A stretch of 64,000 nt of DNA. It comes from a phage. How positions within the stretch are numbered: the stretch's first letter is position 1; each line of letters starts with the position of its first letter. The notes beneath the pieces were generated by a model. That model made no database searches. It saw only the letters and a program-made list of their open reading frames with translations, and had not been told where the DNA came from. The stretch lies in sequence record PZ402301.1. The stretch is one strand, 5' to 3'. Shown here one piece after another: positions 1-64,000 of this stretch. Both the position numbers and the translations under genes were made by a program.

Positions 1-357
1 TATTCTTTCCGCCCTAAAAACTTAAACTATTTTGTTGATATTATAGCATATGAAGGAAAATTACCTTCAACAATAAGCGAAAAATCACTTGGAGGATATC
101 CTGTTGATAAAACTATGGATGAATATGCAGTTCATTTAAATGGACGTCATTATTATTCCGACTCAAAATTTGCTTTTTTACCAACTAAAAAGCCTACTCC
201 CGAAATAAATTACATGTACAGTTGTCCATATTTCAATTTGGATAATATCTATGCTGGAACAATAACCATGTACTGGTATAGAAATGATCATATAAGTAAT
301 GACCGCCTTGAATCAATATGTTCTCAGGCGGCCAGAATATTAGGAAGGGCTAAATAA
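1..357 (+). CDS. t: holin T, C-terminal part (5' end lies outside the window)
   Basis: Frame 1 is open from base 1 to TAA at 355-357; it is the only credible plus-strand gene at this end and sits directly upstream of asiA as in the T-even map. Confidence 0.55.
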   Translation, partial: YSFRPKNLNYFVDIIAYEGKLPSTISEKSLGGYPVDKTMDEYAVHLNGRHYYSDSKFAFLPTKKPTPEINYMYSCPYFNLDNIYAGTITMYWYRNDHISNDRLESICSQAARILGRAK

Positions 358-630
358 TTATTTGTTTGTATACATCTCTAGATATCGATATACACCCTCA
401 AAACCCTCGTTGAATTCGTCGATGAGGGTTTTCTTATCTTCTTGGGTTAATTCAGAAACAATTTTACGGAATGAATTCTGATTTAACTTTCTACCTTCAT
501 GCGTTACTCCAATCTCATTCAGAAATGCAATAAAATTAGCACGATTCTCAACAATATCTTCTCTGGAAAATTTAATCAAAATAGACGCAACAGTAATAAT
601 TTCACGAACTGTATCAATGTTTTTATTCAT
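358..630 (-). CDS. asiA: anti-sigma70 factor AsiA
   Basis: 90 aa starting MNKNIDTVREIITVASILIKFSRED, which matches the recalled T4 AsiA sequence and length. Confidence 0.9.
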   Translation of the reverse strand: MNKNIDTVREIITVASILIKFSREDIVENRANFIAFLNEIGVTHEGRKLNQNSFRKIVSELTQEDKKTLIDEFNEGFEGVYRYLEMYTNK

Positions 631-791
631 TAACTATACCACTCAATTAGTTGACTTTATTATAATATCATCAGACACTTGATTTGTAAACTGGTCTGTG
701 TTATTTTCTTCAAAAATTTTTTCTACGAATTCCTTGAACGACTCGCGTTCCTGAGCTACATTATGCTCGATTACCTTTTCAAGATTATGAC

Positions 792-1070
792 TCATTCAAA
801 ATAATCTTCAATTTCGTAATCATGGACATAAATCATTATAGTTTTTAATACATCATCAATACTTTTTCCTGGAGCTGGAATTACGTAAAAATATCCTGCT
901 TTTGAGAGGTCTTTATAAGTTCCAACCAAGAAATCATTATTCTCGAGATGTAGTTCTTCAACTAATTCATTAACAATTGAGTGGTATAAATTTGGTAGAA
1001 GCTTATATAGCTTTTCTAGAATATCAATTTTGATTGTATATTGAACCACAGATTGAGAATCAATAATCAT
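792..1070 (-). CDS. acidic 92-aa protein, Arn-like by position
   Basis: 92 aa, rich in D/E, lying between asiA and motA where T4 carries arn; assignment is by position and length only. Confidence 0.4.
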   Translation of the reverse strand: MIIDSQSVVQYTIKIDILEKLYKLLPNLYHSIVNELVEELHLENNDFLVGTYKDLSKAGYFYVIPAPGKSIDDVLKTIMIYVHDYEIEDYFE

Positions 1071-1153
1071 AGACCTTCCCCTTATGTTTCTGTTTGCGAT
1101 TAGATTCTTTAAACGCTTTCTTCTTATCCTTATGGACAGAAGCTTTATTAAAA

Positions 1154-1372
1154 TTATGTTTTGCGACTAAATTGTTCATAGTGCTGAATTACCTCTCTTA
1201 AACATTTGCATGTGAATGAAAACTTTTTAGCTACACCACATTCAAATATATGTTCTCTTAAATCACGTGTGTCAGTATATCCCATCTCAACAATAAAATG
1301 CCGTATTAGATTTTTATCTTTATCGTTGAGGGAATTAAAATAATCGGATTTTGAATTAATTTCCCTGGCCAA
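1154..1372 (-). CDS. hypothetical protein (72 aa)
   Basis: Minus-strand ORF in a co-oriented, tightly packed block; contains a CxxC pair. Confidence 0.4.
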   Translation of the reverse strand: MAREINSKSDYFNSLNDKDKNLIRHFIVEMGYTDTRDLREHIFECGVAKKFSFTCKCLREVIQHYEQFSRKT

Positions 1373-1652
1373 ATTGAATCACCTTCAGTTGACGTTTTAG
1401 TTCTTTTATCATTTCTTCGTTCATCGCAATATAAAGATCGCGTAAAGCAGGTTTTAACATTCCATTTACTGGAGAACTAAATGGACATACATAATCTTTT
1501 CCTACAAGCTTTTTAGTTAATTCCATATCACAAAACTGAAATGCGGGTTCATTGGCATAAATTCCCCAATTAGTTGACATCATTTTATTGGCATATTCCA
1601 ATGCCTGGATTTGATTCATAATTCCATCAATTTGAAACTTTTTAATATTCAT
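1356..1652 (-). CDS. hypothetical protein (98 aa)
   Basis: Minus-strand ORF whose start abuts the stop of the upstream gene. Confidence 0.4.
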   Translation of the reverse strand: MNIKKFQIDGIMNQIQALEYANKMMSTNWGIYANEPAFQFCDMELTKKLVGKDYVCPFSSPVNGMLKPALRDLYIAMNEEMIKELKRQLKVIQFGQGN

Positions 1653-2113
1653 TAGTAAAGGTCCTCAGAGTAAAGTTCTTTTTCACTACCGCCGCGTTCG
1701 ATACGTACTTGTCCAGCGTAAGTTGCAATAATCATTGCTTCTTCACGGGTCCAATAATTACTATATTGGTCAATAAACCCTTGGTCATCATCACAAACTT
1801 GTTGAGTAACTAATTGAGGTTTAACTACATCTAAAACTTCTGCCATATCTTTAGAATAATGACGAGCGCCTGGAATAACAAGAGTTCGTCCATCTTTTAA
1901 TCTAAAACGGTTGGCTGCGCAAACAATCCGTCGTTGGTACTTTTGGTTTTCATCCCAATATGCAGACTGCCAACAGATTTCAGGAACTTCTTTTAGAATA
2001 TCTTCTTCTGTGCATTTATAACCATGTGCTTTAAATTTTTCAGCAAGACTTTCTGGAGTCTCACGAGATAAAGGAACATTCAGCATTTTTAAACGATTAA
2101 TAAATGGATTCAT
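1652..2113 (-). CDS. hypothetical protein (153 aa)
   Basis: Minus-strand ORF with stop/start overlap to both neighbours. Confidence 0.45.
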
Positions 2114-2439
2114 TTAAACCATCCTTTAATACGTTGCCACAAAGTTTTCTGTTGAGCTTTGTTAACACCAATTGATCGAATAACTGGTTGAGATTCCTGG
2201 AATTCTTTATAATCAGCAAGGTAAATTTCGTAAGCTGAATCAGTAAAGGAACTTATCGCTGCCATGAAATTATTGCGAATACCTACTGGAGCATCTTTAC
2301 TTTCACGAATAATCATGTATTTGCCAGTCTTAATCTTTACGATGGTTCCAAGATAAGCTCCGTGGTACCAGATATCCCACCCCTCTTGAGTGGGTTCTGC
2401 ACAACGACGAAGTTCATTAACAATTTCTAACTTGTTCAT
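2110..2439 (-). CDS. hypothetical protein (109 aa)
   Basis: Minus-strand ORF overlapping the neighbouring stop (ATGA type). Confidence 0.45.
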
Positions 2440-2449
2440 TATTTATTCC

Positions 2450-3085
2450 TCACAGTTCAGATGCTACGGTGATTACTGCTTCAATGTTTTCTGCAGAGCG
2501 TTTAATGTCAAGATACACATTACCATTTTTAGCGATTTTGCATGACATTCCGATATCAGTAAATTTCTGAATATGATGTTCCATCATTTTGTATCCAAAA
2601 ATTCGCATATTTCCATTGTTGTTAATTTCAAAATTACGAATTCCGTGAGTGCGTTTTTCTAAAATAGCGAGATAGTTACTACGATAAGTTTCAACCTTTT
2701 TAAGAACAAATCCATTTTCATCTAAAAGTTTTAACATGAAGTCTTTATCTTCTTCCATATCGGAAGTAATCTCACGAGCTTTACGGGTTGCTCGTTTTTT
2801 CAGTAGTTCCGGAGCATTTTCCTGTGCGTATAAAGTTGCTGCATTTGAAATAATATCCTGAGCTTCACCAGTAATGATTAATCCATCACCAGATTTCTCC
2901 ACCAGGCCTTTTTTAATCAATACCCCAATATTACTATTAACTACTGCGTTACCTAAATCTGGATGCACCTCACGAACTTCTGCAGCTGTAATGAAATCTT
3001 TCTTAGCAATGGTAATTAAAATCGCAGCAGTTTTTTCATTCAGAACATCGTTAGAAGCTTTGATGATGTAAGTTACTTTAGACAT
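2450..3085 (-). CDS. motA: middle-transcription activator MotA
   Basis: 211 aa starting MSKVTYIIKASNDVLNEKTAAILITIAKKDF, matching recalled T4 MotA in length and N-terminus. Confidence 0.9.
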   Translation of the reverse strand: MSKVTYIIKASNDVLNEKTAAILITIAKKDFITAAEVREVHPDLGNAVVNSNIGVLIKKGLVEKSGDGLIITGEAQDIISNAATLYAQENAPELLKKRATRKAREITSDMEEDKDFMLKLLDENGFVLKKVETYRSNYLAILEKRTHGIRNFEINNNGNMRIFGYKMMEHHIQKFTDIGMSCKIAKNGNVYLDIKRSAENIEAVITVASEL

Positions 3086-3107
3086 TTTCTAATCTCCGTA
3101 ATTCTGT

Positions 3108-3177
3108 ATCAGTAGTTGATAGTTGTATAGTACCACAGTATGCTTTGGTTGTAAACCGTTTTGTGAAAAAAATTTTG
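3108..3177 (-). promoter_or_regulatory. T4-type early promoter upstream of motA
   Basis: Minus strand reads A/T-rich UP region, GTTTAC (-35), 18 nt, TGGTACTATACAACT (-10 block); the same ~65-bp block recurs at about 6973, 34711 and 61548. Confidence 0.6.
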
Positions 3178-3187
3178 AAATAAAAAA

Positions 3188-3207
3188 GGGAGAGCCTCGG
3201 CTCTCCC
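3188..3207 (-). terminator. GC-rich stem-loop followed by T-run (minus strand)
   Basis: gggagagcc-tcgg-ctctccc hairpin immediately downstream of the small ORF at 3214. Confidence 0.5.
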
Positions 3208-3213
3208 TAAAAT

Positions 3214-3363
3214 TTACTGCATGACTGTGATAACTGTCATGATAACACGTTGAATTCCGAACGCAAGAAGACCTCCTGCTACGGCTGGAACAACACCTAA
3301 ACCCGCCAGTAAAATGCTACCGGATACTAATGCAGCGCTTGTAATACCAATGAATGGACTCAT
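3214..3363 (-). CDS. small hydrophobic membrane peptide (49 aa)
   Basis: Hand-found ORF MSPFIGITSAALVSGSILLAGLGVVPAVAGG...; its ATG overlaps the gp52 stop; below the track length cutoff. Confidence 0.4.
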   Translation of the reverse strand: MSPFIGITSAALVSGSILLAGLGVVPAVAGGLLAFGIQRVIMTVITVMQ

Positions 3364-4688
3364 TTGATTTCCTCTAAATCTTTAGTGTATTCTGTAACTA
3401 CATCAGTAGTTTTCCAATATTCGTTTTCTTCTTTTTTAGCTTTAGCTTCTTCAGCAAGTTTCTTTGCTTCGTCGGAAGTCATATGAAAAATGTTCATTCC
3501 AACTAGTTTATCAACATAAGAAGAATACATATCAATTTTAGAAAGTTCTTCAGTCAGTTCTTTGCGAGTTTTACCTTGTACAACAATTTCACCTGAAATC
3601 ACTTTCTTAATGAAATGTGCCTTGGCAAAGGCTAAACGAAATGCTGATTCAGTTTCTTTGATTTTATTATCAATTCGTTTTTGGACATAAGTTTTACGAA
3701 CTTCAACGAAGTCTTTGATTAAATCAACTACGTTATCGTAAACTTGCAGCTTTCCTTTCTCATTAATGACGGTAATATTCTGAGAACGACGCTCAATCAA
3801 TCCAAAGTCTTTCATAATTTTTGCATGGCGTTCTTCTTCGTTATCGCTCAAAGAATATTCTTTACGGAATTTAACTTTGAAGCCAAAACCATGCTCACCA
3901 CAAGCATCATCCCATGTAATGAAGCCTTTATCTTCAAGCGGGTCTAAGATTTTACTCACGTAAGTTTCACGATCATACTTATACGGAATCTCAGTGATAT
4001 TCATTTGAGTTCGTGAAGTAAACTTGTACGTTCCACGAATTTCATATTGACCGTCAATTTCAACGACTTCACCACGAAATTCTGGGAATTCTACCTTCGG
4101 TTTAGTTACTTTCTTTCCTTGAAGAGCTTGTAGTACAGCTTTCTTGACAGAAGAAACACTATGAGGAAGAATGTAAGTTGCATAACCAGTTGCAATACCG
4201 GAAACGCCATTAAGAAGAACAGTAGGAATAATAGGCAAATAGAAAGCAGGCGGAATGTGTTCTTTATCTTGATGTACCGGAGCATATTCAGTATCTTTAT
4301 ATACGCTATAGAAATTTTTACTTACACGAGCAAAAATATAACGGCTTGCAGCTGCTTTTTGAACGGTACGAGAACCAAAGTTTCCTTGACCATCTAACAA
4401 AGGAAAGTTATTATTCCAAGTATTAGCCATCAAAGCCCCCGCGTCTTGCGCAGAGTTTTCACCATGATGATATCCAAGGTCAGCTACACCACCTGCAATA
4501 GAAGCGAGCTTGTGAAACTTATCTTTATTTCCTCGCGCCAAATCAAGAGCTCGAGCAATAACAAACCGTTGAACTGGCTTAAATCCATCAATCATATTTG
4601 GAATAGCACGATTTTCAACCGTGTACATAGCATAAGCCAATGCTTCATTATCAATGATACTTTTTAAATCGCGATTATTCAGTTGCAT
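3360..4688 (-). CDS. 52: DNA topoisomerase II medium subunit (GyrA-like)
   Basis: 442 aa with GyrA-type N-terminus (AIPNMIDGFKPVQRFV) and the T4 gp52 length. Confidence 0.9.
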   Translation of the reverse strand: MQLNNRDLKSIIDNEALAYAMYTVENRAIPNMIDGFKPVQRFVIARALDLARGNKDKFHKLASIAGGVADLGYHHGENSAQDAGALMANTWNNNFPLLDGQGNFGSRTVQKAAASRYIFARVSKNFYSVYKDTEYAPVHQDKEHIPPAFYLPIIPTVLLNGVSGIATGYATYILPHSVSSVKKAVLQALQGKKVTKPKVEFPEFRGEVVEIDGQYEIRGTYKFTSRTQMNITEIPYKYDRETYVSKILDPLEDKGFITWDDACGEHGFGFKVKFRKEYSLSDNEEERHAKIMKDFGLIERRSQNITVINEKGKLQVYDNVVDLIKDFVEVRKTYVQKRIDNKIKETESAFRLAFAKAHFIKKVISGEIVVQGKTRKELTEELSKIDMYSSYVDKLVGMNIFHMTSDEAKKLAEEAKAKKEENEYWKTTDVVTEYTKDLEEIK

Positions 4689-4692
4689 AAAT

Positions 4693-4833
4693 TTACCATA
4701 CTAGTGAATGTAGTGCCATAATAACATCAGAAATGAAAAGCACGACTTGAATTAATCCGAACATTACTCCATAATATAGTGCTACCAATAAAGTAGCAAG
4801 GGCTAATGAATAGCCCAAGATTTTCTTAATCAT
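4693..4833 (-). CDS. small membrane peptide (46 aa)
   Basis: Hand-found ORF MIKKILGYSLALATLLVALYYGVMFGLIQVV...; start overlaps the stop of the next peptide. Confidence 0.4.
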   Translation of the reverse strand: MIKKILGYSLALATLLVALYYGVMFGLIQVVLFISDVIMALHSLVW

Positions 4834-4984
4834 TGGTAGATAACAACACAAATGTTAAATATGCACACATACCCTGGGCTAAAGCTTGTGAAAACACACT
4901 ACTAGCATCGATACAGATAGTTAAAACACATGCTACTATCCAACAAATAAATGAAATAACTCCTAATAGTTTTGCAATATTCAT
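4826..4984 (-). CDS. small membrane peptide (52 aa), ac-like by position
   Basis: Hand-found ORF MNIAKLLGVISFICWIVACVLTICIDASS... preceded by AGGAAA; T4 has ac (51 aa) at this position. Confidence 0.4.
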   Translation of the reverse strand: MNIAKLLGVISFICWIVACVLTICIDASSVFSQALAQGMCAYLTFVLLSTND

Positions 4985-4991
4985 ATTTTCC

Positions 4992-5072
4992 TCACTGGCG
5001 TCCGAAGACGCCTTTAGTTTTAAGATTGTTACGATAGAACTGCATTACATGTTCGTTATGGAAATTACTCAT
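4992..5072 (-). CDS. stp: Stp peptide, 26 aa (anticodon-nuclease activator in T4)
   Basis: Hand-found [29 protein letters not shown]; 26 aa at the ndd-proximal position; its ATG overlaps the ndd stop (TAATG). Confidence 0.7.
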
Positions 5073-5527
5073 TAGTATGCCTGCAAAACAAATTTAAAGT
5101 TATCAGCCAACATACGATTCATTTCTTCAAGCGTTTGATACTCAGAATGATGATTACGAGTAAACGCTAAAGCTAACTGACCTTTTCCAAATCCCGTCGT
5201 CAGAGGTTTCATCTTAGAAGCAGGTAGATAAAATACCGTGTATGGAACATTGTTATTTGCAATAGTACGCGCAAGCTGAGATCGACGCTGGCGAATATGA
5301 CTTAGAACTGCACTGAATCCTTGCTTAGAACGCTGATTACCTACATAAAATCGCGCAGATACACACGGACTATCAAATGGACCACCAAATTTGCTTACTA
5401 AAAAGTAAAATCCAGGGTTAGACAAAATGTCTTTATGTGGAGTTCCAAAAACCCATTCACCGCCCTTGATTGTACCAATAACAGTTGCGCCTGCATTATT
5501 CAAATCAGTAACAGTCATATATTTCAT
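5072..5527 (-). CDS. ndd: nucleoid disruption protein Ndd-like
   Basis: 151 aa, the T4 Ndd length, directly upstream of stp; assigned by synteny. Confidence 0.5.
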
Positions 5528-5586
5528 GTTATTTTCCTCTAATTATTTTCTACTCCAAGGCCGCATGAATACACACGGCCGATAAA

Positions 5587-5802
5587 TTAATCGTCGCAGT
5601 CGACGCTCAATTCCCAGAACTCTTCTACGGTATAAGTTTCAGTATCATTTTCAATACAGAAACGTTCATTACTGTTATTTGCTAAAGTAGCGTTAACTGT
5701 CATTTTCTCGCTAGTGCTTTTAAGAGGTGAAATACGAATTAACTGATCACCATTATCTAAACAGAAAATTTCACCGACCTTTACATCTTTAAAAATTTTC
5801 AT
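5587..5802 (-). CDS. hypothetical protein (71 aa)
   Basis: Minus-strand ORF in the ndd-denB variable block. Confidence 0.4.
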   Translation of the reverse strand: MKIFKDVKVGEIFCLDNGDQLIRISPLKSTSEKMTVNATLANNSNERFCIENDTETYTVEEFWELSVDCDD

Positions 5803-5917
5803 AATTCACCTCAAGGAGTATAAAATCCAAACGCAGTTGTTGACCATCCCATCCAGTATGGGAAATTTGCACCAATGTAAAACATAAGAATATAAAACCA
5901 ACCACTCAGCAAATTCA

Positions 5918-6136
5918 TCATTTTACACCATTCCAAATTGTTTCAACCACAGATTTTAAGCCATTTTGATGAATGTCCATTCCGACAACTGCCATCAAAT
6001 AGATTCCAACTACAGCTGAACCTAAGGCGAAAATCAGCATGAAAATGAATAAAGCTGGAAAAATATTATCGAAAAACCATTCCATAAATGTAAAAGCACT
6101 ACGTTTACGCTTCATATTTTCCTCACATAAATCCAA
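5918..6136 (-). CDS. hypothetical membrane protein (72 aa)
   Basis: Minus-strand ORF with a hydrophobic core (IFPALFIFMLIFALGSAVVGIYLMAVVG). Confidence 0.4.
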   Translation of the reverse strand: MDLCEENMKRKRSAFTFMEWFFDNIFPALFIFMLIFALGSAVVGIYLMAVVGMDIHQNGLKSVVETIWNGVK

Positions 6137-6236
6137 AATAAGCGTTTAATACATCAATCATTAAAACGATTGGGAATATACTCAAAACTACTAGTATTAT
6201 AACTACATTCCATATAGCTTTAACAATCTTTTTCAT
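6123..6236 (-). CDS. tiny membrane peptide (37 aa)
   Basis: Internal ATG with GAGGAA SD just downstream of the promoter at 6243-6290; the 82-aa track ORF 6123..6371 runs through that promoter and is probably over-extended. Confidence 0.4.
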   Translation of the reverse strand: MKKIVKAIWNVVIILVVLSIFPIVLMIDVLNAYFGFM

Positions 6237-6242
6237 TTTCTG

Positions 6243-6290
6243 TTCCTCTGTAGTTGATAGGGTAATAATACCACAGAGGAACAGTCTTGT
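6243..6290 (-). promoter_or_regulatory. early promoter inside an inverted repeat
   Basis: Minus strand: GTTTAC, 18 nt, TATTAT; the spacer (ctgttcctctg) is complementary to the downstream SD region (cagaggaacag); near-identical copy at 60104-60150. Confidence 0.55.
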
Positions 6291-6479
6291 AAACAACTTT
6301 TTTAAAAATATTCGTAATAAATGTGAATGCCAATCACTACTGCCGAAACTTGCGCAACCCACCATGCACAAGCAATAAGTACAGAATTCAAAATTTTCAT
6401 AATAACCTCATCACAAAAGTAAATGTTAAACAAATTAATGGAATACTAATTAACCAAATAAAACACCACCACAATGAAC

Positions 6480-6752
6480 TCATAGTTCAATCTCAGCGAT
6501 TTTCATTTCATTATTATTAATAGCCGCTTTAAGACTATCTGAAAGAATTACATCCCAGTGGTCATTCATATGACCATTAACTAAACGTGTAATTTCTTCG
6601 GGAGTTGAAAAATAAGGCGTATCAGACTCCCAATGCGATAGTCCCAAGCGAGTATAAATCATACCTTCATCATCGCTAGAATATTCAACTGACACAAACT
6701 CATCAGTTATTTTATGTTTAGCGTAATAAAATTTAAATTTCATTTTACTCAA
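6480..6752 (-). CDS. hypothetical protein (90 aa)
   Basis: Minus-strand ORF overlapping the upstream stop. Confidence 0.45.
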   Translation of the reverse strand: MSKMKFKFYYAKHKITDEFVSVEYSSDDEGMIYTRLGLSHWESDTPYFSTPEEITRLVNGHMNDHWDVILSDSLKAAINNNEMKIAEIEL

Positions 6753-6955
6753 TAATCCGCTAAAAGATCGACGATTGCATCACGAAGACACTTATTCGCA
6801 ATACGTTTAAGAGCAATTTCAGTTTCTGGAGCATTTTGAATAATCATTGAATTCAATTCAGCCTCAGCAAACTGAAGTTCTTTGACTAATTCAGCTTTAT
6901 ATTTTCCTTGCCCTTTCTTAGCTTTTGCTCGTTTTAATTCAGCTGTAGTAAACAT
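6749..6955 (-). CDS. hypothetical protein (about 68 aa)
   Basis: Start placed at the internal ATG (MFTTAELKRAKAKK...) preceded by GGAGAA; the track ORF 6749..7054 extends through the promoter. Confidence 0.4.
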   Translation of the reverse strand: MFTTAELKRAKAKKGQGKYKAELVKELQFAEAELNSMIIQNAPETEIALKRIANKCLRDAIVDLLADY

Positions 6956-6972
6956 TTTATTCTCCAAATCTA

Positions 6973-7040
6973 TATCAGTTGATAGTTGTATAGTACCACA
7001 GTCCTTGTGGTATGTAAACCGTTTTGTGAAATTTTTTAAA
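6973..7040 (-). promoter_or_regulatory. T4-type early promoter
   Basis: Copy of the conserved block (UP region, GTTTAC, TGGTACTATACAACT, then GGAGAATAAAATG). Confidence 0.55.
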
Positions 7041-7593
7041 TGGAAAGATACCATCCGTTGTAGTTGCTTTTTCTTACAACTTTACGAAGGTCTTCTCTAT
7101 CACCGATGAACTTCGGAGTGTACTGGATGACACCTGGATGAATTTCTTTAGTGTTGAATATAATTATACAGTCAGCGACTTGATGATTTAGAATGGGCCC
7201 TAGATTTATTCCAGAACCGTATGGATACTCTCCGCTGCATCCGGTTGTTACCGAAATCCAACGTGAGTCAGTTTGATGTGTTTTGACTTCTACACGAAGC
7301 CCGCAGTATCTTGGGTGCGCCAGTACATCCCACGCATATGTATACGGGTCATTAACATCCTCTTGGCCTTTGTTAACATACCCGCTTAGCCAATCTGCTA
7401 CAAAAAACTCTGCATACACAGCGATACGACATCTTTCAATGACTTCTGCTTTATCCTGGTTCGGGTTTTGTTTTAAAGAGTATCTTGCTGTATCAGCAAT
7501 TTTGACCTTCATTTCACTAGTCAAATCATTGTTCGATAGGGTAAATGTCGGAATCTGAAATAGTCTCTGTAAACCTGGATTCGTTTTCTGCAT
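7036..7593 (-). CDS. endonuclease IV DenB-like
   Basis: 185 aa, the T4 DenB length, in the rIIB-proximal block; assigned by position only. Confidence 0.4.
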   Translation of the reverse strand: MQKTNPGLQRLFQIPTFTLSNNDLTSEMKVKIADTARYSLKQNPNQDKAEVIERCRIAVYAEFFVADWLSGYVNKGQEDVNDPYTYAWDVLAHPRYCGLRVEVKTHQTDSRWISVTTGCSGEYPYGSGINLGPILNHQVADCIIIFNTKEIHPGVIQYTPKFIGDREDLRKVVRKSNYNGWYLSI

Positions 7594-7855
7594 TTAGACT
7601 TTCCTTTTTACCACTAAGATAAGCGTTATGTACTTTAAGAGTGCCGTAATAAATTCGATCATTTTCATGTAAAGACTCACTGTCAAGTTCATCGAGTTTC
7701 TTTTTATCCATGACTATAACATCATTACAATAAAGAAACCCAAGTTTTTCGTGACCAAACTCGAATTTATTGCAGTACACAATATTAGCGTGATGATTTC
7801 CGTGCAGTTTAATCTCTTTTATGTCGGAATCACCGATATTCATACAATAAATCAT
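7526..7855 (-). CDS. hypothetical protein (109 aa)
   Basis: Minus-strand ORF; its 3' end overlaps the next ORF by 68 nt, so one of the two starts may be wrong. Confidence 0.4.
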   Translation of the reverse strand: MIYCMNIGDSDIKEIKLHGNHHANIVYCNKFEFGHEKLGFLYCNDVIVMDKKKLDELDSESLHENDRIYYGTLKVHNAYLSGKKESLNAENESRFTETISDSDIYPIEQ

Positions 7856-7873
7856 AATTTTTCCTTAAAACAA

Positions 7874-7890
7874 AAGGGCCGAAGCCCCTT
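7874..7890 (-). terminator. GGGC-UUCG-GCCC tetraloop hairpin (minus-strand RNA)
   Basis: Plus-strand gggccgaagccc followed by a T-run, directly downstream of the ORF ending at 7894. Confidence 0.5.
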
Positions 7891-7893
7891 ATT

Positions 7894-8088
7894 TTATTTA
7901 AATTGTGCAATTCTTTTCTCTAAACAATCCGCGTAAGATTTCATTGAGATGAACTGCGAAAGCAACAGTTCTTGCTCAACTGCATTAACCGTTGAAAACT
8001 TTTCACTTTCTAAAAATTTGCTCAGTGCATTAATTTTGAGCATTAATTGATCGTATTCTTCTTTTACTCGTGCTTGATAACCTAACAT
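7894..8088 (-). CDS. hypothetical protein (64 aa)
   Basis: Minus-strand ORF bracketed by two UUCG hairpins. Confidence 0.45.
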   Translation of the reverse strand: MLGYQARVKEEYDQLMLKINALSKFLESEKFSTVNAVEQELLLSQFISMKSYADCLEKRIAQFK

Positions 8089-8102
8089 AATTTTCCTTAG
8101 TT

Positions 8103-8118
8103 AAGGGCCGAAGCCCTT
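8103..8118 (-). terminator. UUCG tetraloop hairpin downstream of rIIB
   Basis: Plus-strand gggccgaagccc followed by a T-run, just past the rIIB stop. Confidence 0.5.
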
Positions 8119-9055
8119 ATTTAAATTGTTCAGTAACGTCTTCAACTACTTCGTATTGGCAGGTACGCATTTTAGCGTCGTTATAATCAATCGGAATTGA
8201 TACTACATCGCGAGGATGTACTTTAACTTTTACAACTCGGCTGGTTGAACTGCCAAAGTGACGAATATAAGATTTAGAACACACATGCAGACCACGAGAA
8301 CAAGTTTGTGTATCATCGTCATTCACACGAGTACGTGGCATTTTAACTACTTTGCCAGGACTGTTATCAAAAGTATTTGAATGACAGTCAAAGTAATTAC
8401 TGCGAACTACTTTCCAAGCATAGAAGTAACCGTCTTCTGTAATTTCAATATCGTTTGCTACCAAAAAATCAAAGAGTCGAGATACTGCTTTTTGGCTTGG
8501 GTTTTCCAGCAGATTTTCCAAGAACGGAAAATAAAATTCAAAGTTTTCGCCTTTTTCCATCGAATCAAGAATACGATCAACTAAACCAGATCGCAATTCA
8601 ATATTTTGATAGAACAAGCTTCCACCTTCAATTCGAACATCACCGGAAATATATTTTTCAACAGCGCGACGAACGTTAATTTTTTGCGCTGCTTCTTCCA
8701 ATTTATCTGCAACAAGCAGATTAAGAATTTCTTGGAAGTTTGAATGAGTATTAGGAGTTGCGTTATAAGTTACACCGTCAACAGTAATTGAAATGAATTT
8801 TTTAGATGCATTCCAAATAATGTCAGATTTAGCAACTGGAGCAATAGCTGCATCGCTCTTAACTGTAACTGTAATGTCACCGCTAATGGTAACTTTGGAG
8901 CGCTCAGCTTCTTCAGCATTTTTCAAAACACGACGGATTGTGTCAACCGATACACCTTGCCAATCAGCCAATTCCTGTTGGGTATAATTACCACTTGAAT
9001 ACAATTTAACAATTTCAGCTTGTTCGTTTTTGGTCAGGCATTTAATATTGTACAT
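8117..9055 (-). CDS. rIIB: rIIB protein
   Basis: 312 aa, the T4 rIIB length, immediately downstream of rIIA. Confidence 0.85.
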   Translation of the reverse strand: MYNIKCLTKNEQAEIVKLYSSGNYTQQELADWQGVSVDTIRRVLKNAEEAERSKVTISGDITVTVKSDAAIAPVAKSDIIWNASKKFISITVDGVTYNATPNTHSNFQEILNLLVADKLEEAAQKINVRRAVEKYISGDVRIEGGSLFYQNIELRSGLVDRILDSMEKGENFEFYFPFLENLLENPSQKAVSRLFDFLVANDIEITEDGYFYAWKVVRSNYFDCHSNTFDNSPGKVVKMPRTRVNDDDTQTCSRGLHVCSKSYIRHFGSSTSRVVKVKVHPRDVVSIPIDYNDAKMRTCQYEVVEDVTEQFK

Positions 9056-9066
9056 AATTTTCCTTA

Positions 9067-11244
9067 TTAGGCCGCAAGGGCCTTCATAGTTTTAGCGATT
9101 TGGGAAACTTCATCATCACTTAAAGAATTGCGATAACCGATGAAGTCGGAAACAATACGGAATTTCTTGGTAAACTCAGCAACCATTTTATCACTGTTTT
9201 TTGAAGCATTATTTGATAATACATCAAAAAGATTAGTTACCGTCCAGATGTCATGACCGATGGTATCTTTTCCACCGTTGAAATATACACCCTGTAATGA
9301 ACTAACCATATTAGCGAGTCGTGTATATTCTTCGGAAACTTCATCTACACTGAAGTACTTCATCATAAAATCTAACTCAGGATACTTGATAATTTTATCA
9401 ATATATCGTTTAGCTGAACTTGAATAACCTACATACTTATCATAATCTACATCATCAAAAGCATCTACATATAAATCACGCAAAGTTTCAAAAATACATT
9501 GACACTGACCAAGTTCTTTTACCTTTTTCTGTAAAAGTGGACGAATAACATAAAATTCATTAATGCCAATAAGATTAGCCATACGAATCAAAATATTCGT
9601 AGATGGATGACAAAGCGATGTAGTACCATCCATAGAGAAAATATCAGAACGATGCATGTATGCTACATAACCAGTAATTTCATCTGCTTCTGACGTAAGT
9701 GTAAACAATTCCTCTTTTTCCCAGCGCCCGTCTTTAATTTCAAACTTAAATGCAGTAGCAGTTTTAGGACGAGGAGCTGTACTTTTTACTGCCTTTGGAA
9801 TATAACTTTTAACTAAAGCTTCGATTTCTGACAAATAATGAATGTTAACTTCATCACTTTCAAACATTGCCATAATATCAGGAAGCAAATCAATCTGCGA
9901 TTCTACTTCTGGATTAATAAACAGAAGCCGCTCATTGTGATGAATATTTAATGCGTTATTAAATTCACTATCATCTAACGCGCGTGCTAATCCACGGACA
10001 ATATTAACACGATTTTTAGTATTATCAATAACAATATTAATTTTTGTCGTATTAATACCAAACAGACGATAGCTTGATGCAACGGCTGAAGTTTCATGAC
10101 TTTGCTTAATGCGTTTCAGTCGAGGGTCAAGATTTACTTCATACACAACCCCTGCATTGCATAACTTACTGTCAGGTTCAAACATGCTCTGCATCTTTTT
10201 ATATGACAGATTTTTAGTCGTAAATTTGACTGAATTACTAATCATATAATCTCGAGCAGAATACCCCATCTTCATCAATTCACGGTATGTATGACGAGGA
10301 GATGTAGATTCTTTAAATCGTTTTACATCTTCATTAAATGCCTGCTCACTGAGCTCTTTAACACGCTCAATAATATTTTTACGAGTACGATCATCCAGCG
10401 AAAGAGCCTCACGCGATGGAGCAATATCAAGTGAACCCATTGGAAACTTAATATAATTCACTTCATTGCGAATGCTTAACCAGTTACGGTCTCTAATAAC
10501 ACCATCAATAGGATAAACAATACCACCATAGATAGCGTACAATCCACCACGATCTGGCCAGTATCTTTCTGGATTTACACCGTAATAGTCATCAAAATCC
10601 GGAAAATAATCAATTTCGCGGTCAAGACCATTAATAATAGCCAAATCTTTGAATGGTCGCATGATATAAGAAACTTCATAAGCAAAGTTTCTAAAGTCTT
10701 TTTCTTCAACCGGAACTACGATTTCAATGCCAGTTTTATCGTCTGGACCCATTTCTTTTACGAATGTAGGTTTAATCTGCGGACCGTCACCATCCATGTA
10801 AGCTACATAACCACGAATTTCACCTTTATGATATGAAGTAATACTAAATGTATCAGTATAACTAAACGGAGATTTAGAACCTAAACCAAATCCACCAATG
10901 AAATCATTAGATTCAGCCTTAGATGAACTAAAGTATGAATTATACAACCCAGGAGAATTATCATCACCCTGAATATCAAAATCGCTCATACCTGGACCAA
11001 AATCTCGGCAAACAAATCGCGGATCTAATCGTCCTGGAACTTGAATGATAAATTTTTCAGGATTTCCATTAAGAGCATGGGCATCAATCATGTTGGTAAT
11101 CAATTCACGGACTACTGCGCGAATCTTGTTTGTATACAAATCAGATGACAGAATTTTAAATACTTTAGGAGATGCTGTGATGCTAAATGCTTTTGATTTA
11201 GAACCATTGCCAAGAATTGTTTCTTTTTCAGTGGTGATAATCAT
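9067..11244 (-). CDS. rIIA: rIIA protein
   Basis: 725 aa, the T4 rIIA length, with an N-terminal GHKL-type ATPase-like motif ([10 protein letters not shown]). Confidence 0.85.
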
Positions 11245-11254
11245 AATTTCCTCA

Positions 11255-11458
11255 TTAATTCATATTGCGTTTAATAACTTCAGCAACTTCTAGTAGTTCA
11301 TCTTTAGTTGCGGTGTCGGATTGAATTTTATCTCTAATATCCTTAAAGCGGTTTTTAAACTCTTCGGCTTCTCCCATATCGAAAAAGCGTTGAATGATTC
11401 TATATTCTCGATGAACTGCTTTATCAAAAAGTTCTAAATTTACTCTGTATGATTTCAT
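11255..11458 (-). CDS. hypothetical protein (67 aa)
   Basis: Minus-strand ORF between an early promoter and rIIA. Confidence 0.5.
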
Positions 11459-11483
11459 TTCAATGTCCTCATTTGCCCAATTA

Positions 11484-11513
11484 ATTATACCGCATCCTTG
11501 TGGTAAAGTAAAC
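11484..11513 (-). promoter_or_regulatory. early promoter (GTTTAC ... TATAAT)
   Basis: Minus-strand GTTTAC overlapping the gp39 stop, then an 18-nt spacer and a perfect TATAAT. Confidence 0.55.
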
Positions 11514-13333
11514 TATTGGCTCATCCATTCTTTACGAAGGTCAGCATTATCTCCCATGAGCATTTCAAAAAGCTCTTTCCAGTTCTCAGGAAGTTTAACA
11601 ACATCATATACTGGATTTTGAATCATCTCACGATATTCAGATTTTTCCAAAGAGCCAAGTCCTTTAATATAACGGATGCTATGTTTAGGTAGAGCATCTT
11701 TAGCACTCTCATATTCAGCGACTGTATAAAACCATTCTTGTTTTTTACCGACCTGAGCGATGATTACAGGAGTTTTGACAAAGCGAATTCTTCCTTGTTC
11801 AAACAGTTCTGGCCAATTACTGAAAAATCCGAGCAGAGAAGGATAAATGCTTCCTAGACCATCGTGGTCAGCGTCAGTCATAATAGCAATATTATGATAA
11901 TTCAAGTTTTCGGCTTTTTCACCAAGAACTAATCCAGTGATTGCGCAAATATCAAACAGTTCTTTGTTTTTAAGCATATCAGCATATGACATACCCCAAC
12001 TGTTGAGAACTTTACCACGTAATGGATAACCACCATGAAGTTCTTTATCACGAACATCAATAAGATATCCGATAGCGGAATCACCCTCAGTCAAGAAAAG
12101 AGTAGTGTCAGCATCTTTACCACAAAGATTCGCTTTAATATGTTTATGAACCTTAGCTTTAGAAGCCTTTTTAGCTGCTTTAGTTTCTGCTGCTTTTTCT
12201 GCCGCCAATTTACGAGCCAAGGCAGCTTCAATGATTGGCATTAAAATTGCTTCATTGTTTAAAATAGCGCGTGAAATCTTTTTAGCATCAAGCTGAATAT
12301 GACTACGAATTTCACCAAAAGGAGAAGTCAAACGCTCTTTAGTTTGAGAATCAAATCGCATGTTTTTCATATCACGAACAAACATAACGATAGTCAAACA
12401 TTCTTTAACGCGTGCTTTAGTTACATCAATTTTAAATTTACGTTTGATTTGTGGAATAAGGTCTTCACAAATATCATCCATAACACAGTCAATGTGATGA
12501 CCACCATTCTTAGTATGAATGTTATTGACGTATGTTAATTGACGAAAACCATCCGGTGAACGACCAACCGCAATAGAGCAATTTTCCTGTTCTTGAACGA
12601 TAGCATGCTCATCATACTGGCGTGCATACTTCTTAAAATTGCCCTGAACCTTTTTACCATTAAAGGTAAATTGAATATCAGGATAAACTACTGCAAGTGT
12701 CTGGAGACGATCTAGTGTAATGTCAAGATAAACTTGAGATAGCTCATTAGTTTCAAATGACATAAAATCAGGAATGAAAGTAACGCGAGTTCCTTTCCAT
12801 TTTCCAGGAATAGTTTCCCATGATTTATTTTCCATGCCGTTTGAACAACGAACTACAATATTATTTTGACCGTCGCCAGTTTCACCGACAAACATCACAG
12901 AAAAAATGTTAGTTAAACTAGAACCAACACCGTTCATACCGCCAGTGACGCGTTCTTTGTCATCACCGAAGTTACCACCTGCTTTTGGAATAGTCCAGGC
13001 AGCAACAGGACCAGGAATTTCTTCACCAGTAGGTGTTTTAACCATCGCTTGTGGAATACCGCGACCGTTATCTTCAACTGTTACTTGATTGTTTTTGATA
13101 GTAACATTAATTTTATTTGCGAATTTAAACTTAGTACGAATACCTTCATCTACTGAGTTATCGATAATTTCATCAATAAGCTTAACAAGACCAGGTACAT
13201 ACTGAACACTTTCCCATTTACCAAACAGAAAGCGCTCATGCATTTCATTAGCAGAAGAGCCAATATACATGCCGCTACGCTTTTTGATATGTTCAATATC
13301 GCTCAGAATTTTAATTTCATTCTTAATCATCAC
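11513..13333 (-). CDS. 39: DNA topoisomerase II large subunit (GyrB-like), unsplit
   Basis: 606-aa single ORF with GHKL ATPase and Toprim regions; the length equals T4 gp39 plus gp60 combined. Confidence 0.9.
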   Translation of the reverse strand: MMIKNEIKILSDIEHIKKRSGMYIGSSANEMHERFLFGKWESVQYVPGLVKLIDEIIDNSVDEGIRTKFKFANKINVTIKNNQVTVEDNGRGIPQAMVKTPTGEEIPGPVAAWTIPKAGGNFGDDKERVTGGMNGVGSSLTNIFSVMFVGETGDGQNNIVVRCSNGMENKSWETIPGKWKGTRVTFIPDFMSFETNELSQVYLDITLDRLQTLAVVYPDIQFTFNGKKVQGNFKKYARQYDEHAIVQEQENCSIAVGRSPDGFRQLTYVNNIHTKNGGHHIDCVMDDICEDLIPQIKRKFKIDVTKARVKECLTIVMFVRDMKNMRFDSQTKERLTSPFGEIRSHIQLDAKKISRAILNNEAILMPIIEAALARKLAAEKAAETKAAKKASKAKVHKHIKANLCGKDADTTLFLTEGDSAIGYLIDVRDKELHGGYPLRGKVLNSWGMSYADMLKNKELFDICAITGLVLGEKAENLNYHNIAIMTDADHDGLGSIYPSLLGFFSNWPELFEQGRIRFVKTPVIIAQVGKKQEWFYTVAEYESAKDALPKHSIRYIKGLGSLEKSEYREMIQNPVYDVVKLPENWKELFEMLMGDNADLRKEWMSQ

Positions 13334-13382
13334 TTATCCTCGTTTGGTTTCGGGAATATTATACTCCGGTAATCATAAAGCT

Positions 13383-13400
13383 AAAGGCCCGAAGGCCTTT
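13383..13400 (-). terminator. UUCG-type hairpin
   Basis: aaaggcc-cgaa-ggccttt followed by a T-run. Confidence 0.5.
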
Positions 13401-13657
13401 TATTTAAAACGGATAGTTGAATCCTTAAAGAACAGCCCAGAACACACAGTTCCTTCTACTTTCTGCCCGGTAGGTCCAATAGCACGAAATCCAGTATGCT
13501 GGAAATCATTTTCAGAGCAACCGAACCAGTTGTATCCAGTGATTTCAATATTAGTAAAACCGCTTGAAGACAAAACTTTGGTTGCGTTATCAGCATCAGT
13601 ACATCCTACTAAAGATACTGCTAATACTAATGCCGCGATAGAACGATTAACATATTT
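13400..13657 (-). CDS. predicted lipoprotein
   Basis: Signal peptide with lipobox (MKYVNRSIAALVLAVSLVGC); start taken at the internal Met. Confidence 0.45.
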   Translation of the reverse strand, partial: KYVNRSIAALVLAVSLVGCTDADNATKVLSSSGFTNIEITGYNWFGCSENDFQHTGFRAIGPTGQKVEGTVCSGLFFKDSTIRFK

Positions 13658-13664
13658 CATAATT

Positions 13665-14036
13665 TCACTCAAATTTAATGGCTTGAAGGAGACTAATAAT
13701 TCTCAAGCGACTTCTTTCATCTTTAACTGTAAAAGAAAGAGGGTCACCAGATTTCATAGTGATAGTGCATTCAAAATCAAAATCTTCAGGAACTTCTTCG
13801 AAGAAGTCAAATTCTTCATCATAAATTAGAACATTACTCTGAAAACTGTGAAGAATTTTTCCATCATTTCCAGATGCTGTACTAATCATTGTAACATTAT
13901 GGCCTTTCATATCTTCAACGATAAATTCGCTTGTAGATATTACGGCATTAATAGAACTATTCCTATAAATAGAAGAAAGTAAATATTTCTTTTCTTCACC
14001 TTCGCGAACACGATATTTCTTACCAATTTTAAACAT
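13665..14036 (-). CDS. hypothetical protein
   Basis: Minus-strand ORF; the track start is a GTG, and the ATG two codons in (MFKIGKKYRV) is more likely. Confidence 0.45.
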   Translation of the reverse strand: MFKIGKKYRVREGEEKKYLLSSIYRNSSINAVISTSEFIVEDMKGHNVTMISTASGNDGKILHSFQSNVLIYDEEFDFFEEVPEDFDFECTITMKSGDPLSFTVKDERSRLRIISLLQAIKFE

Positions 14037-14038
14037 AA

Positions 14039-14215
14039 TCACCCTTTAAGTAAGTCGTAAAATCCACCATTCACATGCTTAGGAGCAGAAGGCCGACGAG
14101 TAGACAAACGATGACATTTAGGGCAAACATCATTTTCTCGTTCAGAAATCTTTTTAATTTTTTCATATTCATGCCCACAATCTTCGGATTGGCATTTATA
14201 ATCATACATTGGCAT
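14039..14215 (-). CDS. FmdB-type zinc-ribbon protein (58 aa)
   Basis: Hand-found ORF MPMYDYKCQSEDCGHEYEKI...CPKCHRL: two CxxC pairs in the MPxYxYxC pattern typical of FmdB-family zinc ribbons; overlapped stop/start with both neighbours. Confidence 0.5.
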   Translation of the reverse strand: MPMYDYKCQSEDCGHEYEKIKKISERENDVCPKCHRLSTRRPSAPKHVNGGFYDLLKG

Positions 14216-14217
14216 AA

Positions 14218-14637
14218 TTATTCCTTAAAATGTGCTTTCAACATCTGATACAAGGACCATGCCTGTTCATTATTTTCAATAGTAACTTTCATTACCGGGA
14301 ATTCTGTGAAATCTTCTATTTGTTCTTGCTCTTCCTGCTCTTGTTCTTCAGCAGCCTGATATGGATTTTCCACTTCATCAAAGAACCCAGCTTCGTTAGT
14401 AGAGAGCCAGATAAAGTTTTCATCAAGGATATCACCGCCGGCACAACGTTTGAGTACACCTATGGATGTCATAATTTTAGTAGGACGCCCAAGATAATCA
14501 GCATCTAAAATTTTAAAAGGCTCCATACCTAAACGTCGTGCATAGATTCCGTTATCAGTATGGTCTTTAATAAAATTTTCTTGAGCTTGTTTATTTTTAA
14601 ATTGATACCATTTATTAACTTCAAATTTAATAGCCAT
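14218..14637 (-). CDS. hypothetical acidic protein (139 aa)
   Basis: Minus-strand ORF with an [10 protein letters not shown] acidic low-complexity tract. Confidence 0.45.
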
Positions 14638-14852
14638 TAATAAATTTCCTTCCAGTAAGTTGTACCGTCTTCAGTAATTTCACGAAATACACCATAAATT
14701 GGCTGTTTATCACCGACTTTCTCATACACATAAACAGAAGTCAAGTGAGTAAACTTGCTAGTATGTTCCTTTTGAACTACTACCAAATCTGGATCAAATA
14801 ATACATCTTCAAATTCGTCATTAGTGCAGTTCTGAACAATTTTACGTTTCAT
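14637..14852 (-). CDS. hypothetical protein (71 aa)
   Basis: Minus-strand ORF; stop/start overlap with the downstream gene. Confidence 0.4.
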
Positions 14853-14865
14853 TACAATTTCCTCA

Positions 14866-15135
14866 TTAATTGAACAGTGGAGCGATGCGTTTCAGAAGAG
14901 TAGCAGCACCTTTGGCGAATTTTACATCATGAAAAACAGTTTCTTCTTCCGTTACAACACGAACTTTAATGTTTTCACAATCCCAATTTTTGCGAACAAT
15001 CTTCAAAAGCTGCAGTAAATCTTTACATTCAGCAATATCGATAACACATCCACGAGAATCTTCCATTATCGCACGATAACCATAAGCCATACCATAATCG
15101 TTGAAAGATTGTTCGATGATAATTAAGTTTTCCAT
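14866..15135 (-). CDS. hypothetical protein (about 89 aa)
   Basis: Start placed at the ATG after GGAGAATAAA (MENLIIIEQSF...); the track ORF extends a few codons further. Confidence 0.45.
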   Translation of the reverse strand: MENLIIIEQSFNDYGMAYGYRAIMEDSRGCVIDIAECKDLLQLLKIVRKNWDCENIKVRVVTEEETVFHDVKFAKGAATLLKRIAPLFN

Positions 15136-15232
15136 TTTATTCTCCAAGTTATTTTCTGTATCAGTAGTTGATATTGATATAGTACCATAATCAACTACTG
15201 ATGTATATAGTTTTATGAAAAAATTTTAAACT

Positions 15233-15730
15233 TTATGCACAGCGGGCTTTGCTATAGTGTTTAATCCAACTTTCAGGAATGGCTTTGTATGTTCCTAAAA
15301 ATACCGCGTTGTACAACTTAACGCCATCTTCTACCCATTGATCGGTAATGTATGCACACATAGCGCGAGTACGACGTTTTTGAACAACCCCTTCTTCGTC
15401 TTCGGTAAATTCAAATTCATAAGGAGCGACGAACTTAATAGCTTGACCGAGTTTCCACTTAAAGTCTACGCCTACATGCGAAGTATCAATCGTTTCAATT
15501 CCTTTAGCAGGAACAGCTTTCAAAAAAGCAGACTCAAGAAATTTCGCACGAACATAGCCAAACTGAGGTTTAGACTTTCCATCTTTAGGAATGATACGCA
15601 CTTTTACTTCAGAATCTTCATCTTTAACGCCATGTTTAAGCTGAATGCTTACAATTTCGACCAATTTTCCTGCTGCTTTAGAACGGGATTTATCAGATAC
15701 ACGAGCAATTTCACCAATATTAATAATCAT
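15233..15730 (-). CDS. hypothetical protein, paralog A (165 aa)
   Basis: C-terminal block CAYITDQWVEDGVKLYNAVFLG resembles that of the adjacent ORF 15807..16349. Confidence 0.5.
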   Translation of the reverse strand: MIINIGEIARVSDKSRSKAAGKLVEIVSIQLKHGVKDEDSEVKVRIIPKDGKSKPQFGYVRAKFLESAFLKAVPAKGIETIDTSHVGVDFKWKLGQAIKFVAPYEFEFTEDEEGVVQKRRTRAMCAYITDQWVEDGVKLYNAVFLGTYKAIPESWIKHYSKARCA

Positions 15731-15806
15731 AGTTATCTCTCACTTGTTAAAAAGATTTTATACTCCACGGGACCATTATACTCTGATCCCAAGAGTTTGT
15801 AAACTA

Positions 15807-16349
15807 TTAATTTAAAATAGCTACCACCGCACTACGAGGTACTACACTAAAATCGCCTGCATGCACAACATTCAGAAGTTCAACGCCATCTTCAATCCAT
15901 TGGTCTGTTACCCAACCACAGACCGAAATAAATGGGGTCTTGATAGCTACAGCACGAGTTAAAAGGTCGGTAGGGTCTTGTTCTTCAACTTCTTGGAACA
16001 GGATGAACTCTGCTTCATAAACCAGGATTTTCTCTATTTTGTTATTGTCTAAACGACGACCGTGAATGACGTAAGATTTGGCAAACCAGCCACTTTTGGC
16101 AAATTCTTCAACAATAAATTCGCCTTCGCCAAAAACATCAGTCAAAGTTTTATGGCCGGAAATCAAGGCATTAGTTTTAATTTCAGGTTCAACCAGTTTG
16201 TAGGTTTTGCCGATTTCAATAGCGGTAGTCATAGTAGGTTCCTTAATTTCCAGTGGTTCAACAGGGCATACATAAGTGCTTACAACATCAAAATCAATCA
16301 GTTTAGCTACCGGATTTGGTGTGTATTCAGGATTATAATTAAATTTCAT
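15807..16349 (-). CDS. hypothetical protein, paralog B (180 aa)
   Basis: C-terminal block CGWVTDQWIEDGVELLNVVHAG resembles that of ORF 15233..15730. Confidence 0.5.
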   Translation of the reverse strand: MKFNYNPEYTPNPVAKLIDFDVVSTYVCPVEPLEIKEPTMTTAIEIGKTYKLVEPEIKTNALISGHKTLTDVFGEGEFIVEEFAKSGWFAKSYVIHGRRLDNNKIEKILVYEAEFILFQEVEEQDPTDLLTRAVAIKTPFISVCGWVTDQWIEDGVELLNVVHAGDFSVVPRSAVVAILN

Positions 16350-16351
16350 AT

Positions 16352-16852
16352 TTATCTCATTTCAATAAAATCTACGAGTTCAGCATGCGATTTGCGGAAC
16401 ATTACTTGGTGCCCGCCAATGATAACTTCATCTTCAGGAACTTCATATACAGCAAGATAAAATCCTTTAGAAGATAATTCTTCACGTTCTTCTCGTGTGA
16501 ACCATCTCATCATATCATATTCACTAGCGAAAGCAAAATGATAAAGAGCTATAAACCATCCTGGAATATGATATTCTACTCCAACATAATCTTTCTTGAA
16601 CTTAGTATTAATTACTATATTAGCGTTTTTAACTAATAGTTTATCTTCGTGCGGTAAAGGAATTCTTTTATTATTATCGCTATGATGCATAAAATTAGGT
16701 CTATCATAACCTACGTGTAATAACCACTCTTCGCTCCATGAATCTATTATACTCCTGTACGGCGTTATTTGAACACAAAGATTTCGACGTATTGTTATAG
16801 CATCTTCATGATTAAGAATACTAAAAGATGATTCAACACGATAAATTTTCAT
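16352..16852 (-). CDS. hypothetical protein (about 166 aa)
   Basis: Start placed at the ATG after GAGGATAATAAA (MKIYRVESSF...); the track ORF begins at a TTG inside the promoter. Confidence 0.45.
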   Translation of the reverse strand: MKIYRVESSFSILNHEDAITIRRNLCVQITPYRSIIDSWSEEWLLHVGYDRPNFMHHSDNNKRIPLPHEDKLLVKNANIVINTKFKKDYVGVEYHIPGWFIALYHFAFASEYDMMRWFTREEREELSSKGFYLAVYEVPEDEVIIGGHQVMFRKSHAELVDFIEMR

Positions 16853-16864
16853 TTTATTATCCTC

Positions 16865-16915
16865 AGTAGCTATGATGTTATAATACCACAACTAACCGAG
16901 GAAGTAAACAACTTT
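16865..16915 (-). promoter_or_regulatory. early promoter (GTTTAC, 18 nt, TATTAT)
   Basis: Minus strand GTTTACttcctcggttagttgtggTATTAT; the spacer carries a UCCUC anti-SD complementary to the downstream GAGGA. Confidence 0.55.
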
Positions 16916-17599
16916 TTATCGTTTTGTTGGAAGAGACAGAGGATCGCACTCTTCCTCTGACGGAGCATCTTCAAGACCCATAGCATATCGCAAAGCATAC
17001 TTCATCATCAGGATGTCTTTCGCACAGTCATGAATAGAATCATGTGCAACGAATCCATCTAAAGTTCCCTTTGGAAGAGGACATGTGGTCATATCACGAA
17101 CAAGAAGAAGTGCTTCAATTCTGGTACGAATATCACGCTGATTCCAGAATTTACATGGTTCTAACTTAAACGTGTCAAGCTCATTCTCGGAAACGCCGTT
17201 AAGACGTTGAATATCGCGAATGAGATCGACTAAAATTGGAAAATCAAACGACATTCCACGGCACCAACCCTGAGATTTCCAAGGATCGATATTATGCGCA
17301 TTGATGTAATCATTAAATTTTACAATACCATCGATAGTGCTTACATCTTCATCTGATGGCGCAATATTTTTTCGAGCTTCAGGAGACTGATTTTTCCACC
17401 ATTCGATAGTGCTTTTAGTAAAAAGACGATGTCCTTTTTGGCTTTTTAAATCAAACTTGATTTTAATGCCGCGTGAAACTAATTCATCGAATGTTTCAAC
17501 TACTTCTGGATTAGGGTCAAAGGCAATAACAGCCAAATCAATAACAGCTGCCTTTTCACCGCTTCCCATTGTTTCAAAATCTATAATAAAATCAAACAT
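16916..17599 (-). CDS. dexA: exonuclease A (DnaQ-like 3'-5' exonuclease)
   Basis: 227 aa with the Exo I motif (FDFIIDFETMG) and the T4 DexA length and position. Confidence 0.8.
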   Translation of the reverse strand: MFDFIIDFETMGSGEKAAVIDLAVIAFDPNPEVVETFDELVSRGIKIKFDLKSQKGHRLFTKSTIEWWKNQSPEARKNIAPSDEDVSTIDGIVKFNDYINAHNIDPWKSQGWCRGMSFDFPILVDLIRDIQRLNGVSENELDTFKLEPCKFWNQRDIRTRIEALLLVRDMTTCPLPKGTLDGFVAHDSIHDCAKDILMMKYALRYAMGLEDAPSEEECDPLSLPTKR

Positions 17600-17874
17600 T
17601 AAATTTTCCTCGCTAAATCACGAATTTGACCTACAGTATAATCTTGGATATAAACTTTATTAATGGGCTCATCAATAAATTTTGCCATAGATTCAATATC
17701 TTTTTGTATCTCTTCAAGACTGTATACTATCTTTAAAGCTTTTTCGCGAATAGTAACATTATCAGGTCCTGAATTTTCTTGAATGACAGCTTTAACATTT
17801 GCCATAAGAGATTTAAACTGATGCAAACTTAATTCAATCATTAATAACCGCCTTATAAAGATGGCTAATTTCAC
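17599..17874 (-). CDS. hypothetical protein (91 aa)
   Basis: Minus-strand ORF with stop/start overlap. Confidence 0.4.
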   Translation of the reverse strand: MKLAIFIRRLLMIELSLHQFKSLMANVKAVIQENSGPDNVTIREKALKIVYSLEEIQKDIESMAKFIDEPINKVYIQDYTVGQIRDLARKI

Positions 17875-18079
17875 CTAAAACATAATCACTGATTGTAACA
17901 GTTTTCACTTCACCGCAAAAGAATTCTAATGCAATCAAATCTCGTTCAATTTCTTCCAATTGAAGCATTAACTTTCCCGATTCAATTTTCACGTTTTTGC
18001 GATTTTTACTATAAGCTATTTCATAAATTTCGCTCACTTTATCTTGAAGTAGATAAAACTGGTCTTTAGTTATTTCCAC
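17834..18079 (-). CDS. hypothetical protein (81 aa)
   Basis: Minus-strand ORF between dda and dexA. Confidence 0.4.
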   Translation of the reverse strand: MEITKDQFYLLQDKVSEIYEIAYSKNRKNVKIESGKLMLQLEEIERDLIALEFFCGEVKTVTISDYVLGEISHLYKAVIND

Positions 18080-18100
18080 GAATAGCTTCCTCGAATTTAA

Positions 18101-19420
18101 TCATACGTAAAACACATCATAACGACCACGAGTGACACCAACATAAAGAAGCTGCTGAGCTAGTTCAGCATCTGCATAATGGATACAAGGCGTATAGATA
18201 AAAGCACGGTCTACAGACATGCCCTGAGCTTTATGGAATGTTGATGCAGGAAGTGCTTTCACTTTACTAAACTGCGATTTAGCATCCCAAAAATCACTCC
18301 ACGGAGCTTTTCCACCTTTATTCCAATTTTTATAAGTTTCTGCCGTTTTACCTAAAAATAAGTTAAACTTATACAGCTCTTCATCAGATGAAATTATTTT
18401 AATCTTTTCACGATAATATTCATCATCGCCGTAAGTTTCTACTGTTAAATCCCAATGACGAATTAGATATTCTCCAGAAACACCACGAGCTTTAACAAAC
18501 GTCGATGTATACTCTGCTTCTATAATACGAACTAATTGTCCGTTATTAAAAATAATTTCTGACACAGGCTTTCCATCAATTTTATATGTTTTAATTAATG
18601 GTTCCTGCATTACAATAATTTCACCAACGATAAAATCTTTATCAGTTTCAAAAATCTTTTTGCGAATAATGTTATTTAACTTATCAACAGATTTATTCGT
18701 AAATGCCATTACACGATTTTCAAACAAATCATCTAGTGATTTTACGATTGAAAAATAATTTACCATAAAATCGCGTAAAGCGGTATCACCGGTAAATCCA
18801 CGTACTCCATGTCCGTCAATAATTTTATCATAAATCCACTTACCGTTACGAACATCAGTAGCTACATCAATAATAGGAGCATTACTGCGTTTAACTTCAG
18901 TGAGTTCACATTGATAAAAATCTTTGTGCGTAAAGAATGGACTGATATAAGCAGTGTTTTCTCCTGGGTCAACAGGTCTAATTTGCTTATTATCGCCTAT
19001 TCCAATTATAGTACACCATGGCGGGATAGTCGAAAGCAGAATTTTAAATAGCTTTCTATCGTACATTGACACTTCGTCGCAGATTAATACTCTACATTTA
19101 GCCAAATCCGGTACTTCTTTTTGTTCAAAAAGAACGTTTTCTTCATATGTTACTGGGTTAATTTTGAGAATACTGTGAATAGTACTCGCTTCTTTCCCTG
19201 ACAGTTTTGAAAGAATCTTTTTAGCCGCATGTGTAGGAGCTGCTAAAATAATTCCAGTTTCGCCTGTAGATATTAAAGCTTCAATGATGAACTTAGTAAG
19301 AGTAGTCTTACCAGTACCGGCAGGTCCATTAATAGTTACATGATGTTTCTTTTCTTTAATAGCCCTCATAACGATGTTAAAGGCATTTTTCTGACCTTCG
19401 GTCAAATCATCAAATGTCAT
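18101..19420 (-). CDS. dda: Dda DNA helicase (SF1)
   Basis: 439 aa with Walker A (GPAGTGKTT) and the T4 Dda length. Confidence 0.9.
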   Translation of the reverse strand: MTFDDLTEGQKNAFNIVMRAIKEKKHHVTINGPAGTGKTTLTKFIIEALISTGETGIILAAPTHAAKKILSKLSGKEASTIHSILKINPVTYEENVLFEQKEVPDLAKCRVLICDEVSMYDRKLFKILLSTIPPWCTIIGIGDNKQIRPVDPGENTAYISPFFTHKDFYQCELTEVKRSNAPIIDVATDVRNGKWIYDKIIDGHGVRGFTGDTALRDFMVNYFSIVKSLDDLFENRVMAFTNKSVDKLNNIIRKKIFETDKDFIVGEIIVMQEPLIKTYKIDGKPVSEIIFNNGQLVRIIEAEYTSTFVKARGVSGEYLIRHWDLTVETYGDDEYYREKIKIISSDEELYKFNLFLGKTAETYKNWNKGGKAPWSDFWDAKSQFSKVKALPASTFHKAQGMSVDRAFIYTPCIHYADAELAQQLLYVGVTRGRYDVFYV

Positions 19421-19728
19421 CGTAAATTCCCTGCAATTGGTATACTAACAATACGCCCAGTATCTAAAATTCGCCGATATAATCTTTGTGTGTCTACATC
19501 AGGCTTAACATGTTTAACTTCTATTTTATTAAACCAAAACTTGCGTGGAGTCTCAACTAATCTCGGAATTCCCATACCTAAAGCTAGTCGATACTGATCT
19601 TTAAGAGTTGTAAATACTTTATCAGCAATCTCCCTTTCAAAAAATACAGCAGGACGATGTTCATCAAGAGGAACAGGCACCGCAAATCCATCTTTATCTC
19701 TATACACTATCGCATATACATAAAACAT
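19417..19728 (-). CDS. hypothetical protein (103 aa)
   Basis: Minus-strand ORF overlapping the dda start. Confidence 0.45.
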   Translation of the reverse strand: MFYVYAIVYRDKDGFAVPVPLDEHRPAVFFEREIADKVFTTLKDQYRLALGMGIPRLVETPRKFWFNKIEVKHVKPDVDTQRLYRRILDTGRIVSIPIAGNLR

Positions 19729-19729
19729 A

Positions 19730-20476
19730 TTATCCTCGGATAAGTTTAAAAATTGAACAATTTAGCGGGTATCCTCTTTTCAGTTTAAGTTTATCAATAA
19801 AAGACAAGTTTTGATACCGCTCTACACCTTGAATAATTTTATCACACATATCATATTGCATTTCTGCTTCTGACAACTTTTTCACGGTTTTCCAATCTGA
19901 GCCTTTAAGAAGAACGTTTAATTTAACAACTTCAGCGCCTTCTGCTATACGAGAACCATCAATACGAGCTTTAAGTGCTATAATCGTTAGCTTAACGTCA
20001 GAAGTTTGTTTTGATTTAGAAAGCTGAGAAATGTGCTCAATTCGGTTTTCACGTTTTTTCTGTATAGCTTTAATTTGATTATAAGTCTTTTTGATTTTAG
20101 CCCATTTCTTTTCATCTAAATTTAGTTTATGAACTTTTTTCGCAGATGAACGACCAATTCGCAAAGCAAATAAATCACGCTTTTCAATCAACTCTTCTAA
20201 AGTATAATCAGAACGAAATGTATTATACTTTTTCTTTACTGCAATAACATTCCCTTTAATGTATCCAACGTTATTATCAAAACGTTCTAATGATAATTTC
20301 TCTCCTTCAATACGATTATCAAAAGGTTCTCCTGAGTAAGCGCAAACTTTCTGATCTAAAATGTTCTTAATGTAATTGAAGTCTAAGTTAAAATCTTTAG
20401 AACGTCTTTTAGCAGATGCCTGAGTATGCTCTAGACGACGTGTAATTTTACGAATTTGATTTTTAGACAGTTTCAT
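19730..20476 (-). CDS. basic 248-aa protein, Srd-like by position
   Basis: Lys/Arg-rich ORF between dda and modA where T4 has srd; preceded by an early promoter; assignment by synteny only. Confidence 0.4.
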   Translation of the reverse strand: MKLSKNQIRKITRRLEHTQASAKRRSKDFNLDFNYIKNILDQKVCAYSGEPFDNRIEGEKLSLERFDNNVGYIKGNVIAVKKKYNTFRSDYTLEELIEKRDLFALRIGRSSAKKVHKLNLDEKKWAKIKKTYNQIKAIQKKRENRIEHISQLSKSKQTSDVKLTIIALKARIDGSRIAEGAEVVKLNVLLKGSDWKTVKKLSEAEMQYDMCDKIIQGVERYQNLSFIDKLKLKRGYPLNCSIFKLIRG

Positions 20477-20592
20477 ATTTTTCTCACGGACGGGTTAACT
20501 ACTTATACTATAACATTTTTACTTCAGCTTGTAAACAACTTTATGAAAAATGCTTTAAAACTTTCATGGTATAATGAATCTAAGTCCTTCCA

Positions 20593-21195
20593 TTATAGAT
20601 TAAATCCTTCAAAATCAAGAGTATAGATAGTGTATGTTGAATACTTTTTATACTCATATCTATCTGCAATTCTAAATACACTTCCAGCTGGTATCATTAC
20701 TTCTTGTTCATCTGAAACTAATTCCATATTACGATAGCGATGGCTATCTGGAAATTTAAAACTCGGACTATATTCTTTACAACGTAAAGCTTTTATAGCA
20801 TACTCCTGGAAATTAAATACCATAGGAGCTTTGAATTCAAAAATAACTTGCGTGTTGTATTCTAATCCAGAAGCAAAATGCAGAGCTATATTTTTATCAT
20901 ATGAAGCTGATACTACTTTATCAAATGTAATAATATCAATTCCTTGATTTAATACCTGCTTAGTCTCAACTGGAACACCTCTCCAAAGAGGTTTATCGTT
21001 TGGAACCAAACGAGATTTGATTATTTCATTTAACCAAGAATGATCGTCTGGCTTATTAGTAATACAATGAATTAAAAGTTCAATTTCAGATAAATTAAAT
21101 CCTTCAGAAAGTAATTCTTCACGAATAGAAGCACGCACCGATGCATCCATTGATTTGATTTTAAAATCTTTTAATTGCATTGCTGAATATTTCAT
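20593..21195 (-). CDS. modA: ADP-ribosyltransferase ModA
   Basis: 200 aa with R (LWRG), S-x-S-like and E-x-E (EQEVMIP) motifs; paralogous to the adjacent ModB. Confidence 0.6.
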   Translation of the reverse strand: MKYSAMQLKDFKIKSMDASVRASIREELLSEGFNLSEIELLIHCITNKPDDHSWLNEIIKSRLVPNDKPLWRGVPVETKQVLNQGIDIITFDKVVSASYDKNIALHFASGLEYNTQVIFEFKAPMVFNFQEYAIKALRCKEYSPSFKFPDSHRYRNMELVSDEQEVMIPAGSVFRIADRYEYKKYSTYTIYTLDFEGFNL

Positions 21196-21815
21196 TCAAC
21201 TACCTCGATATCATACACTTTAAATGTTCCAAATGAATCGTGTAATTTTTCTTTTGAAATAGAAGTTATTTTATACTTTCCAATTGGAATCATCCATTCT
21301 TGTTCACGTACAATCATCATTAAGTTATCAGTACGTTCTGAATCTAATCCATCAGTATCTTCATATGTATACTTAAACTCAGTATTAGGAGAAGAAAGTA
21401 TAATATCGCTGATATGGTCAGAGTAATTAAAAGCTTTATCAGTTTTTAAGCGAAATATTATTTCAGTGGAATATTCAACATAAGAAAAACCGCATGCTGT
21501 GTGCAAACTAGTAGTAAATGAATCTACTCTGTTCGTTGAAAACACTTCTCCAACTTGTAAATCTTTAATGAGTTCTTTTGTCGATTTTGATATACCACGA
21601 TATAACTGATAAGGTGATTCAGTTAAATGCTTTTTAACGATTTTATTCAACTGCCGATGAAGAGCTTCATTCTTTTTGGCTTCCATACATTGCCAAAGAA
21701 CTGACTGTTCAAAGTCAGTAAATTTTTCACAGACCTTTTTATACATATCATATTGAAAATCGACACTTTCAGCTTTTATAGATAACTGTTCAACATCTGC
21801 AAGATTAATAATCAT
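21192..21815 (-). CDS. modB: ADP-ribosyltransferase ModB
   Basis: R (LYRG) and E-x-E (EQEWMIP) motifs; start taken at the ATG with GGAGG SD, giving 207 aa (track ORF runs to 21827). Confidence 0.6.
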   Translation of the reverse strand: MIINLADVEQLSIKAESVDFQYDMYKKVCEKFTDFEQSVLWQCMEAKKNEALHRQLNKIVKKHLTESPYQLYRGISKSTKELIKDLQVGEVFSTNRVDSFTTSLHTACGFSYVEYSTEIIFRLKTDKAFNYSDHISDIILSSPNTEFKYTYEDTDGLDSERTDNLMMIVREQEWMIPIGKYKITSISKEKLHDSFGTFKVYDIEVVE

Positions 21816-21882
21816 GATAGCCTCCATATACTTCAGAAGCTATCATATCATTGTTAGGAAGGAAAGTAAACAACTTTTTGAA

Positions 21883-22065
21883 TTATTTTGCCCAGGGAGC
21901 CCAGGGCGGAGGGTCAAGATGGTATGAAGCCAGTTCTTCTAGAAGAGCATCTGGGGCTTCAATTCCATAATTCTGTAATACTATACGGTACTCTTTCTTA
22001 TAATCACTAGAATCATTCTGGATATTCGTAGAATGATTATCTTCTAACATCTCAAATAAATCCAT
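21883..22065 (-). CDS. hypothetical protein (60 aa)
   Basis: Minus-strand ORF downstream of an early promoter. Confidence 0.4.
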   Translation of the reverse strand: MDLFEMLEDNHSTNIQNDSSDYKKEYRIVLQNYGIEAPDALLEELASYHLDPPPWAPWAK

Positions 22066-22073
22066 ATTAATTC

Positions 22074-22544
22074 CTAGCGATAAAAACCAAAATAACGATT
22101 AGCTTCAATAATCTTTCTTTCTTCTTCGGACATTCTCCAGCGTAGTCCAACATCAAAATGAGCCCAGACCATCTTAACAAATGCATTTATATCTTTAATA
22201 TCTTCAATAATGAATGTTTTACTTTTAGAAGGTTGACTCGCTAATTTAACTTTATCGTCTTCAAACAGGTCAAAAAGACCATATTCATGAGCTCTTTTAT
22301 AGCCTTTAATAGTTAAAGCTTCAGAAGAAGAAAATGGTGAATCAGTATTCTGCAAAATATCTTCAGTATGCTTTATAATTAGAATAACATTTTCTGGATA
22401 TTTTCTTTCTTTTATATCTTTAATTAAAATATCTGGATTTTCTGCTAAAGGAATAATTAATGAGCACTTTTTGTCAAGTGTATTTACCGATTTACCTTCT
22501 TTAGACATAAATTCTATTGAATAATGTTTTGCTACTTCAATCAT
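22074..22544 (-). CDS. hypothetical protein (156 aa)
   Basis: Minus-strand ORF in the modB-soc block. Confidence 0.45.
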
Positions 22545-22697
22545 GTGATTTCCTTTTGCCTACTAATGGGCCGTCAGGAATTTTGTTTTCCTGGATATAT
22601 TTCTCATTTTCTTCCATCATTTTACTGCCAATTTTAAGAAGCAAATCCAATGCTTCATTTGCTTTAGCCTTGGCCTCTTCTAGCGCCATATCTCTGT

Positions 22698-22901
22698 TCA
22701 TGATTTATCCCCATAGATGTCTCTCATCAATTTAAGCGCTGAGCGTTCTAATTTCTTTTCTTTCTCAACGCTAATCATTGATTTCATCCATTCTTCTGAT
22801 TCATTCTGCATTTCTTTATTTGCTTGTTCAACCCAACCATCGTCAATGTACATTGAGTTTGGTCTACTGAACCATTCAAGCATTTTCTTCAGAACTTTCA
22901 T
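22698..22901 (-). CDS. hypothetical protein (67 aa)
   Basis: Minus-strand ORF with stop/start overlap. Confidence 0.4.
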
Positions 22902-23394
22902 TTGTTTTACCTAAAACAACAGTAGGAGCATCATCAAATTCATGAATTTTGAGTAAATTTGGATGTAAACTATTCCACACAGAAGAAATAAAGTATGATA
23001 ACGCATCTTCACTCGCAATTATAAATTTATTTCCTTTATCTATTTTCCAACTATATAATGAATCATACGAATAGAAAGATAAAGGTTTATCATTATATTG
23101 TTCTGCACTAACATTAATGTATTCGGATTTAGTAAATGCTTCAATTGCTCTAAACGGAATATTTGGTACAGTTTCAATAATACCAATCTTTTTAAGCTTT
23201 ATTTCAGCATCTTCTGGAACTGGCATTGAAACGAAATTTTCTACTAGATACATTGGGTCACAATAACCCTTATCAATCATTACTGCTACTGTAATTGGAA
23301 TATCTTTAGCAAACGCCATGCTATCACTGCTAATATACATTTCAAACAAAATCGCTTCCATAATTTTCCTCAATCGCAAGATGTAGATGAACAA
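22876..23394 (-). CDS. hypothetical protein (172 aa)
   Basis: Minus-strand ORF; the true start may be an internal Met. Confidence 0.4.
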
Positions 23395-23711
23395 CTAGAA
23401 TCACAAGAACTTCCACATGAATCGCCCGTCCATGCATGAACAGGAACATTAGTGTCATATGAATCAGAACTAGACTGTGTATTCTGCGTATTAGATGATG
23501 TAGTAGGTGTTGACCAACGCCAAGGATTTTTATAATATTCCTGGGCTTCTTCATAAGTCATAGTAACCGCTTCTACTGTTCCATCTCTCATATAAACATA
23601 TTCAACTACAGTTAAAGGAAGGTAGTCATTTGAAATAGGAACTACACCTTCTCCAGGAGCTGTAGAGAAAAAATCCGTAAAGAAACTTTTAAACCAATTA
23701 AAGATAAACAT
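23370..23711 (-). CDS. hypothetical protein with Cys/Ser-rich C-terminal tail
   Basis: 113 aa ending [20 protein letters not shown]. Confidence 0.45.
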
Positions 23712-23923
23712 TACAAAAAGCCTCTTTGAAATTCGACTCTTTGAAATCCACCCCAGTCAGTGTATCGCATTTCAGCATTGAACTCGACTGAACCATCTGC
23801 ATGCATCATGAATGAATGCGTGACGATATCACAATCCCAGCTTTTCATACCCCATTTATCAGAGATAGCTTTATCAAGAACCTTCTGGAGGTCTTCATTT
23901 GGTTTAATCCAACGATTTAACAT
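23711..23923 (-). CDS. hypothetical protein (70 aa)
   Basis: Minus-strand ORF whose stop overlaps the downstream start. Confidence 0.45.
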   Translation of the reverse strand: MLNRWIKPNEDLQKVLDKAISDKWGMKSWDCDIVTHSFMMHADGSVEFNAEMRYTDWGGFQRVEFQRGFL

Positions 23924-23994
23924 AGTGCTCTCCTCTATAAGATAATTCTATTATACCATACTCATTGTGGAAAGTAAACCGGTAAAATGAAAAA

Positions 23995-24012
23995 GGACTC
24001 CCGAAGGAGTCC
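23995..24012 (-). terminator. hairpin downstream of soc
   Basis: ggactcc-cgaa-ggagtcc followed by a T-run, just past the soc stop. Confidence 0.5.
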
Positions 24013-24018
24013 CTGAAT

Positions 24019-24264
24019 TTATTCACCAGTTACTTTCCACAAATCTTCGTTTGCAGCAATCCACGCAGCGCGTTGATTTTCTTCATATACTGTAGAATAT
24101 GCTGCTTTTTCTGAAGGGAATGTCTGGTAATGAGCGCCAGAAATTTTGTGAACGTCAGAATAAAGAGGGAAAGCTACAGAAATTTCCTTTCCTTCAATTT
24201 TCTTATTTCCATCTAATTTCTGCTCAAACGTTTTGATATTAACATAACCGCGAGTACTAGCCAT
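24019..24264 (-). CDS. soc: small outer capsid protein Soc
   Basis: 81 aa (MASTRGYVNIKTFEQ...) with the T4 Soc length and position, and a late-promoter motif upstream. Confidence 0.75.
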   Translation of the reverse strand: MASTRGYVNIKTFEQKLDGNKKIEGKEISVAFPLYSDVHKISGAHYQTFPSEKAAYSTVYEENQRAAWIAANEDLWKVTGE

Positions 24265-24292
24265 GTAATTCTCCTTTTATTTAAATTACATG

Positions 24293-24305
24293 ATTATTTA
24301 TAATA
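24293..24305 (-). promoter_or_regulatory. late promoter (TATAAATA) for soc
   Basis: Plus-strand tatttata, i.e. TATAAATA on the minus strand, about 30 nt upstream of the soc start. Confidence 0.5.
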
Positions 24306-24346
24306 ATTCTCGCGGCTTTTAAGTCGTCGTTTAAATAAACAAGCTA

Positions 24347-24865
24347 TTAATAACCTCGGTCTTGACGAGCGAAGTTTTCAGCATTTTTCAGATAATAAAG
24401 TTTAAAGATTTCTTCAGCAGTAAGGCCGAGACCTTGGAACATGTTCAGAACGAAATGAAGAATATCAATCATTTCGAATTTAATTTCCAACTGGTCTTGT
24501 GGAGACAAATCAGTAATTAGAGTTTCACGGCGTTCACCATGCTGTGACTTCCAAGGCTTCCATACAGCAGATGCATCTTTTTCACCATTGCTCATACCAC
24601 CAAGAGAAGTCAGAAGTTCGCGGAATTCATCATCAATGTAATCTTTCTGATTACGCAACCAATCAACAACTTCACCTGCAGTAGCCAAATCATCAGGATG
24701 ACGGTTATATTCAGGTTTATCTTTAGCTAAACGAACCTGCAAAGATTTCTGCATATCAAGCATAACCTGCAGCGGGTCTTTTTCATCACCGAGAATATCC
24801 CAGTATTCATTTTGAGCTTTATCAGCGCCTTCGATCAGTTGACTACATTCGTTAAAGTATGCCAT
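24347..24865 (-). CDS. 56: dCTPase/dUTPase gp56 (MazG-like)
   Basis: Position and MazG-like composition; start taken at the ATG after AAAGGA, giving about 171 aa (track ORF starts at a TTG). Confidence 0.75.
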   Translation of the reverse strand: MAYFNECSQLIEGADKAQNEYWDILGDEKDPLQVMLDMQKSLQVRLAKDKPEYNRHPDDLATAGEVVDWLRNQKDYIDDEFRELLTSLGGMSNGEKDASAVWKPWKSQHGERRETLITDLSPQDQLEIKFEMIDILHFVLNMFQGLGLTAEEIFKLYYLKNAENFARQDRGY

Positions 24866-24925
24866 TATTTTTCCTTTCAATTCATTAATAAGTTAAATAA
24901 TTATATCATTTGAATATATAAGCAA

Positions 24926-26265
<1,340 letters not shown>

Positions 26266-26274
26266 TATATTATC

Positions 26275-26325
26275 CTCAGCAGTTTATTTTATAATACCAC
26301 AACAAGCTGAGAAAGTAAACAAATT
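26275..26325 (-). promoter_or_regulatory. early promoter (GTTTAC, 18 nt, TATTAT)
   Basis: Minus strand GTTTACtttctcagcttgttgtggTATTAT; the spacer (ctcagc) is complementary to the downstream gctgagga SD region. Confidence 0.55.
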
Positions 26326-26369
26326 TTGTAAAATTTGCGATAAATATTTAATTTAAAGGAGGACGACGC

Positions 26370-26570
26370 ATGGTACAAAAATTAATGGCACTTGTTAATG
26401 CCATCAAAGGTAATAAAAAACGTATAGCTTTTACTATTTCTGCTATGATAGGAATTTTACTTTGGAATTTTGTTTTATCGCCAATTGCTATTGCTCATGG
26501 CGTTAATATTCCAGTAATTACTCTTGATACATTCGTAGATTTAGCATTTGCTTTGGTTGGGTTAATTTAA
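26370..26570 (+). CDS. plus-strand small membrane protein (66 aa)
   Basis: ATG preceded by AAAGGAGG at ideal spacing; two hydrophobic segments; lies in an intergenic gap and ends at the gp61 stop (convergent). Confidence 0.4.
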   Translation: MVQKLMALVNAIKGNKKRIAFTISAMIGILLWNFVLSPIAIAHGVNIPVITLDTFVDLAFALVGLI

Positions 26571-27595
26571 ATCTTAGCATATTTAGATAGCCGCATTTTA
26601 GCCATCAACCCTTGGGCAATATTATTTTTCATATATTCCATAATTTGTTCAGGGGTTGCACCTTCCTTTCTAATCATATCATTAACATCTTTTGATTTCC
26701 AGGGAGATTTATCCCAAAACATAACCCTTTCTCCTGCATCAACTAATTTAGTCATTCGTTTAATAGTGTCAGGATGACGAGGTTCATTATCTAAAACCCA
26801 TACACGTCTATCTTTAAATGGAACAATTTCTAGGTCTAATTGACCACCTGTAATAGCTATACCATTTTCAATAAAAAGTGAATCTATAGGTCCTTCTAGA
26901 ACATATACATCACCATCTTTGACCCGTTCAACGCCATAGATTTTTGTTGCCTCAGGATAAGCTTTGATGGTGATATATTTTTGAGGAGCATCTTTCTTTA
27001 ATGCACGGCCTTGAAAAGACTCAGCTTTTCCATTAGCATTATAAATTGGAATAACAAGACGAGGCTCAGGTATTTCCTTTTTATATGTTCCTGGCGCTAT
27101 ACTATTAACTAATTTAGGCCATTCAGTTGTAAACCAAAGATATTTCCATTTATCCTTTGGAATACAACGGGCTTTTACATATTTTATAATTGGATGGTCT
27201 TCCGCCAGTTTATCTAATCTAACGCATGACGGAAGAGATTTAATTATTTTCTTCTCAGGTTGTTTAGGAAGTTCTTTAGGTTTTTCTACTGGACGACTTT
27301 TACCTTTTTCTTTTCTTATTTCAAAGATATACTCACGATATAAATCAGGTTCAAACTCCTTTAAATATATTCCGATTGGTGCATGATAGTTACAGTTATA
27401 ACAATGAATATTTCCTTCATTATTATCGCCGTAATACCATCCACGGGCTTTATTTTGGTCGGTTTTTGAATCTCCACAAACAGGGCATCTAAACCGCAAT
27501 TTAAAAGTTGAACTATTATTTACTTGTGTGAATTTAGGTAAATGAGCTAATGCACGGTATGCAAACTCATTATCAATCCAAGGTATTGATGACAT
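26567..27595 (-). CDS. 61: DNA primase gp61
   Basis: 342 aa with N-terminal zinc ribbon (CPVCGDSKTD...CYNC) and a Toprim-like region (VLEGPIDSLF). Confidence 0.9.
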   Translation of the reverse strand: MSSIPWIDNEFAYRALAHLPKFTQVNNSSTFKLRFRCPVCGDSKTDQNKARGWYYGDNNEGNIHCYNCNYHAPIGIYLKEFEPDLYREYIFEIRKEKGKSRPVEKPKELPKQPEKKIIKSLPSCVRLDKLAEDHPIIKYVKARCIPKDKWKYLWFTTEWPKLVNSIAPGTYKKEIPEPRLVIPIYNANGKAESFQGRALKKDAPQKYITIKAYPEATKIYGVERVKDGDVYVLEGPIDSLFIENGIAITGGQLDLEIVPFKDRRVWVLDNEPRHPDTIKRMTKLVDAGERVMFWDKSPWKSKDVNDMIRKEGATPEQIMEYMKNNIAQGLMAKMRLSKYAKI

Positions 27596-27763
27596 TTTTA
27601 CTCTTCTTTTTCTTTAGATTCCTCTTTTTTCTTTTTAGGAATCTGTTCAGGACCTTTATTTACTACAGCACCTGACGTTGTTCCAGTAGAGATATTTTCA
27701 GGATTACCACCTGAATCTCCAGCGACCATATCTTCTTTGATAAATTCTTTATATGTTTTCATA

Positions 27764-28120
27764 TTAACCTCTATTCATAAAAGCATTAAAAATTTGGTCA
27801 TCAATCGATGGAATAGCAACCTTTTCGGCATCATTTAGCAAATCATTAATTTCATCAGATAGCATAACGCATGTACCTTTATTTCCTGTAATTGTTACTG
27901 CACAATTACGAACGTTTTCTTTATCAAATTTTAGGTTAATATTTTCGTAGTGAAAATCCTTTAATGCCGAATATATTTTTAAAATGAAATTGTCTTTTAC
28001 TACAATAAACCCAACCTCACTATTAAAACGTGGTTCATGGAAACTGTAATAAACCTTTTCATCTATAAAATCGTATGAAATTTTTTCCATTTTTAAATAT
28101 GAAAATTCAGAACTATACAT
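27764..28120 (-). CDS. hypothetical protein (118 aa)
   Basis: First of five small minus-strand ORFs between gp61 and gp41, matching the T4 61.1-61.5 arrangement. Confidence 0.45.
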   Translation of the reverse strand: MYSSEFSYLKMEKISYDFIDEKVYYSFHEPRFNSEVGFIVVKDNFILKIYSALKDFHYENINLKFDKENVRNCAVTITGNKGTCVMLSDEINDLLNDAEKVAIPSIDDQIFNAFMNRG

Positions 28121-28132
28121 ACTAACCTCTAA

Positions 28133-28426
28133 TTACTCACCTACCACTTCAGCGATGATATTTTTATTATTGAAGTTTTTATCACAATACAGAACGTAAT
28201 TATACTGCATTACACCACCAGACTTAAGCTGTTTTTGTACTTCAGCTTTCATTTCAGGGCGATCACGCTCAACGATATTCATAATATCTGCTTCAATCTG
28301 AGTTTCAACCTCAGTCTGATCTGCGGTCATAGACCATTCACACAAATCTTTATCATAACCTGCCATAGCAGGCTGAGCAGCACAAGAAGCCAAAGCAAAA
28401 ATTGCAGCAAAAACAAATTTTTTCAT
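28133..28426 (-). CDS. secreted periplasmic protein, Spackle-like
   Basis: 97 aa with a cleavable signal peptide (MKKFVFAAIFALASCAAQPAMA); size and location fit the T4 superinfection-exclusion protein Sp. Confidence 0.45.
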   Translation of the reverse strand: MKKFVFAAIFALASCAAQPAMAGYDKDLCEWSMTADQTEVETQIEADIMNIVERDRPEMKAEVQKQLKSGGVMQYNYVLYCDKNFNNKNIIAEVVGE

Positions 28427-28483
28427 GATAATCTCCTCAGTAGTTTATGTTTATATAATATCTCAATTTCCAACAAAAGTAAA

Positions 28484-28738
28484 CTATTTTATTTTCTCAA
28501 GTTCGTTAATCAATAAAAGTTCTCTGACGCTAAAAACAAAGAAAAATGTGTTTCCATCAACCAGAGCATGACCGCTAATAGAACACCCTCTGCGGAATTT
28601 AGAAACTTCACAATCTAGAACTGTAAAGGGTTTTAATCCTATGACTTTAGCTGTGCGTCTATTCAGTTCACAACCACTTGCGAATTTTTCCAAATCTTCT
28701 TCTGATTTAAACTGATATTCTCTATTAACTAGCATCAT
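28484..28738 (-). CDS. hypothetical protein (84 aa)
   Basis: Minus-strand ORF in the 61.x block. Confidence 0.45.
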   Translation of the reverse strand: MMLVNREYQFKSEEDLEKFASGCELNRRTAKVIGLKPFTVLDCEVSKFRRGCSISGHALVDGNTFFFVFSVRELLLINELEKIK

Positions 28739-28822
28739 TTTCTTTTCTCCGCGATTAGCTGATAGAATTACTATAACACAACTCTATCAGCTTGTAAACT
28801 ACTATTTTACTAGCATCAATAA

Positions 28823-29086
28823 CTATTTCTCTAACTTGACGATTTTACGAAAGTATCTTTTGCATTGACGAATCTGTCGCTTCGTAGGGCGCACAGCAAA
28901 CTTAATAAATTCCACTCGACCAAATGGAGGGCTTTCTTCTGCTGGAATATCTAACACCAATTCCCACGTATCTGCAACAAGTGCTTTGAATTGAGTATTT
29001 TTCCTGACATTATACGGAGTAGGTTTAAATAAAACAATGTGCATATTATCCTCGGCAATCCACTTCGCATACTTTCTTGTCATCAA
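28823..29086 (-). CDS. hypothetical protein (87 aa)
   Basis: Minus-strand ORF in the 61.x block. Confidence 0.4.
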   Translation of the reverse strand: MMTRKYAKWIAEDNMHIVLFKPTPYNVRKNTQFKALVADTWELVLDIPAEESPPFGRVEFIKFAVRPTKRQIRQCKRYFRKIVKLEK

Positions 29087-29228
29087 TGAAAGCTTTAACT
29101 AATGCTTTATTAACTTCAGCATATTGAGTAGTAGCCCATTGAACGTCGTCTTTCATCATTGTGATTTCTTTAGTAAACATGCTTTCATTCTTAAACCACC
29201 CCATAAAAACTACCTTTACCAATTCCAT
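29046..29228 (-). CDS. Dmd-like 60-aa protein
   Basis: 60 aa directly downstream of gp41, where T4 has dmd (61.5, 60 aa); called by size and synteny. Confidence 0.45.
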   Translation of the reverse strand: MELVKVVFMGWFKNESMFTKEITMMKDDVQWATTQYAEVNKALVKAFIDDKKVCEVDCRG

Positions 29229-29286
29229 AACAATCTCCTCATTTAACCAACAAGACTACTATACCATAGTCTTGTCAGCTTGTAAA

Positions 29287-30714
29287 CTAAAATTTTAATT
29301 CATTTGCCAAAGCATCTAACTGGGCTCGAGTAGATTCGTTTCTTTGATAGCGATTCTGCTCAGCCTGAATCTGCTGTGAACCTGCTACTTCGTTAACTTC
29401 AGTTGGAGTAGAATCTTGCTCAATTTCTACCCATTTTTGATTTCCTTTTTGAACACCCATCAAAAACTTATTCCATTTATTCTTATCACCATATCGTGAT
29501 TTGATTTGCTTAATGAGTTGTTGTTCAGCAGCTGCTAACTCCTCGGTTTCAATGACCGCAAGCATAAAATCAGCTGTTGCTGGAAGACCGGCGGATTCTG
29601 CAATATCGCTCATGTTAACATCAGAAGAATCCCAAGCTTGCTTACCAACCTGTGCTGCAGTCCAAAGAACAGTTTCGGTTTCAACAGCCAGAGCACGCAA
29701 TTCCTCTGCGATAGCTTTAACAGTTGTGTAACTATTTTCTGAATAAACTCTGATGCGACAAGATTTACAAATACCCAGATAGTCAACAATAATGATTGTT
29801 GGAACAAAATTCTTCTTGAGCTTCAATTCGTTCAAAAGAGAACGAAATGTATTAGCGTCTGCTCCACCAGTAGGATACTGTTTGACGATTAAACGTCCAA
29901 GAGTAGATTTCTCACGCCATTTTTCCATTTTTCCTTTATACTCAGCGTAAGAAATATGCCCATCATCAATGTCATCAAGAGAAACGTCAAGCATATTAGC
30001 ATCAATACGTTTAGCACAGACTTCTTCTGCCATTTCCATGGAAATGTAAAGAACATTATGTCCGAGCTGCAAATAATCTGCTGCTAATGAACACAATCCT
30101 AATGACTTACCAACGTTAACACCAGCCATTAAAACGTTCAGTGTTCCAGTTTCAGCTCCGCCTTTAGTAATTTTATTTAGAATTTTGAGTTTAAATGGAA
30201 CTTTACGAGCTTTATTCATATAAGATAGCCAACGTGCTTCGTAGTCATCCATCCAATCATGACCGACGTAGCTATCAAATGAAATTGATAATGCTTGGCG
30301 CATGATGTCAGGAATAGCACCTACATCTGGCATTTTCTTATTTCGTTTTTCTGGAGGAAGCTCAGCATTGGTTTGGATTTCAATTATTTTAGATGTGGCG
30401 TTAAACATCGCCCTTTGCTGAACATATTTTTCTGTTTCTTTTACTAACCAGCTGTGGTCTTCCGGAGAATCGGTTAGTTTCGAAATAAGTGTTTTTACAC
30501 CAGAATATTCTGTTTCAGTAAATGAACTATTTTCTAATGCAACATTTAACGCATTAATAGATGGAACGCTATGGTACTCATTGACATGAGATTTAATTAA
30601 TTTGAATGTATTTTTAGCTGGACCACTTTCAAAATATTCTGAATCCATATATGGCCAAACTTTTGAAAAATAAGCTTGATCAAATATGAGATGAGAAAGA
30701 ATAATTTCTACCAC
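29287..30714 (-). CDS. 41: replicative DNA helicase gp41 (DnaB-like)
   Basis: 475 aa with Walker A (GVNVGKS) and the T4 gp41 length. Confidence 0.9.
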   Translation of the reverse strand: MVEIILSHLIFDQAYFSKVWPYMDSEYFESGPAKNTFKLIKSHVNEYHSVPSINALNVALENSSFTETEYSGVKTLISKLTDSPEDHSWLVKETEKYVQQRAMFNATSKIIEIQTNAELPPEKRNKKMPDVGAIPDIMRQALSISFDSYVGHDWMDDYEARWLSYMNKARKVPFKLKILNKITKGGAETGTLNVLMAGVNVGKSLGLCSLAADYLQLGHNVLYISMEMAEEVCAKRIDANMLDVSLDDIDDGHISYAEYKGKMEKWREKSTLGRLIVKQYPTGGADANTFRSLLNELKLKKNFVPTIIIVDYLGICKSCRIRVYSENSYTTVKAIAEELRALAVETETVLWTAAQVGKQAWDSSDVNMSDIAESAGLPATADFMLAVIETEELAAAEQQLIKQIKSRYGDKNKWNKFLMGVQKGNQKWVEIEQDSTPTEVNEVAGSQQIQAEQNRYQRNESTRAQLDALANELKF

Positions 30715-30723
30715 ACTTACTCC

Positions 30724-31068
30724 TTAAAATAATTTAAATTTTTTCTTTGACCTTTTATTAAATGCATCTTGTAGTTGCATTGTAATACATTTTTCTACAT
30801 GAGGAGCTAACTCAGCTTTTCTTTCTTGGTCAAGAACAGCAAAGTCCATTACGACTTTTCCATCAACCCAATCTAATTTTGTCACATACACAATGTGTGT
30901 AGAACCGTCTTCTAGTTTAATGACAATCTCCTGGATAACATTTTCCATAGCAGATTTAATTATCTTAAGAGATTCATTAAAAAGACGTTCTTTTCTTTCT
31001 TCTTCCCCCTCCGAAGAGGGGGATTCATCGATAATTTCTAGATCTAAATCTAAATCATCTTTATTCAT
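30724..31068 (-). CDS. 40: gp40-like protein (head vertex assembly in T4)
   Basis: Acidic ORF between uvsX and gp41; start probably at the internal Met, giving about 114 aa. Confidence 0.5.
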   Translation of the reverse strand: MNKDDLDLDLEIIDESPSSEGEEERKERLFNESLKIIKSAMENVIQEIVIKLEDGSTHIVYVTKLDWVDGKVVMDFAVLDQERKAELAPHVEKCITMQLQDAFNKRSKKKFKLF

Positions 31069-32242
31069 TAAATTCTTCCATATCACTTAACTGATCTAGG
31101 TCAGTTTCTAAATCAGCTGCTGATTTACTTTTACTTTCTGGAGATTTAAATTTTTCAACCTTTGAGTTAATCAATTCATCAACTTCAGCTTCAACAATTT
31201 CATTACTATCAATAGCACCTAACTGATAAGCGCGTTTAATAGCATCTCGGAATGGTTGATGCTTAAATAAAGGACCCCAGAATGTAGTACAGTTGGTATC
31301 TTTTGCACGCCAAGATTTTTCTTCGCGAATCATCTCGCCGGTTTCTTCATCAAGAAATTCACGAGCATACCAGCCATTTTTAGGTTTTACTACAAATCCT
31401 AATTCAAGAGCCATATCTAACAATCCAGAATAAGGATCGATACCACCGTCAAATTTAACATCAATAAAGAATTTACTTTTTTCTTTAACAGTACGAGATT
31501 TTTCTACATTTAGAACAAATTGATACCCCTGAAGATCAGAACCATCTTTAATCTGGCGCTTACCGATAATGAATACAGTATCAGCCGAATACATTACGCC
31601 TGTACCACCTGTCATCACGGTTTTACTAAACATTTCAATTGTTTCAATTGTATGGTTAACCGCAACACATGGAATGTTTTTAATACTAAAATAAGGAGTA
31701 ACAATACGGAATAATGACTTCAGTGATTTAGCACGAGTCATATCTGCCACAGATTTTTCATTCAAGGCATCTTCCGTTTCTTTCTTAGAAGCCATATTAC
31801 CGATTGAGTCGATGAATACAATAACTTTTTCACCGCGCTCGATAGCTTCAAGCTGATTCACCATATCAATTTTCAGTTGTTCAACTGACTGAATTGGCGT
31901 ATGAATTACTCGTTCAGGGTCAACTCCCATGGACCGCAAATAAGCTGGAGTAATACCAAATTCGCTATCATAAAATAGACAAACCGCGTCAGGATATTTG
32001 TTCAAATACGCCGCAACCATAGTCAAAGACATATTTGATTTAAAGTGTTTAGAAGGACCTGCAAAAATAGTTAAACCAGACTGCATACCACCATCAATCG
32101 CGCCAGAAATAGCGATATTAAGCATTGGGATTTTTGTACGGATTACATCCTTTTCATTAAAGAATTTAGATGTAGTCAGTTCAGCAGTCATTTTAGAAGT
32201 GGAAGCTTTAATCAAACGGGATTTTAAATCTGCAATAGACAT
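31061..32242 (-). CDS. uvsX: RecA-like recombinase UvsX
   Basis: 393 aa with RecA-fold P-loop (GPSKHFKS) and a C-terminal acidic tail. Confidence 0.9.
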   Translation of the reverse strand: MSIADLKSRLIKASTSKMTAELTTSKFFNEKDVIRTKIPMLNIAISGAIDGGMQSGLTIFAGPSKHFKSNMSLTMVAAYLNKYPDAVCLFYDSEFGITPAYLRSMGVDPERVIHTPIQSVEQLKIDMVNQLEAIERGEKVIVFIDSIGNMASKKETEDALNEKSVADMTRAKSLKSLFRIVTPYFSIKNIPCVAVNHTIETIEMFSKTVMTGGTGVMYSADTVFIIGKRQIKDGSDLQGYQFVLNVEKSRTVKEKSKFFIDVKFDGGIDPYSGLLDMALELGFVVKPKNGWYAREFLDEETGEMIREEKSWRAKDTNCTTFWGPLFKHQPFRDAIKRAYQLGAIDSNEIVEAEVDELINSKVEKFKSPESKSKSAADLETDLDQLSDMEEFNE

Positions 32243-32319
32243 TCATTTTTTCCATAGGCATCATTATATTTTCCTCACTGGTTAAAGATAGGGTAATTAT
32301 AACACAATAAATTTAGGCA

Positions 32320-33168
32320 TTAATCAACTGCTATTGGATGAATAGCATTAAACTTATGAAACGCTTCTGATTTTTCTTTGCGCGAAACACACATGCGAAG
32401 AACCTTTAATGGCTCGTCTTCTTCACCTAATGATTTTCGTTTTTCAATATTAGAAGTTTTCCAACGAGCTTGCTCTGGAAACTCTTTATTGATTTGCTCA
32501 AGAGCTCTATTATGTTTTGAATTACTACGAATTGAACTACATCCGCCTGGAGCTTGTGCTTTTCCAGATACAACCAGATATTTGAACAAAGCCAAATGCG
32601 GATAACCTTGATTAATTAAATTGAGAAATGCATACATATCTTCGCATAAATCAATTTTTCCATACCCAATTTGTTCTGTTGTAAGTTTTCCAAGGTCATA
32701 CCAGGTATTCGTGAATCCATATGAATTTTCACGATAATTACCCCAAGATGAAGTAATTTTAAAAATAGGTAGACGAGCATGACCGTGATAATACCCACAA
32801 TCCATGGCATCTTCAACGTATTGAATTAATTCATAGAACTGTTCACGGGTTAATTGATTAATTTTATCTACGCAGCGACGATCATCTTTCTTTCGCATTG
32901 AACTCATACGAATAGTAGTATCATCGTCAATCATCCAAATTCGTTGACCTGCATACATATCAGTAATTGCTTTACGAGTACCAGCAATTCCATTGACATC
33001 ATCAGGAATAGTTATAATTTTAGCTCTAGACCCATAAGCGTCATAATAAGCTTTTTCTTCGTGTTCACGTACTACAATATGTGGTTCATACTCAGTCGGA
33101 AACATATCAAGGGCAGAAACTGCCCCTACGCGTTGATAGCTTGGAATTACGAATTGAATCATTTCCAC
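32320..33168 (-). CDS. GT-A-like glycosyltransferase at the beta-gt locus
   Basis: 282 aa with FVIPSYQR and a DxD-type motif (RIWMIDDDTTI); lies between uvsX and gp42; does not resemble recalled T4 beta-gt (351 aa). Confidence 0.5.
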   Translation of the reverse strand: MEMIQFVIPSYQRVGAVSALDMFPTEYEPHIVVREHEEKAYYDAYGSRAKIITIPDDVNGIAGTRKAITDMYAGQRIWMIDDDTTIRMSSMRKKDDRRCVDKINQLTREQFYELIQYVEDAMDCGYYHGHARLPIFKITSSWGNYRENSYGFTNTWYDLGKLTTEQIGYGKIDLCEDMYAFLNLINQGYPHLALFKYLVVSGKAQAPGGCSSIRSNSKHNRALEQINKEFPEQARWKTSNIEKRKSLGEEDEPLKVLRMCVSRKEKSEAFHKFNAIHPIAVD

Positions 33169-33899
33169 TCACCGTTATAATCTTTTTTCGCAATATGAGT
33201 TTCGCCAGTTTTCCACCAATGGTCAACCAAATAAAAATGACGGGAATACACGTGAAGGCTCCCGACGTTCCATATAATGGAACCTGCTTTATACTGACGA
33301 GTTGAATCACCTGCATTCAAATCAGATACTAATTTATCTAGTACGTATTTTTGCCATGCATAATCATTACGGAATCCGAAGACCACGTCATTTGAACGCA
33401 TGCTTACTACTGCATTGACTTTCTTATCACGAATCAGATACTGTACTGTATTCGTACACATGAAATCTGACATGCCATCTTTATTGTAGTCAAACTGCAT
33501 GGATGGACGAGTATAAATCATGATACCACGTCGAGAATCAGGATTTTGACCAAGTTCAGCTAAACACATATCATATTGGGCATAGTTATCTTCTGACCAG
33601 ATGGCCCAACCATAATTCGAGTTAATTTCGCCTTTAGAAGATGCTACCTGCTGCCAAATCTTTGGTGTTTCACCTGGAATATCTTTAACAAACAAACTTT
33701 GAGACTTATACCATTCAAGTTCACGCTGAATGTATTCATCATTAAGAGCGCCAAAAATAAAAGGTTCATCTGCTACAAATGATGCACCAATAATTTCAAT
33801 AGTTTTAACACCGGTTTTATCAATTACGAAATCTTTTTCCTTTAATGCAAGACCCAAATCAAGACGGATTTCTTCAACTGTCATATAATCGTTAATCAT
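33159..33899 (-). CDS. 42: dCMP hydroxymethylase gp42
   Basis: 246 aa, thymidylate-synthase-like, with the T4 gp42 length. Confidence 0.9.
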   Translation of the reverse strand: MINDYMTVEEIRLDLGLALKEKDFVIDKTGVKTIEIIGASFVADEPFIFGALNDEYIQRELEWYKSQSLFVKDIPGETPKIWQQVASSKGEINSNYGWAIWSEDNYAQYDMCLAELGQNPDSRRGIMIYTRPSMQFDYNKDGMSDFMCTNTVQYLIRDKKVNAVVSMRSNDVVFGFRNDYAWQKYVLDKLVSDLNAGDSTRQYKAGSIIWNVGSLHVYSRHFYLVDHWWKTGETHIAKKDYNGEWK

Positions 33900-34052
33900 T
33901 TAAACCTCAATTGATGCATTCATATTTAACTTGTAACAGTAATAAACTCCACCCTATAATAAGCGTTGGAATCATACAAGGAACTGTTACGCTATAGTAT
34001 ATACTTATTATAATCATCAAGATTAAAAGCAATACTGCTAAAATTTTGCTTT

Positions 34053-34304
34053 TCATTCCTTCTCTCTGATGATAATTACTTGATTTTGCTGTACAGATTT
34101 TTTAGTTTCACCTGCAATTGACCAAATAAAGGTAATAAACCAACCAATAATTGACCAGTTAAACAGTAAAGACGTGAAAAAGATTCCTACTGTCGATTTT
34201 GACCCACGCATCAAGGCGATGAACCACGGAAGCATGTATATAATAATAGCCAACACGCCTGAAACTAAAACCATAAAAATTGAACCTGCTACTAAAGTTT
34301 CCAT
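34053..34304 (-). CDS. imm: immunity (superinfection exclusion) membrane protein Imm
   Basis: 83-aa two-helix membrane protein at the T4 imm position. Confidence 0.8.
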   Translation of the reverse strand: METLVAGSIFMVLVSGVLAIIIYMLPWFIALMRGSKSTVGIFFTSLLFNWSIIGWFITFIWSIAGETKKSVQQNQVIIIREKE

Positions 34305-34311
34305 GTTTTCC

Positions 34312-34692
34312 TCACTTAGTCAAATTTTTTACACATGAATTATAAGAATTCACTACATACTCCATCGGAGCATTTTTACCAGTACGCCATTGGTAATTAT
34401 TAGCCCAATTAGCCCAAAGTTCAGCACAGTAATTTTCAATTTTTTCTTCACGCGTAATCACATCTGAATTACGATATGCTTGTGCAGATTCATCTGGACG
34501 AATAGCTTCGTCAAAATTCGCCTGCATTTGTTCTACTGTCTGTTTTGGAGCCTCTTTATAACACTTGACGTTAGGATTATAAAATTTGCTTGAACAGTTT
34601 ACAATTTTTCCTACATCAGACTGATTTACTACTGGTCCTTGAGCTACACAACCAGTAAGACCCAATGCAATAACCAAAATAGCGATTTTCAT
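34312..34692 (-). CDS. predicted lipoprotein
   Basis: Internal ATG after GGAGAA gives MKIAILVIALGLTGC (lipobox); the track ORF 34312..34881 runs through the promoter. Confidence 0.5.
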   Translation of the reverse strand: MKIAILVIALGLTGCVAQGPVVNQSDVGKIVNCSSKFYNPNVKCYKEAPKQTVEQMQANFDEAIRPDESAQAYRNSDVITREEKIENYCAELWANWANNYQWRTGKNAPMEYVVNSYNSCVKNLTK

Positions 34693-34710
34693 TTCATTCT
34701 CCAAATCCGC

Positions 34711-34776
34711 ATCAGTTGATAGTTGTATAGTACCACAAAGGAACCGGGATGTAAACAGTTTTGTGAAAAAATTTTT
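34711..34776 (-). promoter_or_regulatory. T4-type early promoter
   Basis: Copy of the conserved block (UP region, GTTTAC, TGGTACTATACAACT). Confidence 0.55.
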
Positions 34777-34844
34777 AATGAATTCCAGATGCCCAGAATC
34801 ATCTATTTTTCCTAAGTATAGATTTATATTACTTGTATGAAAAA

Positions 34845-34860
34845 GGGACCCGGAGGTCCC
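34845..34860 (-). terminator. hairpin downstream of gene 43
   Basis: gggacc-cgga-ggtccc followed by a T-run. Confidence 0.5.
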
Positions 34861-34873
34861 TAGATTTATTCTA

Positions 34874-37570
34874 TCAGCCAAACAAGAAGTCTAACGAAGC
34901 TTTTTCCTCATAGTCCATACCTGCCGATTCACACATGCCCGCAAGCGGTTTAACAAACGATTTTTGGAACAAAGTTGAGTAGTCAATCCAAGACAGTACA
35001 TCAGAACGAATTTCTTTTGGAAGTTCCGTACCCGACGGCCAAGCAATGCACTTGTCACCAAATGGATTTCCCTCACGTAATGGAAGAACCATTACCTTAT
35101 TTCCATCCAAAATTGGAGCTACACCTAAACCACTAACAGCTCGACGATAAGTTAGCACCCCACGAATGTGGAACGGGCATTTAAATCCTGGCCAACCTTT
35201 ATCGTCATATTTCGCTATATCGTTCGCGGTTTTTACTTCAGCAATAACTTTATAGTCAAGTTGACGATATTCTTTCTCAAAGTTCTTGTAGTATTCTTGG
35301 ACAGACTCTTCGCCTTCCTGAAGAATACGACGAATACTTTCTTCGAGAGCTTCTTGTACTGCTTTTGGTGTTGAACTCTGCTGAGTTTCCATACCCATGA
35401 TTTTTAGATGCGGTTCAGCAAATCGTTTATCTTCCATATCATAAACGTTCAGAGCATAACGTTTTTTCGCTTTCCAAAATCCACCAACACCCTTTGAACC
35501 AAGTGGAGGGCAAGAAATAGCTTCACGGTCCATATGCATCAGATGCTCGCGGTTATTCATATAATCACATAACTCACGATATGCAACATCAATCATAGGT
35601 TCCATCTTTTTCTTACCAAACTGATTCATAAATTCAACTAAATCATTTTGTTCTTTAAAGCGGTCAAGACCTACTTTTTCAATAACTTTATCTACACAAA
35701 CATATACCGAATCAGTATCACCCGCTGCGATGAAATCTTCACCATCAGTTCCACACACTTTATTCAGATATTCATTAATTTTACGAGCAATCCACTGAAT
35801 ACCAACTTGACCAAAAATTGTGATAGCAGTAGCATTTCGCAAATCATAATAGCGGAAATGAATATTACCAAGAGCACCATAAAGACTGTTGATAAGAATT
35901 TTACGGTTCAGCTGATTTGTGTTAGCAAGTGTAGCTGCTTTTTCACATTCTTCGATCAGACTATTAAGAACAGATTCAGTGTAATTCGATAATTCGTTTA
36001 AGAAATCATCATTGAATTTAACATATCGTTCAACTTCTGGTTTAGTTGAACAAGACCCTGCACCTTTCATAATAATCTTTTTAATAGCTTCGGCATTCAT
36101 TTCTTCAGCGAACATTTTCTTTTTCCAATCTTTACGTTGGAAAAATACTTTAGCGATTTCCTTTGGAATGATACCTTCTTGATGCTTATCATACATCCAT
36201 CCATTAGGAGAACAAGAATATTCATCACTTGGCTTAGGAGCTGTTCCTGCGATATATTCATGAATTGGATGAACTTTAAACTGCCCACGAATAGTCTCAG
36301 GACTAATGTTAACCTGACGAATAATGCTAGGATACAGAGACGTCAAGTCAAAACTCATAATGTATCGACGAGCAATCGGTTTAGGTTCAAATACAAATGC
36401 ACCTGGAAAACTCTGTTTAACGTGCGAACCTTGTTGAGGAATAACCTTATGTTCGCCTTTCAGTGAGTTAAAAATAATAGCGTCCCAAGTTTTAATAGGA
36501 CTCATTACACCAGAAAAAGGCATTTTAGCGTAATAAGACATACTTAAAACTAGATCAATAAACCCACGAATTTTATCAATTGCTTGAACTGATTCTACGT
36601 CAATGATGTTATAACTAATGTATCGTTGATGATTAGTCTCACGAAGTTTATTAATAGGACCATCGTACGGCAATTTACCTTTTTTGGTTTCGTGCTGAGC
36701 AACTGATTCCAAAGAGAATGATGGCAAATTAGTAAATGCGAATTTTTTGTACAAATCTAAATAATCAAGAATAGATACGCCATCAATAGAATAAATTTCT
36801 TTGCTACCGTACATATTTTGAATTAGTTTAGATTTTACTCGACCGATTGGAGAGAAGCGTTTCATACTACGTTCACCGAGAACCATTTTAACACGATTCA
36901 TGATATACGGAACGTCAAATCCCTCAATATTCCAACCGGTAAAAATAGCAGGTCGTTTCTGTTCCCAGAGATTAATATATTCCATGAGCATATCGCGCTC
37001 ATTATCAAATGGCATATAAATTACTCGGTCAAGAATTTCTTGAGGAACTTCATCACCACCTTCACAGTCAAGCTTAGCAGCTAACTTTGCATCCCATTTT
37101 GATACTGAACCGTACATTGAATTCAACAAATCAAAGACGTAAAAACGGTCGTCAATTGAATCATAATGAGTGATAGCATCAATTTCATATTCTGCTTTCA
37201 TTGGGTCAGGAAATTTATCACCAGTAACCTCAATGTCACAGTTAGCTACACGAACAAATTTTCGGTCATAAACAATTTCTGAACCATATGTATCACTGAT
37301 ATAAGCGAGTTTAAAATCGTTCATACCAAGAGCTTCGAGACCGATGTCTTCCATTCGCTTCATCCAGTCTCGTGCATCTTTCATTGATGGAAATTTTTGA
37401 GGAGCGCAATTTTTACCGTAAATGTCTTTGTACTTTGACTCTTCCTTACAATGCCTAAACATAGTCGGAAGATATTCTACTTCACGAGTACGTTCCTTTC
37501 CGTTTTCATCAATATAACGCTCAACAATATTATTTCCGACTGTTTCGATAGAGATATAAAATTCTTTCAT
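34874..37570 (-). CDS. 43: DNA polymerase gp43 (family B)
   Basis: 898 aa with exonuclease and polymerase motifs (DTDS), matching recalled T4 gp43 almost throughout. Confidence 0.95.
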   Translation of the reverse strand: MKEFYISIETVGNNIVERYIDENGKERTREVEYLPTMFRHCKEESKYKDIYGKNCAPQKFPSMKDARDWMKRMEDIGLEALGMNDFKLAYISDTYGSEIVYDRKFVRVANCDIEVTGDKFPDPMKAEYEIDAITHYDSIDDRFYVFDLLNSMYGSVSKWDAKLAAKLDCEGGDEVPQEILDRVIYMPFDNERDMLMEYINLWEQKRPAIFTGWNIEGFDVPYIMNRVKMVLGERSMKRFSPIGRVKSKLIQNMYGSKEIYSIDGVSILDYLDLYKKFAFTNLPSFSLESVAQHETKKGKLPYDGPINKLRETNHQRYISYNIIDVESVQAIDKIRGFIDLVLSMSYYAKMPFSGVMSPIKTWDAIIFNSLKGEHKVIPQQGSHVKQSFPGAFVFEPKPIARRYIMSFDLTSLYPSIIRQVNISPETIRGQFKVHPIHEYIAGTAPKPSDEYSCSPNGWMYDKHQEGIIPKEIAKVFFQRKDWKKKMFAEEMNAEAIKKIIMKGAGSCSTKPEVERYVKFNDDFLNELSNYTESVLNSLIEECEKAATLANTNQLNRKILINSLYGALGNIHFRYYDLRNATAITIFGQVGIQWIARKINEYLNKVCGTDGEDFIAAGDTDSVYVCVDKVIEKVGLDRFKEQNDLVEFMNQFGKKKMEPMIDVAYRELCDYMNNREHLMHMDREAISCPPLGSKGVGGFWKAKKRYALNVYDMEDKRFAEPHLKIMGMETQQSSTPKAVQEALEESIRRILQEGEESVQEYYKNFEKEYRQLDYKVIAEVKTANDIAKYDDKGWPGFKCPFHIRGVLTYRRAVSGLGVAPILDGNKVMVLPLREGNPFGDKCIAWPSGTELPKEIRSDVLSWIDYSTLFQKSFVKPLAGMCESAGMDYEEKASLDFLFG

Positions 37571-37588
37571 AGATATTCCTTAGTTTAT

Positions 37589-37607
37589 AGCCCGAGTTAT
37601 TAGGCTC
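37589..37607 (-). promoter_or_regulatory. gp43 translational operator hairpin
   Basis: Minus-strand GAGCCUAAUAACUCGGGCU hairpin just 5' of the gene 43 SD and ATG, matching the known T4 autoregulation site. Confidence 0.6.
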
Positions 37608-37628
37608 TTGATATATTATACTCCAAAT

Positions 37629-37646
37629 AAGGGGCCGAAGCCCCTT
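37629..37646 (-). terminator. UUCG tetraloop hairpin
   Basis: ggggccgaagcccc followed by a T-run, between the 87-aa ORF and the gene 43 leader. Confidence 0.5.
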
Positions 37647-37648
37647 GC

Positions 37649-37912
37649 TTAAATTAATACCATTTGTCGGTGAAAAATTGTCAATCCATCTGCATTAATT
37701 GACTTAACCACTGCGGTAAAGTGTTTTTGTTCTGGGTGAACTAATTTTTGAAATTCTACCTGAAATTTTAGTTGGAGATTTTCTGGTAAATCAAAAAGTG
37801 TTTCTGTTGCAGAAAGATTATATTTTTCTTTAAGAGACGCCATGTATTCTTGTGGGGTTATAGCAGTCATATTAATTACCAATCGTATATTTTGGAACGA
37901 GTTTCCATTCAT
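37649..37912 (-). CDS. hypothetical protein (87 aa)
   Basis: ORF filling the 300-bp regA-43 gap; its 5' end overlaps the regA 3' end by about 40 nt; weakly supported. Confidence 0.3.
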   Translation of the reverse strand: MNGNSFQNIRLVINMTAITPQEYMASLKEKYNLSATETLFDLPENLQLKFQVEFQKLVHPEQKHFTAVVKSINADGLTIFHRQMVLI

Positions 37913-38240
37913 GTTTTTGTTTAAAAGAAATAACTCGGAAGTTATTGGTTAAATCTTTCATAAAAGTTCTTTGACCAGGAACGATTTCAATCAGTCCCCA
38001 ATCTTCTAACAGCCATGCAATCGAATCACGACGAACTTCATCTTCTTCTGTCATTTCAACCTGGCGACCATCCATACGAAGCATTTCTTTAAAATGAACG
38101 ATATAGTATAGTCCTTTTTTCTGAAGAATATGACAGGACTGATACAGAACTTTATCTTTATTATTAGCAATTCCCATGCGAGTCAAAGTTTCTTTTACTT
38201 TCAGAAAATCTTCAGGTTTTTTAAGAGTAATTTCAATCAT
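37872..38240 (-). CDS. regA: translational repressor RegA
   Basis: 122 aa (MIEITLKKPEDFLKVKETLTRMGI...) with the T4 RegA length and position. Confidence 0.85.
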   Translation of the reverse strand: MIEITLKKPEDFLKVKETLTRMGIANNKDKVLYQSCHILQKKGLYYIVHFKEMLRMDGRQVEMTEEDEVRRDSIAWLLEDWGLIEIVPGQRTFMKDLTNNFRVISFKQKHEWKLVPKYTIGN

Positions 38241-38241
38241 T

Positions 38242-38805
38242 TTACCATTCCACTGCTAGTTTTTTGAGTTGTTTCTGTTCTTTTACGTTCTTAGTCACTT
38301 CTTTCAAAAAATCATCCGTGACTAAACCTTTTAGTTCTTTTAATACTAAAGGAAGTTTTCCATTTTTAGTAAGAATTGATTTATAGTTAATTGCATCATT
38401 TGTATTAACTTGATACCGCTTAGCAAGTAACTTAATAATCAATACTTCGGTAGAATCTTCAACCAGTTTTGCCCATTTACCGTATCTTTTACCCCGAGGA
38501 ACAGCAGCCATCAGATAATTAAAATGGGCTTCATCGCTTAAACCTGATCCAATTAAATTCATAGCATATACAGCTGGCATGCACTCAGGAAATTGTGATA
38601 ATGCATTCTCAACCATGTATTTTGAATAATCTTTTTGAGTAATAGAGCATTTAGTTTTATTATTAATAGCTCCAATTATTTCAAAAAACTCATTTTCGGC
38701 TTTTTCTTTAAAAGAATCAGCAGCAGATTGGACAGCTGTCCAATCTTTTGAATACCAAGCAACTTGATGCTCGTTTAATTGAATATCATCTTCAAATAAG
38801 CTCAT
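38242..38805 (-). CDS. 62: clamp loader small subunit gp62
   Basis: 187 aa, immediately downstream of gp44. Confidence 0.85.
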
Positions 38806-38806
38806 A

Positions 38807-39766
38807 TCACTTCCACTGCATTTCGCATGCCAATTGAATGAAAAGATATGCTAAATGTAATTCCGTATTAGCCGCAATTCCGTGATACTGGTTATTTTCA
38901 CCAACAATTTCATACATACGAATAATACTTTGTGGAGTTACGCGTGTATAGATTTCTTCGGCAAGTTTACCAACGAACCACGAATAATCAGCCGCATATT
39001 TTGGTGCTAAAGCTCTGAGCTGTTTAACATCTTTATTTTTGAGAGATTCAAGAACATCATCAATAGCACCACGATCGTTAGTAACCAGTGATAAAATACC
39101 AGCATCCAAAACACCTTTAGACGAATAACTATCGAGCTCACCAATAGTTTTACGAAAATCAGGAAAATTCTTTTTAACCAAAGCTGCTACAACTTTCATA
39201 TCAGCTATAGCAATTCCTTCATGCTTACAGATTTCAGTCAATCGACGAATCATCTGCTTCATCATTTCAATTTTATCTTCATCGGTCGGTTGACCGAACG
39301 TAATAACTCGGCAGCGTGACTGAAGCGGTTTAATAATACCATCAATATTGTTAGCAGTAATAATAATACTACAGTTTGAACTATAAGCTTCCATAAAGGA
39401 ACGAAGATGTCGCTGAGACTCTGCTAACCCTGAACGGTCAAATTCATCAATAACGATTACTTTTTGACGACCATCAAATGAAGCTGCACTAGCAAAATTA
39501 GTCAAAGGACCGCGAACGAAATCAATTTTACAATCTGACCCATTCACAAACATCATATCAGCATTTACATCATGACACAATGCTTTTGCTACGGTTGTTT
39601 TACCTGTTCCTGGAGAAGGAGAATGAAGAATAATATGTGGAATCTTACCTTTACTTGTAATAGATTTAAAGGTTTCTTTATCAAAGGCGGGAAGAATACA
39701 TTCATCGATAGTAGATGGACGATATTTCTGTTCAAGAATGTGTTCTTTTTCATTTACAGTAATCAT
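38807..39766 (-). CDS. 44: clamp loader large subunit gp44 (AAA+)
   Basis: Walker A ([10 protein letters not shown]) and Walker B (VIVIDEFD); start probably the second Met, giving about 319 aa. Confidence 0.9.
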
Positions 39767-39798
39767 AATTTCCTCATTCAAGTTTTAGTGTAAATTAT

Positions 39799-39816
39799 AA
39801 AGGGCCGAAGCCCTTT
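39799..39816 (-). terminator. UUCG tetraloop hairpin downstream of gene 45
   Basis: aaagggccgaagcccttt followed by a T-run. Confidence 0.5.
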
Positions 39817-39817
39817 A

Positions 39818-40504
39818 TTAAAAGTCGTGGGTAGAATCAGCTTCAAGAGCTACTACATAATTCGCGTGTTCACCTTCAAATTTAGCAGCACCTTGTTTAC
39901 CTTTTGCCCAGAGCAGAAGTTTATAATTTCCTGGTTGCATTTTCATATTTGCCATATTGATAATGAAATTAAATGTATTTTCACCATCATAATCACCAAG
40001 AGTCAAAGAATATTTAACACGGGTCAAAGCAGAATCTTCTACTTTATTAAAACCGTTAATTACGATTTTACCTTCTTTTACTGTGATAGCAATTGTATCA
40101 ATCTGCAGACCGCGAGATACACGCAACAGCTGTTGAAGGTCTTCAGCTTTAATTTCAGTAACAACAGATGCTACCGGGAATGGAATTGGTTTATTAGGAG
40201 CAACTACTGTACTCGGATCAGCTGCTGGCCAAAAAATTGTTGAACGGGCATCAGCAATTTTAATATTTCCATCTTCTGACTGGGAAATTTCTGCATCGTC
40301 ATTAACTAGAGACAGAATACCGAGAAAACCGTTCAAATCGTAAATCGCTACATCAAAATCAATAGTGTCAGAAATATTTGCTTCTGCATAAGTTGTACCA
40401 TTAACCGCGCGAGTCATAATAAATTGACCGGATTTAAGCATAATACCAGAGTTAATAGTAGCGAAATTTTTGAGCAGAGCAGTGGTATCTTTAGACAGTT
40501 TCAT
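39818..40504 (-). CDS. 45: sliding clamp gp45
   Basis: 228 aa with the T4 gp45 length and position. Confidence 0.85.
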   Translation of the reverse strand: MKLSKDTTALLKNFATINSGIMLKSGQFIMTRAVNGTTYAEANISDTIDFDVAIYDLNGFLGILSLVNDDAEISQSEDGNIKIADARSTIFWPAADPSTVVAPNKPIPFPVASVVTEIKAEDLQQLLRVSRGLQIDTIAITVKEGKIVINGFNKVEDSALTRVKYSLTLGDYDGENTFNFIINMANMKMQPGNYKLLLWAKGKQGAAKFEGEHANYVVALEADSTHDF

Positions 40505-40531
40505 GTAATTTCCTTCAATTCAAATGAGATT

Positions 40532-40561
40532 TAATTTTATAACTAATTTAATAAAGCAATT
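40532..40561 (-). promoter_or_regulatory. middle promoter (MotA box plus -10) for gene 45
   Basis: Minus strand aaTTGCTTTAtt, 12 nt, then TATAAAAT. Confidence 0.5.
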
Positions 40562-40949
40562 AACGATTAAAATCAGCAGCAATTGTTTCCGCAACAATTT
40601 GAGCAGCGACAATTAGGCGTTCATCTGCATTACCGCAATAATCATCTTCAAGGCGTTCACCGCATGAAGTCATAATAAATTTAGCACCAGCATTTAGAGA
40701 TTCTGCAGTATGTTTGCGCATTAGTTCAATCCATTTATCACTCACTTCACGATCGATAGCTTCATAATACGCATGACGAGCAGGTGCAGATTTAATTTTG
40801 TTCTGAATAACTTCCATTGCGTTATCAGAAAGAGACAAAACCCATGCTCGACGAATTTTATTTTGGTTTTGTGGATTTGATTCAGAACGCACGTGTTTTG
40901 GCTGAATATCTTTTACATCAACAGTATAATTCACAGTAATTTTAGTCAT
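40560..40949 (-). CDS. rpbA: RNA polymerase-binding protein RpbA-like
   Basis: 129 aa between gp46 and gp45; assigned by synteny and length. Confidence 0.5.
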
Positions 40950-40958
40950 AATACACCT

Positions 40959-41147
40959 TTAGTCATAATAATCAGTAACAGTCCAAGCTTCATTTCTGTT
41001 GGACATTATTTTCGTATATTCTGATTTAAATGCATTCTTAAGCATAGATTCAGTAACTATATGCTCTTCATTAGAAAAATTATTTCTCAGAATATATCGT
41101 TTTATTTCAGGAATAGTTAATAGATGCTGTCCAGTTGAATATTCCAT
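40959..41147 (-). CDS. hypothetical protein (62 aa)
   Basis: Minus-strand ORF between gp46 and rpbA. Confidence 0.4.
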   Translation of the reverse strand: MEYSTGQHLLTIPEIKRYILRNNFSNEEHIVTESMLKNAFKSEYTKIMSNRNEAWTVTDYYD

Positions 41148-41202
41148 GTTTTTCCTCCATAGAGATTATACTCTAATAAATTAAAGCATAATCTCTTATA
41201 AA

Positions 41203-42885
41203 TTAAACCATTACAGTAAACCGACCAACTTTCTTCATTTGAAGATGCTGACCATATGCTTGTGGGTCATGGTCTCTATGCGAAATAACAAAAACGTTAG
41301 TATTTTTTAAACTATCTAAAATAGTTGAAATAGCTTTTACACCTTCAACATCAGTTGCTGAATCAAAAACTTCATCAAGAATTAGTGTGTTTATTTTAAC
41401 ACCTGAAACTTTTTCAGCAATATCACGCCAAGTAAATAAAAGAGCAATATCAATTCGTGCTTTTTCACCTTGACTAAATGAAGCATAACTAAAATCTTCA
41501 CGACCACGGGATTTAATTGTCTCATTAAATTCTTCATCTAATGTAAACACATAATCCGCTTCCATTATTTTAAGATAATGGTTAATCTGCTTATTAAATA
41601 ATGGAATGTACTTTTTAATAATAGCACCTTTAATACCAGAATCTTTGAGCATATCAGTCAAAATTCCTCTGTGGTATTTTTCCATTACTAAATTAGTTTT
41701 TGTCTTAACAATTTTATCAAGTTCTTCTTGAAGCAGTGCTATTTCATCAGCATGGTCAATAAACTCAGATGATGCTTTTTCTATAGCTGCTTTAACTTTT
41801 TTAGCTTTATCTACCGTCGTGATTAGAGATTGCTTTTTATTGCGAATATCATTTGCCAACGTCTGCTGGGTTTTAATATTATCTCGGTATTCATCAACAA
41901 GAACTTTTAAATTATCACGATGTGTTGAAAGCTGTTCAAACGAATGCGTGCATTCAGAAACTTTATCTTTAATTTTAGAAACAACTTTATCACCGGAACT
42001 TAATTGTGACAAACAGGTTGGACATAATCCACCTTCGTGATACATATTAATGACTTTATTATACGAGTCAATTTTTGATTTAATCAAAACTGCTTCTTGA
42101 CCGATTTTATTAAATGCATCAGTCGGGTCTTCATCCAAAACAATATTAACTAATCTTTCATTAGCTTCTTCTATTTCCGATTTTAACGTTCTAGCTTCTT
42201 TTGCCAAATCATCATACATATTCTGTAGACGAGTAAGGTTATCACCAGTTAATTTTTTCTGGCGTTCAACGTTATCATTATATATTTTAATTTGCTGGAT
42301 AATACTATCTTTTTTAACATCAAGCACTTGGTTTTGTGAATTTAATTCACGTATTAGTGCTTTATTAAGCTTATCCATTTCAGCTAATGTTCCTACCTCA
42401 AGCAGGTCTTCCACAAGCTTTCTTCGCGCAGGGGTCGACAAACCCATGAAAGGGGTATACCCTGCTGTACCAAGGACAACAATTTGCTTGAAACTGGCAT
42501 ATGACATTCCGATAAGCTGTTCAAATTCTGCTTGGAAATCTTTACTGCTGGCAGATTCATTAAGACGTGTACCGTTAACGGTGATTTCGAAAACGTTTGG
42601 TTTTTGTCCTCTTTTGATATAGTACTTTTTCTCATCATATTCCATCCACAGTTCAACTAAAAGTTCTTTCTTATTTGTGCTGTTTATTAATTGACCTTTC
42701 TTTACATCACGAAATGGCTTGCCAAAAAGCCCAAATGTGATGGCTTCTAACATAGTAGACTTACCACCGCCATTTCGTCCAGTAATAAGAGTTTTTTGAA
42801 CCTTATCTAATTGAATGTCAATAGGATTTCCACCTACTGACATTATATTTTGATACCTAACTCGGTTTAGTTTAAAATTCTTCAC
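41203..42885 (-). CDS. 46: recombination nuclease ATPase subunit gp46 (SbcC/Rad50-like)
   Basis: 560 aa with Walker A (GRNGGGKST), coiled-coil middle with CPTC zinc hook, and C-terminal signature and D-loop. Confidence 0.9.
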   Translation of the reverse strand: MKNFKLNRVRYQNIMSVGGNPIDIQLDKVQKTLITGRNGGGKSTMLEAITFGLFGKPFRDVKKGQLINSTNKKELLVELWMEYDEKKYYIKRGQKPNVFEITVNGTRLNESASSKDFQAEFEQLIGMSYASFKQIVVLGTAGYTPFMGLSTPARRKLVEDLLEVGTLAEMDKLNKALIRELNSQNQVLDVKKDSIIQQIKIYNDNVERQKKLTGDNLTRLQNMYDDLAKEARTLKSEIEEANERLVNIVLDEDPTDAFNKIGQEAVLIKSKIDSYNKVINMYHEGGLCPTCLSQLSSGDKVVSKIKDKVSECTHSFEQLSTHRDNLKVLVDEYRDNIKTQQTLANDIRNKKQSLITTVDKAKKVKAAIEKASSEFIDHADEIALLQEELDKIVKTKTNLVMEKYHRGILTDMLKDSGIKGAIIKKYIPLFNKQINHYLKIMEADYVFTLDEEFNETIKSRGREDFSYASFSQGEKARIDIALLFTWRDIAEKVSGVKINTLILDEVFDSATDVEGVKAISTILDSLKNTNVFVISHRDHDPQAYGQHLQMKKVGRFTVMV

Positions 42886-43145
42886 AAAAGATTCCTTTTA
42901 ATGTATCTTTTAGACCATTCTATCATATCATCATAATCTAAAAAGTATTCATCAAATTCAGCCATGCAAACAACACCTTGTGCTGCTTTTGATGTGATAT
43001 AAATTATTCCAACATATCTAGAATCTTCTTCGGTGTATTCAATATTTGCTATGAATTCATCGTTAATGTCAAATGTCGAAAACTTCACAGTATGCATCCT
43101 TAATACAAGATACAGCCATATCTTGTAATGATTTAGGTGTGTCAT
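42882..43145 (-). CDS. hypothetical protein (87 aa)
   Basis: Minus-strand ORF overlapping the gp46 start. Confidence 0.4.
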   Translation of the reverse strand: MTHLNHYKIWLYLVLRMHTVKFSTFDINDEFIANIEYTEEDSRYVGIIYITSKAAQGVVCMAEFDEYFLDYDDMIEWSKRYIKRNLL

Positions 43146-43332
43146 TATCTAAAATGTTGAAGTTAAAAGATACAGCCCAGTCAGTGCAGACCGTGACCTT
43201 TTTAATACAATTATCTTCAATCTCTAGCGGTTCAAACCAATATTCAATAATTTCTTTATGCCCAATATCATCTTTTACTTCGCATTCAAAATGCTGACTC
43301 ATCATAACATTTTTAAATTCATCAAAAGTCAT
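43069..43332 (-). CDS. hypothetical protein (87 aa)
   Basis: Minus-strand ORF; overlaps the previous ORF by about 75 nt, so one start may be wrong. Confidence 0.4.
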   Translation of the reverse strand: MTFDEFKNVMMSQHFECEVKDDIGHKEIIEYWFEPLEIEDNCIKKVTVCTDWAVSFNFNILDNDTPKSLQDMAVSCIKDAYCEVFDI

Positions 43333-44348
43333 TGTGTTGCCTCTACATATAACTGATTTGCATATTGAATAAGTGCTTCGCGGTCAGAATCAGTGATGTC
43401 TGGAATTGCATTAATGTATTCTTCCATCAACGTCTGAAGAGATTGAACTTCAACTTCTTCACTATCATCTGACTCGACAGAGTTATCAATCTTTGACACA
43501 ACTCGTAATGAATGCACAACTTTTTCTAGTTCAGATTCGAACTTCGTTAGATTTTTGTCTACCTCAGTTACTATAACACGTACTGATAGATTTGTAAAAT
43601 CTTTATAGTCAATTTTTCCCTTAAATGGATATTGAATTCGACGATGCCAGGTGGTGTTGTTTGGAATAAATTCCATTCGTTCTGTTTCTGTATCAAACAT
43701 CCAGAACCCGCGAGGGTCATTCTCGTCACCTGCAGTTAGTGTCCATGGTGTCCCAATATATCTGACGTTAGCAGCCTCAGAGATAGTATGGAAGTGACCA
43801 GACCACACCTCTTTATAAGTCTTAAGGAAATCAGGTTCAAGACCGTGAGATTTCATTCCTTTATAAAAATAAAATCCATTCAGTTCCCAGTGACCAACGC
43901 AAAAAGAAGCAGATGAAGTTTTGATGTGTTCAAGAATTTCACCAGTATTTTCTTCGCACATCCAAGGAATTAAATCAATCAAACATCCGTCAAAATCTAC
44001 TGTAGTAGGCTTATCATATACTTTAACATTAGGATATTTAGCCAAAAGCTCAGTAGAAGCATTTGGAGTTAAAGTATTTTTAAAGTGCATATCATGGTTT
44101 CCTACAACAGTATGTAGGGTAATACCAGCATCATCAAGCATTTGAACTATTTCACGAGCGAACTCCATAGTTTTATGCGTGATTGCTTTTCGCACATCAA
44201 AAATATCGCCGTATTGAATCCATGTAGTAATTCCATTTTTCTTAGAATATTCTATTGCTTGTTTAATTCCATCCAACTGAATGGATTGAACCCACTCATC
44301 ATCGGCTTTAACACCTAAATGCCAATCACCTAAATTTAAAATTTTCAT
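43329..44348 (-). CDS. 47: recombination nuclease subunit gp47 (SbcD/Mre11-like)
   Basis: 339 aa with phosphoesterase motifs (LNLGDWHLG, GNHD). Confidence 0.9.
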   Translation of the reverse strand: MKILNLGDWHLGVKADDEWVQSIQLDGIKQAIEYSKKNGITTWIQYGDIFDVRKAITHKTMEFAREIVQMLDDAGITLHTVVGNHDMHFKNTLTPNASTELLAKYPNVKVYDKPTTVDFDGCLIDLIPWMCEENTGEILEHIKTSSASFCVGHWELNGFYFYKGMKSHGLEPDFLKTYKEVWSGHFHTISEAANVRYIGTPWTLTAGDENDPRGFWMFDTETERMEFIPNNTTWHRRIQYPFKGKIDYKDFTNLSVRVIVTEVDKNLTKFESELEKVVHSLRVVSKIDNSVESDDSEEVEVQSLQTLMEEYINAIPDITDSDREALIQYANQLYVEATQ

Positions 44349-44485
44349 ATATCAAGAACCGTCATTGAAATGCAAAATAAAATTATTGAAATAAATCCAT
44401 CTGGAGTGCTAAAGAACCCAATCCAACATGCTCTAGTGAATAGATAAAATGCGAGAAAAAGTATCACATATCCAAGAAATATCAT
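44345..44485 (-). CDS. small membrane peptide (46 aa)
   Basis: Hand-found ORF MIFLGYVILFLAFYLFTRACWIGFF...; its stop overlaps the gp47 ATG. Confidence 0.4.
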   Translation of the reverse strand: MIFLGYVILFLAFYLFTRACWIGFFSTPDGFISIILFCISMTVLDI

Positions 44486-44508
44486 TATATCAAACTCCGT
44501 ATAAAGCT

Positions 44509-44526
44509 AAAGGGCCGAAGCCCTTT
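44509..44526 (-). terminator. UUCG tetraloop hairpin downstream of alpha-gt
   Basis: aaagggccgaagcccttt followed by a T-run. Confidence 0.5.
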
Positions 44527-45727
44527 ATTTTGTAATAATGTCAAACTGTTCTTTAAAGCAGAAGCTTGAATCTTGATGCTGATACAAAAATTCATAAGCT
44601 TTTTCGCGTTCACGGTCATAAAGAGCTCGGTCAGATGACAGTTCTTTAATACGCTCAAATGTTGATTCCATGTCATTTTCATCAAACCAAACGATACCGC
44701 TATCATGAGAAATTAACGGAGTATTATCAACACGGAATTTTAAATTTTCGCCAGTAGATTTCCAAAATACTGGAATTGTTCCACATGCACCAAGCTCGAG
44801 ATGAGTGTATTCTAAAGAACGTTGCAGATATTTTTTGTCCAACTTGCTCAGCTGATAACCAAATCCGGATTTACTCATGCGTTCAAGCATTTCGCTATTT
44901 ACATAACGGTCAAGAATTTGCGTCGGCAAATTAGGAGCAATTTTAATTTGGTCTACTTGATGAAGACGATAATACTCGTATGGAATTCCTTTTTCTTTAA
45001 TAGGAATGAACGCTGGAGAACGTTCCAGACCTTCCATAATAGTACTTAGTCCTGCAGGTTTAAGATGTTTTTCGTGAAAATCAAACATCTGATAAAAGCC
45101 TTTCCATGTAGTAGTACGACCAATCCAACGGTTGATATTCATGTTAATTTCAGAAACATCTTTCCAGTAGGTTGATCGAACTTTCGCAATATCCATAGGA
45201 GGCTGGAAGTTATATACGGTCGGTGCTTCTTCAATATCATCAAACAAAGAAACTGTTTCTGGATACCATTCTTTCATTAAAACTTTATTAAAATCACCAT
45301 TATCAGAATGGCTAAAAATAACATCAGCTCGACGAACAGTTTCTTCTAATCCCAAATTTCGGCGTAAAGAAAGAGAAGAATGGTCATGCTGATAAACTAC
45401 AACACGAACCGAAGGTTTAATGTTATCAATAATTTTTTTATAGTTATTAATCGTGTCTTCTTCGACTGAAGTAGCAGGAACTGAATTGATAATTAGAATA
45501 TCACAATCATTTACCAGCTTAAGGGTTTTATCGTATTCTTTTGCCAATAAAACCGGAATTGAAAATGACTTATAATCATGTGCGCAATTACGAGTAAAAG
45601 ATTTATCTTTAGCATAAACCAAAGTTACTTCATGACCATTTTTAATAAACCAATCACGCTGCTCAAGAGAAAATTTAGTTACACCACAACCTTCAAGACC
45701 TCGAGCCATAAAAATGCATACTTTCAT
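44525..45727 (-). CDS. a-gt: DNA alpha-glucosyltransferase
   Basis: 400 aa at the T4 alpha-gt position with a GT-B-like layout. Confidence 0.7.
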   Translation of the reverse strand: MKVCIFMARGLEGCGVTKFSLEQRDWFIKNGHEVTLVYAKDKSFTRNCAHDYKSFSIPVLLAKEYDKTLKLVNDCDILIINSVPATSVEEDTINNYKKIIDNIKPSVRVVVYQHDHSSLSLRRNLGLEETVRRADVIFSHSDNGDFNKVLMKEWYPETVSLFDDIEEAPTVYNFQPPMDIAKVRSTYWKDVSEINMNINRWIGRTTTWKGFYQMFDFHEKHLKPAGLSTIMEGLERSPAFIPIKEKGIPYEYYRLHQVDQIKIAPNLPTQILDRYVNSEMLERMSKSGFGYQLSKLDKKYLQRSLEYTHLELGACGTIPVFWKSTGENLKFRVDNTPLISHDSGIVWFDENDMESTFERIKELSSDRALYDREREKAYEFLYQHQDSSFCFKEQFDIITK

Positions 45728-45972
45728 TTAATATCCTCATTGTTTTGGTTTATTTTACCAAAAAAATTTATAAAGCAATATAGGAGCCGAGGCTCCTATC
45801 CACATAATACGCCATACAGAGGCTCATTAGAGCTTCTAAATTTTATACGCTTATATGTTATAGTTCCTTCTGCTTTAGCTTTATCGTGAGCCTCTTTAAA
45901 GCGTCTCATCATTTCTACTTTAGAGGAACGAATTTTATTATAATCTATTTCAGAAGTCTGGGTGTTCATCTT

Positions 45973-46179
45973 TCACAGTTGCCACCATTTTTTGACTTGA
46001 TAGGAATCAACCCACACTTTCATATTAGGGTCTGCTCTTACAATAGGAGGATTAACTTCTTTGATTGAACTATCATGGTATTCTTTTTCAGAAATTTTCA
46101 CGCAAAGATGACCATTCAAAGATTCAGTAAATCCTGCATTAATTTTAAGACGCTTGAATTTTACGTGTGTAAGCATCAA
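45973..46179 (-). CDS. hypothetical protein (68 aa)
   Basis: Minus-strand ORF between gp55 and alpha-gt. Confidence 0.4.
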   Translation of the reverse strand: MMLTHVKFKRLKINAGFTESLNGHLCVKISEKEYHDSSIKEVNPPIVRADPNMKVWVDSYQVKKWWQL

Positions 46180-46462
46180 TCATATCCTCAATCTGCGATC
46201 TAGTAGTCTTCCAAAGAATACTAATGAGTTCATCGTTATATGGCTGTTTTAGAATATCCCGACTTTTCTTGATAGCATATTCGTATTGAGCAAAATTATT
46301 GTTTTCAGCTGCAATCTGAGCGTGTTTATAAAGACGGTTCAGTTCGCGTTTATTTTTAGACAATAACTTATTTGCTTTTCTTTCTGCTTCAAGACGGTTC
46401 TTTTCTTCAATAGAAGAAATAAGCTTTTCCACTTCATCATTAATTTCGGGTTTATCAGTCAT
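46145..46462 (-). CDS. hypothetical protein (105 aa)
   Basis: Minus-strand ORF. Confidence 0.45.
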   Translation of the reverse strand: MTDKPEINDEVEKLISSIEEKNRLEAERKANKLLSKNKRELNRLYKHAQIAAENNNFAQYEYAIKKSRDILKQPYNDELISILWKTTRSQIEDMIDAYTRKIQAS

Positions 46463-46463
46463 A

Positions 46464-46682
46464 TTATTTCTCTAATATAAAATAAAAATCATCATCTGTT
46501 AAATGATACCGATAGTTTAATTCTACACCATTAGATTTAAAAGCGGTATCATACGGATTTTCTGGATCAATATCAATGTCAAGAGCTAAAACTTCCCTGA
46601 GATACATTTTAAGTAAATAGGGAATAGCTTCAACTTCAGGTATTTCTTCCAAGAATCCGGAGAGGTTAATCGTTAGCCTCAT
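46464..46682 (-). CDS. hypothetical protein (72 aa)
   Basis: Minus-strand ORF directly downstream of gp55. Confidence 0.45.
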
Positions 46683-47223
46683 ATAAAAAATCCAAACTAG
46701 GAGAATCGTCTACAACACTTTTCTTTTCAGCCCCTGGTGTTCTATAGGTTGATTCTTCGTAATGCGTCATTTTATCGTAGATGTCTTGAATAAAAGTTTC
46801 ATCTACTAACGCAACCATATCGTCGTCACGACTGTCATAGACATTGTGAACGAAGTAACTATATTTCTTTGCAACTTCCTTACGTTCTTTTTTAATACGT
46901 TGGACGAATGCATTAAAACAAGCTTGAGTTATATATGCATGTGGGTTTTTATATTTCGTTTCATCAAAATTATGAAGCCCCTTAATAGAAGCTTCTATGC
47001 CATCTGCAATCATTTCTTGTTTCCAAGACTGGGTATATCCTGAAAAGTTGAAACGTTTAGATAAGCCTTCTGCAATAAGCATAATGGCTAATCCGATAGT
47101 ATCATTCTGACGAACTACTTTATTTGGGTCTTTATTATTTGCTAATTCTGTTTTCCAATCAATAATAGCTTGTAAAAGCTCTTTATTGTTTACGTAATTA
47201 TATTTAGGCTTAGTTTCTGACAT
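46666..47223 (-). CDS. 55: late-transcription sigma factor gp55
   Basis: [24 protein letters not shown]...; start taken at the second Met, giving 185 aa. Confidence 0.85.
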
Positions 47224-47301
47224 TTTCACCTCTTAGCTCAATTCATAGATCTATTATATCATAATATTTGAAGATCTATCTTAAAGCATAGAGGATATCA
47301 G

Positions 47302-47571
47302 TTATCTAAGTAAACAGTATGCTTGGAACACTTTCTCCATCATCTTTTTAAATTCATGAATATCTATGTAATGACTAGTTAAATCAGCATGATATAAAAA
47401 GTCTAAAAACTTTTCATGTGTGCTAACATATTCGCTTTCATTTAATTCAGAAACATGGCTTTCCCAATATCCAACACCAGTCTTATTTGGGAAAAATGAA
47501 ATTTTCATATATTGGTCAACATAGAAAATTCCATAATTTTCAATAGTAATAGAAATATTAATAAATTTCAT
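47302..47571 (-). CDS. hypothetical protein (89 aa)
   Basis: Minus-strand ORF in the 55.x block. Confidence 0.4.
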   Translation of the reverse strand: MKFINISITIENYGIFYVDQYMKISFFPNKTGVGYWESHVSELNESEYVSTHEKFLDFLYHADLTSHYIDIHEFKKMMEKVFQAYCLLR

Positions 47572-47783
47572 GCATTCATCAACTTAGCCGCTTCAAGAGC
47601 TGCATCTAGTGAATCAAATTGGTCAACGTATTCAATCAATTCGCCATAATTAGCATATAACCACCATTGGCTAAATTCATACTCAAGGATGAATCCATTT
47701 CCTTCAATTTGAGTTAAACCACTGCCGTTTGTATTTACTTCATATCCGGCAAGACGCAAATCGTTAATAAGAGCTTCGTTCAT
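47568..47783 (-). CDS. hypothetical protein (71 aa)
   Basis: Minus-strand ORF with stop/start overlap. Confidence 0.45.
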   Translation of the reverse strand: MNEALINDLRLAGYEVNTNGSGLTQIEGNGFILEYEFSQWWLYANYGELIEYVDQFDSLDAALEAAKLMNA

Positions 47784-47785
47784 AA

Positions 47786-48112
47786 TTATGCCTTAGTAAT
47801 TTTCAGGTCAGCAAATTTTTTCTTGCGTTGATTTTTCATACGACGAATAGTTTTATCAGAAATTTCATGCTTTTGATAAGCTTTAGATTCTACGCCAAAA
47901 GCTTTAACATCAAATTCAGACAAGATATATTGAACCAACAATTCGCGGATAGTATTTCGTCCAATTTTCTGATCATTCTGTTTCATCATCTGATGAAGCT
48001 CTTTTTCCCATTTATCCAAAATTTGAGGAGTTACAATATCGCCTTTTTCTAGCAAAGAAACTACTTTATCATATGCGTAAGAATTGATGGCGTTTTTAAT
48101 TTGAATAGTCAT
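47786..48112 (-). CDS. hypothetical protein (108 aa)
   Basis: Minus-strand ORF. Confidence 0.45.
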   Translation of the reverse strand: MTIQIKNAINSYAYDKVVSLLEKGDIVTPQILDKWEKELHQMMKQNDQKIGRNTIRELLVQYILSEFDVKAFGVESKAYQKHEISDKTIRRMKNQRKKKFADLKITKA

Positions 48113-48150
48113 ACATTATCCTCAATTACGTTAAAATTTTATTATCCAAA

Positions 48151-48166
48151 AAGGGCCGAAGCCCTT
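48151..48166 (-). terminator. UUCG tetraloop hairpin
   Basis: gggccgaagccc followed by a T-run. Confidence 0.45.
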
Positions 48167-48365
48167 AGCTAAACTGTTTGGCACCCTTCCAGCCTTCGTA
48201 CATCATTGCAGCTGATATTAATATTGCTCCTGCGCATTTTGAATATTTGTGATTCCAAAACCAGTTCAGAAAAACTTCGTCATCAATACCTTGGGCTATC
48301 ATATTTTCAAAGAACTGGCGACGAGCTTCAGCAATTCGTTGCGATAATTTAGATTCAGGATTCAT
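48165..48365 (-). CDS. hypothetical protein (66 aa)
   Basis: Minus-strand ORF. Confidence 0.4.
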   Translation of the reverse strand: MNPESKLSQRIAEARRQFFENMIAQGIDDEVFLNWFWNHKYSKCAGAILISAAMMYEGWKGAKQFS

Positions 48366-48581
48366 TTAAATTTTCCAGTTACCGTTTTCATCAATAAATT
48401 TAATCCAGTCATTTACTGACCACTTGGTCGTATCGCCTTTTGGAGCAATATTTAAAGTGTATAATCCTTGTTTAAAAAGCATGCGTTTGGTATTCATATT
48501 TTCCTCAGCTGTAACGATAGCACTCGTTTGATTTACGTTTAGCAACTCGTTGAGAAGTATTATAATCAAAATCATCGTCAA
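48366..48581 (-). CDS. hypothetical protein (up to 71 aa)
   Basis: Minus-strand ORF; the true start may be an internal Met. Confidence 0.35.
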   Translation of the reverse strand: MTMILIIILLNELLNVNQTSAIVTAEENMNTKRMLFKQGLYTLNIAPKGDTTKWSVNDWIKFIDENGNWKI

Positions 48582-48843
48582 TGTAAACTGATTTTTTCAA
48601 CTTTCTTACTTCACTACGTAATTGACGATTTAGCTCATCTTTAACTTCTGAATCAATGCCTTTCATTCTACGCCATTTATCAGAGCGAAAAATGTTTTCA
48701 ACCATATCTTTATGACTTACACCATCAGGAGCTTTACGCTTTCCGAAATAGTCATAATCACGTACTTTTAAATCTTTACGACGATACGTTTTACCCATGG
48801 AGTTTAATTTCCTTAGCAACTGAACTAAATACAGCACGATCAC
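48505..48843 (-). CDS. hypothetical basic protein
   Basis: Minus-strand ORF; likely real start is the internal Met (MGKTYRRKDLK...) near 48798. Confidence 0.4.
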   Translation of the reverse strand: MIVLYLVQLLRKLNSMGKTYRRKDLKVRDYDYFGKRKAPDGVSHKDMVENIFRSDKWRRMKGIDSEVKDELNRQLRSEVRKLKKSVYIDDDFDYNTSQRVAKRKSNECYRYS

Positions 48844-48973
48844 AAATCATCTGTTTATGTAACTTGAGTATAAGATAATAAACTTCAAAGCCGTTTACAT
48901 AAGTAACACGAACAACACTACCATTAATAAAATAATATTGTCCCTTTTTAATTTCTTTATCAACCACAACCAT
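48791..48973 (-). CDS. hypothetical protein (60 aa)
   Basis: Minus-strand ORF downstream of an early promoter near 49000. Confidence 0.4.
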   Translation of the reverse strand: MVVVDKEIKKGQYYFINGSVVRVTYVNGFEVYYLILKLHKQMICDRAVFSSVAKEIKLHG

Positions 48974-49110
48974 ATCAAATCCTCAAAGGCAATTCATGTG
49001 TTAATAATACCACAGTTTGAACTGGTTGTAAACAACTTTGTGAAAATTATTTGGAACGATAAGAAGTGAATGATAGTTAGAATGGTAATATACAGAATGC
49101 GAGAAAGAAA

Positions 49111-49123
49111 GGCCCAGAGGGCC
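49111..49123 (-). terminator. GC hairpin downstream of nrdH
   Basis: ggccc-aga-gggcc followed by a T-run. Confidence 0.4.
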
Positions 49124-49127
49124 CGTC

Positions 49128-49451
49128 TTAGTCTTCTATGATATCTCTATCATATCCAAGTGAAATGAGAGTTTCTTTGAAGTGTTTAATGTTCTTTTGT
49201 CTAGAATCATTGATGAAAATGACTGGATAACGAATGTTAAGAGATGTGAATCCAGCGCGTTTAGCAAGAGATACAATCAGTGGACGATCATACTCAATCT
49301 TACCATTATTTGTAAGAACTTTATAGAAAGTAAAAGGAGCATTGAGCTCCTTTAGAAGTTTTGTAACTGATTGACATCCAGGACAACGACCTACTTCTTC
49401 GGGGATGCCATAGATTTCAATCTTATTCTTTAAGTTCGAGTTTTGTTCCAC
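49128..49451 (-). CDS. nrdH: glutaredoxin-like NrdH
   Basis: CxxC redox motif (GRCPGCQSV); the track ORF (49128..49580) would overlap the upstream gene by about 160 nt, so a GTG start near 49451 is more likely. Confidence 0.5.
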   Translation of the reverse strand: MEQNSNLKNKIEIYGIPEEVGRCPGCQSVTKLLKELNAPFTFYKVLTNNGKIEYDRPLIVSLAKRAGFTSLNIRYPVIFINDSRQKNIKHFKETLISLGYDRDIIED

Positions 49452-49734
49452 GAGAAATAATTCCTTGATAAGCCCAGTATGGCGGGTTAACAGAATCATC
49501 GCCAGAATTTTCTTCAGGAAAATAAACCTGGATAACAAATCCAGATGCATCAAAGGTAAAATAAACCGTAGGTAATTCACCTAACAATTCAGCACGGTTA
49601 TTAATTTCTTCGAGTTCTCGTTCTCGTCCAGCCCAAAAACTAGGATTTAGACTACATTCATAAAAATAATAGTCATTACCGAACATATCAAAACCCTTCC
49701 AACTCTCTACCACGTACCGCTCAAAACTAATCAT
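49423..49734 (-). CDS. hypothetical protein (103 aa)
   Basis: Minus-strand ORF. Confidence 0.4.
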   Translation of the reverse strand: MISFERYVVESWKGFDMFGNDYYFYECSLNPSFWAGRERELEEINNRAELLGELPTVYFTFDASGFVIQVYFPEENSGDDSVNPPYWAYQGIISRGTKLELKE

Positions 49735-49736
49735 AA

Positions 49737-49976
49737 TTAAGCCTTTTTATCAAGAACCGCATTCAGTTTGTTAGTAATTTTATCCAGACGCTCATTGAAT
49801 TCGCTAGAAGATAAGCCTTTTTCTGGAGAAATCAAACTAATCACGAAAAATATAGCAATAAAAGGAATAAGAAAAATAGCTCCAACTGCCATAAACAAAA
49901 AGAATGTTACAGTTGTAAGAAAATCAGCTAAACCTTTACGAAATTTATACATATTTACCCTTAATTGATTAACCAA
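49737..49976 (-). CDS. hypothetical membrane protein (79 aa)
   Basis: Hydrophobic segment TVTFFLFMAVGAIFLIPFIAIFFVISLI. Confidence 0.4.
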   Translation of the reverse strand: MVNQLRVNMYKFRKGLADFLTTVTFFLFMAVGAIFLIPFIAIFFVISLISPEKGLSSSEFNERLDKITNKLNAVLDKKA

Positions 49977-50066
49977 GCATTGATAAGCACTAAACTATAT
50001 TGCGAATAAAATTCTGGACCAAAATGAAAAATCATATCATTTATAGTGTCCATAATATAATTCAAT

Positions 50067-50537
50067 TTAATCATGTTTCCACACCCCATCGGTATTTGAC
50101 CAAAGTCGCTGATTATCTGATCCTCGCCACAGCTTTTTGGTCGGAAGATTTTTCTCATACTTCCCATCAATAATAACATCAACATATTTAAGCATTTCTA
50201 GTTGTTTAATATCTTCAAACTTATATCCTGTCCACAACCAAATGCTTTTATTGGGATAAAGATTTTTTACTGTTTGAACAATGCAATGAACAACATCTCG
50301 GTTATCAGGATAGAGAGGGTCTCCTCCAGTTATAGTTAATCCTTCTATATAATCATTATTCAAACATTCAATTAATTGTTCTAGTGTTTCACCAGTGAAT
50401 GGAACACCATTTCTAGCATTCCATGTTGATTTATTATAACACCCTTCGCATTTATGCAAACAACCTGTAACGAAAAGAACGACCCTGCATCCAGGGCCAT
50501 TCACAAAATCGCAGGGATAAAATCTATCGTAATTCAT
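50067..50537 (-). CDS. nrdG: anaerobic ribonucleotide reductase activase NrdG (radical SAM)
   Basis: 156 aa with CxxxCxxC cluster motif (CLHKCEGC). Confidence 0.9.
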   Translation of the reverse strand: MNYDRFYPCDFVNGPGCRVVLFVTGCLHKCEGCYNKSTWNARNGVPFTGETLEQLIECLNNDYIEGLTITGGDPLYPDNRDVVHCIVQTVKNLYPNKSIWLWTGYKFEDIKQLEMLKYVDVIIDGKYEKNLPTKKLWRGSDNQRLWSNTDGVWKHD

Positions 50538-52428
50538 TGGTGTTTAACCCTATGCATGATTTCTTTATTTTTGCCAAGATTAAATCCGCGCTCGTTCGGA
50601 TTTCCCAAATAACCGCAAGTTCTTCTTATGGTGTTCATCTTTTTAGGATCAGTTTCTCCACAAATAGAACAAACAAATCCGTTTTCAGTAGGAGTCATTT
50701 CATGGGTACTTCCGCATGTAAAACATTTATCTACTGGCATATTAACACCAAAATAATCTAAATGTTGTGCAGCATAATCCCATACAGCCTCAAGACCTTT
50801 TAGGTTATTTTTCATATCAGGAAGTTCAACATAAGAAATGTGACCACCTGTCGCAATGAAATGATACGGAGCTTCGCGAGAAATCTTTTCAAACGGAGTA
50901 ATATTTTCTTCTACTGAAACGTGGAAACTGTTAGTATACCAGCCTTTATCGGTAACATCTTTTACACTTCCATATTTTTCGGTATCAAGTTTACAGAAGC
51001 GATAGCACAGGTTTTCAGCAGGAGTAGAATATAAGCTAAAAGCAAAACCAGTTCTTTCAGTCCATTGTTTAAGATGAATATTCATTTTAGTTAAAATTTC
51101 TTGTCCAATATCACGACCGACAAGAATATTCAATTCGTGAATACCAATGTATCCTAGGGACACTGAACTTCTACCGTTTTTAAATAACTCAATTATATCG
51201 TCATCAGGTTTAAGACGAACCCCGAATGCACCTTCTTGATAAAGAATAGGAGCAACAGTAGCTTTAACCCCTTTTAAGGAACTAATTCTACACATCAAAG
51301 CTTCAAAACATAAATCCATTCGCTCATTGAACAATTCAGTAAATTTCTGTTCATTGAACTGTGTTCCAATATAAGAATCTAACGCAATACGAGGAAGATT
51401 CAGTGTTACAACACCAAGATTATTACGTCCATCAAGAATTTCATTACCAGTCGAATCTTTCCATACGCCCAAGAAACTACGACAACCCATTGGAGAAACA
51501 GGAATAGATGAACCGGTGATAGCTTTATTGTTCTTAGCCGAAATGATGTCAGGATACATTCTTTTACTTGCACACTCTAGAGCAAGCTGCTTAATATCAT
51601 AGTTCGGATCGTCTTTATAAAGATTAACACCTTCTTCAACGAACATAACAAGTTTAGGGAAAATAGGAGTTATCCCGTCACGACCAAGGCCTTTAATACG
51701 ATTTTTCAGAATTGCTTTCTGAATCATTCGTTCAGTCCAGTCAGTTCCCATGCCAAATGTAATTGTTACAAAAGGCGTTTGTCCGTTTGAACTAAAGAGA
51801 GTATTTATTCAGTCCAGTCAGTTCCCATGCCAAATGTAATTGTTACAAAAGGCGTTTGTCCGTTTGAACTAAAGAGAGTATTTAGTTCATATTCATAAGC
51901 TTGGAATGCATCGTATACGTCTTTTTCTGTTTTAGATTGGGCATAATTCAACGCATCAGCGATTTGCCATTTTTCTGCATCCTCAATATGTTTTGCATAG
52001 GTGCGTTTAACATAAGGAGAAAGGACTTTATCTACATTCGCAAAAGTCGTTCCACCATATTGATGGGAAGCAACCTGTGCAGTAATTTGTGCCATAATTG
52101 CAGTAGCAACACCGATTGATTTAGGAGTTTCAATCTGTGCATTACCGAGCTTAAATCCGTTCTCAAGCATTCCTTTTAAATCTACTAAACAGCAATTAGT
52201 AAATGGAAGAGCAGGGGAATAATCAATATCATGGAAATGAATAATTCCGCTTTCATGCGCTTTCATAATAAAAGACGGGACCATATTTTTGGCAATGTGT
52301 TTAGACACAATACCAGCCATAAGGTCCCGTTGAGTTGGAAAAACACGAGAATCTTTATTAGCATTCTCGTTTAAAAGGTCTTTATTAGTTTTATGAATCA
52401 ATCCTTCAATTTCTTTTTCAATTGTCAT
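50534..52428 (-). pseudogene. nrdD: anaerobic ribonucleotide reductase nrdD, split by a frameshifting tandem duplication
   Basis: Two collinear ORFs (207 aa and 405 aa): the first ends ...FGMGTDWTE and the second begins MGTDWTERMIQ; the C-terminal part carries the glycyl-radical motif (RRTCGYLG) and a Cys4 zinc ribbon. Confidence 0.7.
51731..51884. repeat. perfect 77-bp tandem direct duplication inside nrdD
   Basis: ttcagtccagtcagttcccatgccaaatgtaattgttacaaaaggcgtttgtccgtttgaactaaagagagtattta occurs twice in tandem; 77 is not a multiple of 3, and the junction creates an in-frame TAA. Confidence 0.8.
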
Positions 52429-52898
52429 TTTAAACTCTTTCTAAGCTGCTTCTTAAATGAAGCTATTAATTGTGTTTTAGTGTCAGATTCATTATATTCA
52501 AATCCTCTTTGAAGCATCTCAGCCATCATTTCCTCTTTTCCTAAACGAGAAAATTCCTTTGATTTATCTCCAACGAAGTTAGGGTGAATATTATTTTGGG
52601 TGTAATCGGATTTTAAATAAGTAAGTAAATTTTCTAGCCATTCAAGATAATCAACACCTTGTCCCTTTAAGCCAGAACGATTGAATTTATGCTTCATTTG
52701 ACCTTCTGCAGCATTACAGAGATTACATAGCAACCCACGTACCTTTCCTGCTTTTGGTCCATTTAATTCATGGTCATGGTCAAGGTGATTAGCTTGAACA
52801 TCAGGATTTAGTTCTCGTTGGCAAATTAAGCATTTACCGTTTTGTGCATCATAAAATTTCTGTTTTTCTTCTTTGTATAATTTGCCAGTCAATAACAT
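52425..52898 (-). CDS. 49: endonuclease VII (Holliday junction resolvase) gp49
   Basis: 157 aa with zinc-binding Cys cluster (CLICQRE...CNLCN) and HxDH region, matching T4 gp49 length. Confidence 0.85.
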   Translation of the reverse strand: MLLTGKLYKEEKQKFYDAQNGKCLICQRELNPDVQANHLDHDHELNGPKAGKVRGLLCNLCNAAEGQMKHKFNRSGLKGQGVDYLEWLENLLTYLKSDYTQNNIHPNFVGDKSKEFSRLGKEEMMAEMLQRGFEYNESDTKTQLIASFKKQLRKSLK

Positions 52899-52947
52899 AA
52901 TAAAACCCTTACCTTGAATAGATAAGGGTATTTATTATTTTCAAGTA

Positions 52948-53412
52948 TTAAAATGCTCGGTCAGAAAAAGAAATTTGAGTTTCAAGCCATTCAATATATT
53001 CTGCCGCAGCTTGCATCAAATTTCCTTCATAACCATCGTTATTTTCTTGTGCAGCTAATTTAGCTAATGCATATGAAATGCGTTCACCTTGAAAAGCGGC
53101 TTTAGGTTTATGAATAACTTGATCAACTCGTTCTACGACCTCTTCAATTTCGCCATTTTCTACTGATTCAGTATTCCACAAGCACCAATACGTAATTGGC
53201 TTATCGTAGATGTTAATAATCTTTCCATCAGAAAGTTCAATTTCAATAATTCCAGTATCAGGTTCTATATCATCTTCGCATTCTTTTGCAAGTTCACGAA
53301 CTTTAAAGACAGCACCTGCACTAAGTTCCGGCCAGTAATTACACAGCCCTGTATCAGCACGATTAATTCTAAACCACTTATCTACTGTAATCATGTCCCA
53401 TCTCCATATCAA
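52948..53412 (-). CDS. hypothetical acidic protein (154 aa)
   Basis: Minus-strand ORF beside gp49, near the T4 pin position; no recognisable motif. Confidence 0.4.
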   Translation of the reverse strand: MIWRWDMITVDKWFRINRADTGLCNYWPELSAGAVFKVRELAKECEDDIEPDTGIIEIELSDGKIINIYDKPITYWCLWNTESVENGEIEEVVERVDQVIHKPKAAFQGERISYALAKLAAQENNDGYEGNLMQAAAEYIEWLETQISFSDRAF

Positions 53413-53517
53413 TTAAGTCATTTATCGTTGGTTCATTATATACTGTTTCTTCATCAGTGTAAACCGGTTCTTCCGGCTCTGGCTCTACTGTTTTCCATCT
53501 AGCCGCCCACCAAGGTT

Positions 53518-53838
53518 TTATAGCGTAATCCATTCTCGTATTGTCTGAGTTACTACACGTTCACGGGGCTCGACTAGTTCAACAGTCGGAACTGCATAAT
53601 ACCAGTCAGAATGGTAAGAACCTGAGCGAGATTCATTTACGGAAACATGTACATTATGTTTCGGACTAAAATAAACGCACTGCCGATATTGGCATTTGCC
53701 ATCTTGTACCCAATCTTCTATTTCGACAGGTTTAAGATAATCCGAAAAATCGAAATCATAATTTTCTGAAAATGCATCATGGTCTTCGATGATTTCACTC
53801 AGAACTGCATCAACATCTAATTTATTTTCAATAGTCAT
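53518..53838 (-). CDS. hypothetical protein (106 aa)
   Basis: Minus-strand ORF. Confidence 0.4.
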   Translation of the reverse strand: MTIENKLDVDAVLSEIIEDHDAFSENYDFDFSDYLKPVEIEDWVQDGKCQYRQCVYFSPKHNVHVSVNESRSGSYHSDWYYAVPTVELVEPRERVVTQTIREWITL

Positions 53839-53849
53839 TTGTCACCACT

Positions 53850-54059
53850 TTAATTTCGCAATTTATTAAGTTCTTCATAATCAATCCAGGATTCTAATCC
53901 TGATGGCAAATCAGATTCAATTTCCCAAAGAAGCTCTTCAATTTTCTGAAGACGATCTAATTCTTCGGCTGGAATAGTAACCATTGACGGAGTTCTTGAT
54001 ACACTAATATCGTAAATCATATTTACCCCAGTTTGACCATGCAATCGCCGTATTTCCAT
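53850..54059 (-). CDS. hypothetical protein (69 aa)
   Basis: Minus-strand ORF. Confidence 0.4.
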   Translation of the reverse strand: MEIRRLHGQTGVNMIYDISVSRTPSMVTIPAEELDRLQKIEELLWEIESDLPSGLESWIDYEELNKLRN

Positions 54060-54238
54060 TTAGAAATAGACTTTTCACCGTTAGAATAATAAACTTCGAG
54101 TTTAGCACGATTATTTTTAATTTGAATAACCTTTGCTGTCATCAAAGTTCCATATCCATAATAAACTGCAACCTCATCGCCTACATATACCGCGCTTCCG
54201 CGGTAGTCATGGATATAATCAGTTCCTTCGAGCATCAT
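54023..54238 (-). CDS. hypothetical protein (71 aa)
   Basis: Minus-strand ORF overlapping the nrdC start. Confidence 0.4.
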   Translation of the reverse strand: MMLEGTDYIHDYRGSAVYVGDEVAVYYGYGTLMTAKVIQIKNNRAKLEVYYSNGEKSISKWKYGDCMVKLG

Positions 54239-54498
54239 TTAAAGTATTCCCGCAATTGGTCAAATCCACCAATATGACTTCCATCAGGAGCAAATACTTG
54301 TGGCATTGTCAGCCCAATTTGAGTATCACGACCCAGTTTAGTTAGAAGCTCAGCGATTTTCTCATCATCAAAAACACCTTTTTCCGGCATAATGTTGATA
54401 AATTCAAACGGCTGTTTCTTCACAGTCAAGAGACGTTTTGCATTATCGCAATACACACATTTATGGATGTTGCTATCATAACCATATACTTTAAACAT
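54235..54498 (-). CDS. nrdC: thioredoxin/glutaredoxin NrdC
   Basis: 87 aa with CxxC (CVYC) near the N-terminus. Confidence 0.8.
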   Translation of the reverse strand: MFKVYGYDSNIHKCVYCDNAKRLLTVKKQPFEFINIMPEKGVFDDEKIAELLTKLGRDTQIGLTMPQVFAPDGSHIGGFDQLREYFK

Positions 54499-54499
54499 A

Positions 54500-54742
54500 T
54501 TATTCCTTAATTCCTAGTACTTGTTTAAAAGCCTCGTCGTAATCAAGACTTTGACCCGTTTGTTCTTTATGTTTGTATATAATATCACTTACTTCTGATA
54601 GCATATTTTTATATGAACGAGTTAAAGCAGATTTAAGCACGCTGTATCTATCAGGAAATTTACCGTGTTCATTATAATACGCTATTGCTAATTCACGGAC
54701 TGCCTTTTCAGCAATCTCCATATATTCTTTACGCTTTGTCAT
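54500..54742 (-). CDS. hypothetical protein (about 80 aa)
   Basis: Start taken at the internal Met ([13 protein letters not shown]...) just after the stop of the upstream ORF. Confidence 0.4.
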
Positions 54743-54743
54743 T

Positions 54744-55133
54744 TTAATCCAAAATATTATTAGGCATTGGTTGAACACTCGCAAGTTCTTTAAAGAACTC
54801 AGTAGAGTCAGGTAATTTAACCATTTCCGGAGCATGCTTACTAAATTTATGTTTGCAATGACGGCATTTATATTCAAGTTCCGGTTTACGCCAGTTAATC
54901 AATTGAACCTGTTCAGTACCGCATTCAGGACAATTAGGAACGTTTTTAGAAGCCCTTTCGCGACGTTCAACCATAGCCATAATAGCATCCCAGGCTGGAG
55001 GTTTAAAATCTAAATCGTCACAACCATGAATCTTTCCACGCATTTCTAAATCGTCTTCTTCACCAGCCATAATAATTTTAATTAGACTGGAATTACTTGA
55101 AGCTGCAATATCTTCTAATAGACGCTTTTTCAT
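54744..55133 (-). CDS. zinc-ribbon protein (129 aa)
   Basis: Two CxxC pairs (CPECG ... CRHCKH). Confidence 0.45.
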
Positions 55134-56059
55134 TTCAGTACCTCAATAGCATTACGTAAACCATTTGCTTTTGCATTAAGAGCTTTTAACAATTTAGTGT
55201 GTTCGGCAATTTGGGCTTCAACTTCAATCAAACGAGCATTGAGATATTCGCGTTCTTCGCTCAAGCTATCAACCTTTTCTACTTTAGGTTCTTTTACAAC
55301 TGGCTTATATGTATTAGGGTTCTTCAGTTTAATTAGAATACGTGAACTGTATAACATTGAACCATTATTTTCGATTTCGTCATACATTTCTACTACGTCC
55401 ATGATTTTTAACATCATGCGGAGTTTATAAGATAACGAACGAATAGTTTTGTTGTGCTTATTAATTTCTCTAGCTGTCATGGTGCCGAGATTACGTGAGT
55501 AATAATAAGGAACCTGGATATTAATTAATACTGATGAACCACCTGGCTTGTGTGTTACTTCATCAGCAATAACCCAGTCCTTAACATGAACTGTATTTGT
55601 ACGGTCATCGCCCGCGGTAAATAGTTTACGAGCATGCTTAAAAAGCATATTCACTTGGTCATTGAATTGACAAGCAAATTTATCAGCAAATTTAGTTTCA
55701 GGAATGGTAGATAACCAATCAGCCAAATGGGTCTTTTTAACATCGTTAACAATAGTAAATTCAACTAAATCGGTTATAGATGTCGTAGATTTAATGAAGC
55801 TCGGCTTCATAAAGTTTTCAATGTTATCACGAGCTACAGTAGAAGATAACATACGAGAACGTTTAAACCATTCAAGCAAATTGCCTAACGAATAAGAATA
55901 AGCGTTTTGAGTATCTTTACAGATATGATTTTCCTGGCCAACATATTGAAGGAAATCACGAAGAATATTATTGATTACTGCTCTGTGTCCGATCTGATAA
56001 TTACGGTGTTTAGTAATAAGACTGTCAAAATAATCAATATAATGTTTACGAGTTTTCAT
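55130..56059 (-). CDS. paralog family member 1 (309 aa), C-terminal coiled coil
   Basis: Starts MKTRK; ends in a heptad-like tail ([39 protein letters not shown]). Confidence 0.5.
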   Translation of the reverse strand: MKTRKHYIDYFDSLITKHRNYQIGHRAVINNILRDFLQYVGQENHICKDTQNAYSYSLGNLLEWFKRSRMLSSTVARDNIENFMKPSFIKSTTSITDLVEFTIVNDVKKTHLADWLSTIPETKFADKFACQFNDQVNMLFKHARKLFTAGDDRTNTVHVKDWVIADEVTHKPGGSSVLINIQVPYYYSRNLGTMTAREINKHNKTIRSLSYKLRMMLKIMDVVEMYDEIENNGSMLYSSRILIKLKNPNTYKPVVKEPKVEKVDSLSEEREYLNARLIEVEAQIAEHTKLLKALNAKANGLRNAIEVLK

Positions 56060-56111
56060 GTTCTTCTCACTTGGTTAATGATTTATACTCCGAGCCATCC
56101 TTGGCTTTAAA

Positions 56112-57114
56112 TTACTTAATTAACTGTAAAGCTTGTTCAAGACGATCCAGGCGATTAACAGATTCTTCCCAAATCCTTTTAGCCTGCTCATATTCTTTCT
56201 GCGCTTTATTAGAAATTTCTAGAACTTCTTTATAAGTCTTTTCTAGTGCAATAACTTCTGGACGAATTTCTACAGGTTCAGGCGAATCATCAAGATTATC
56301 CATTAGTTCCTCAAGTGTAATTTCTTCTTTAGGAGTATTCACAATTTCATCACATTTTTGTTGGTAAATTTCTTTATCAGTCGGTGAGTATGCACATTTC
56401 ACTTCACGAAGACTAACTACAATTTTATATCCTTCCCAACCGCATATATTCTTAAAAGGATACGTATGAATATTTTCTACTGTTTCCATACAAAGTAATG
56501 CGGTTTCTAATTGACGAGTTATAGTGCTAGCAATTGAGAAAAATTTATTAATGTTCTTTTGGTTAGTTTCTGGTGTAAAAAATCCATAATTCACAAAAAT
56601 AGATACTTTATTTTTATCAAGTTCATATTCTTTTATGATAATCATATCAGAAGCCAAAGGATGAATTTGACGATAATTGCCATAACATAATTTAGAAGCT
56701 GATTTTAGAATTTGCTTTTTGAAAAGTCTGAAATTACTAATCCAACGACGAGTAAAAATATTCTCAGGGTCTTCTTTATTATTAAGATGATAAGAATTAA
56801 CATCACCGAACCAATTATATCCTACTACATCTTTGGTTCGTTTAATTTCTTTCCCAAAATTACCAAGAATATCCCGATTAACCAAATATGAAAGAAGACG
56901 AGAACCTTTAAAGGTTTTCTTAATGTCATCTTTATCCGTACGACTAGAAATTTCACGAACTTCGTGAATAAATTTGCTGGAAGAAACAATGCTTACATCA
57001 ATATTATTGAGCCATCGATTGATAATGGAAATAACGATATTCTGACTAGTCATAGGTTTAACTTTATCATCAATAACGCTATTGAATGATTTGATATATT
57101 CGTTACGAGTCATA
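56112..57114 (-). CDS. paralog family member 2, C-terminal coiled coil
   Basis: Probable start MTRNEYIKSF (track ORF runs to 57164); tail KEYEQAKRIWEESVNRLDRLEQALQLIK. Confidence 0.5.
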
Positions 57115-57170
57115 TTAATCTCCTCAGTAGAAAGTAAGAACATTATACCACATCCTTGTGGCAAAGTAAA

Positions 57171-58199
57171 CTAGTTTAGTGCATTTAGTGCATTGTTCAG
57201 TTTAGAACGTTGCTTCGTGAGATTTTTGACTTTTTCTTGAGCTTTTTCTAGCATCTTTTCAGCTTCTAACACTTCATTAGTTGCTTTAACGAGTTCATCA
57301 TCTACTGCCTTGATAGACTTCTCAATCGCATCGGCATGCCATTTTTCAACAGGTTTAAGACTCGGATTTTCAACAGGAAGAAAATTCACTTTATTGAATT
57401 TCCATGCATCCTTATTACCTGAACTATACATCCAAAATTTAGGATCGTTTGATGAGTAATTGGATAAATTTAAATTTAAGTTATCTTGCACTTCCTGCTT
57501 TTTCTCTTGCGGGACTTCGTCCTTTCTCAAAAATTCATATTTAAATGAAACGATCATATCAAGTTCATATGTTGTTGTGTCTAATTTAAATCGTTCGAAA
57601 TGTTGTGAAATCTTAGACTGAACAGCAGCAACAACATCCATATACTTAAATGCTTCTGTCAACTGCGATTTAAGGCATTCGCAAATTGAAAGAGAATTTT
57701 TTGTATTAGGTTTAAAGCTAATTCGTGCAGTTCTGTTATTTTCTTTTAATGGTCTTACTTCCATCTGAAGAGTATAACCATCAAATTTCAGGTTCTTTAA
57801 GTTAATGTCAGAACCTTTTAATCGACTAGCCGTCGACAAAATTTGCTTTAATTGTCTACGGAACAGAGCAATAAATCTCCATTCAATACGATAATGATTT
57901 GGATTGAAAAATCCAGATGATAAATCGACCTTACTTTGACCAACGCCTTGAACAAATAGAGGATTTTTATAATCAATGGTTTTACAGAAATCGGTGAGTT
58001 GCTCACGAGCAGTCATTTGTGTAATATACCCCGCTTTACTAAAATGACGTAACCATTCACTGCTATTCGTATACTTAAAGTGATGAATAACACGATTAAC
58101 TTTATCAGGGTCTAAATTATTTTCACACAAAAATGTCATAACATCACGAGTATAGCTGGCGTTACGAACCATATCTTCAATTTGAGAACGAGTTTTCAT
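57171..58199 (-). CDS. paralog family member 3 (342 aa), C-terminal coiled coil
   Basis: Starts MKTRS; shares an MDVV block with member 1; tail EAEKMLEKAQEKVKNLTKQRSKLNNALNALN. Confidence 0.5.
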   Translation of the reverse strand: MKTRSQIEDMVRNASYTRDVMTFLCENNLDPDKVNRVIHHFKYTNSSEWLRHFSKAGYITQMTAREQLTDFCKTIDYKNPLFVQGVGQSKVDLSSGFFNPNHYRIEWRFIALFRRQLKQILSTASRLKGSDINLKNLKFDGYTLQMEVRPLKENNRTARISFKPNTKNSLSICECLKSQLTEAFKYMDVVAAVQSKISQHFERFKLDTTTYELDMIVSFKYEFLRKDEVPQEKKQEVQDNLNLNLSNYSSNDPKFWMYSSGNKDAWKFNKVNFLPVENPSLKPVEKWHADAIEKSIKAVDDELVKATNEVLEAEKMLEKAQEKVKNLTKQRSKLNNALNALN

Positions 58200-58207
58200 G
58201 GTGTTCC

Positions 58208-59134
58208 TTAAGATTTAAGTAAATCAACAATTTTAATTAACTTTTCACGCTCAGATTTAGCTTTACTACTCAATCCAGATAGTCTGAAAATTTCATCGTC
58301 ATATTGTTGAATAGAAATATTCAGCTCTTCAATCTGTTTATTAAAATAATCAATTTGTTCAGAATGTTTTTCGTTACTACGAACTGGTACAGGTTTTGTA
58401 GGCAATGTAGTTGAACTGGATTCATCCGGGCGATAAATTAAAATACAACTTGAACCAATAGGGCATTTTGCACCAGATGAATATTCTAATGTTCCAGCTT
58501 CTTTTAAAACTTCAAAAGCTAAACAGAGATGATGCCCCATATTAACATAATCTGTAGAGTGAGCTCTGATGTAATAATCATCGCCACGAATACTAAATTT
58601 AAAGCATTTAAGGTCTTCTGTATTATTGGTCTTAAAAATCATCTGTTTATCTAGACCTTTAGCTAATCGAGCGCCCAATGCTAATAATCGTCGCTGATTT
58701 TCCCACAAATCCGCAATCATTTGGTCGAATGATAATTTTGGCATTAGTCGACCATAAAGGTCATATCCTTTATTGTAATTACGAAGGATTTCACTCGCGT
58801 TAATACGAGACAATGCTCCAATTTTATTAAGGGCTTTCATAATGCGATTAGATAAACTCATTCCAGATCCATTTGTTCGCTGTAAATGTTTTTCTAATCC
58901 AAATCCAATATCAACTTTAAACTTATCTAAAATTTCTGCATGAACATCTCTGTCAATAACATTCAAATCCAAAGTTGGGTTAAATCTATGAAAAAACTTA
59001 TCTGGCTCTCCACGGCGAAATACAGTCCATTCATTCATCATTTTTTTATTAGCTAAAGATTTAATTACTGCATTGACATTATTAATTACTACTGACATAT
59101 TTTCCTCACTCAATTTCAATTTTACTAAATACAC
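58208..59134 (-). CDS. paralog family member 4 (308 aa), C-terminal coiled coil
   Basis: Similar size and layout; tail IEELNISIQQYDDEIFRLSGLSSKAKSEREKLIKIVDLLKS. Confidence 0.45.
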   Translation of the reverse strand: MYLVKLKLSEENMSVVINNVNAVIKSLANKKMMNEWTVFRRGEPDKFFHRFNPTLDLNVIDRDVHAEILDKFKVDIGFGLEKHLQRTNGSGMSLSNRIMKALNKIGALSRINASEILRNYNKGYDLYGRLMPKLSFDQMIADLWENQRRLLALGARLAKGLDKQMIFKTNNTEDLKCFKFSIRGDDYYIRAHSTDYVNMGHHLCLAFEVLKEAGTLEYSSGAKCPIGSSCILIYRPDESSSTTLPTKPVPVRSNEKHSEQIDYFNKQIEELNISIQQYDDEIFRLSGLSSKAKSEREKLIKIVDLLKS

Positions 59135-59513
59135 AGAATATGATTGAACAGACTACATAAGCACCACACACAGATTGAACTAATACCATCCCAAAGAACC
59201 AAACAATATTATCAAACAGTGTCTGTTTTACGTCGAAAGGACGTAAACTTACAGTAATATTATCACCTTTTTCTATTGAAGAATACATCTCTGGGGAAAT
59301 ATATTCACTAAATCTATAACCGTCTTTGAGTTCATATACGGCAATAAACGATAAACTAGACCCTTTTCCTTGTGTTCCTGTAATGGTATTAACTACAGTA
59401 ACATCATAATCTTTATAATGCATATAATCATTAATTGCGTAATAACCGTATGCAACTACTACACATAAACAACATATCAATAAATTCAATCTTTTAATTA
59501 TCAACTGTTTCAT
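59106..59513 (-). CDS. hypothetical membrane protein (135 aa)
   Basis: N- and C-terminal hydrophobic segments; downstream of an early promoter near 59520-59560. Confidence 0.45.
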   Translation of the reverse strand: MKQLIIKRLNLLICCLCVVVAYGYYAINDYMHYKDYDVTVVNTITGTQGKGSSLSFIAVYELKDGYRFSEYISPEMYSSIEKGDNITVSLRPFDVKQTLFDNIVWFFGMVLVQSVCGAYVVCSIIFCVFSKIEIE

Positions 59514-59568
59514 AATAATCTCAATTAAAAGGGCTTAGAACCATTATACCATCCTTGGTATAAAGCGG

Positions 59569-60096
59569 TTATGCGAGTACCGTCTTTAACCGTTCTTCAA
59601 ACTTCCGAAGAGTATTTTGGCGTTCAGCTCTTTGCTTTTTGTAAGTTTCAATACGCTCTGAAATGAGAGTGTATCGTTCATTTACTGATTCTTTCATAAA
59701 ATCAGGAATTTCACGAGAAGCTTTAATCTCGTCAAATTTATCAATAACAGCTTGCTCTTCAGCAATTAAGTTATCATACATTAAAATATCTTTCTTGATG
59801 AACTCAATATCTTCTTGAGTTACACGAGATAATTTAGATGCTTTATCCTTTTTGTACTGTTCGTTAGTATCACGAGACCAGTGTAATGTACGATTTTTAT
59901 TCGTATTTTTGTAAATTTCTACAATACCAATCTCATCAATAATAACGATCCAATTCCAACGGGATTTGTAAATTTGTCCTCCATCAACTGTGATTTCACC
60001 TCCGATTGAGATGTCGTTAAAGAACTTGCTTTGTGCTTCAGATTTAAATTTACCATCGTTGTAATTTACCAAGTTGAAAATATCTTTAGCGTTCAT
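59569..60096 (-). CDS. hypothetical protein with coiled-coil tail (175 aa)
   Basis: ATG preceded by GGAGGAACAGAAA; tail ERIETYKKQRAERQNTLRKFEERLKTVLA. Confidence 0.5.
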   Translation of the reverse strand: MNAKDIFNLVNYNDGKFKSEAQSKFFNDISIGGEITVDGGQIYKSRWNWIVIIDEIGIVEIYKNTNKNRTLHWSRDTNEQYKKDKASKLSRVTQEDIEFIKKDILMYDNLIAEEQAVIDKFDEIKASREIPDFMKESVNERYTLISERIETYKKQRAERQNTLRKFEERLKTVLA

Positions 60097-60103
60097 TTTC
60101 TGT

Positions 60104-60150
60104 TCCTCCGTAGTTGATAGTTGTATAGTACCACAGAGGAACAGTCTTGT
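60104..60150 (-). promoter_or_regulatory. early promoter inside an inverted repeat
   Basis: Near-identical copy of the 6243-6290 module (GTTTAC, TGGTACTATACAACT, flanking ctgttcctc / gaggaacag inverted repeat). Confidence 0.55.
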
Positions 60151-60156
60151 AAACCA

Positions 60157-60471
60157 CTAAAAGAAACTTCTTTCACAATTTTTTCCACTGAACCATGCAC
60201 TTACCGCTTTCTTAGTCTCGGGAGCAGTGTTATCCATAAACCATTCAAAGGCAGCCTTTTTATGATTCTGGAGGGCTTCTCGGGCTTTAATCTGCTCACG
60301 GTCTATTAACACTAACATATGAGCCTTTCTTGTCACCATGGGCTTCTTATGATTTTTTGAATATTCCCAGTCATTTGTCCATCGCATTGTCGTTGCGAAC
60401 TGAAATACTGCTTCTTTAATTTTAGTTTCGTAAATTTCACGAGCCTTTGAGTATAACATCACTACCTCCAT
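60157..60471 (-). CDS. hypothetical protein (104 aa)
   Basis: Minus-strand ORF. Confidence 0.45.
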   Translation of the reverse strand: MEVVMLYSKAREIYETKIKEAVFQFATTMRWTNDWEYSKNHKKPMVTRKAHMLVLIDREQIKAREALQNHKKAAFEWFMDNTAPETKKAVSAWFSGKNCERSFF

Positions 60472-60560
60472 TCACCAGTTTAATTCTAGTCATCTTTTTG
60501 ATGGCAGTCCATATAATCTATTTCTGAACTGCCTTTTTGTCATAGAAGTCCTCTTATGAA

Positions 60561-61529
60561 TTATTTCAGAAGAGTAACCTCAGCAATTTCTTCCCAACCG
60601 TTTTTGTCGGTCATAATAAAGTCAGCAAGATAAAGAGCAGTACGCAGTGAAACATTGCGTAAACGGTTAACATTAACTTTCATCCATGATAATGCTTTAT
60701 AAGTTTCTTCATCAGAAAGACCACGCTTTTGCATCATGTCAGTTGAAAGAATAACATCTTCAACCCTGACCATAATTTCTTCATTAGTGTGAACACCCAA
60801 ATCCAAATAAACCGAGCGGGACACTAATGCTTGTAAATGTGGAGCAAGTTTAGTACCACGGTCTAATTCGCGGTCAATGTCAACGTTTGTGATAAAAACA
60901 ATCGTTCCTTTAAATTCAAACTCACGGTCAATGCCTTTTTCTTCTAAGTAAGAAGATGCAGTGCTCCAGCAGACTTTACGGGTCTCTCCGGTGTCCAGAG
61001 CGGCTTTTAGAAGATTAAGAATGTCCATATCAGAGAAAACATCCACATCATCAATCAAAAGGACAGAATTCTCTTCACGATTATTCCAAAGCTGTTCATA
61101 AAGACCAATACCAGAGATTTTACCATTAATGCTTTTATATTCAATGTATCCAATATCATTTGCTTTATTTAAAGCTTTATCTAAAGAATACGTTTTACCA
61201 ATACCTGCTGCGCCAGAGATAATCAATGAACGAATATTTCCGTTAATAATACCATTCGTCATCATTCCCATAACATTAAATCTTTTATTAATGCGGGTTT
61301 TCATATCTTCATACGATTCTTTAACTTCTTCAACTTTTACACCATCATATGAAATATCTGATTTGTAAACCCAAACACCGCGACGTTTACCGTCAATTTC
61401 AACAAAAACTTTACCATCTCCTTGTGCATCTACCGGAGCATTATCTGGGAACCATTCGCCTAAGAGCTCAAAAGTTCCAGAGATTTCTTTACCGAAGTAG
61501 ATACCCTTATTGATAGTTACAGTTTTCAT
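60561..61529 (-). CDS. P-loop ATPase (AAA+-like)
   Basis: Walker A (GAAGIGKT) and Walker B (VLLIDDVDV); start taken at the ATG after GGAGAATAAA (track starts at an upstream TTG). Confidence 0.6.
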   Translation of the reverse strand: MKTVTINKGIYFGKEISGTFELLGEWFPDNAPVDAQGDGKVFVEIDGKRRGVWVYKSDISYDGVKVEEVKESYEDMKTRINKRFNVMGMMTNGIINGNIRSLIISGAAGIGKTYSLDKALNKANDIGYIEYKSINGKISGIGLYEQLWNNREENSVLLIDDVDVFSDMDILNLLKAALDTGETRKVCWSTASSYLEEKGIDREFEFKGTIVFITNVDIDRELDRGTKLAPHLQALVSRSVYLDLGVHTNEEIMVRVEDVILSTDMMQKRGLSDEETYKALSWMKVNVNRLRNVSLRTALYLADFIMTDKNGWEEIAEVTLLK

Positions 61530-61547
61530 TTTATTCTCCAAATCCGT

Positions 61548-61615
61548 ATCAGTTGATAGTTGTATAGTACCATAAAGCTTTATGCCTGTAAACCGTTTTG
61601 TGAAAAAATTTTAAA
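61548..61615 (-). promoter_or_regulatory. T4-type early promoter
   Basis: Copy of the conserved block (UP region, GTTTAC, TGGTACTATACAACT). Confidence 0.55.
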
Positions 61616-61623
61616 ATAAAAAA

Positions 61624-61641
61624 GGGAGCCCGAAGGCTCCC
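61624..61641 (-). terminator. UUCG-type hairpin
   Basis: gggagcc-cgaa-ggctccc followed by a T-run, downstream of the ORF ending at 61644. Confidence 0.5.
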
Positions 61642-61643
61642 TA

Positions 61644-62657
61644 TCATTTATAATAACTTCGATGGTTTTCAAGATAAACCCTCTCAAGGAAGTCATCCCA
61701 GAAACCCATGTCTACTTTTTGCTGCATACCGTTCTTAGAAGCTTCAATAGATGCTGCTTCTACTTGATCGACCACATCTTCCAAAAACTCTTGAACAGTT
61801 TTAAATGGATGCTTACCCAGCTTCACGTCGAGAATAAATGGAGCGTCTTGAAGTGGATAAACTAAGTCACCGGTTTTGTAAATTTCCAATAGTTGGAGTC
61901 CACCACGACAAGCATGACTCAGAGCTTTCCAGTCAATACCCTCATTCGCTTCAGCTTTACGAGCACGTTCACCATATTCAGCATCAAGTTTATTCAAAGA
62001 CTGCTTAAGCTCAATAAGAGAAAGTGTAGTCTGATATTTACGACCCAACACAGTGTAAAACGTTTGTGGGCCTGTTTTCTCATGATTATGGAATACCCAT
62101 TCGCAGAACTCGTTTTCTGGAAGACGATGCTTAATATCTTCAACTTTAGTGCGACGAAGTCTATCAGGGATTCCTTCTTGATAGTCGACCCACTGGTCAG
62201 GGATTTGATTAACTACTTTCAATACATCACGCAATGCGGCCAAACGAGAACCCTTGACACCATATTTAGAAGCTTGCTTGCGGACATATCCTAAATAAGA
62301 TTTCATGTTAGTTGTATAAAAACGAGAACGATTGTCTTGAATAAACTTCCATACATCAGGCAAATCAGATTTAACTACCAGTTCAGGTGGAGTGTGAAGC
62401 ATATCCAATGCTACAGTTTCACCATCTGCTGCTAATTTAAAGAAATACTTAAGACTGTATAGTTCATGGTCAATATCATCTTTAGTGTTTTTAGATGATG
62501 TGTTGTTAGTGTTTTTGCTCATATGCTCTTTAACATTTCCAATAAGAATATCACGAGCAGGAGGAACAAAGATTTCTTTAAAATCTACATCAGATTCTGG
62601 AGTAGAAGTTCCATAAAGATGACTACCAAAATAGCTTTTCATTACTGTTTTCATCAT
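61644..62657 (-). CDS. nucleotidyltransferase-fold protein (pol-beta superfamily-like)
   Basis: N-terminal GS-x9-DxD pattern (YFGSHLYGTSTPESDVDF) typical of minimal nucleotidyltransferases; 337 aa. Confidence 0.5.
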   Translation of the reverse strand: MMKTVMKSYFGSHLYGTSTPESDVDFKEIFVPPARDILIGNVKEHMSKNTNNTSSKNTKDDIDHELYSLKYFFKLAADGETVALDMLHTPPELVVKSDLPDVWKFIQDNRSRFYTTNMKSYLGYVRKQASKYGVKGSRLAALRDVLKVVNQIPDQWVDYQEGIPDRLRRTKVEDIKHRLPENEFCEWVFHNHEKTGPQTFYTVLGRKYQTTLSLIELKQSLNKLDAEYGERARKAEANEGIDWKALSHACRGGLQLLEIYKTGDLVYPLQDAPFILDVKLGKHPFKTVQEFLEDVVDQVEAASIEASKNGMQQKVDMGFWDDFLERVYLENHRSYYK

Positions 62658-63115
62658 TCAGCCTTATATTCAATAACAGGACATACTTTAGCTTTACGCG
62701 TTTTTAAAAATTCGACGATAATAGATTTCTTTGGTTGAATAGGAGGTAAACCTTTATACGCCCTATCAATATTTTCTACATGTAAAGAGTAATCCTTTTT
62801 CCATTTATAATCTTTATATTTTTCATGCAGTTGTGCGGGAATAACAAATGAACCGATAATAAGTAAAACAAGCAAAATAGCAAGTATAAATGCTGATGGA
62901 ATAAGAGTCCATAAACTACCAAAAATAAGCCATTTCTGTATGATTTCTGCACAGATGATAGTTAGACCTGCGAGTATAGTACATCCGAAAAAAGAAACGA
63001 AAAATGTAGGAATAACAATAGACCAAAAATACGCGCATAGTGTCTTAGGTCGTTTCCATTCATCATTAAACATTTTGAATAATTTATAGTGCCAAGAGCT
63101 TTCATTAATAATCAT
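62654..63115 (-). CDS. hypothetical membrane protein (153 aa)
   Basis: Several hydrophobic helices (IVIPTFFVSFFGCTILAGLTIICAEII; LIPSAFILAILLVLLIIGSFVI). Confidence 0.45.
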   Translation of the reverse strand: MIINESSWHYKLFKMFNDEWKRPKTLCAYFWSIVIPTFFVSFFGCTILAGLTIICAEIIQKWLIFGSLWTLIPSAFILAILLVLLIIGSFVIPAQLHEKYKDYKWKKDYSLHVENIDRAYKGLPPIQPKKSIIVEFLKTRKAKVCPVIEYKAE

Positions 63116-63117
63116 AA

Positions 63118-63639
63118 TTATCCTTTCATTGAAGGTGTAACAGTTGTTAAATACTTAATCATAGCTTCAGCTTCTGATTTTGATAATGAAATTTCTCCAT
63201 TGTTTTGACGAATAGAAATAAAATCCGGATGACGGTCACCACCAGCTTTCAAAACACACATATAAGTATCAGTTTCATCTTCAATATTTGAAATGATTGA
63301 AGCAGTTCCACATGAATGTGGTTTTTGATAAATCAATGCAGCTTTTCTTCCACCGTTTGACTGTTCATAAACTTTTAATACATCAAACAAATCACTTCTT
63401 TTATCAATAGCTAAGATGTTGTTTTCATCTTCAATGTTAAATCCTTCGGATACTTCATAAAGTGTCACCCATAAATCACCTATATCGATAGTAGCATTTT
63501 CCTTTCCATGACTTTCAAGAGCATGACAAATTTTCTTGATTTCATCATAACTCATTTTAATAATATCATCTCCTTGAATAAGAAAGATGTCATTTTTAAA
63601 TTCAACACGAATTAAACCACTTTCACTTGAAATAAACAT
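63118..63639 (-). CDS. hypothetical protein (173 aa), paralog of the next ORF
   Basis: C-terminal block SKSEAEAMIKYLTTVTPSMKG resembles TKDEAIALKTYLDSVIPTMISK of ORF 63646..63945. Confidence 0.45.
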   Translation of the reverse strand: MFISSESGLIRVEFKNDIFLIQGDDIIKMSYDEIKKICHALESHGKENATIDIGDLWVTLYEVSEGFNIEDENNILAIDKRSDLFDVLKVYEQSNGGRKAALIYQKPHSCGTASIISNIEDETDTYMCVLKAGGDRHPDFISIRQNNGEISLSKSEAEAMIKYLTTVTPSMKG

Positions 63640-63645
63640 ATTTCC

Positions 63646-63945
63646 TCACTTTGAAATCATAGTTGGAATGACAGAATCAAGATAAGTCTTTAGCGCAATA
63701 GCTTCGTCTTTGGTAAATGTGACAATATGTGATCGAAAATCATCAATTTGACGAATAGTTAAGACATCTCCCTCTTCATAACATTTTGATACATTTAAAA
63801 GAGTTTCATCATTCTGATTGCAATCGTTAGTAATAATAGCATTGCAATTTTTGAGCCATTTTAAACTATGTTTTCTTTCATTAGAATAATAAAAATATTT
63901 AATCTTAGCTATAAAACTATCCCAATGAATAACTGATAAACACAT
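63646..63945 (-). CDS. hypothetical protein (99 aa), paralog of the previous ORF
   Basis: Shares the C-terminal block with ORF 63118..63639. Confidence 0.45.
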   Translation of the reverse strand: MCLSVIHWDSFIAKIKYFYYSNERKHSLKWLKNCNAIITNDCNQNDETLLNVSKCYEEGDVLTIRQIDDFRSHIVTFTKDEAIALKTYLDSVIPTMISK

Positions 63946-64000
63946 TGACTCACTTTTAATATTAAATCCTGGACATGAAGAATAAAAATGAATTTTGTGC

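Follow-up and report, generated by a model that had tools for sequence, protein, structure and literature searches.

A perfect 77-bp tandem duplication that splits nrdD in a T4-like phage record is most likely an untrimmed assembly overlap

Has the T4-like phage of sequence record PZ402301.1 lost its anaerobic ribonucleotide reductase gene, or does the record contain a join that the phage genome does not? The window analyzed here, a stretch of 64,000 nucleotides, is a segment of a Tequatrovirus (T4-like) genome. On its minus strand, gene 49 (endonuclease VII; 52898-52425, that is, 52425..52898) lies directly upstream of nrdD (52428-50534), followed by the activase gene nrdG (50537-50067, that is, 50067..50537), which carries Pfam Fer4_12 and Radical_SAM domains and overlaps the nrdD stop by 4 nt (50534-50537). 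As written, nrdD is not a single uninterrupted frame, and a TAA at 51807-51805 splits it into pieces of 207 and 405 aa. A previous sequence-only reading of this DNA attributed the split to a perfect 77-bp duplication and offered two interpretations: the phage could truly have lost anaerobic dNTP synthesis, or the duplication could be an artefact of assembly. The evidence given below indicates that the duplication is most likely not a real biological feature. We consider it highly probable that it is an overlap between contig ends that was left untrimmed from a genome assembler, and that the phage itself carries one intact 605-aa nrdD.

The duplication has the form that the sequence-only reading described. 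Positions 51731-51807 and 51808-51884 of the plus strand are two 77-bp copies, 100% identical and arranged head-to-tail within nrdD. Base i equals base i+77 over a run of exactly 77 positions, so that junction microhomology is 0 nt. An exact tandem repeat of 77 nt cannot be a product of chance, and the unit is the sole tandem repeat detected by TRF in the 64-kb window (minimum score 60). Copy A (51808..51884, minus strand; coding nt 545-621) comes first in the mRNA and is read in frame as (L)NTLFSSNGQTPFVTITFGMGTDWTE. On the coding strand it ends in ...ACT GAA, and copy B (51731..51807, minus strand) opens with the in-frame TAA at 51807-51805, such that the letters across the junction are ...GACTGGACTGAA followed by TAAATACTCTC... 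in copy B. Copy B also holds the ATG (51751-51749) of the downstream ORF. The two fragments and the restart at the duplicated Met were likewise borne out. The N-terminal ORF (52428-51805, minus strand; 207 aa plus TAA) ends in MGTDWTE and covers positions 1-170 of the Pfam NRDD profile, and the C-terminal ORF (51751-50534, minus strand; 405 aa from M201) starts with the same MGTDWTE and covers NRDD profile positions 172-562 as well as Gly_radical.

Deletion of one copy yielded an ORF of 1818 nt encoding 605 aa plus a stop codon, in agreement with the earlier expectation of a protein of about 605 aa with a glycyl-radical motif. The restored protein aligned colinearly with T4 NrdD (PDB 1H78), residues 1-605 to 1-605, including the glycyl-radical motif RRTCGYLG, which aligned to T4 G580. 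With its NRDD domain, a glycyl-radical motif at the C terminus, and an NrdG activase encoded by the neighboring gene, the product is recognizable as the NrdD of a class III ribonucleotide reductase. Few substitutions separate it from the class III anaerobic ribonucleotide reductase of T4 (PDB 1H78, NP_049690), and the gene occupies the same place between gene 49 and nrdG. Unlike its T4 counterpart, the window nrdD has neither the I-TevII group I intron nor mobC downstream, and it has the 77-bp duplication with its premature TAA. In T4, mobC encodes a free-standing HNH endonuclease and lies in the nrdD-nrdG gap (NC_000866 42906-43538); the gene is absent between nrdD and nrdG of the window.

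The sequence-only reading had proposed a comparison with nrdD of T-even phages. We searched for the nrdD locus by megablast, which matched 1009 phage records, and took lengths from the 40 matches listed. In these 40 relatives the locus measured either 1818 nt (equal to 1895 minus 77) or, where the intron is present, 2863 nt. The best matches in the phage collection were approximately 97% identical across 16 kb, rising to 98.5% within nrdD; no record was an exact match. A 46-nt probe spanning the junction between the copies had 0 megablast matches in 50,697 phage records, and the copy A-copy B junction was likewise missing when IMG/VR, GTDB genomes, and JGI metagenomes were scanned for exact occurrences. 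In a collection of 15 billion proteins, exact look-ups found neither fragment (207 aa and 405 aa) and neither form, L182 or V182, of the restored 605-aa protein. Three residues distinguish the restored NrdD from that of its best match, GEP001 (V182L, T201M, and R354C); C354 is also the residue found in T4.

The first of these substitutions arises from a private base that directly adjoins the duplication. At position 51885 the plus strand reads G, corresponding to C at coding nt 544 on the minus strand, which changes GTA (Val182) to CTA (Leu). Coding nt 544 is G in every aligned relative that covers the position. No perfect match to a 45-aa segment containing L182 was found (0 of 2350 records), and the 544 C allele was not found in IMG/VR, JGI metagenomes, or GTDB genomes. 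With six or more relatives compared at each position, private positions in nrdD numbered 3 of 1818 nt, including 544, and the probability that a private base would adjoin the duplication by chance is approximately 0.3%. It follows that there is a causal link between the private base at 544 and the boundary of the duplication.

How a genome assembler could produce both features follows from the way in which circular graphs are written out. By default, SPAdes works through a k series of 21, 33, 55, and 77, of which 77 is the largest for 150-nt reads. T4-like phages package DNA by the headful, and their genomes are circularly permuted. The repeat length observed here, 77 nt, is one of these k values, the copies are identical with no microhomology beyond k, and removing one copy gives the sequence form of the relatives (1818 nt, 605 aa; colinear with T4 and GEP001). 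For circularly permuted phages, identical 77-bp contig ends have been reported from SPAdes (PMC9409062). The duplicated unit is also a plausible graph vertex, being a k-mer that flanks a variable site, if the reads were polymorphic at 544, as we infer. In the mechanism that we propose, the circularly permuted genome would give rise to a loop edge in the de Bruijn graph, the first and last k bases of which would be one k-mer vertex (k = 77). Such an edge needs a vertex as its anchor, and the k-mers that served as branch points, on either side of a position varying between reads, are the obvious candidates. The loop would be anchored at the branch-vertex 77-mer beside coding nt 544, where the reads would carry both the ancestral G and the derived C. 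The 77-base overlap would then be left untrimmed on circularisation, on re-orientation, or on reading across the record ends, and the k-mer would thus appear twice in tandem inside nrdD.

We modeled this process with a toy de Bruijn graph (k = 77) of the single-copy window carrying either G or C at coding 544. Just two 77-mers in the toy graph were branching: coding 545-621, which is the duplicated unit, and coding 467-543. When the loop contig was anchored at the 545-621 vertex, left untrimmed, and then re-rotated, it equaled the window at all 64000 bases. One mechanism, an untrimmed overlap, explains the length of the repeat, its perfection, the zero microhomology, and the adjacency of the SNP. 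The assembler would presumably have been SPAdes, and the rotation would have been carried out with the overlap still in place.

The window resembles the terminal k-mer overlap described for SPAdes (PMC9409062) in that the repeat is exactly k (77), the copies are identical, microhomology is zero, and the phage is of a circularly permuted headful type; in both, trimming one copy restores the genes across the join. It differs in that the window copies are tandem and internal rather than at two ends, which calls for an extra step of re-orientation or circular read-through without trimming. Comparison with the closest 16-kb relative revealed no further large indel, which points to an isolated join error and not to a generally poor assembly; the latter was rejected on this ground and because the window contains no other tandem repeat. 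Two other T4-like records, ON528739.1 (ESh29) and PQ516281.1 (vB_EQ1), start and end inside nrdD, at approximately coding nt 819 and 1106. Their nrdD genes are broken across the record ends and are annotated as 'similar to' only or are not annotated. The ends of ESh29 and vB_EQ1 inside nrdD showed no terminal overlap, a result that favors neither side, and the artefact was not directly observed in this phage group.

A real recent duplication, whatever its origin, is unlikely. The part of the sequence-only reading that concerned the split itself holds for the sequence as written. Between its two interpretations, the artefact is favored by the k length, the lack of microhomology, the adjacent SNP, and the relatives that lack the junction; a real loss of anaerobic dNTP synthesis is correspondingly improbable. 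The best of the biological alternatives, which we nonetheless regard as rather doubtful, is that a 77-bp tandem duplication arose very recently in the phage stock and that the resulting frameshift in nrdD abolished the class III ribonucleotide reductase, a loss tolerated under aerobic conditions. The given sequence encodes exactly such a split. An event of this kind is favored by two points of T4 genetics: nrdD is dispensable when the phage is grown aerobically in the laboratory, and T-even phages do undergo tandem duplication. An error-prone mutational event could also yield the private nonsynonymous change at the boundary. However, an origin in the stock leaves the exact match between repeat length and assembler k to coincidence, and the junction occurs in no other genome across the phage records, IMG/VR, GTDB, and JGI metagenomes.

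The junction itself also speaks against mutation in the stock. Slipped-strand duplication in particular was rejected, since the endpoints share no direct repeat in register (0 nt of microhomology). In the sequence we read TGAAC at coding 540-544 and again at 618-622, a spacing of 78 nt and thus one base out of register. This pair constitutes a near-microhomology, partly created by the private C at 544, on which a mutational event could have relied; however, slippage on TGAA(C) repeats would give a duplication of 78 nt, which is in frame. A mutational model has to combine three elements, namely the duplication, the change of one base, and a length that matches by coincidence, whereas a single de Bruijn model covers both the length and the SNP adjacency.

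The position of the duplication within nrdD raises a different possibility. Alignment with T4 and pSe_SNUABM_01 placed the site homologous to the insertion point of the T4 nrdD group I intron (I-TevII) at 51890..51891 (minus strand), between coding nt 538 and 539. Removal of the 1033-nt intron from T4 nrdD at this point leaves an uninterrupted 605-aa frame, and the site is shared by pSe_SNUABM_01. Only 6 nt separate the intron insertion site from the start of the duplication, which lies downstream of it. If contig breaks fell at random inside nrdD, approximately 0.8% of them would come within 7 nt of the insertion site. The artefact does not explain this coincidence, which counts against an untrimmed overlap and hints at a biological cause.

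One such cause would be a repair scar: a nuclease break at the intron-less nrdD homing site, misrepaired to give a real duplication together with the flanking G-to-C change. The nuclease could have been I-TevII from a co-infecting intron-bearing phage, or a different homing nuclease supplied by a co-infecting T-even phage; alternatively, the duplication could have come from fill-in and blunt ligation of staggered nicks. Such a scar would be a naturally occurring case in which attack by a homing endonuclease knocked out the target gene rather than converting it. We regard this origin as possible but a poor fit, and very improbable overall. The start of the duplication 6 nt 3' of the insertion site is in its favor, and the flanking private SNP is compatible with error-prone repair. 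Fill-in of staggered breaks generates tandem duplications without microhomology, which would explain the absence of any at this junction. I-TevII reportedly cuts 13-15 nt downstream of the insertion site, a position (+13/+15) that we take to fall inside copy A. However, the junction lies at +6/+7 and not at +13/+15, and we rejected the I-TevII cleavage site as the duplication endpoint for this reason. The exact length of 77 would remain a coincidence, and no precedent was found among the 1009 related nrdD loci. Cleavage is also doubtful because the segment from coding 537 to 557 of the homing site carries 8 differences from the T4 I-TevII target, mostly synonymous, within an exon that is otherwise almost identical. 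This segment of the window (51870-51895; coding nt 534-559) represents an intron-less allele, shared by this phage and its close relatives, that differs from the T4 exon junction. Judged from its sequence, the intron-less nrdD may be a homing-site variant resistant to I-TevII.

Insertion of a mobile element does not account for the split. Alignment with T4 and pSe_SNUABM_01 showed no inserted intron or endonuclease gene between the halves of nrdD, and a split by a group I intron or homing endonuclease was rejected because the extra 77 nt is the gene's own sequence. The window shares with the naturally split T4-like genes (T4 nrdD, with its I-TevII intron, and Aeromonas phage Aeh1 nrdA, with mobE) a ribonucleotide reductase gene present as two ORFs; unlike those, its ORFs have no inserted element, ribozyme, or endonuclease gene between them.

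It is hardly credible that the split gene is real and functional, whether as a two-piece NrdD, by -1 frameshifting, or by a 77-nt ribosomal bypass of the gene 60 type from GAA to GAA. Phage Aeh1 nrdA is a split gene and T4 gene 60 is decoded by ribosome bypass, and here the codon immediately before the stop occurs again 77 nt downstream, the 405-aa ORF begins at a Met, and the RNA of the junction region is predicted to fold around the UAA. All three modes of expression nevertheless fit the sequence poorly: the restart ATG lies 54 nt past the stop, and nothing resembling a Shine-Dalgarno sequence occurs in the 20 nt upstream of it (GTAACAATTACATTTGGC-ATG); the TAA is not preceded by a slippery heptamer of the form X XXY YYZ; and the first GAA of copy B (GG-GAA-CT) is an unproductive landing codon, leading out of frame to a TGA after 7 codons. 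The arrangement of GAA-UAA with a GAA 77 nt downstream is a trivial consequence of the duplication itself, and the Met that opens the second ORF is present in phages with intact nrdD. The predicted fold, formed by the minus-strand RNA of window 51700-51920, is a long but imperfect hairpin whose apical loop contains the UAA stop (MFE, -44 kcal/mol; z = -2.7 relative to shuffled sequences). It is a by-product of duplicating a partly self-complementary segment, because the 3' end of the unit (UGGACUGAA) can pair with its own 5' part (UUUAGUUCA).

If the duplication is an untrimmed overlap, 77 bases should be removed from the record and nrdD annotated as one intact 605-aa gene, and no claim of lost anaerobic dNTP synthesis should rest on it. 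The pattern would also be of diagnostic use, in that a perfect tandem repeat of assembler-k length beside a private variant would identify a loop-contig join that was left untrimmed. Should the duplication instead be real, it would be an ordinary recent knockout of a dispensable gene, of modest interest solely for its position beside an intron homing site. A perfect duplication in two copies carries no evolutionary history.

The Met at which the 405-aa ORF restarts has a distribution of its own. Codon 201 (at 51749-51751 and 51826-51828) specifies Thr in T4 and nearly all relatives. Within the phage collection, Met201 is shared with WL-3, ESh27, and pEB20 and with no other record, and all three have an intact 1818-nt nrdD. 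M201 was therefore rejected as an adaptation to the split and is a natural, rare allele. Two of these three records belong to Mosigvirus, which suggests that the M201 allele has moved between lineages by recombination.

Follow-up and report, generated by a model that had tools for sequence, protein, structure and literature searches.

T4 is the best-studied lytic phage, and most genes of its plastic regions are without known function. What four adjacent genes of one such region have in common, and what they may do for the phage, is the question raised by the locus described here. The window, that is, the whole stretch of phage DNA analysed (64,000 nucleotides of record PZ402301.1), is a Tequatrovirus (T4-like) genome, with 96-97% DNA identity at 100% coverage to many Tequatrovirus genomes. 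The four consecutive, co-oriented genes reported by a first-pass annotation were recovered in place as minus-strand ORFs. That annotation was unsure whether they correspond to T4 nrdC.x genes; they are nrdC.3 to nrdC.6, as annotated in the ime09 record, where they are flanked by nrdC.2 and nrdC.7 and stand in the same order as in the window. The lengths originally given (308-350 aa) hold for the maximal ORFs, but the likely proteins are shorter, as judged by ribosome-binding sites. The gene models, with one promoter-like site, are as follows.

55130..56059, minus strand: nrdC.3 (paralog A), 309 aa; PHROG 1435, PF26897 Phage_T4_Y04OP; name from ime09
56112..57113, minus strand: nrdC.4 (paralog B), 333 aa from the ATG at 57113; PHROG 1435, PF26897
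57142..57170, minus strand: sigma-70-type promoter-like site in the nrdC.5/nrdC.4 gap, TTTACT-17-TATAAT with TG; a consensus match only
57171..58199, minus strand: nrdC.5 (paralog C), 342 aa; DUF7235/PF23882, PHROG 2351; ortholog of the T4 anti-Dsr1 gene
58208..59098, minus strand: nrdC.6 (paralog D), 296 aa from the ATG at 59098; PHROG 2257, PF26899 Phage_T4_Y05B

A Shine-Dalgarno sequence, GAGGAG, stands 7 nt before the start codon of nrdC.4, and the TTTACT-17-TATAAT site also lies upstream of this codon; sites of this type are no more frequent in the region than in shuffled sequence. The nrdC.6 start codon is preceded by GAGG. As had been noticed, three of the four proteins begin with MKTR or MTR (MKTRKHY in nrdC.3, MTRNEY in nrdC.4, MKTRSQ in nrdC.5); the N-terminus of nrdC.6 is MSVVINN.

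The N-terminal domains are indeed as diverged as was first suggested, since pairwise BLASTP detects nrdC.3/nrdC.4 only (E 8e-7), and nrdC.3, nrdC.4 and nrdC.6 are less than 25% identical to nrdC.5. The first-pass annotation had said that its proposal of tandem duplication followed by diversification would fail if the N-domains showed no profile similarity and no coiled coil were predicted; on checking, such similarity was found. In hhalign comparisons, the nrdC.3 and nrdC.4 families matched with 98.2% probability (E 6e-14). With the tails removed from the profiles, nrdC.3+4 matched nrdC.5 with 94.5% (E 7.6e-8 over 176 columns), and nrdC.6, its profile extended with PEi20 ORF-089 and fHe-Yen9-01 gp94, matched the merged nrdC.3+4+5 profile with 93.1% (E 3.1e-7 over 108 columns). 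Direct tail-less comparisons of nrdC.6 were weak (31% against nrdC.5, 20% against nrdC.3+4), and the placement of nrdC.6, as far as these profiles indicate, depends on the intermediate sequences and the merged profile. The control comparisons, comprising three unrelated neighbouring families, reversed profiles and 20 column-shuffles, gave at most 0.6% probability and E values of at least 0.1. Shared motifs are visible in the profile alignments of the bodies. Tandem duplication with later diversification is thus supported by the tail-less profile similarity together with the conserved gene order.

That the four might instead be unrelated genes with similar coiled-coil tails, or that the likeness is low-complexity helical noise, we regard as very improbable. 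Pfam and PHROGs hold three separate families, BLASTP pairs two of the genes alone, and jackhmmer, run with a loose threshold, drew in reversed decoys, all of which would suit such a reading; against it stand the tail-less matches (93-95% over 108-176 co-linear columns, with controls at or below 0.6%), a Foldseek tie between nrdC.6 and a member of the nrdC.5 family, and the common length, layout, synteny and gene order. Sequence comparison thus indicates that the four genes are true, very diverged paralogs from one ancestral gene and old tandem duplicates. The genes themselves were already known; the unifying superfamily link and the shared tail motif are new.

The databases treat the separate families of this superfamily as being of unknown function. 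The nrdC.5 product matches PF23882 (DUF7235) over its full length with 419.5 bits (cut-off 30, E 1e-125), and no match to that model was obtained for nrdC.3, nrdC.4 or nrdC.6, which, falling below the DUF7235 threshold, are to be called paralogs and not members. Matches to phrog_1435 were found for nrdC.3 (E 1.1e-115) and nrdC.4 (E 1.4e-164), whose homologs carry PF26897 in the case of nrdC.4; nrdC.6 matches phrog_2257 (E 1.5e-151), and its homologs carry PF26899. Pfam and PHROGs thereby split the superfamily into at least three unlinked families, with nrdC.3 and nrdC.4 alone already united; including relatives from other genera, these are PF26897, PF23882 and PF26899, and PHROGs 1435, 2351, 2257, 26858, 23608, 25705 and 26189. 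Many phage records give these genes the product name 'thioredoxin', and nrdC, nrdD and nrdG lie nearby, but Pfam, NCBIfam and PDB searches revealed no thioredoxin or other redox domain in them; the label arises because the gene-name prefix was taken over from the neighbour nrdC, and we give practically no credence to a thioredoxin-like or nucleotide-metabolism function. Searches of the four proteins yielded no known fold, enzyme motif or clue to biochemical activity.

The AlphaFold2 model of nrdC.6 has a pLDDT of 77.8 and that of nrdC.5 is poor (43.8), so that the case for a common fold depends on a single good model. Foldseek matched the nrdC.6 model to proteins of 300-335 aa from other Straboviridae (E 3e-7 to 3e-4), with a probability of 1.0 but TM-scores of only 0.23-0.50. 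Loci were retrieved for three of these matches (Mineola gp080, Acj61 p121 and fHe-Yen9-01 gp111); each is in the syntenic region, and an HMM assigns Mineola gp080 to the nrdC.5 family. The order of secondary-structure elements agrees between the nrdC.6 model and the low-confidence nrdC.5 model. Each protein would begin with a globular body (about 230-280 aa) that diverges fast and continue through a flexible linker to an amphipathic helix, which is conserved, at the C-terminus; the body probably comprises N-terminal helices, a long basic helix and then two beta-hairpins on either side of a helix.

The C-terminal tails noted at the outset as heptad-like are real, but at 45-60 aa they are longer than the 30-40 aa first claimed. 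Their positions are listed below.

55133..55276, minus strand: nrdC.3 helical tail, about residues 262-309, ending LRNAIEVLK
56115..56258, minus strand: nrdC.4 helical tail, about residues 286-333, ending LEQALQLIK
57174..57353, minus strand: nrdC.5 C-terminal helix, residues 283-342, ending LNNALNALN
58211..58372, minus strand: nrdC.6 C-terminal helix-turn-helix, residues 243-296, ending LIKIVDLLKS

The AlphaFold2 models show the nrdC.5 tail as one helix (283-341, pLDDT 56-90) and that of nrdC.6 as two (243-272 and 278-295) which fold back as a hairpin. By a crude heptad score, few shuffles beat the tails of nrdC.3 (3 of 200), nrdC.5 (1 of 200) and nrdC.6 (0 of 200); by the same score the nrdC.4 tail showed no significant excess of heptad regularity (21 of 200). 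All four genes end in the pattern L-x-x-[AI]-[ILMV]-x-[ALV]-[LI]-[KN], which is found in no other ORF among the 149 in the window that reach 60 aa. This pattern was derived after the fact; the relatives from other genera that carry it played no part in its derivation. It recurs in Mineola, X20, PEi20, Acj61, Mosigvirus and the metagenomic protein P0229, and single-copy relatives from other T4-like genera also have the motif, which can be summarised as L-x-x-A-[ILMV]-x-x-L-[KN]. In each family the tail belongs to the segments that are conserved best, as do the N-terminal ~30 aa in nrdC.3 and a block in the middle of nrdC.6, and in a diverged nrdC.3 allele residues 271-309 (~40 aa) remain 96-100% identical where the centre drops to 36-56%.

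Across the T4-like phages the family occupies one locus, between nrdC.10 and nrdC.2/nrdC, in one to four copies; the order nrdC.6-nrdC.5-(nrdC.4)-(nrdC.3) is kept in three groups of genera and a single copy is found elsewhere. The region is plastic, as the first-pass annotation had it: at least 80% of the block of four genes is covered in just 463 of the 657 phage records that match it, and the natural variants include several deletions, fusions and one duplication. The genes are dispensable, and natural genomes often lack them or carry them fused. Retention is widest for nrdC.6 (742 phage records), which is the sole copy left in ACG-C40, and the nrdC.5 family is extremely narrow: 1.84 billion proteins contain 13 cluster representatives of it. 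The genes evolve faster than those around them; values of dN/dS are ~0.1-0.4 for nrdC.3, nrdC.4 and nrdC.5 as against 0-0.1 for nrdC, nrdC.8, nrdC.9 and nrdC.10; nrdC.6 (0.06-0.2) comes close to its neighbours in conservation. Since net selection on all four genes is purifying (dN/dS below 1) and nrdC.6 is well conserved, the arms-race signal is modest. Alleles of nrdC.3 within one genus are as low as 61% identical, and the confinement of this deep allelic replacement to the central body fits changing targets.

A function has been reported for one member. Dsr1 is a Sir2 defence protein overcome by T4 nrdC.5, and a deletion clone regains plating on MG1655 with ECOR17 dsr1 when nrdC.5 is expressed in trans from a plasmid (Srikant et al. 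2022, eLife, PMC9391042). That study handles nrdC.5, described in the T4 literature as an early gene, as a lone uncharacterised gene, and reports no mechanism, domain layout or paralogs. The window's nrdC.5 has ~95% amino acid identity to it and the same position. The early guess of a host-range, exclusion or anti-defence role thus stands for this member through its T4 ortholog; because nrdC.5 is published as blocking Dsr1, the other three paralogs are good candidates for a similar job, and it is from this that we infer an anti-defence role for nrdC.3, nrdC.4 and nrdC.6. The reading we favour, and consider reasonably probable, is that nrdC.3-nrdC.6 form an anti-defence family that has diversified: the body, which varies, would bind the target, and the tail, which is conserved, would oligomerise. 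The four would be accessory counter-defence proteins, the body of each binding and neutralising one particular host immune protein; for nrdC.5 the target would be the Sir2/TPR protein Dsr1, presumably bound directly. The tail would do a job common to all copies, the simplest being self-association into a coiled-coil oligomer, a putative role for a predicted helix, and such an oligomer could raise avidity for oligomeric defence proteins.

An unlikely alternative is that the genes are paralogs of which nrdC.5 alone serves immune evasion, the others using the shared scaffold for a different non-essential early function, for example in taking over the host or in modulating some complex of host or phage. 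The literature search found no experiment addressing nrdC.3, nrdC.4 or nrdC.6, and the strong conservation and wide retention of nrdC.6, together with the purifying selection on all four, would suit this view. It sits less well with the frequent loss of the genes in natural isolates and with the limitation of nrdC.3 replacement to the central body; moreover, to judge from established examples, counter-defence paralogs in plastic accessory regions usually retain their class of function.

Other alternatives concern the tail. It is rather improbable, in our estimation, that it either lets the four paralogs co-assemble into mixed, multi-specific anti-defence oligomers, each displaying several different target-binding bodies together, or plugs into TPR sensors of the Dsr1/Avs7 class. 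Slightly less probable again is that it is no oligomeriser and acts as a docking peptide for one common partner, be it the groove of such a TPR sensor or a host or phage machine, leaving the body to give specificity or block the effector. In favour of docking, the terminal motif is kept across paralogs whose bodies share less than 20% identity; the Dsr1 sensor consists of TPR repeats, and sensors related to it occur as fusions with many effectors (PMC12803255). Two natural proteins, Manna_094 and P0231, keep the tail on a swapped body, but the Manna hybrid, which formed at a 9-nt microhomology, is present in a single record out of 502, and P0231 comes from a single 803-bp contig. Contact between the tail and a partner is conjecture, and a heptad-like helix of 45-60 aa is more typical of self-association. 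Were the TPR version true, the family would consist of diversified inhibitors directed at immune receptors that sense capsids and are fused to different effectors.

If nrdC.5, a validated inhibitor of Dsr1, belongs to a set of four tandem paralogs built alike, three more T4 genes become specific counter-defence candidates, as does a Straboviridae-wide locus in one to four copies; each protein can be dissected, the variable body apart from the conserved tail; and no fewer than three Pfam families, with seven PHROGs, could be merged. The locus would then be a worked example of a phage expanding and diversifying one inhibitor scaffold by tandem duplication, and an example of array deletions narrowing host range.

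The closest known system is T4 NrdC.5 itself (PMC9391042), of which the gene at 57171-58199 is the ortholog and the other three are remote paralogs. DSAD1 of an SPbeta-type phage likewise disables a Sir2-domain NAD-depleting defence protein, DSR2, and is reported to do so by binding the sensor region; comparison with DSAD1 revealed no qualifying similarity of sequence or fold. An analogy of design is offered by the T4 internal proteins IPI, IPII and IPIII, accessory proteins which share a short module (the capsid-targeting sequence) on different bodies, and of which IPI and IPIII act against host defences. Their module is an N-terminal packaging signal, whereas that of nrdC.3-nrdC.6 is a C-terminal helix; no sequence relationship between the two groups was seen, and packaging is not implied. 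The dmd-tifA-adfA 'anti-TA island' is likewise a counter-defence gene cluster in a plastic T4 region, but its genes are small and mutually unrelated, whereas nrdC.3-nrdC.6 are a single family grown by tandem duplication.

The segment 55130-59134 holds four co-oriented ORFs in succession, as the first-pass annotation had described; all are on the minus strand, and over its 4 kb the block shares 96-97% identity with many genomes of Tequatrovirus (T4-like phages). Whether these genes correspond to named T4 nrdC.x ORFs had been left as a question; they do, as in the ime09 annotation the same genes are nrdC.3, nrdC.4, nrdC.5 and nrdC.6, flanked by nrdC.2 and nrdC.7. The lengths initially given (308-350 aa) match the maximal ORFs (309, 350, 342 and 308 aa for nrdC.3, nrdC.4, nrdC.5 and nrdC.6, respectively) but not all of the likely proteins, which from their start regions would be of 309, 333, 342 and 296 aa. 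The three proteins said to begin with MKTR or MTR are nrdC.3, nrdC.4 and nrdC.5.

Genes of the array and assigned starts
55130-56059, minus strand: nrdC.3
56112-57113, minus strand: nrdC.4; start ATG 57113, with a GAGGAG Shine-Dalgarno and TTTACT-17-TATAAT directly upstream (57113-57170)
57171-58199, minus strand: nrdC.5
58208-59098, minus strand: nrdC.6; start ATG 59098, with GAGG upstream

The starts in many database records that yield an nrdC.4 of 343 or 350 aa would lie inside or upstream of the promoter-like site and are probably wrong; across the region, such sites are no more frequent than in shuffled sequences. Between nrdC.4 and nrdC.3, some 20 nt before the nrdC.3 start, TATAAAT (56081-56087, minus strand) agrees at 7 of 8 positions with the T4 late-promoter consensus TATAAATA. 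In many phage GenBank records, genes of the nrdC.1 to nrdC.11 type have come to carry the product name 'thioredoxin', and a few records have 'Mur ligase domain-containing protein'; neither domain is present in any of the four proteins.

The relationship among the four was examined by sequence and by profile. BLASTP detected nrdC.3/nrdC.4 as the sole pair (E 8e-7, 26% identity over 226 aa); both belong to phrog_1435 and to the newer Pfam family PF26897 (Phage_T4_Y04OP), while nrdC.5 is assigned to DUF7235/phrog_2351 and nrdC.6 to PF26899/phrog_2257. Profiles were built from family members and equivalent loci of other T4-like genera, and the last 65 residues were removed from all sequences prior to comparison to keep the helical tails from producing the matches.

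Comparison of tail-less profiles by hhalign (probability, E-value, aligned columns)
nrdC.3+4 with nrdC.5: 94.5%, 7.6e-8, 176 columns, co-linear
nrdC.6 (with PEi20 ORF-089 and fHe-Yen9-01 gp94) with nrdC.3+4+5 merged: 93.1%, 3.1e-7, 108 columns
nrdC.6 with nrdC.5 alone: 31%, 5.1e-4, 60 columns, same register
nrdC.6 with nrdC.3+4 alone: 20%, 1.1e-3, 71 columns, same register

Against the 93.1-94.5% of the two main comparisons, three unrelated families from these loci (nrdC.10, nrdC.11 and a 257-aa family) gave probabilities of at most 0.6%, as did reversed profiles and 20 column-shuffled profiles, which bears out the initial description of the genes as divergent paralogs. The alignments share a helix, K-x-[SG]-x-[LI]-[ST]-x3-A-x-[DE]-x-L-x2-[FY]-x-K, a glycine loop, and a long basic helix with A-x-[RK]-L-x(1-2)-G at its end. 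The AlphaFold2 model of nrdC.6 (pLDDT 77.8, pTM 0.65) matched uncharacterised proteins of 300-335 aa from other Straboviridae genera in a Foldseek search of BFVD (probability 1.0, E 3e-7 to 3e-4), with modest TM-scores of 0.23-0.50. The three matches whose loci were fetched (Mineola gp080, Acj61 p121 and fHe-Yen9-01 gp111) all lie within the nrdC.10-to-nrdC region, and HMM comparison places Mineola gp080 in the nrdC.5 family. The nrdC.5 model was poor (pLDDT 43.8, from a shallow alignment of 8 sequences), with the tail helix as its sole usable part, and was left out of fold searches. Because of the modest TM-scores and this poor model, the predicted fold match is supportive, not decisive. Taken together, these results indicate that all four genes are very probably paralogs.

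Links from iterative searches were not used as evidence, and hhalign with controls was used instead, because one jackhmmer run on tail-less sequences, at an inclusion threshold of 1e-3, drew in 78 reversed decoys. A jackhmmer merger of nrdC.3 with nrdC.5 in the local ORF database (E 5e-33) was probably an artefact of the natural chimeras P0056 and Manna_094, and both were taken out of the set. An exhaustive nrdC.5 profile search did not connect nrdC.5 with the other families and gave one repeat-protein false positive (P0237); it returned only 13 cluster representatives out of 1.84 billion proteins, marking a very narrow family. The neighboring nrdC.8 (59569-60096), with its charged helical tail, was considered as a fifth member and rejected, as it has neither the terminal motif nor a family HMM match.

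All four proteins terminate in L-x-x-[AI]-[ILMV]-x-[ALV]-[LI]-[KN], a pattern absent from the rest of the 149 ORFs in the window and present in relatives outside its definition set (Mosigvirus copies, Mineola gp080, X20, PEi20 ORF-089, Acj61 p120 and the metagenomic protein P0229). In each family the tail ranks with the best-conserved segments; in nrdC.6 a central block is equally conserved. In the AlphaFold2 models a low-confidence linker is followed by a single 59-residue helix in nrdC.5 and by a helix-turn-helix in nrdC.6. Of the four tails described as heptad-like, those of nrdC.3, nrdC.5 and nrdC.6 gave a simple heptad score that was significant against shuffles, and that of nrdC.4 did not.

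Copy number of the family at this locus varies across T4-like phages.

Copies per genus or phage
Tequatrovirus: 4, in the order nrdC.6-nrdC.5-nrdC.4-nrdC.3
Mosigvirus: 3
Nine other T4-like contigs (L011-L019), several matching Dhakavirus members: 3
Jiaodavirus, Winklervirus, Karamvirus, Kanagawavirus: 1 each
Tegunavirus: 1 by HMM (gp94), and gp111 by fold match
Acinetobacter phage Acj61: 1 by HMM (p120), and p121 by fold match

The four paralogs were found in 554-742 phage records, and at least 80% of the block is covered in only 463 of 657 DNA-matching records. By sharp contrast with the adjoining array, nrdC.10 (60561-61529) is highly conserved and serves as an anchor: it was detected in 1312 phage records, among them Vibrio, Aeromonas, Acinetobacter and jumbo phages, and is at least 99% identical in 455. 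In single-copy genera, a well conserved, unrelated gene of 256-272 aa lies near the family member (L023 11683-12456; L020 12227-13045; L022 12190-12993; L025 10660-11430; L006 11845-12636), just upstream of it in four of the five genera; this gene lacks a helical tail and does not match the family.

The array genes are real and under selection, yet evolve faster than their neighbors: within-genus dN/dS is ~0.1-0.4 for nrdC.3, nrdC.4 and nrdC.5 and 0.06-0.2 for nrdC.6, compared to 0-0.1 for nrdC, nrdC.8, nrdC.9 and nrdC.10. Just downstream of the array, nrdC.2 (54744-55133) is unusually variable across Tequatrovirus (63-98% identity, sometimes with partial coverage; dN/dS up to 0.37). Two deeply diverged Tequatrovirus alleles of nrdC.3 (55130-56059 in the window; 4501-5427 in contig L003, also L008 and L009) share 61% aa identity with a dS of ~1; identity is 96-100% over the first 30 and last ~40 residues and 36-56% in the centre, a pattern that looks like cassette-like exchange of the body via recombination in conserved ends. 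Rearrangements inside the array are common in nature.

Natural rearrangements
Salmonella phage Manna (L005 4215-5252): in-frame nrdC.6(1-270)::nrdC.4(251-333) hybrid, Manna_094, with the 9-nt microhomology GATGAAATT at the junction; 1 of 502 records
P0056: nrdC.5(146-274)::nrdC.3(129-309) fusion protein
ACG-C40 (L002 4805-5216): nrdC.5/nrdC.3 deletion remnant, out of frame
Shigella phage Sf25 (P0122): nrdC.6 with residues 177-259 duplicated
L010 9950-10982: nrdC.4 split into two ORFs, one contig

Given its microhomology junction and single record, the Manna hybrid was taken as a sign of plasticity only, and not of exchange at equivalent positions. P0231 (173 aa; 120-641 of the 803-bp metagenome contig L026) has an unrelated N-terminus of 120 aa that matches no PHROG, then a tail 100% identical to the nrdC.5 tail, and after it the beginning of nrdC.4; the contig is too short to distinguish replacement of the body from fusion by deletion.

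A T4 clone with genome deletions fails to plate on ECOR17 or on MG1655 carrying the ECOR17 dsr1 (Srikant, Guegler and Laub 2022, PMC9391042), and T4 nrdC.5 on a plasmid restores plating (PMC9391042). The Sir2 NADase Dsr1 recognises the phage major capsid protein through its TPR sensor, and relatives of this sensor occur in fusion with other effectors (PMC12803255). The nrdC.5 of the window is ~95% identical to the T4 protein. An anti-defence role, one of those guessed at from the sequence, is published for the nrdC.5 ortholog and may extend to nrdC.3, nrdC.4 and nrdC.6. The literature searched makes no mention of nrdC.3 or nrdC.6, and of nrdC.4 only as a sequence-difference site in a genome announcement. 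None of the four proteins matched a known domain, enzyme motif or solved structure, and PDB sequence searches gave no match; nrdC.3 residues 30-86 weakly resembled the N-terminal SAM-like domain of integrase/XerD, a hit seen in only 1 of 24 family members and attributed to chance.

The most likely explanation is that the array is a family of accessory counter-defence proteins expanded in tandem, in which the diversifying globular body would recognise a host immune protein and the conserved C-terminal helix would do one job in all copies, most simply oligomerisation. This analysis or published work shows which genes these are, that they are paralogs, that their tails are conserved and the array plastic, and that the nrdC.5 ortholog counters Dsr1; we infer that binding is direct, what the tail does, and that the other three genes act against immunity. 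An immune role limited to nrdC.5, the one gene with a published function, is possible though less likely. We consider it improbable that the tail, instead of mediating self-association, is a peptide that docks onto one partner shared by all copies, a scenario consistent with the shared terminal pattern; long heptad-like helices more typically self-associate. Convergent similarity without paralogy, to which the failure of BLASTP beyond one pair might point, is now highly unlikely next to the tail-less profile matches and their controls. The 'thioredoxin' label, for all its currency, is not supported and almost certainly incorrect, no such domain being present.

The array of counter-defence candidates is not a new kind of system: its genes are long-annotated T4 ORFs, one of them with a published function. 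What appears to be documented here for the first time is the union of three database families in a single superfamily, the terminal motif common to all four proteins, and the copy-number pattern across Straboviridae. Together, these three observations point to three concrete candidate anti-defence genes in a model phage.
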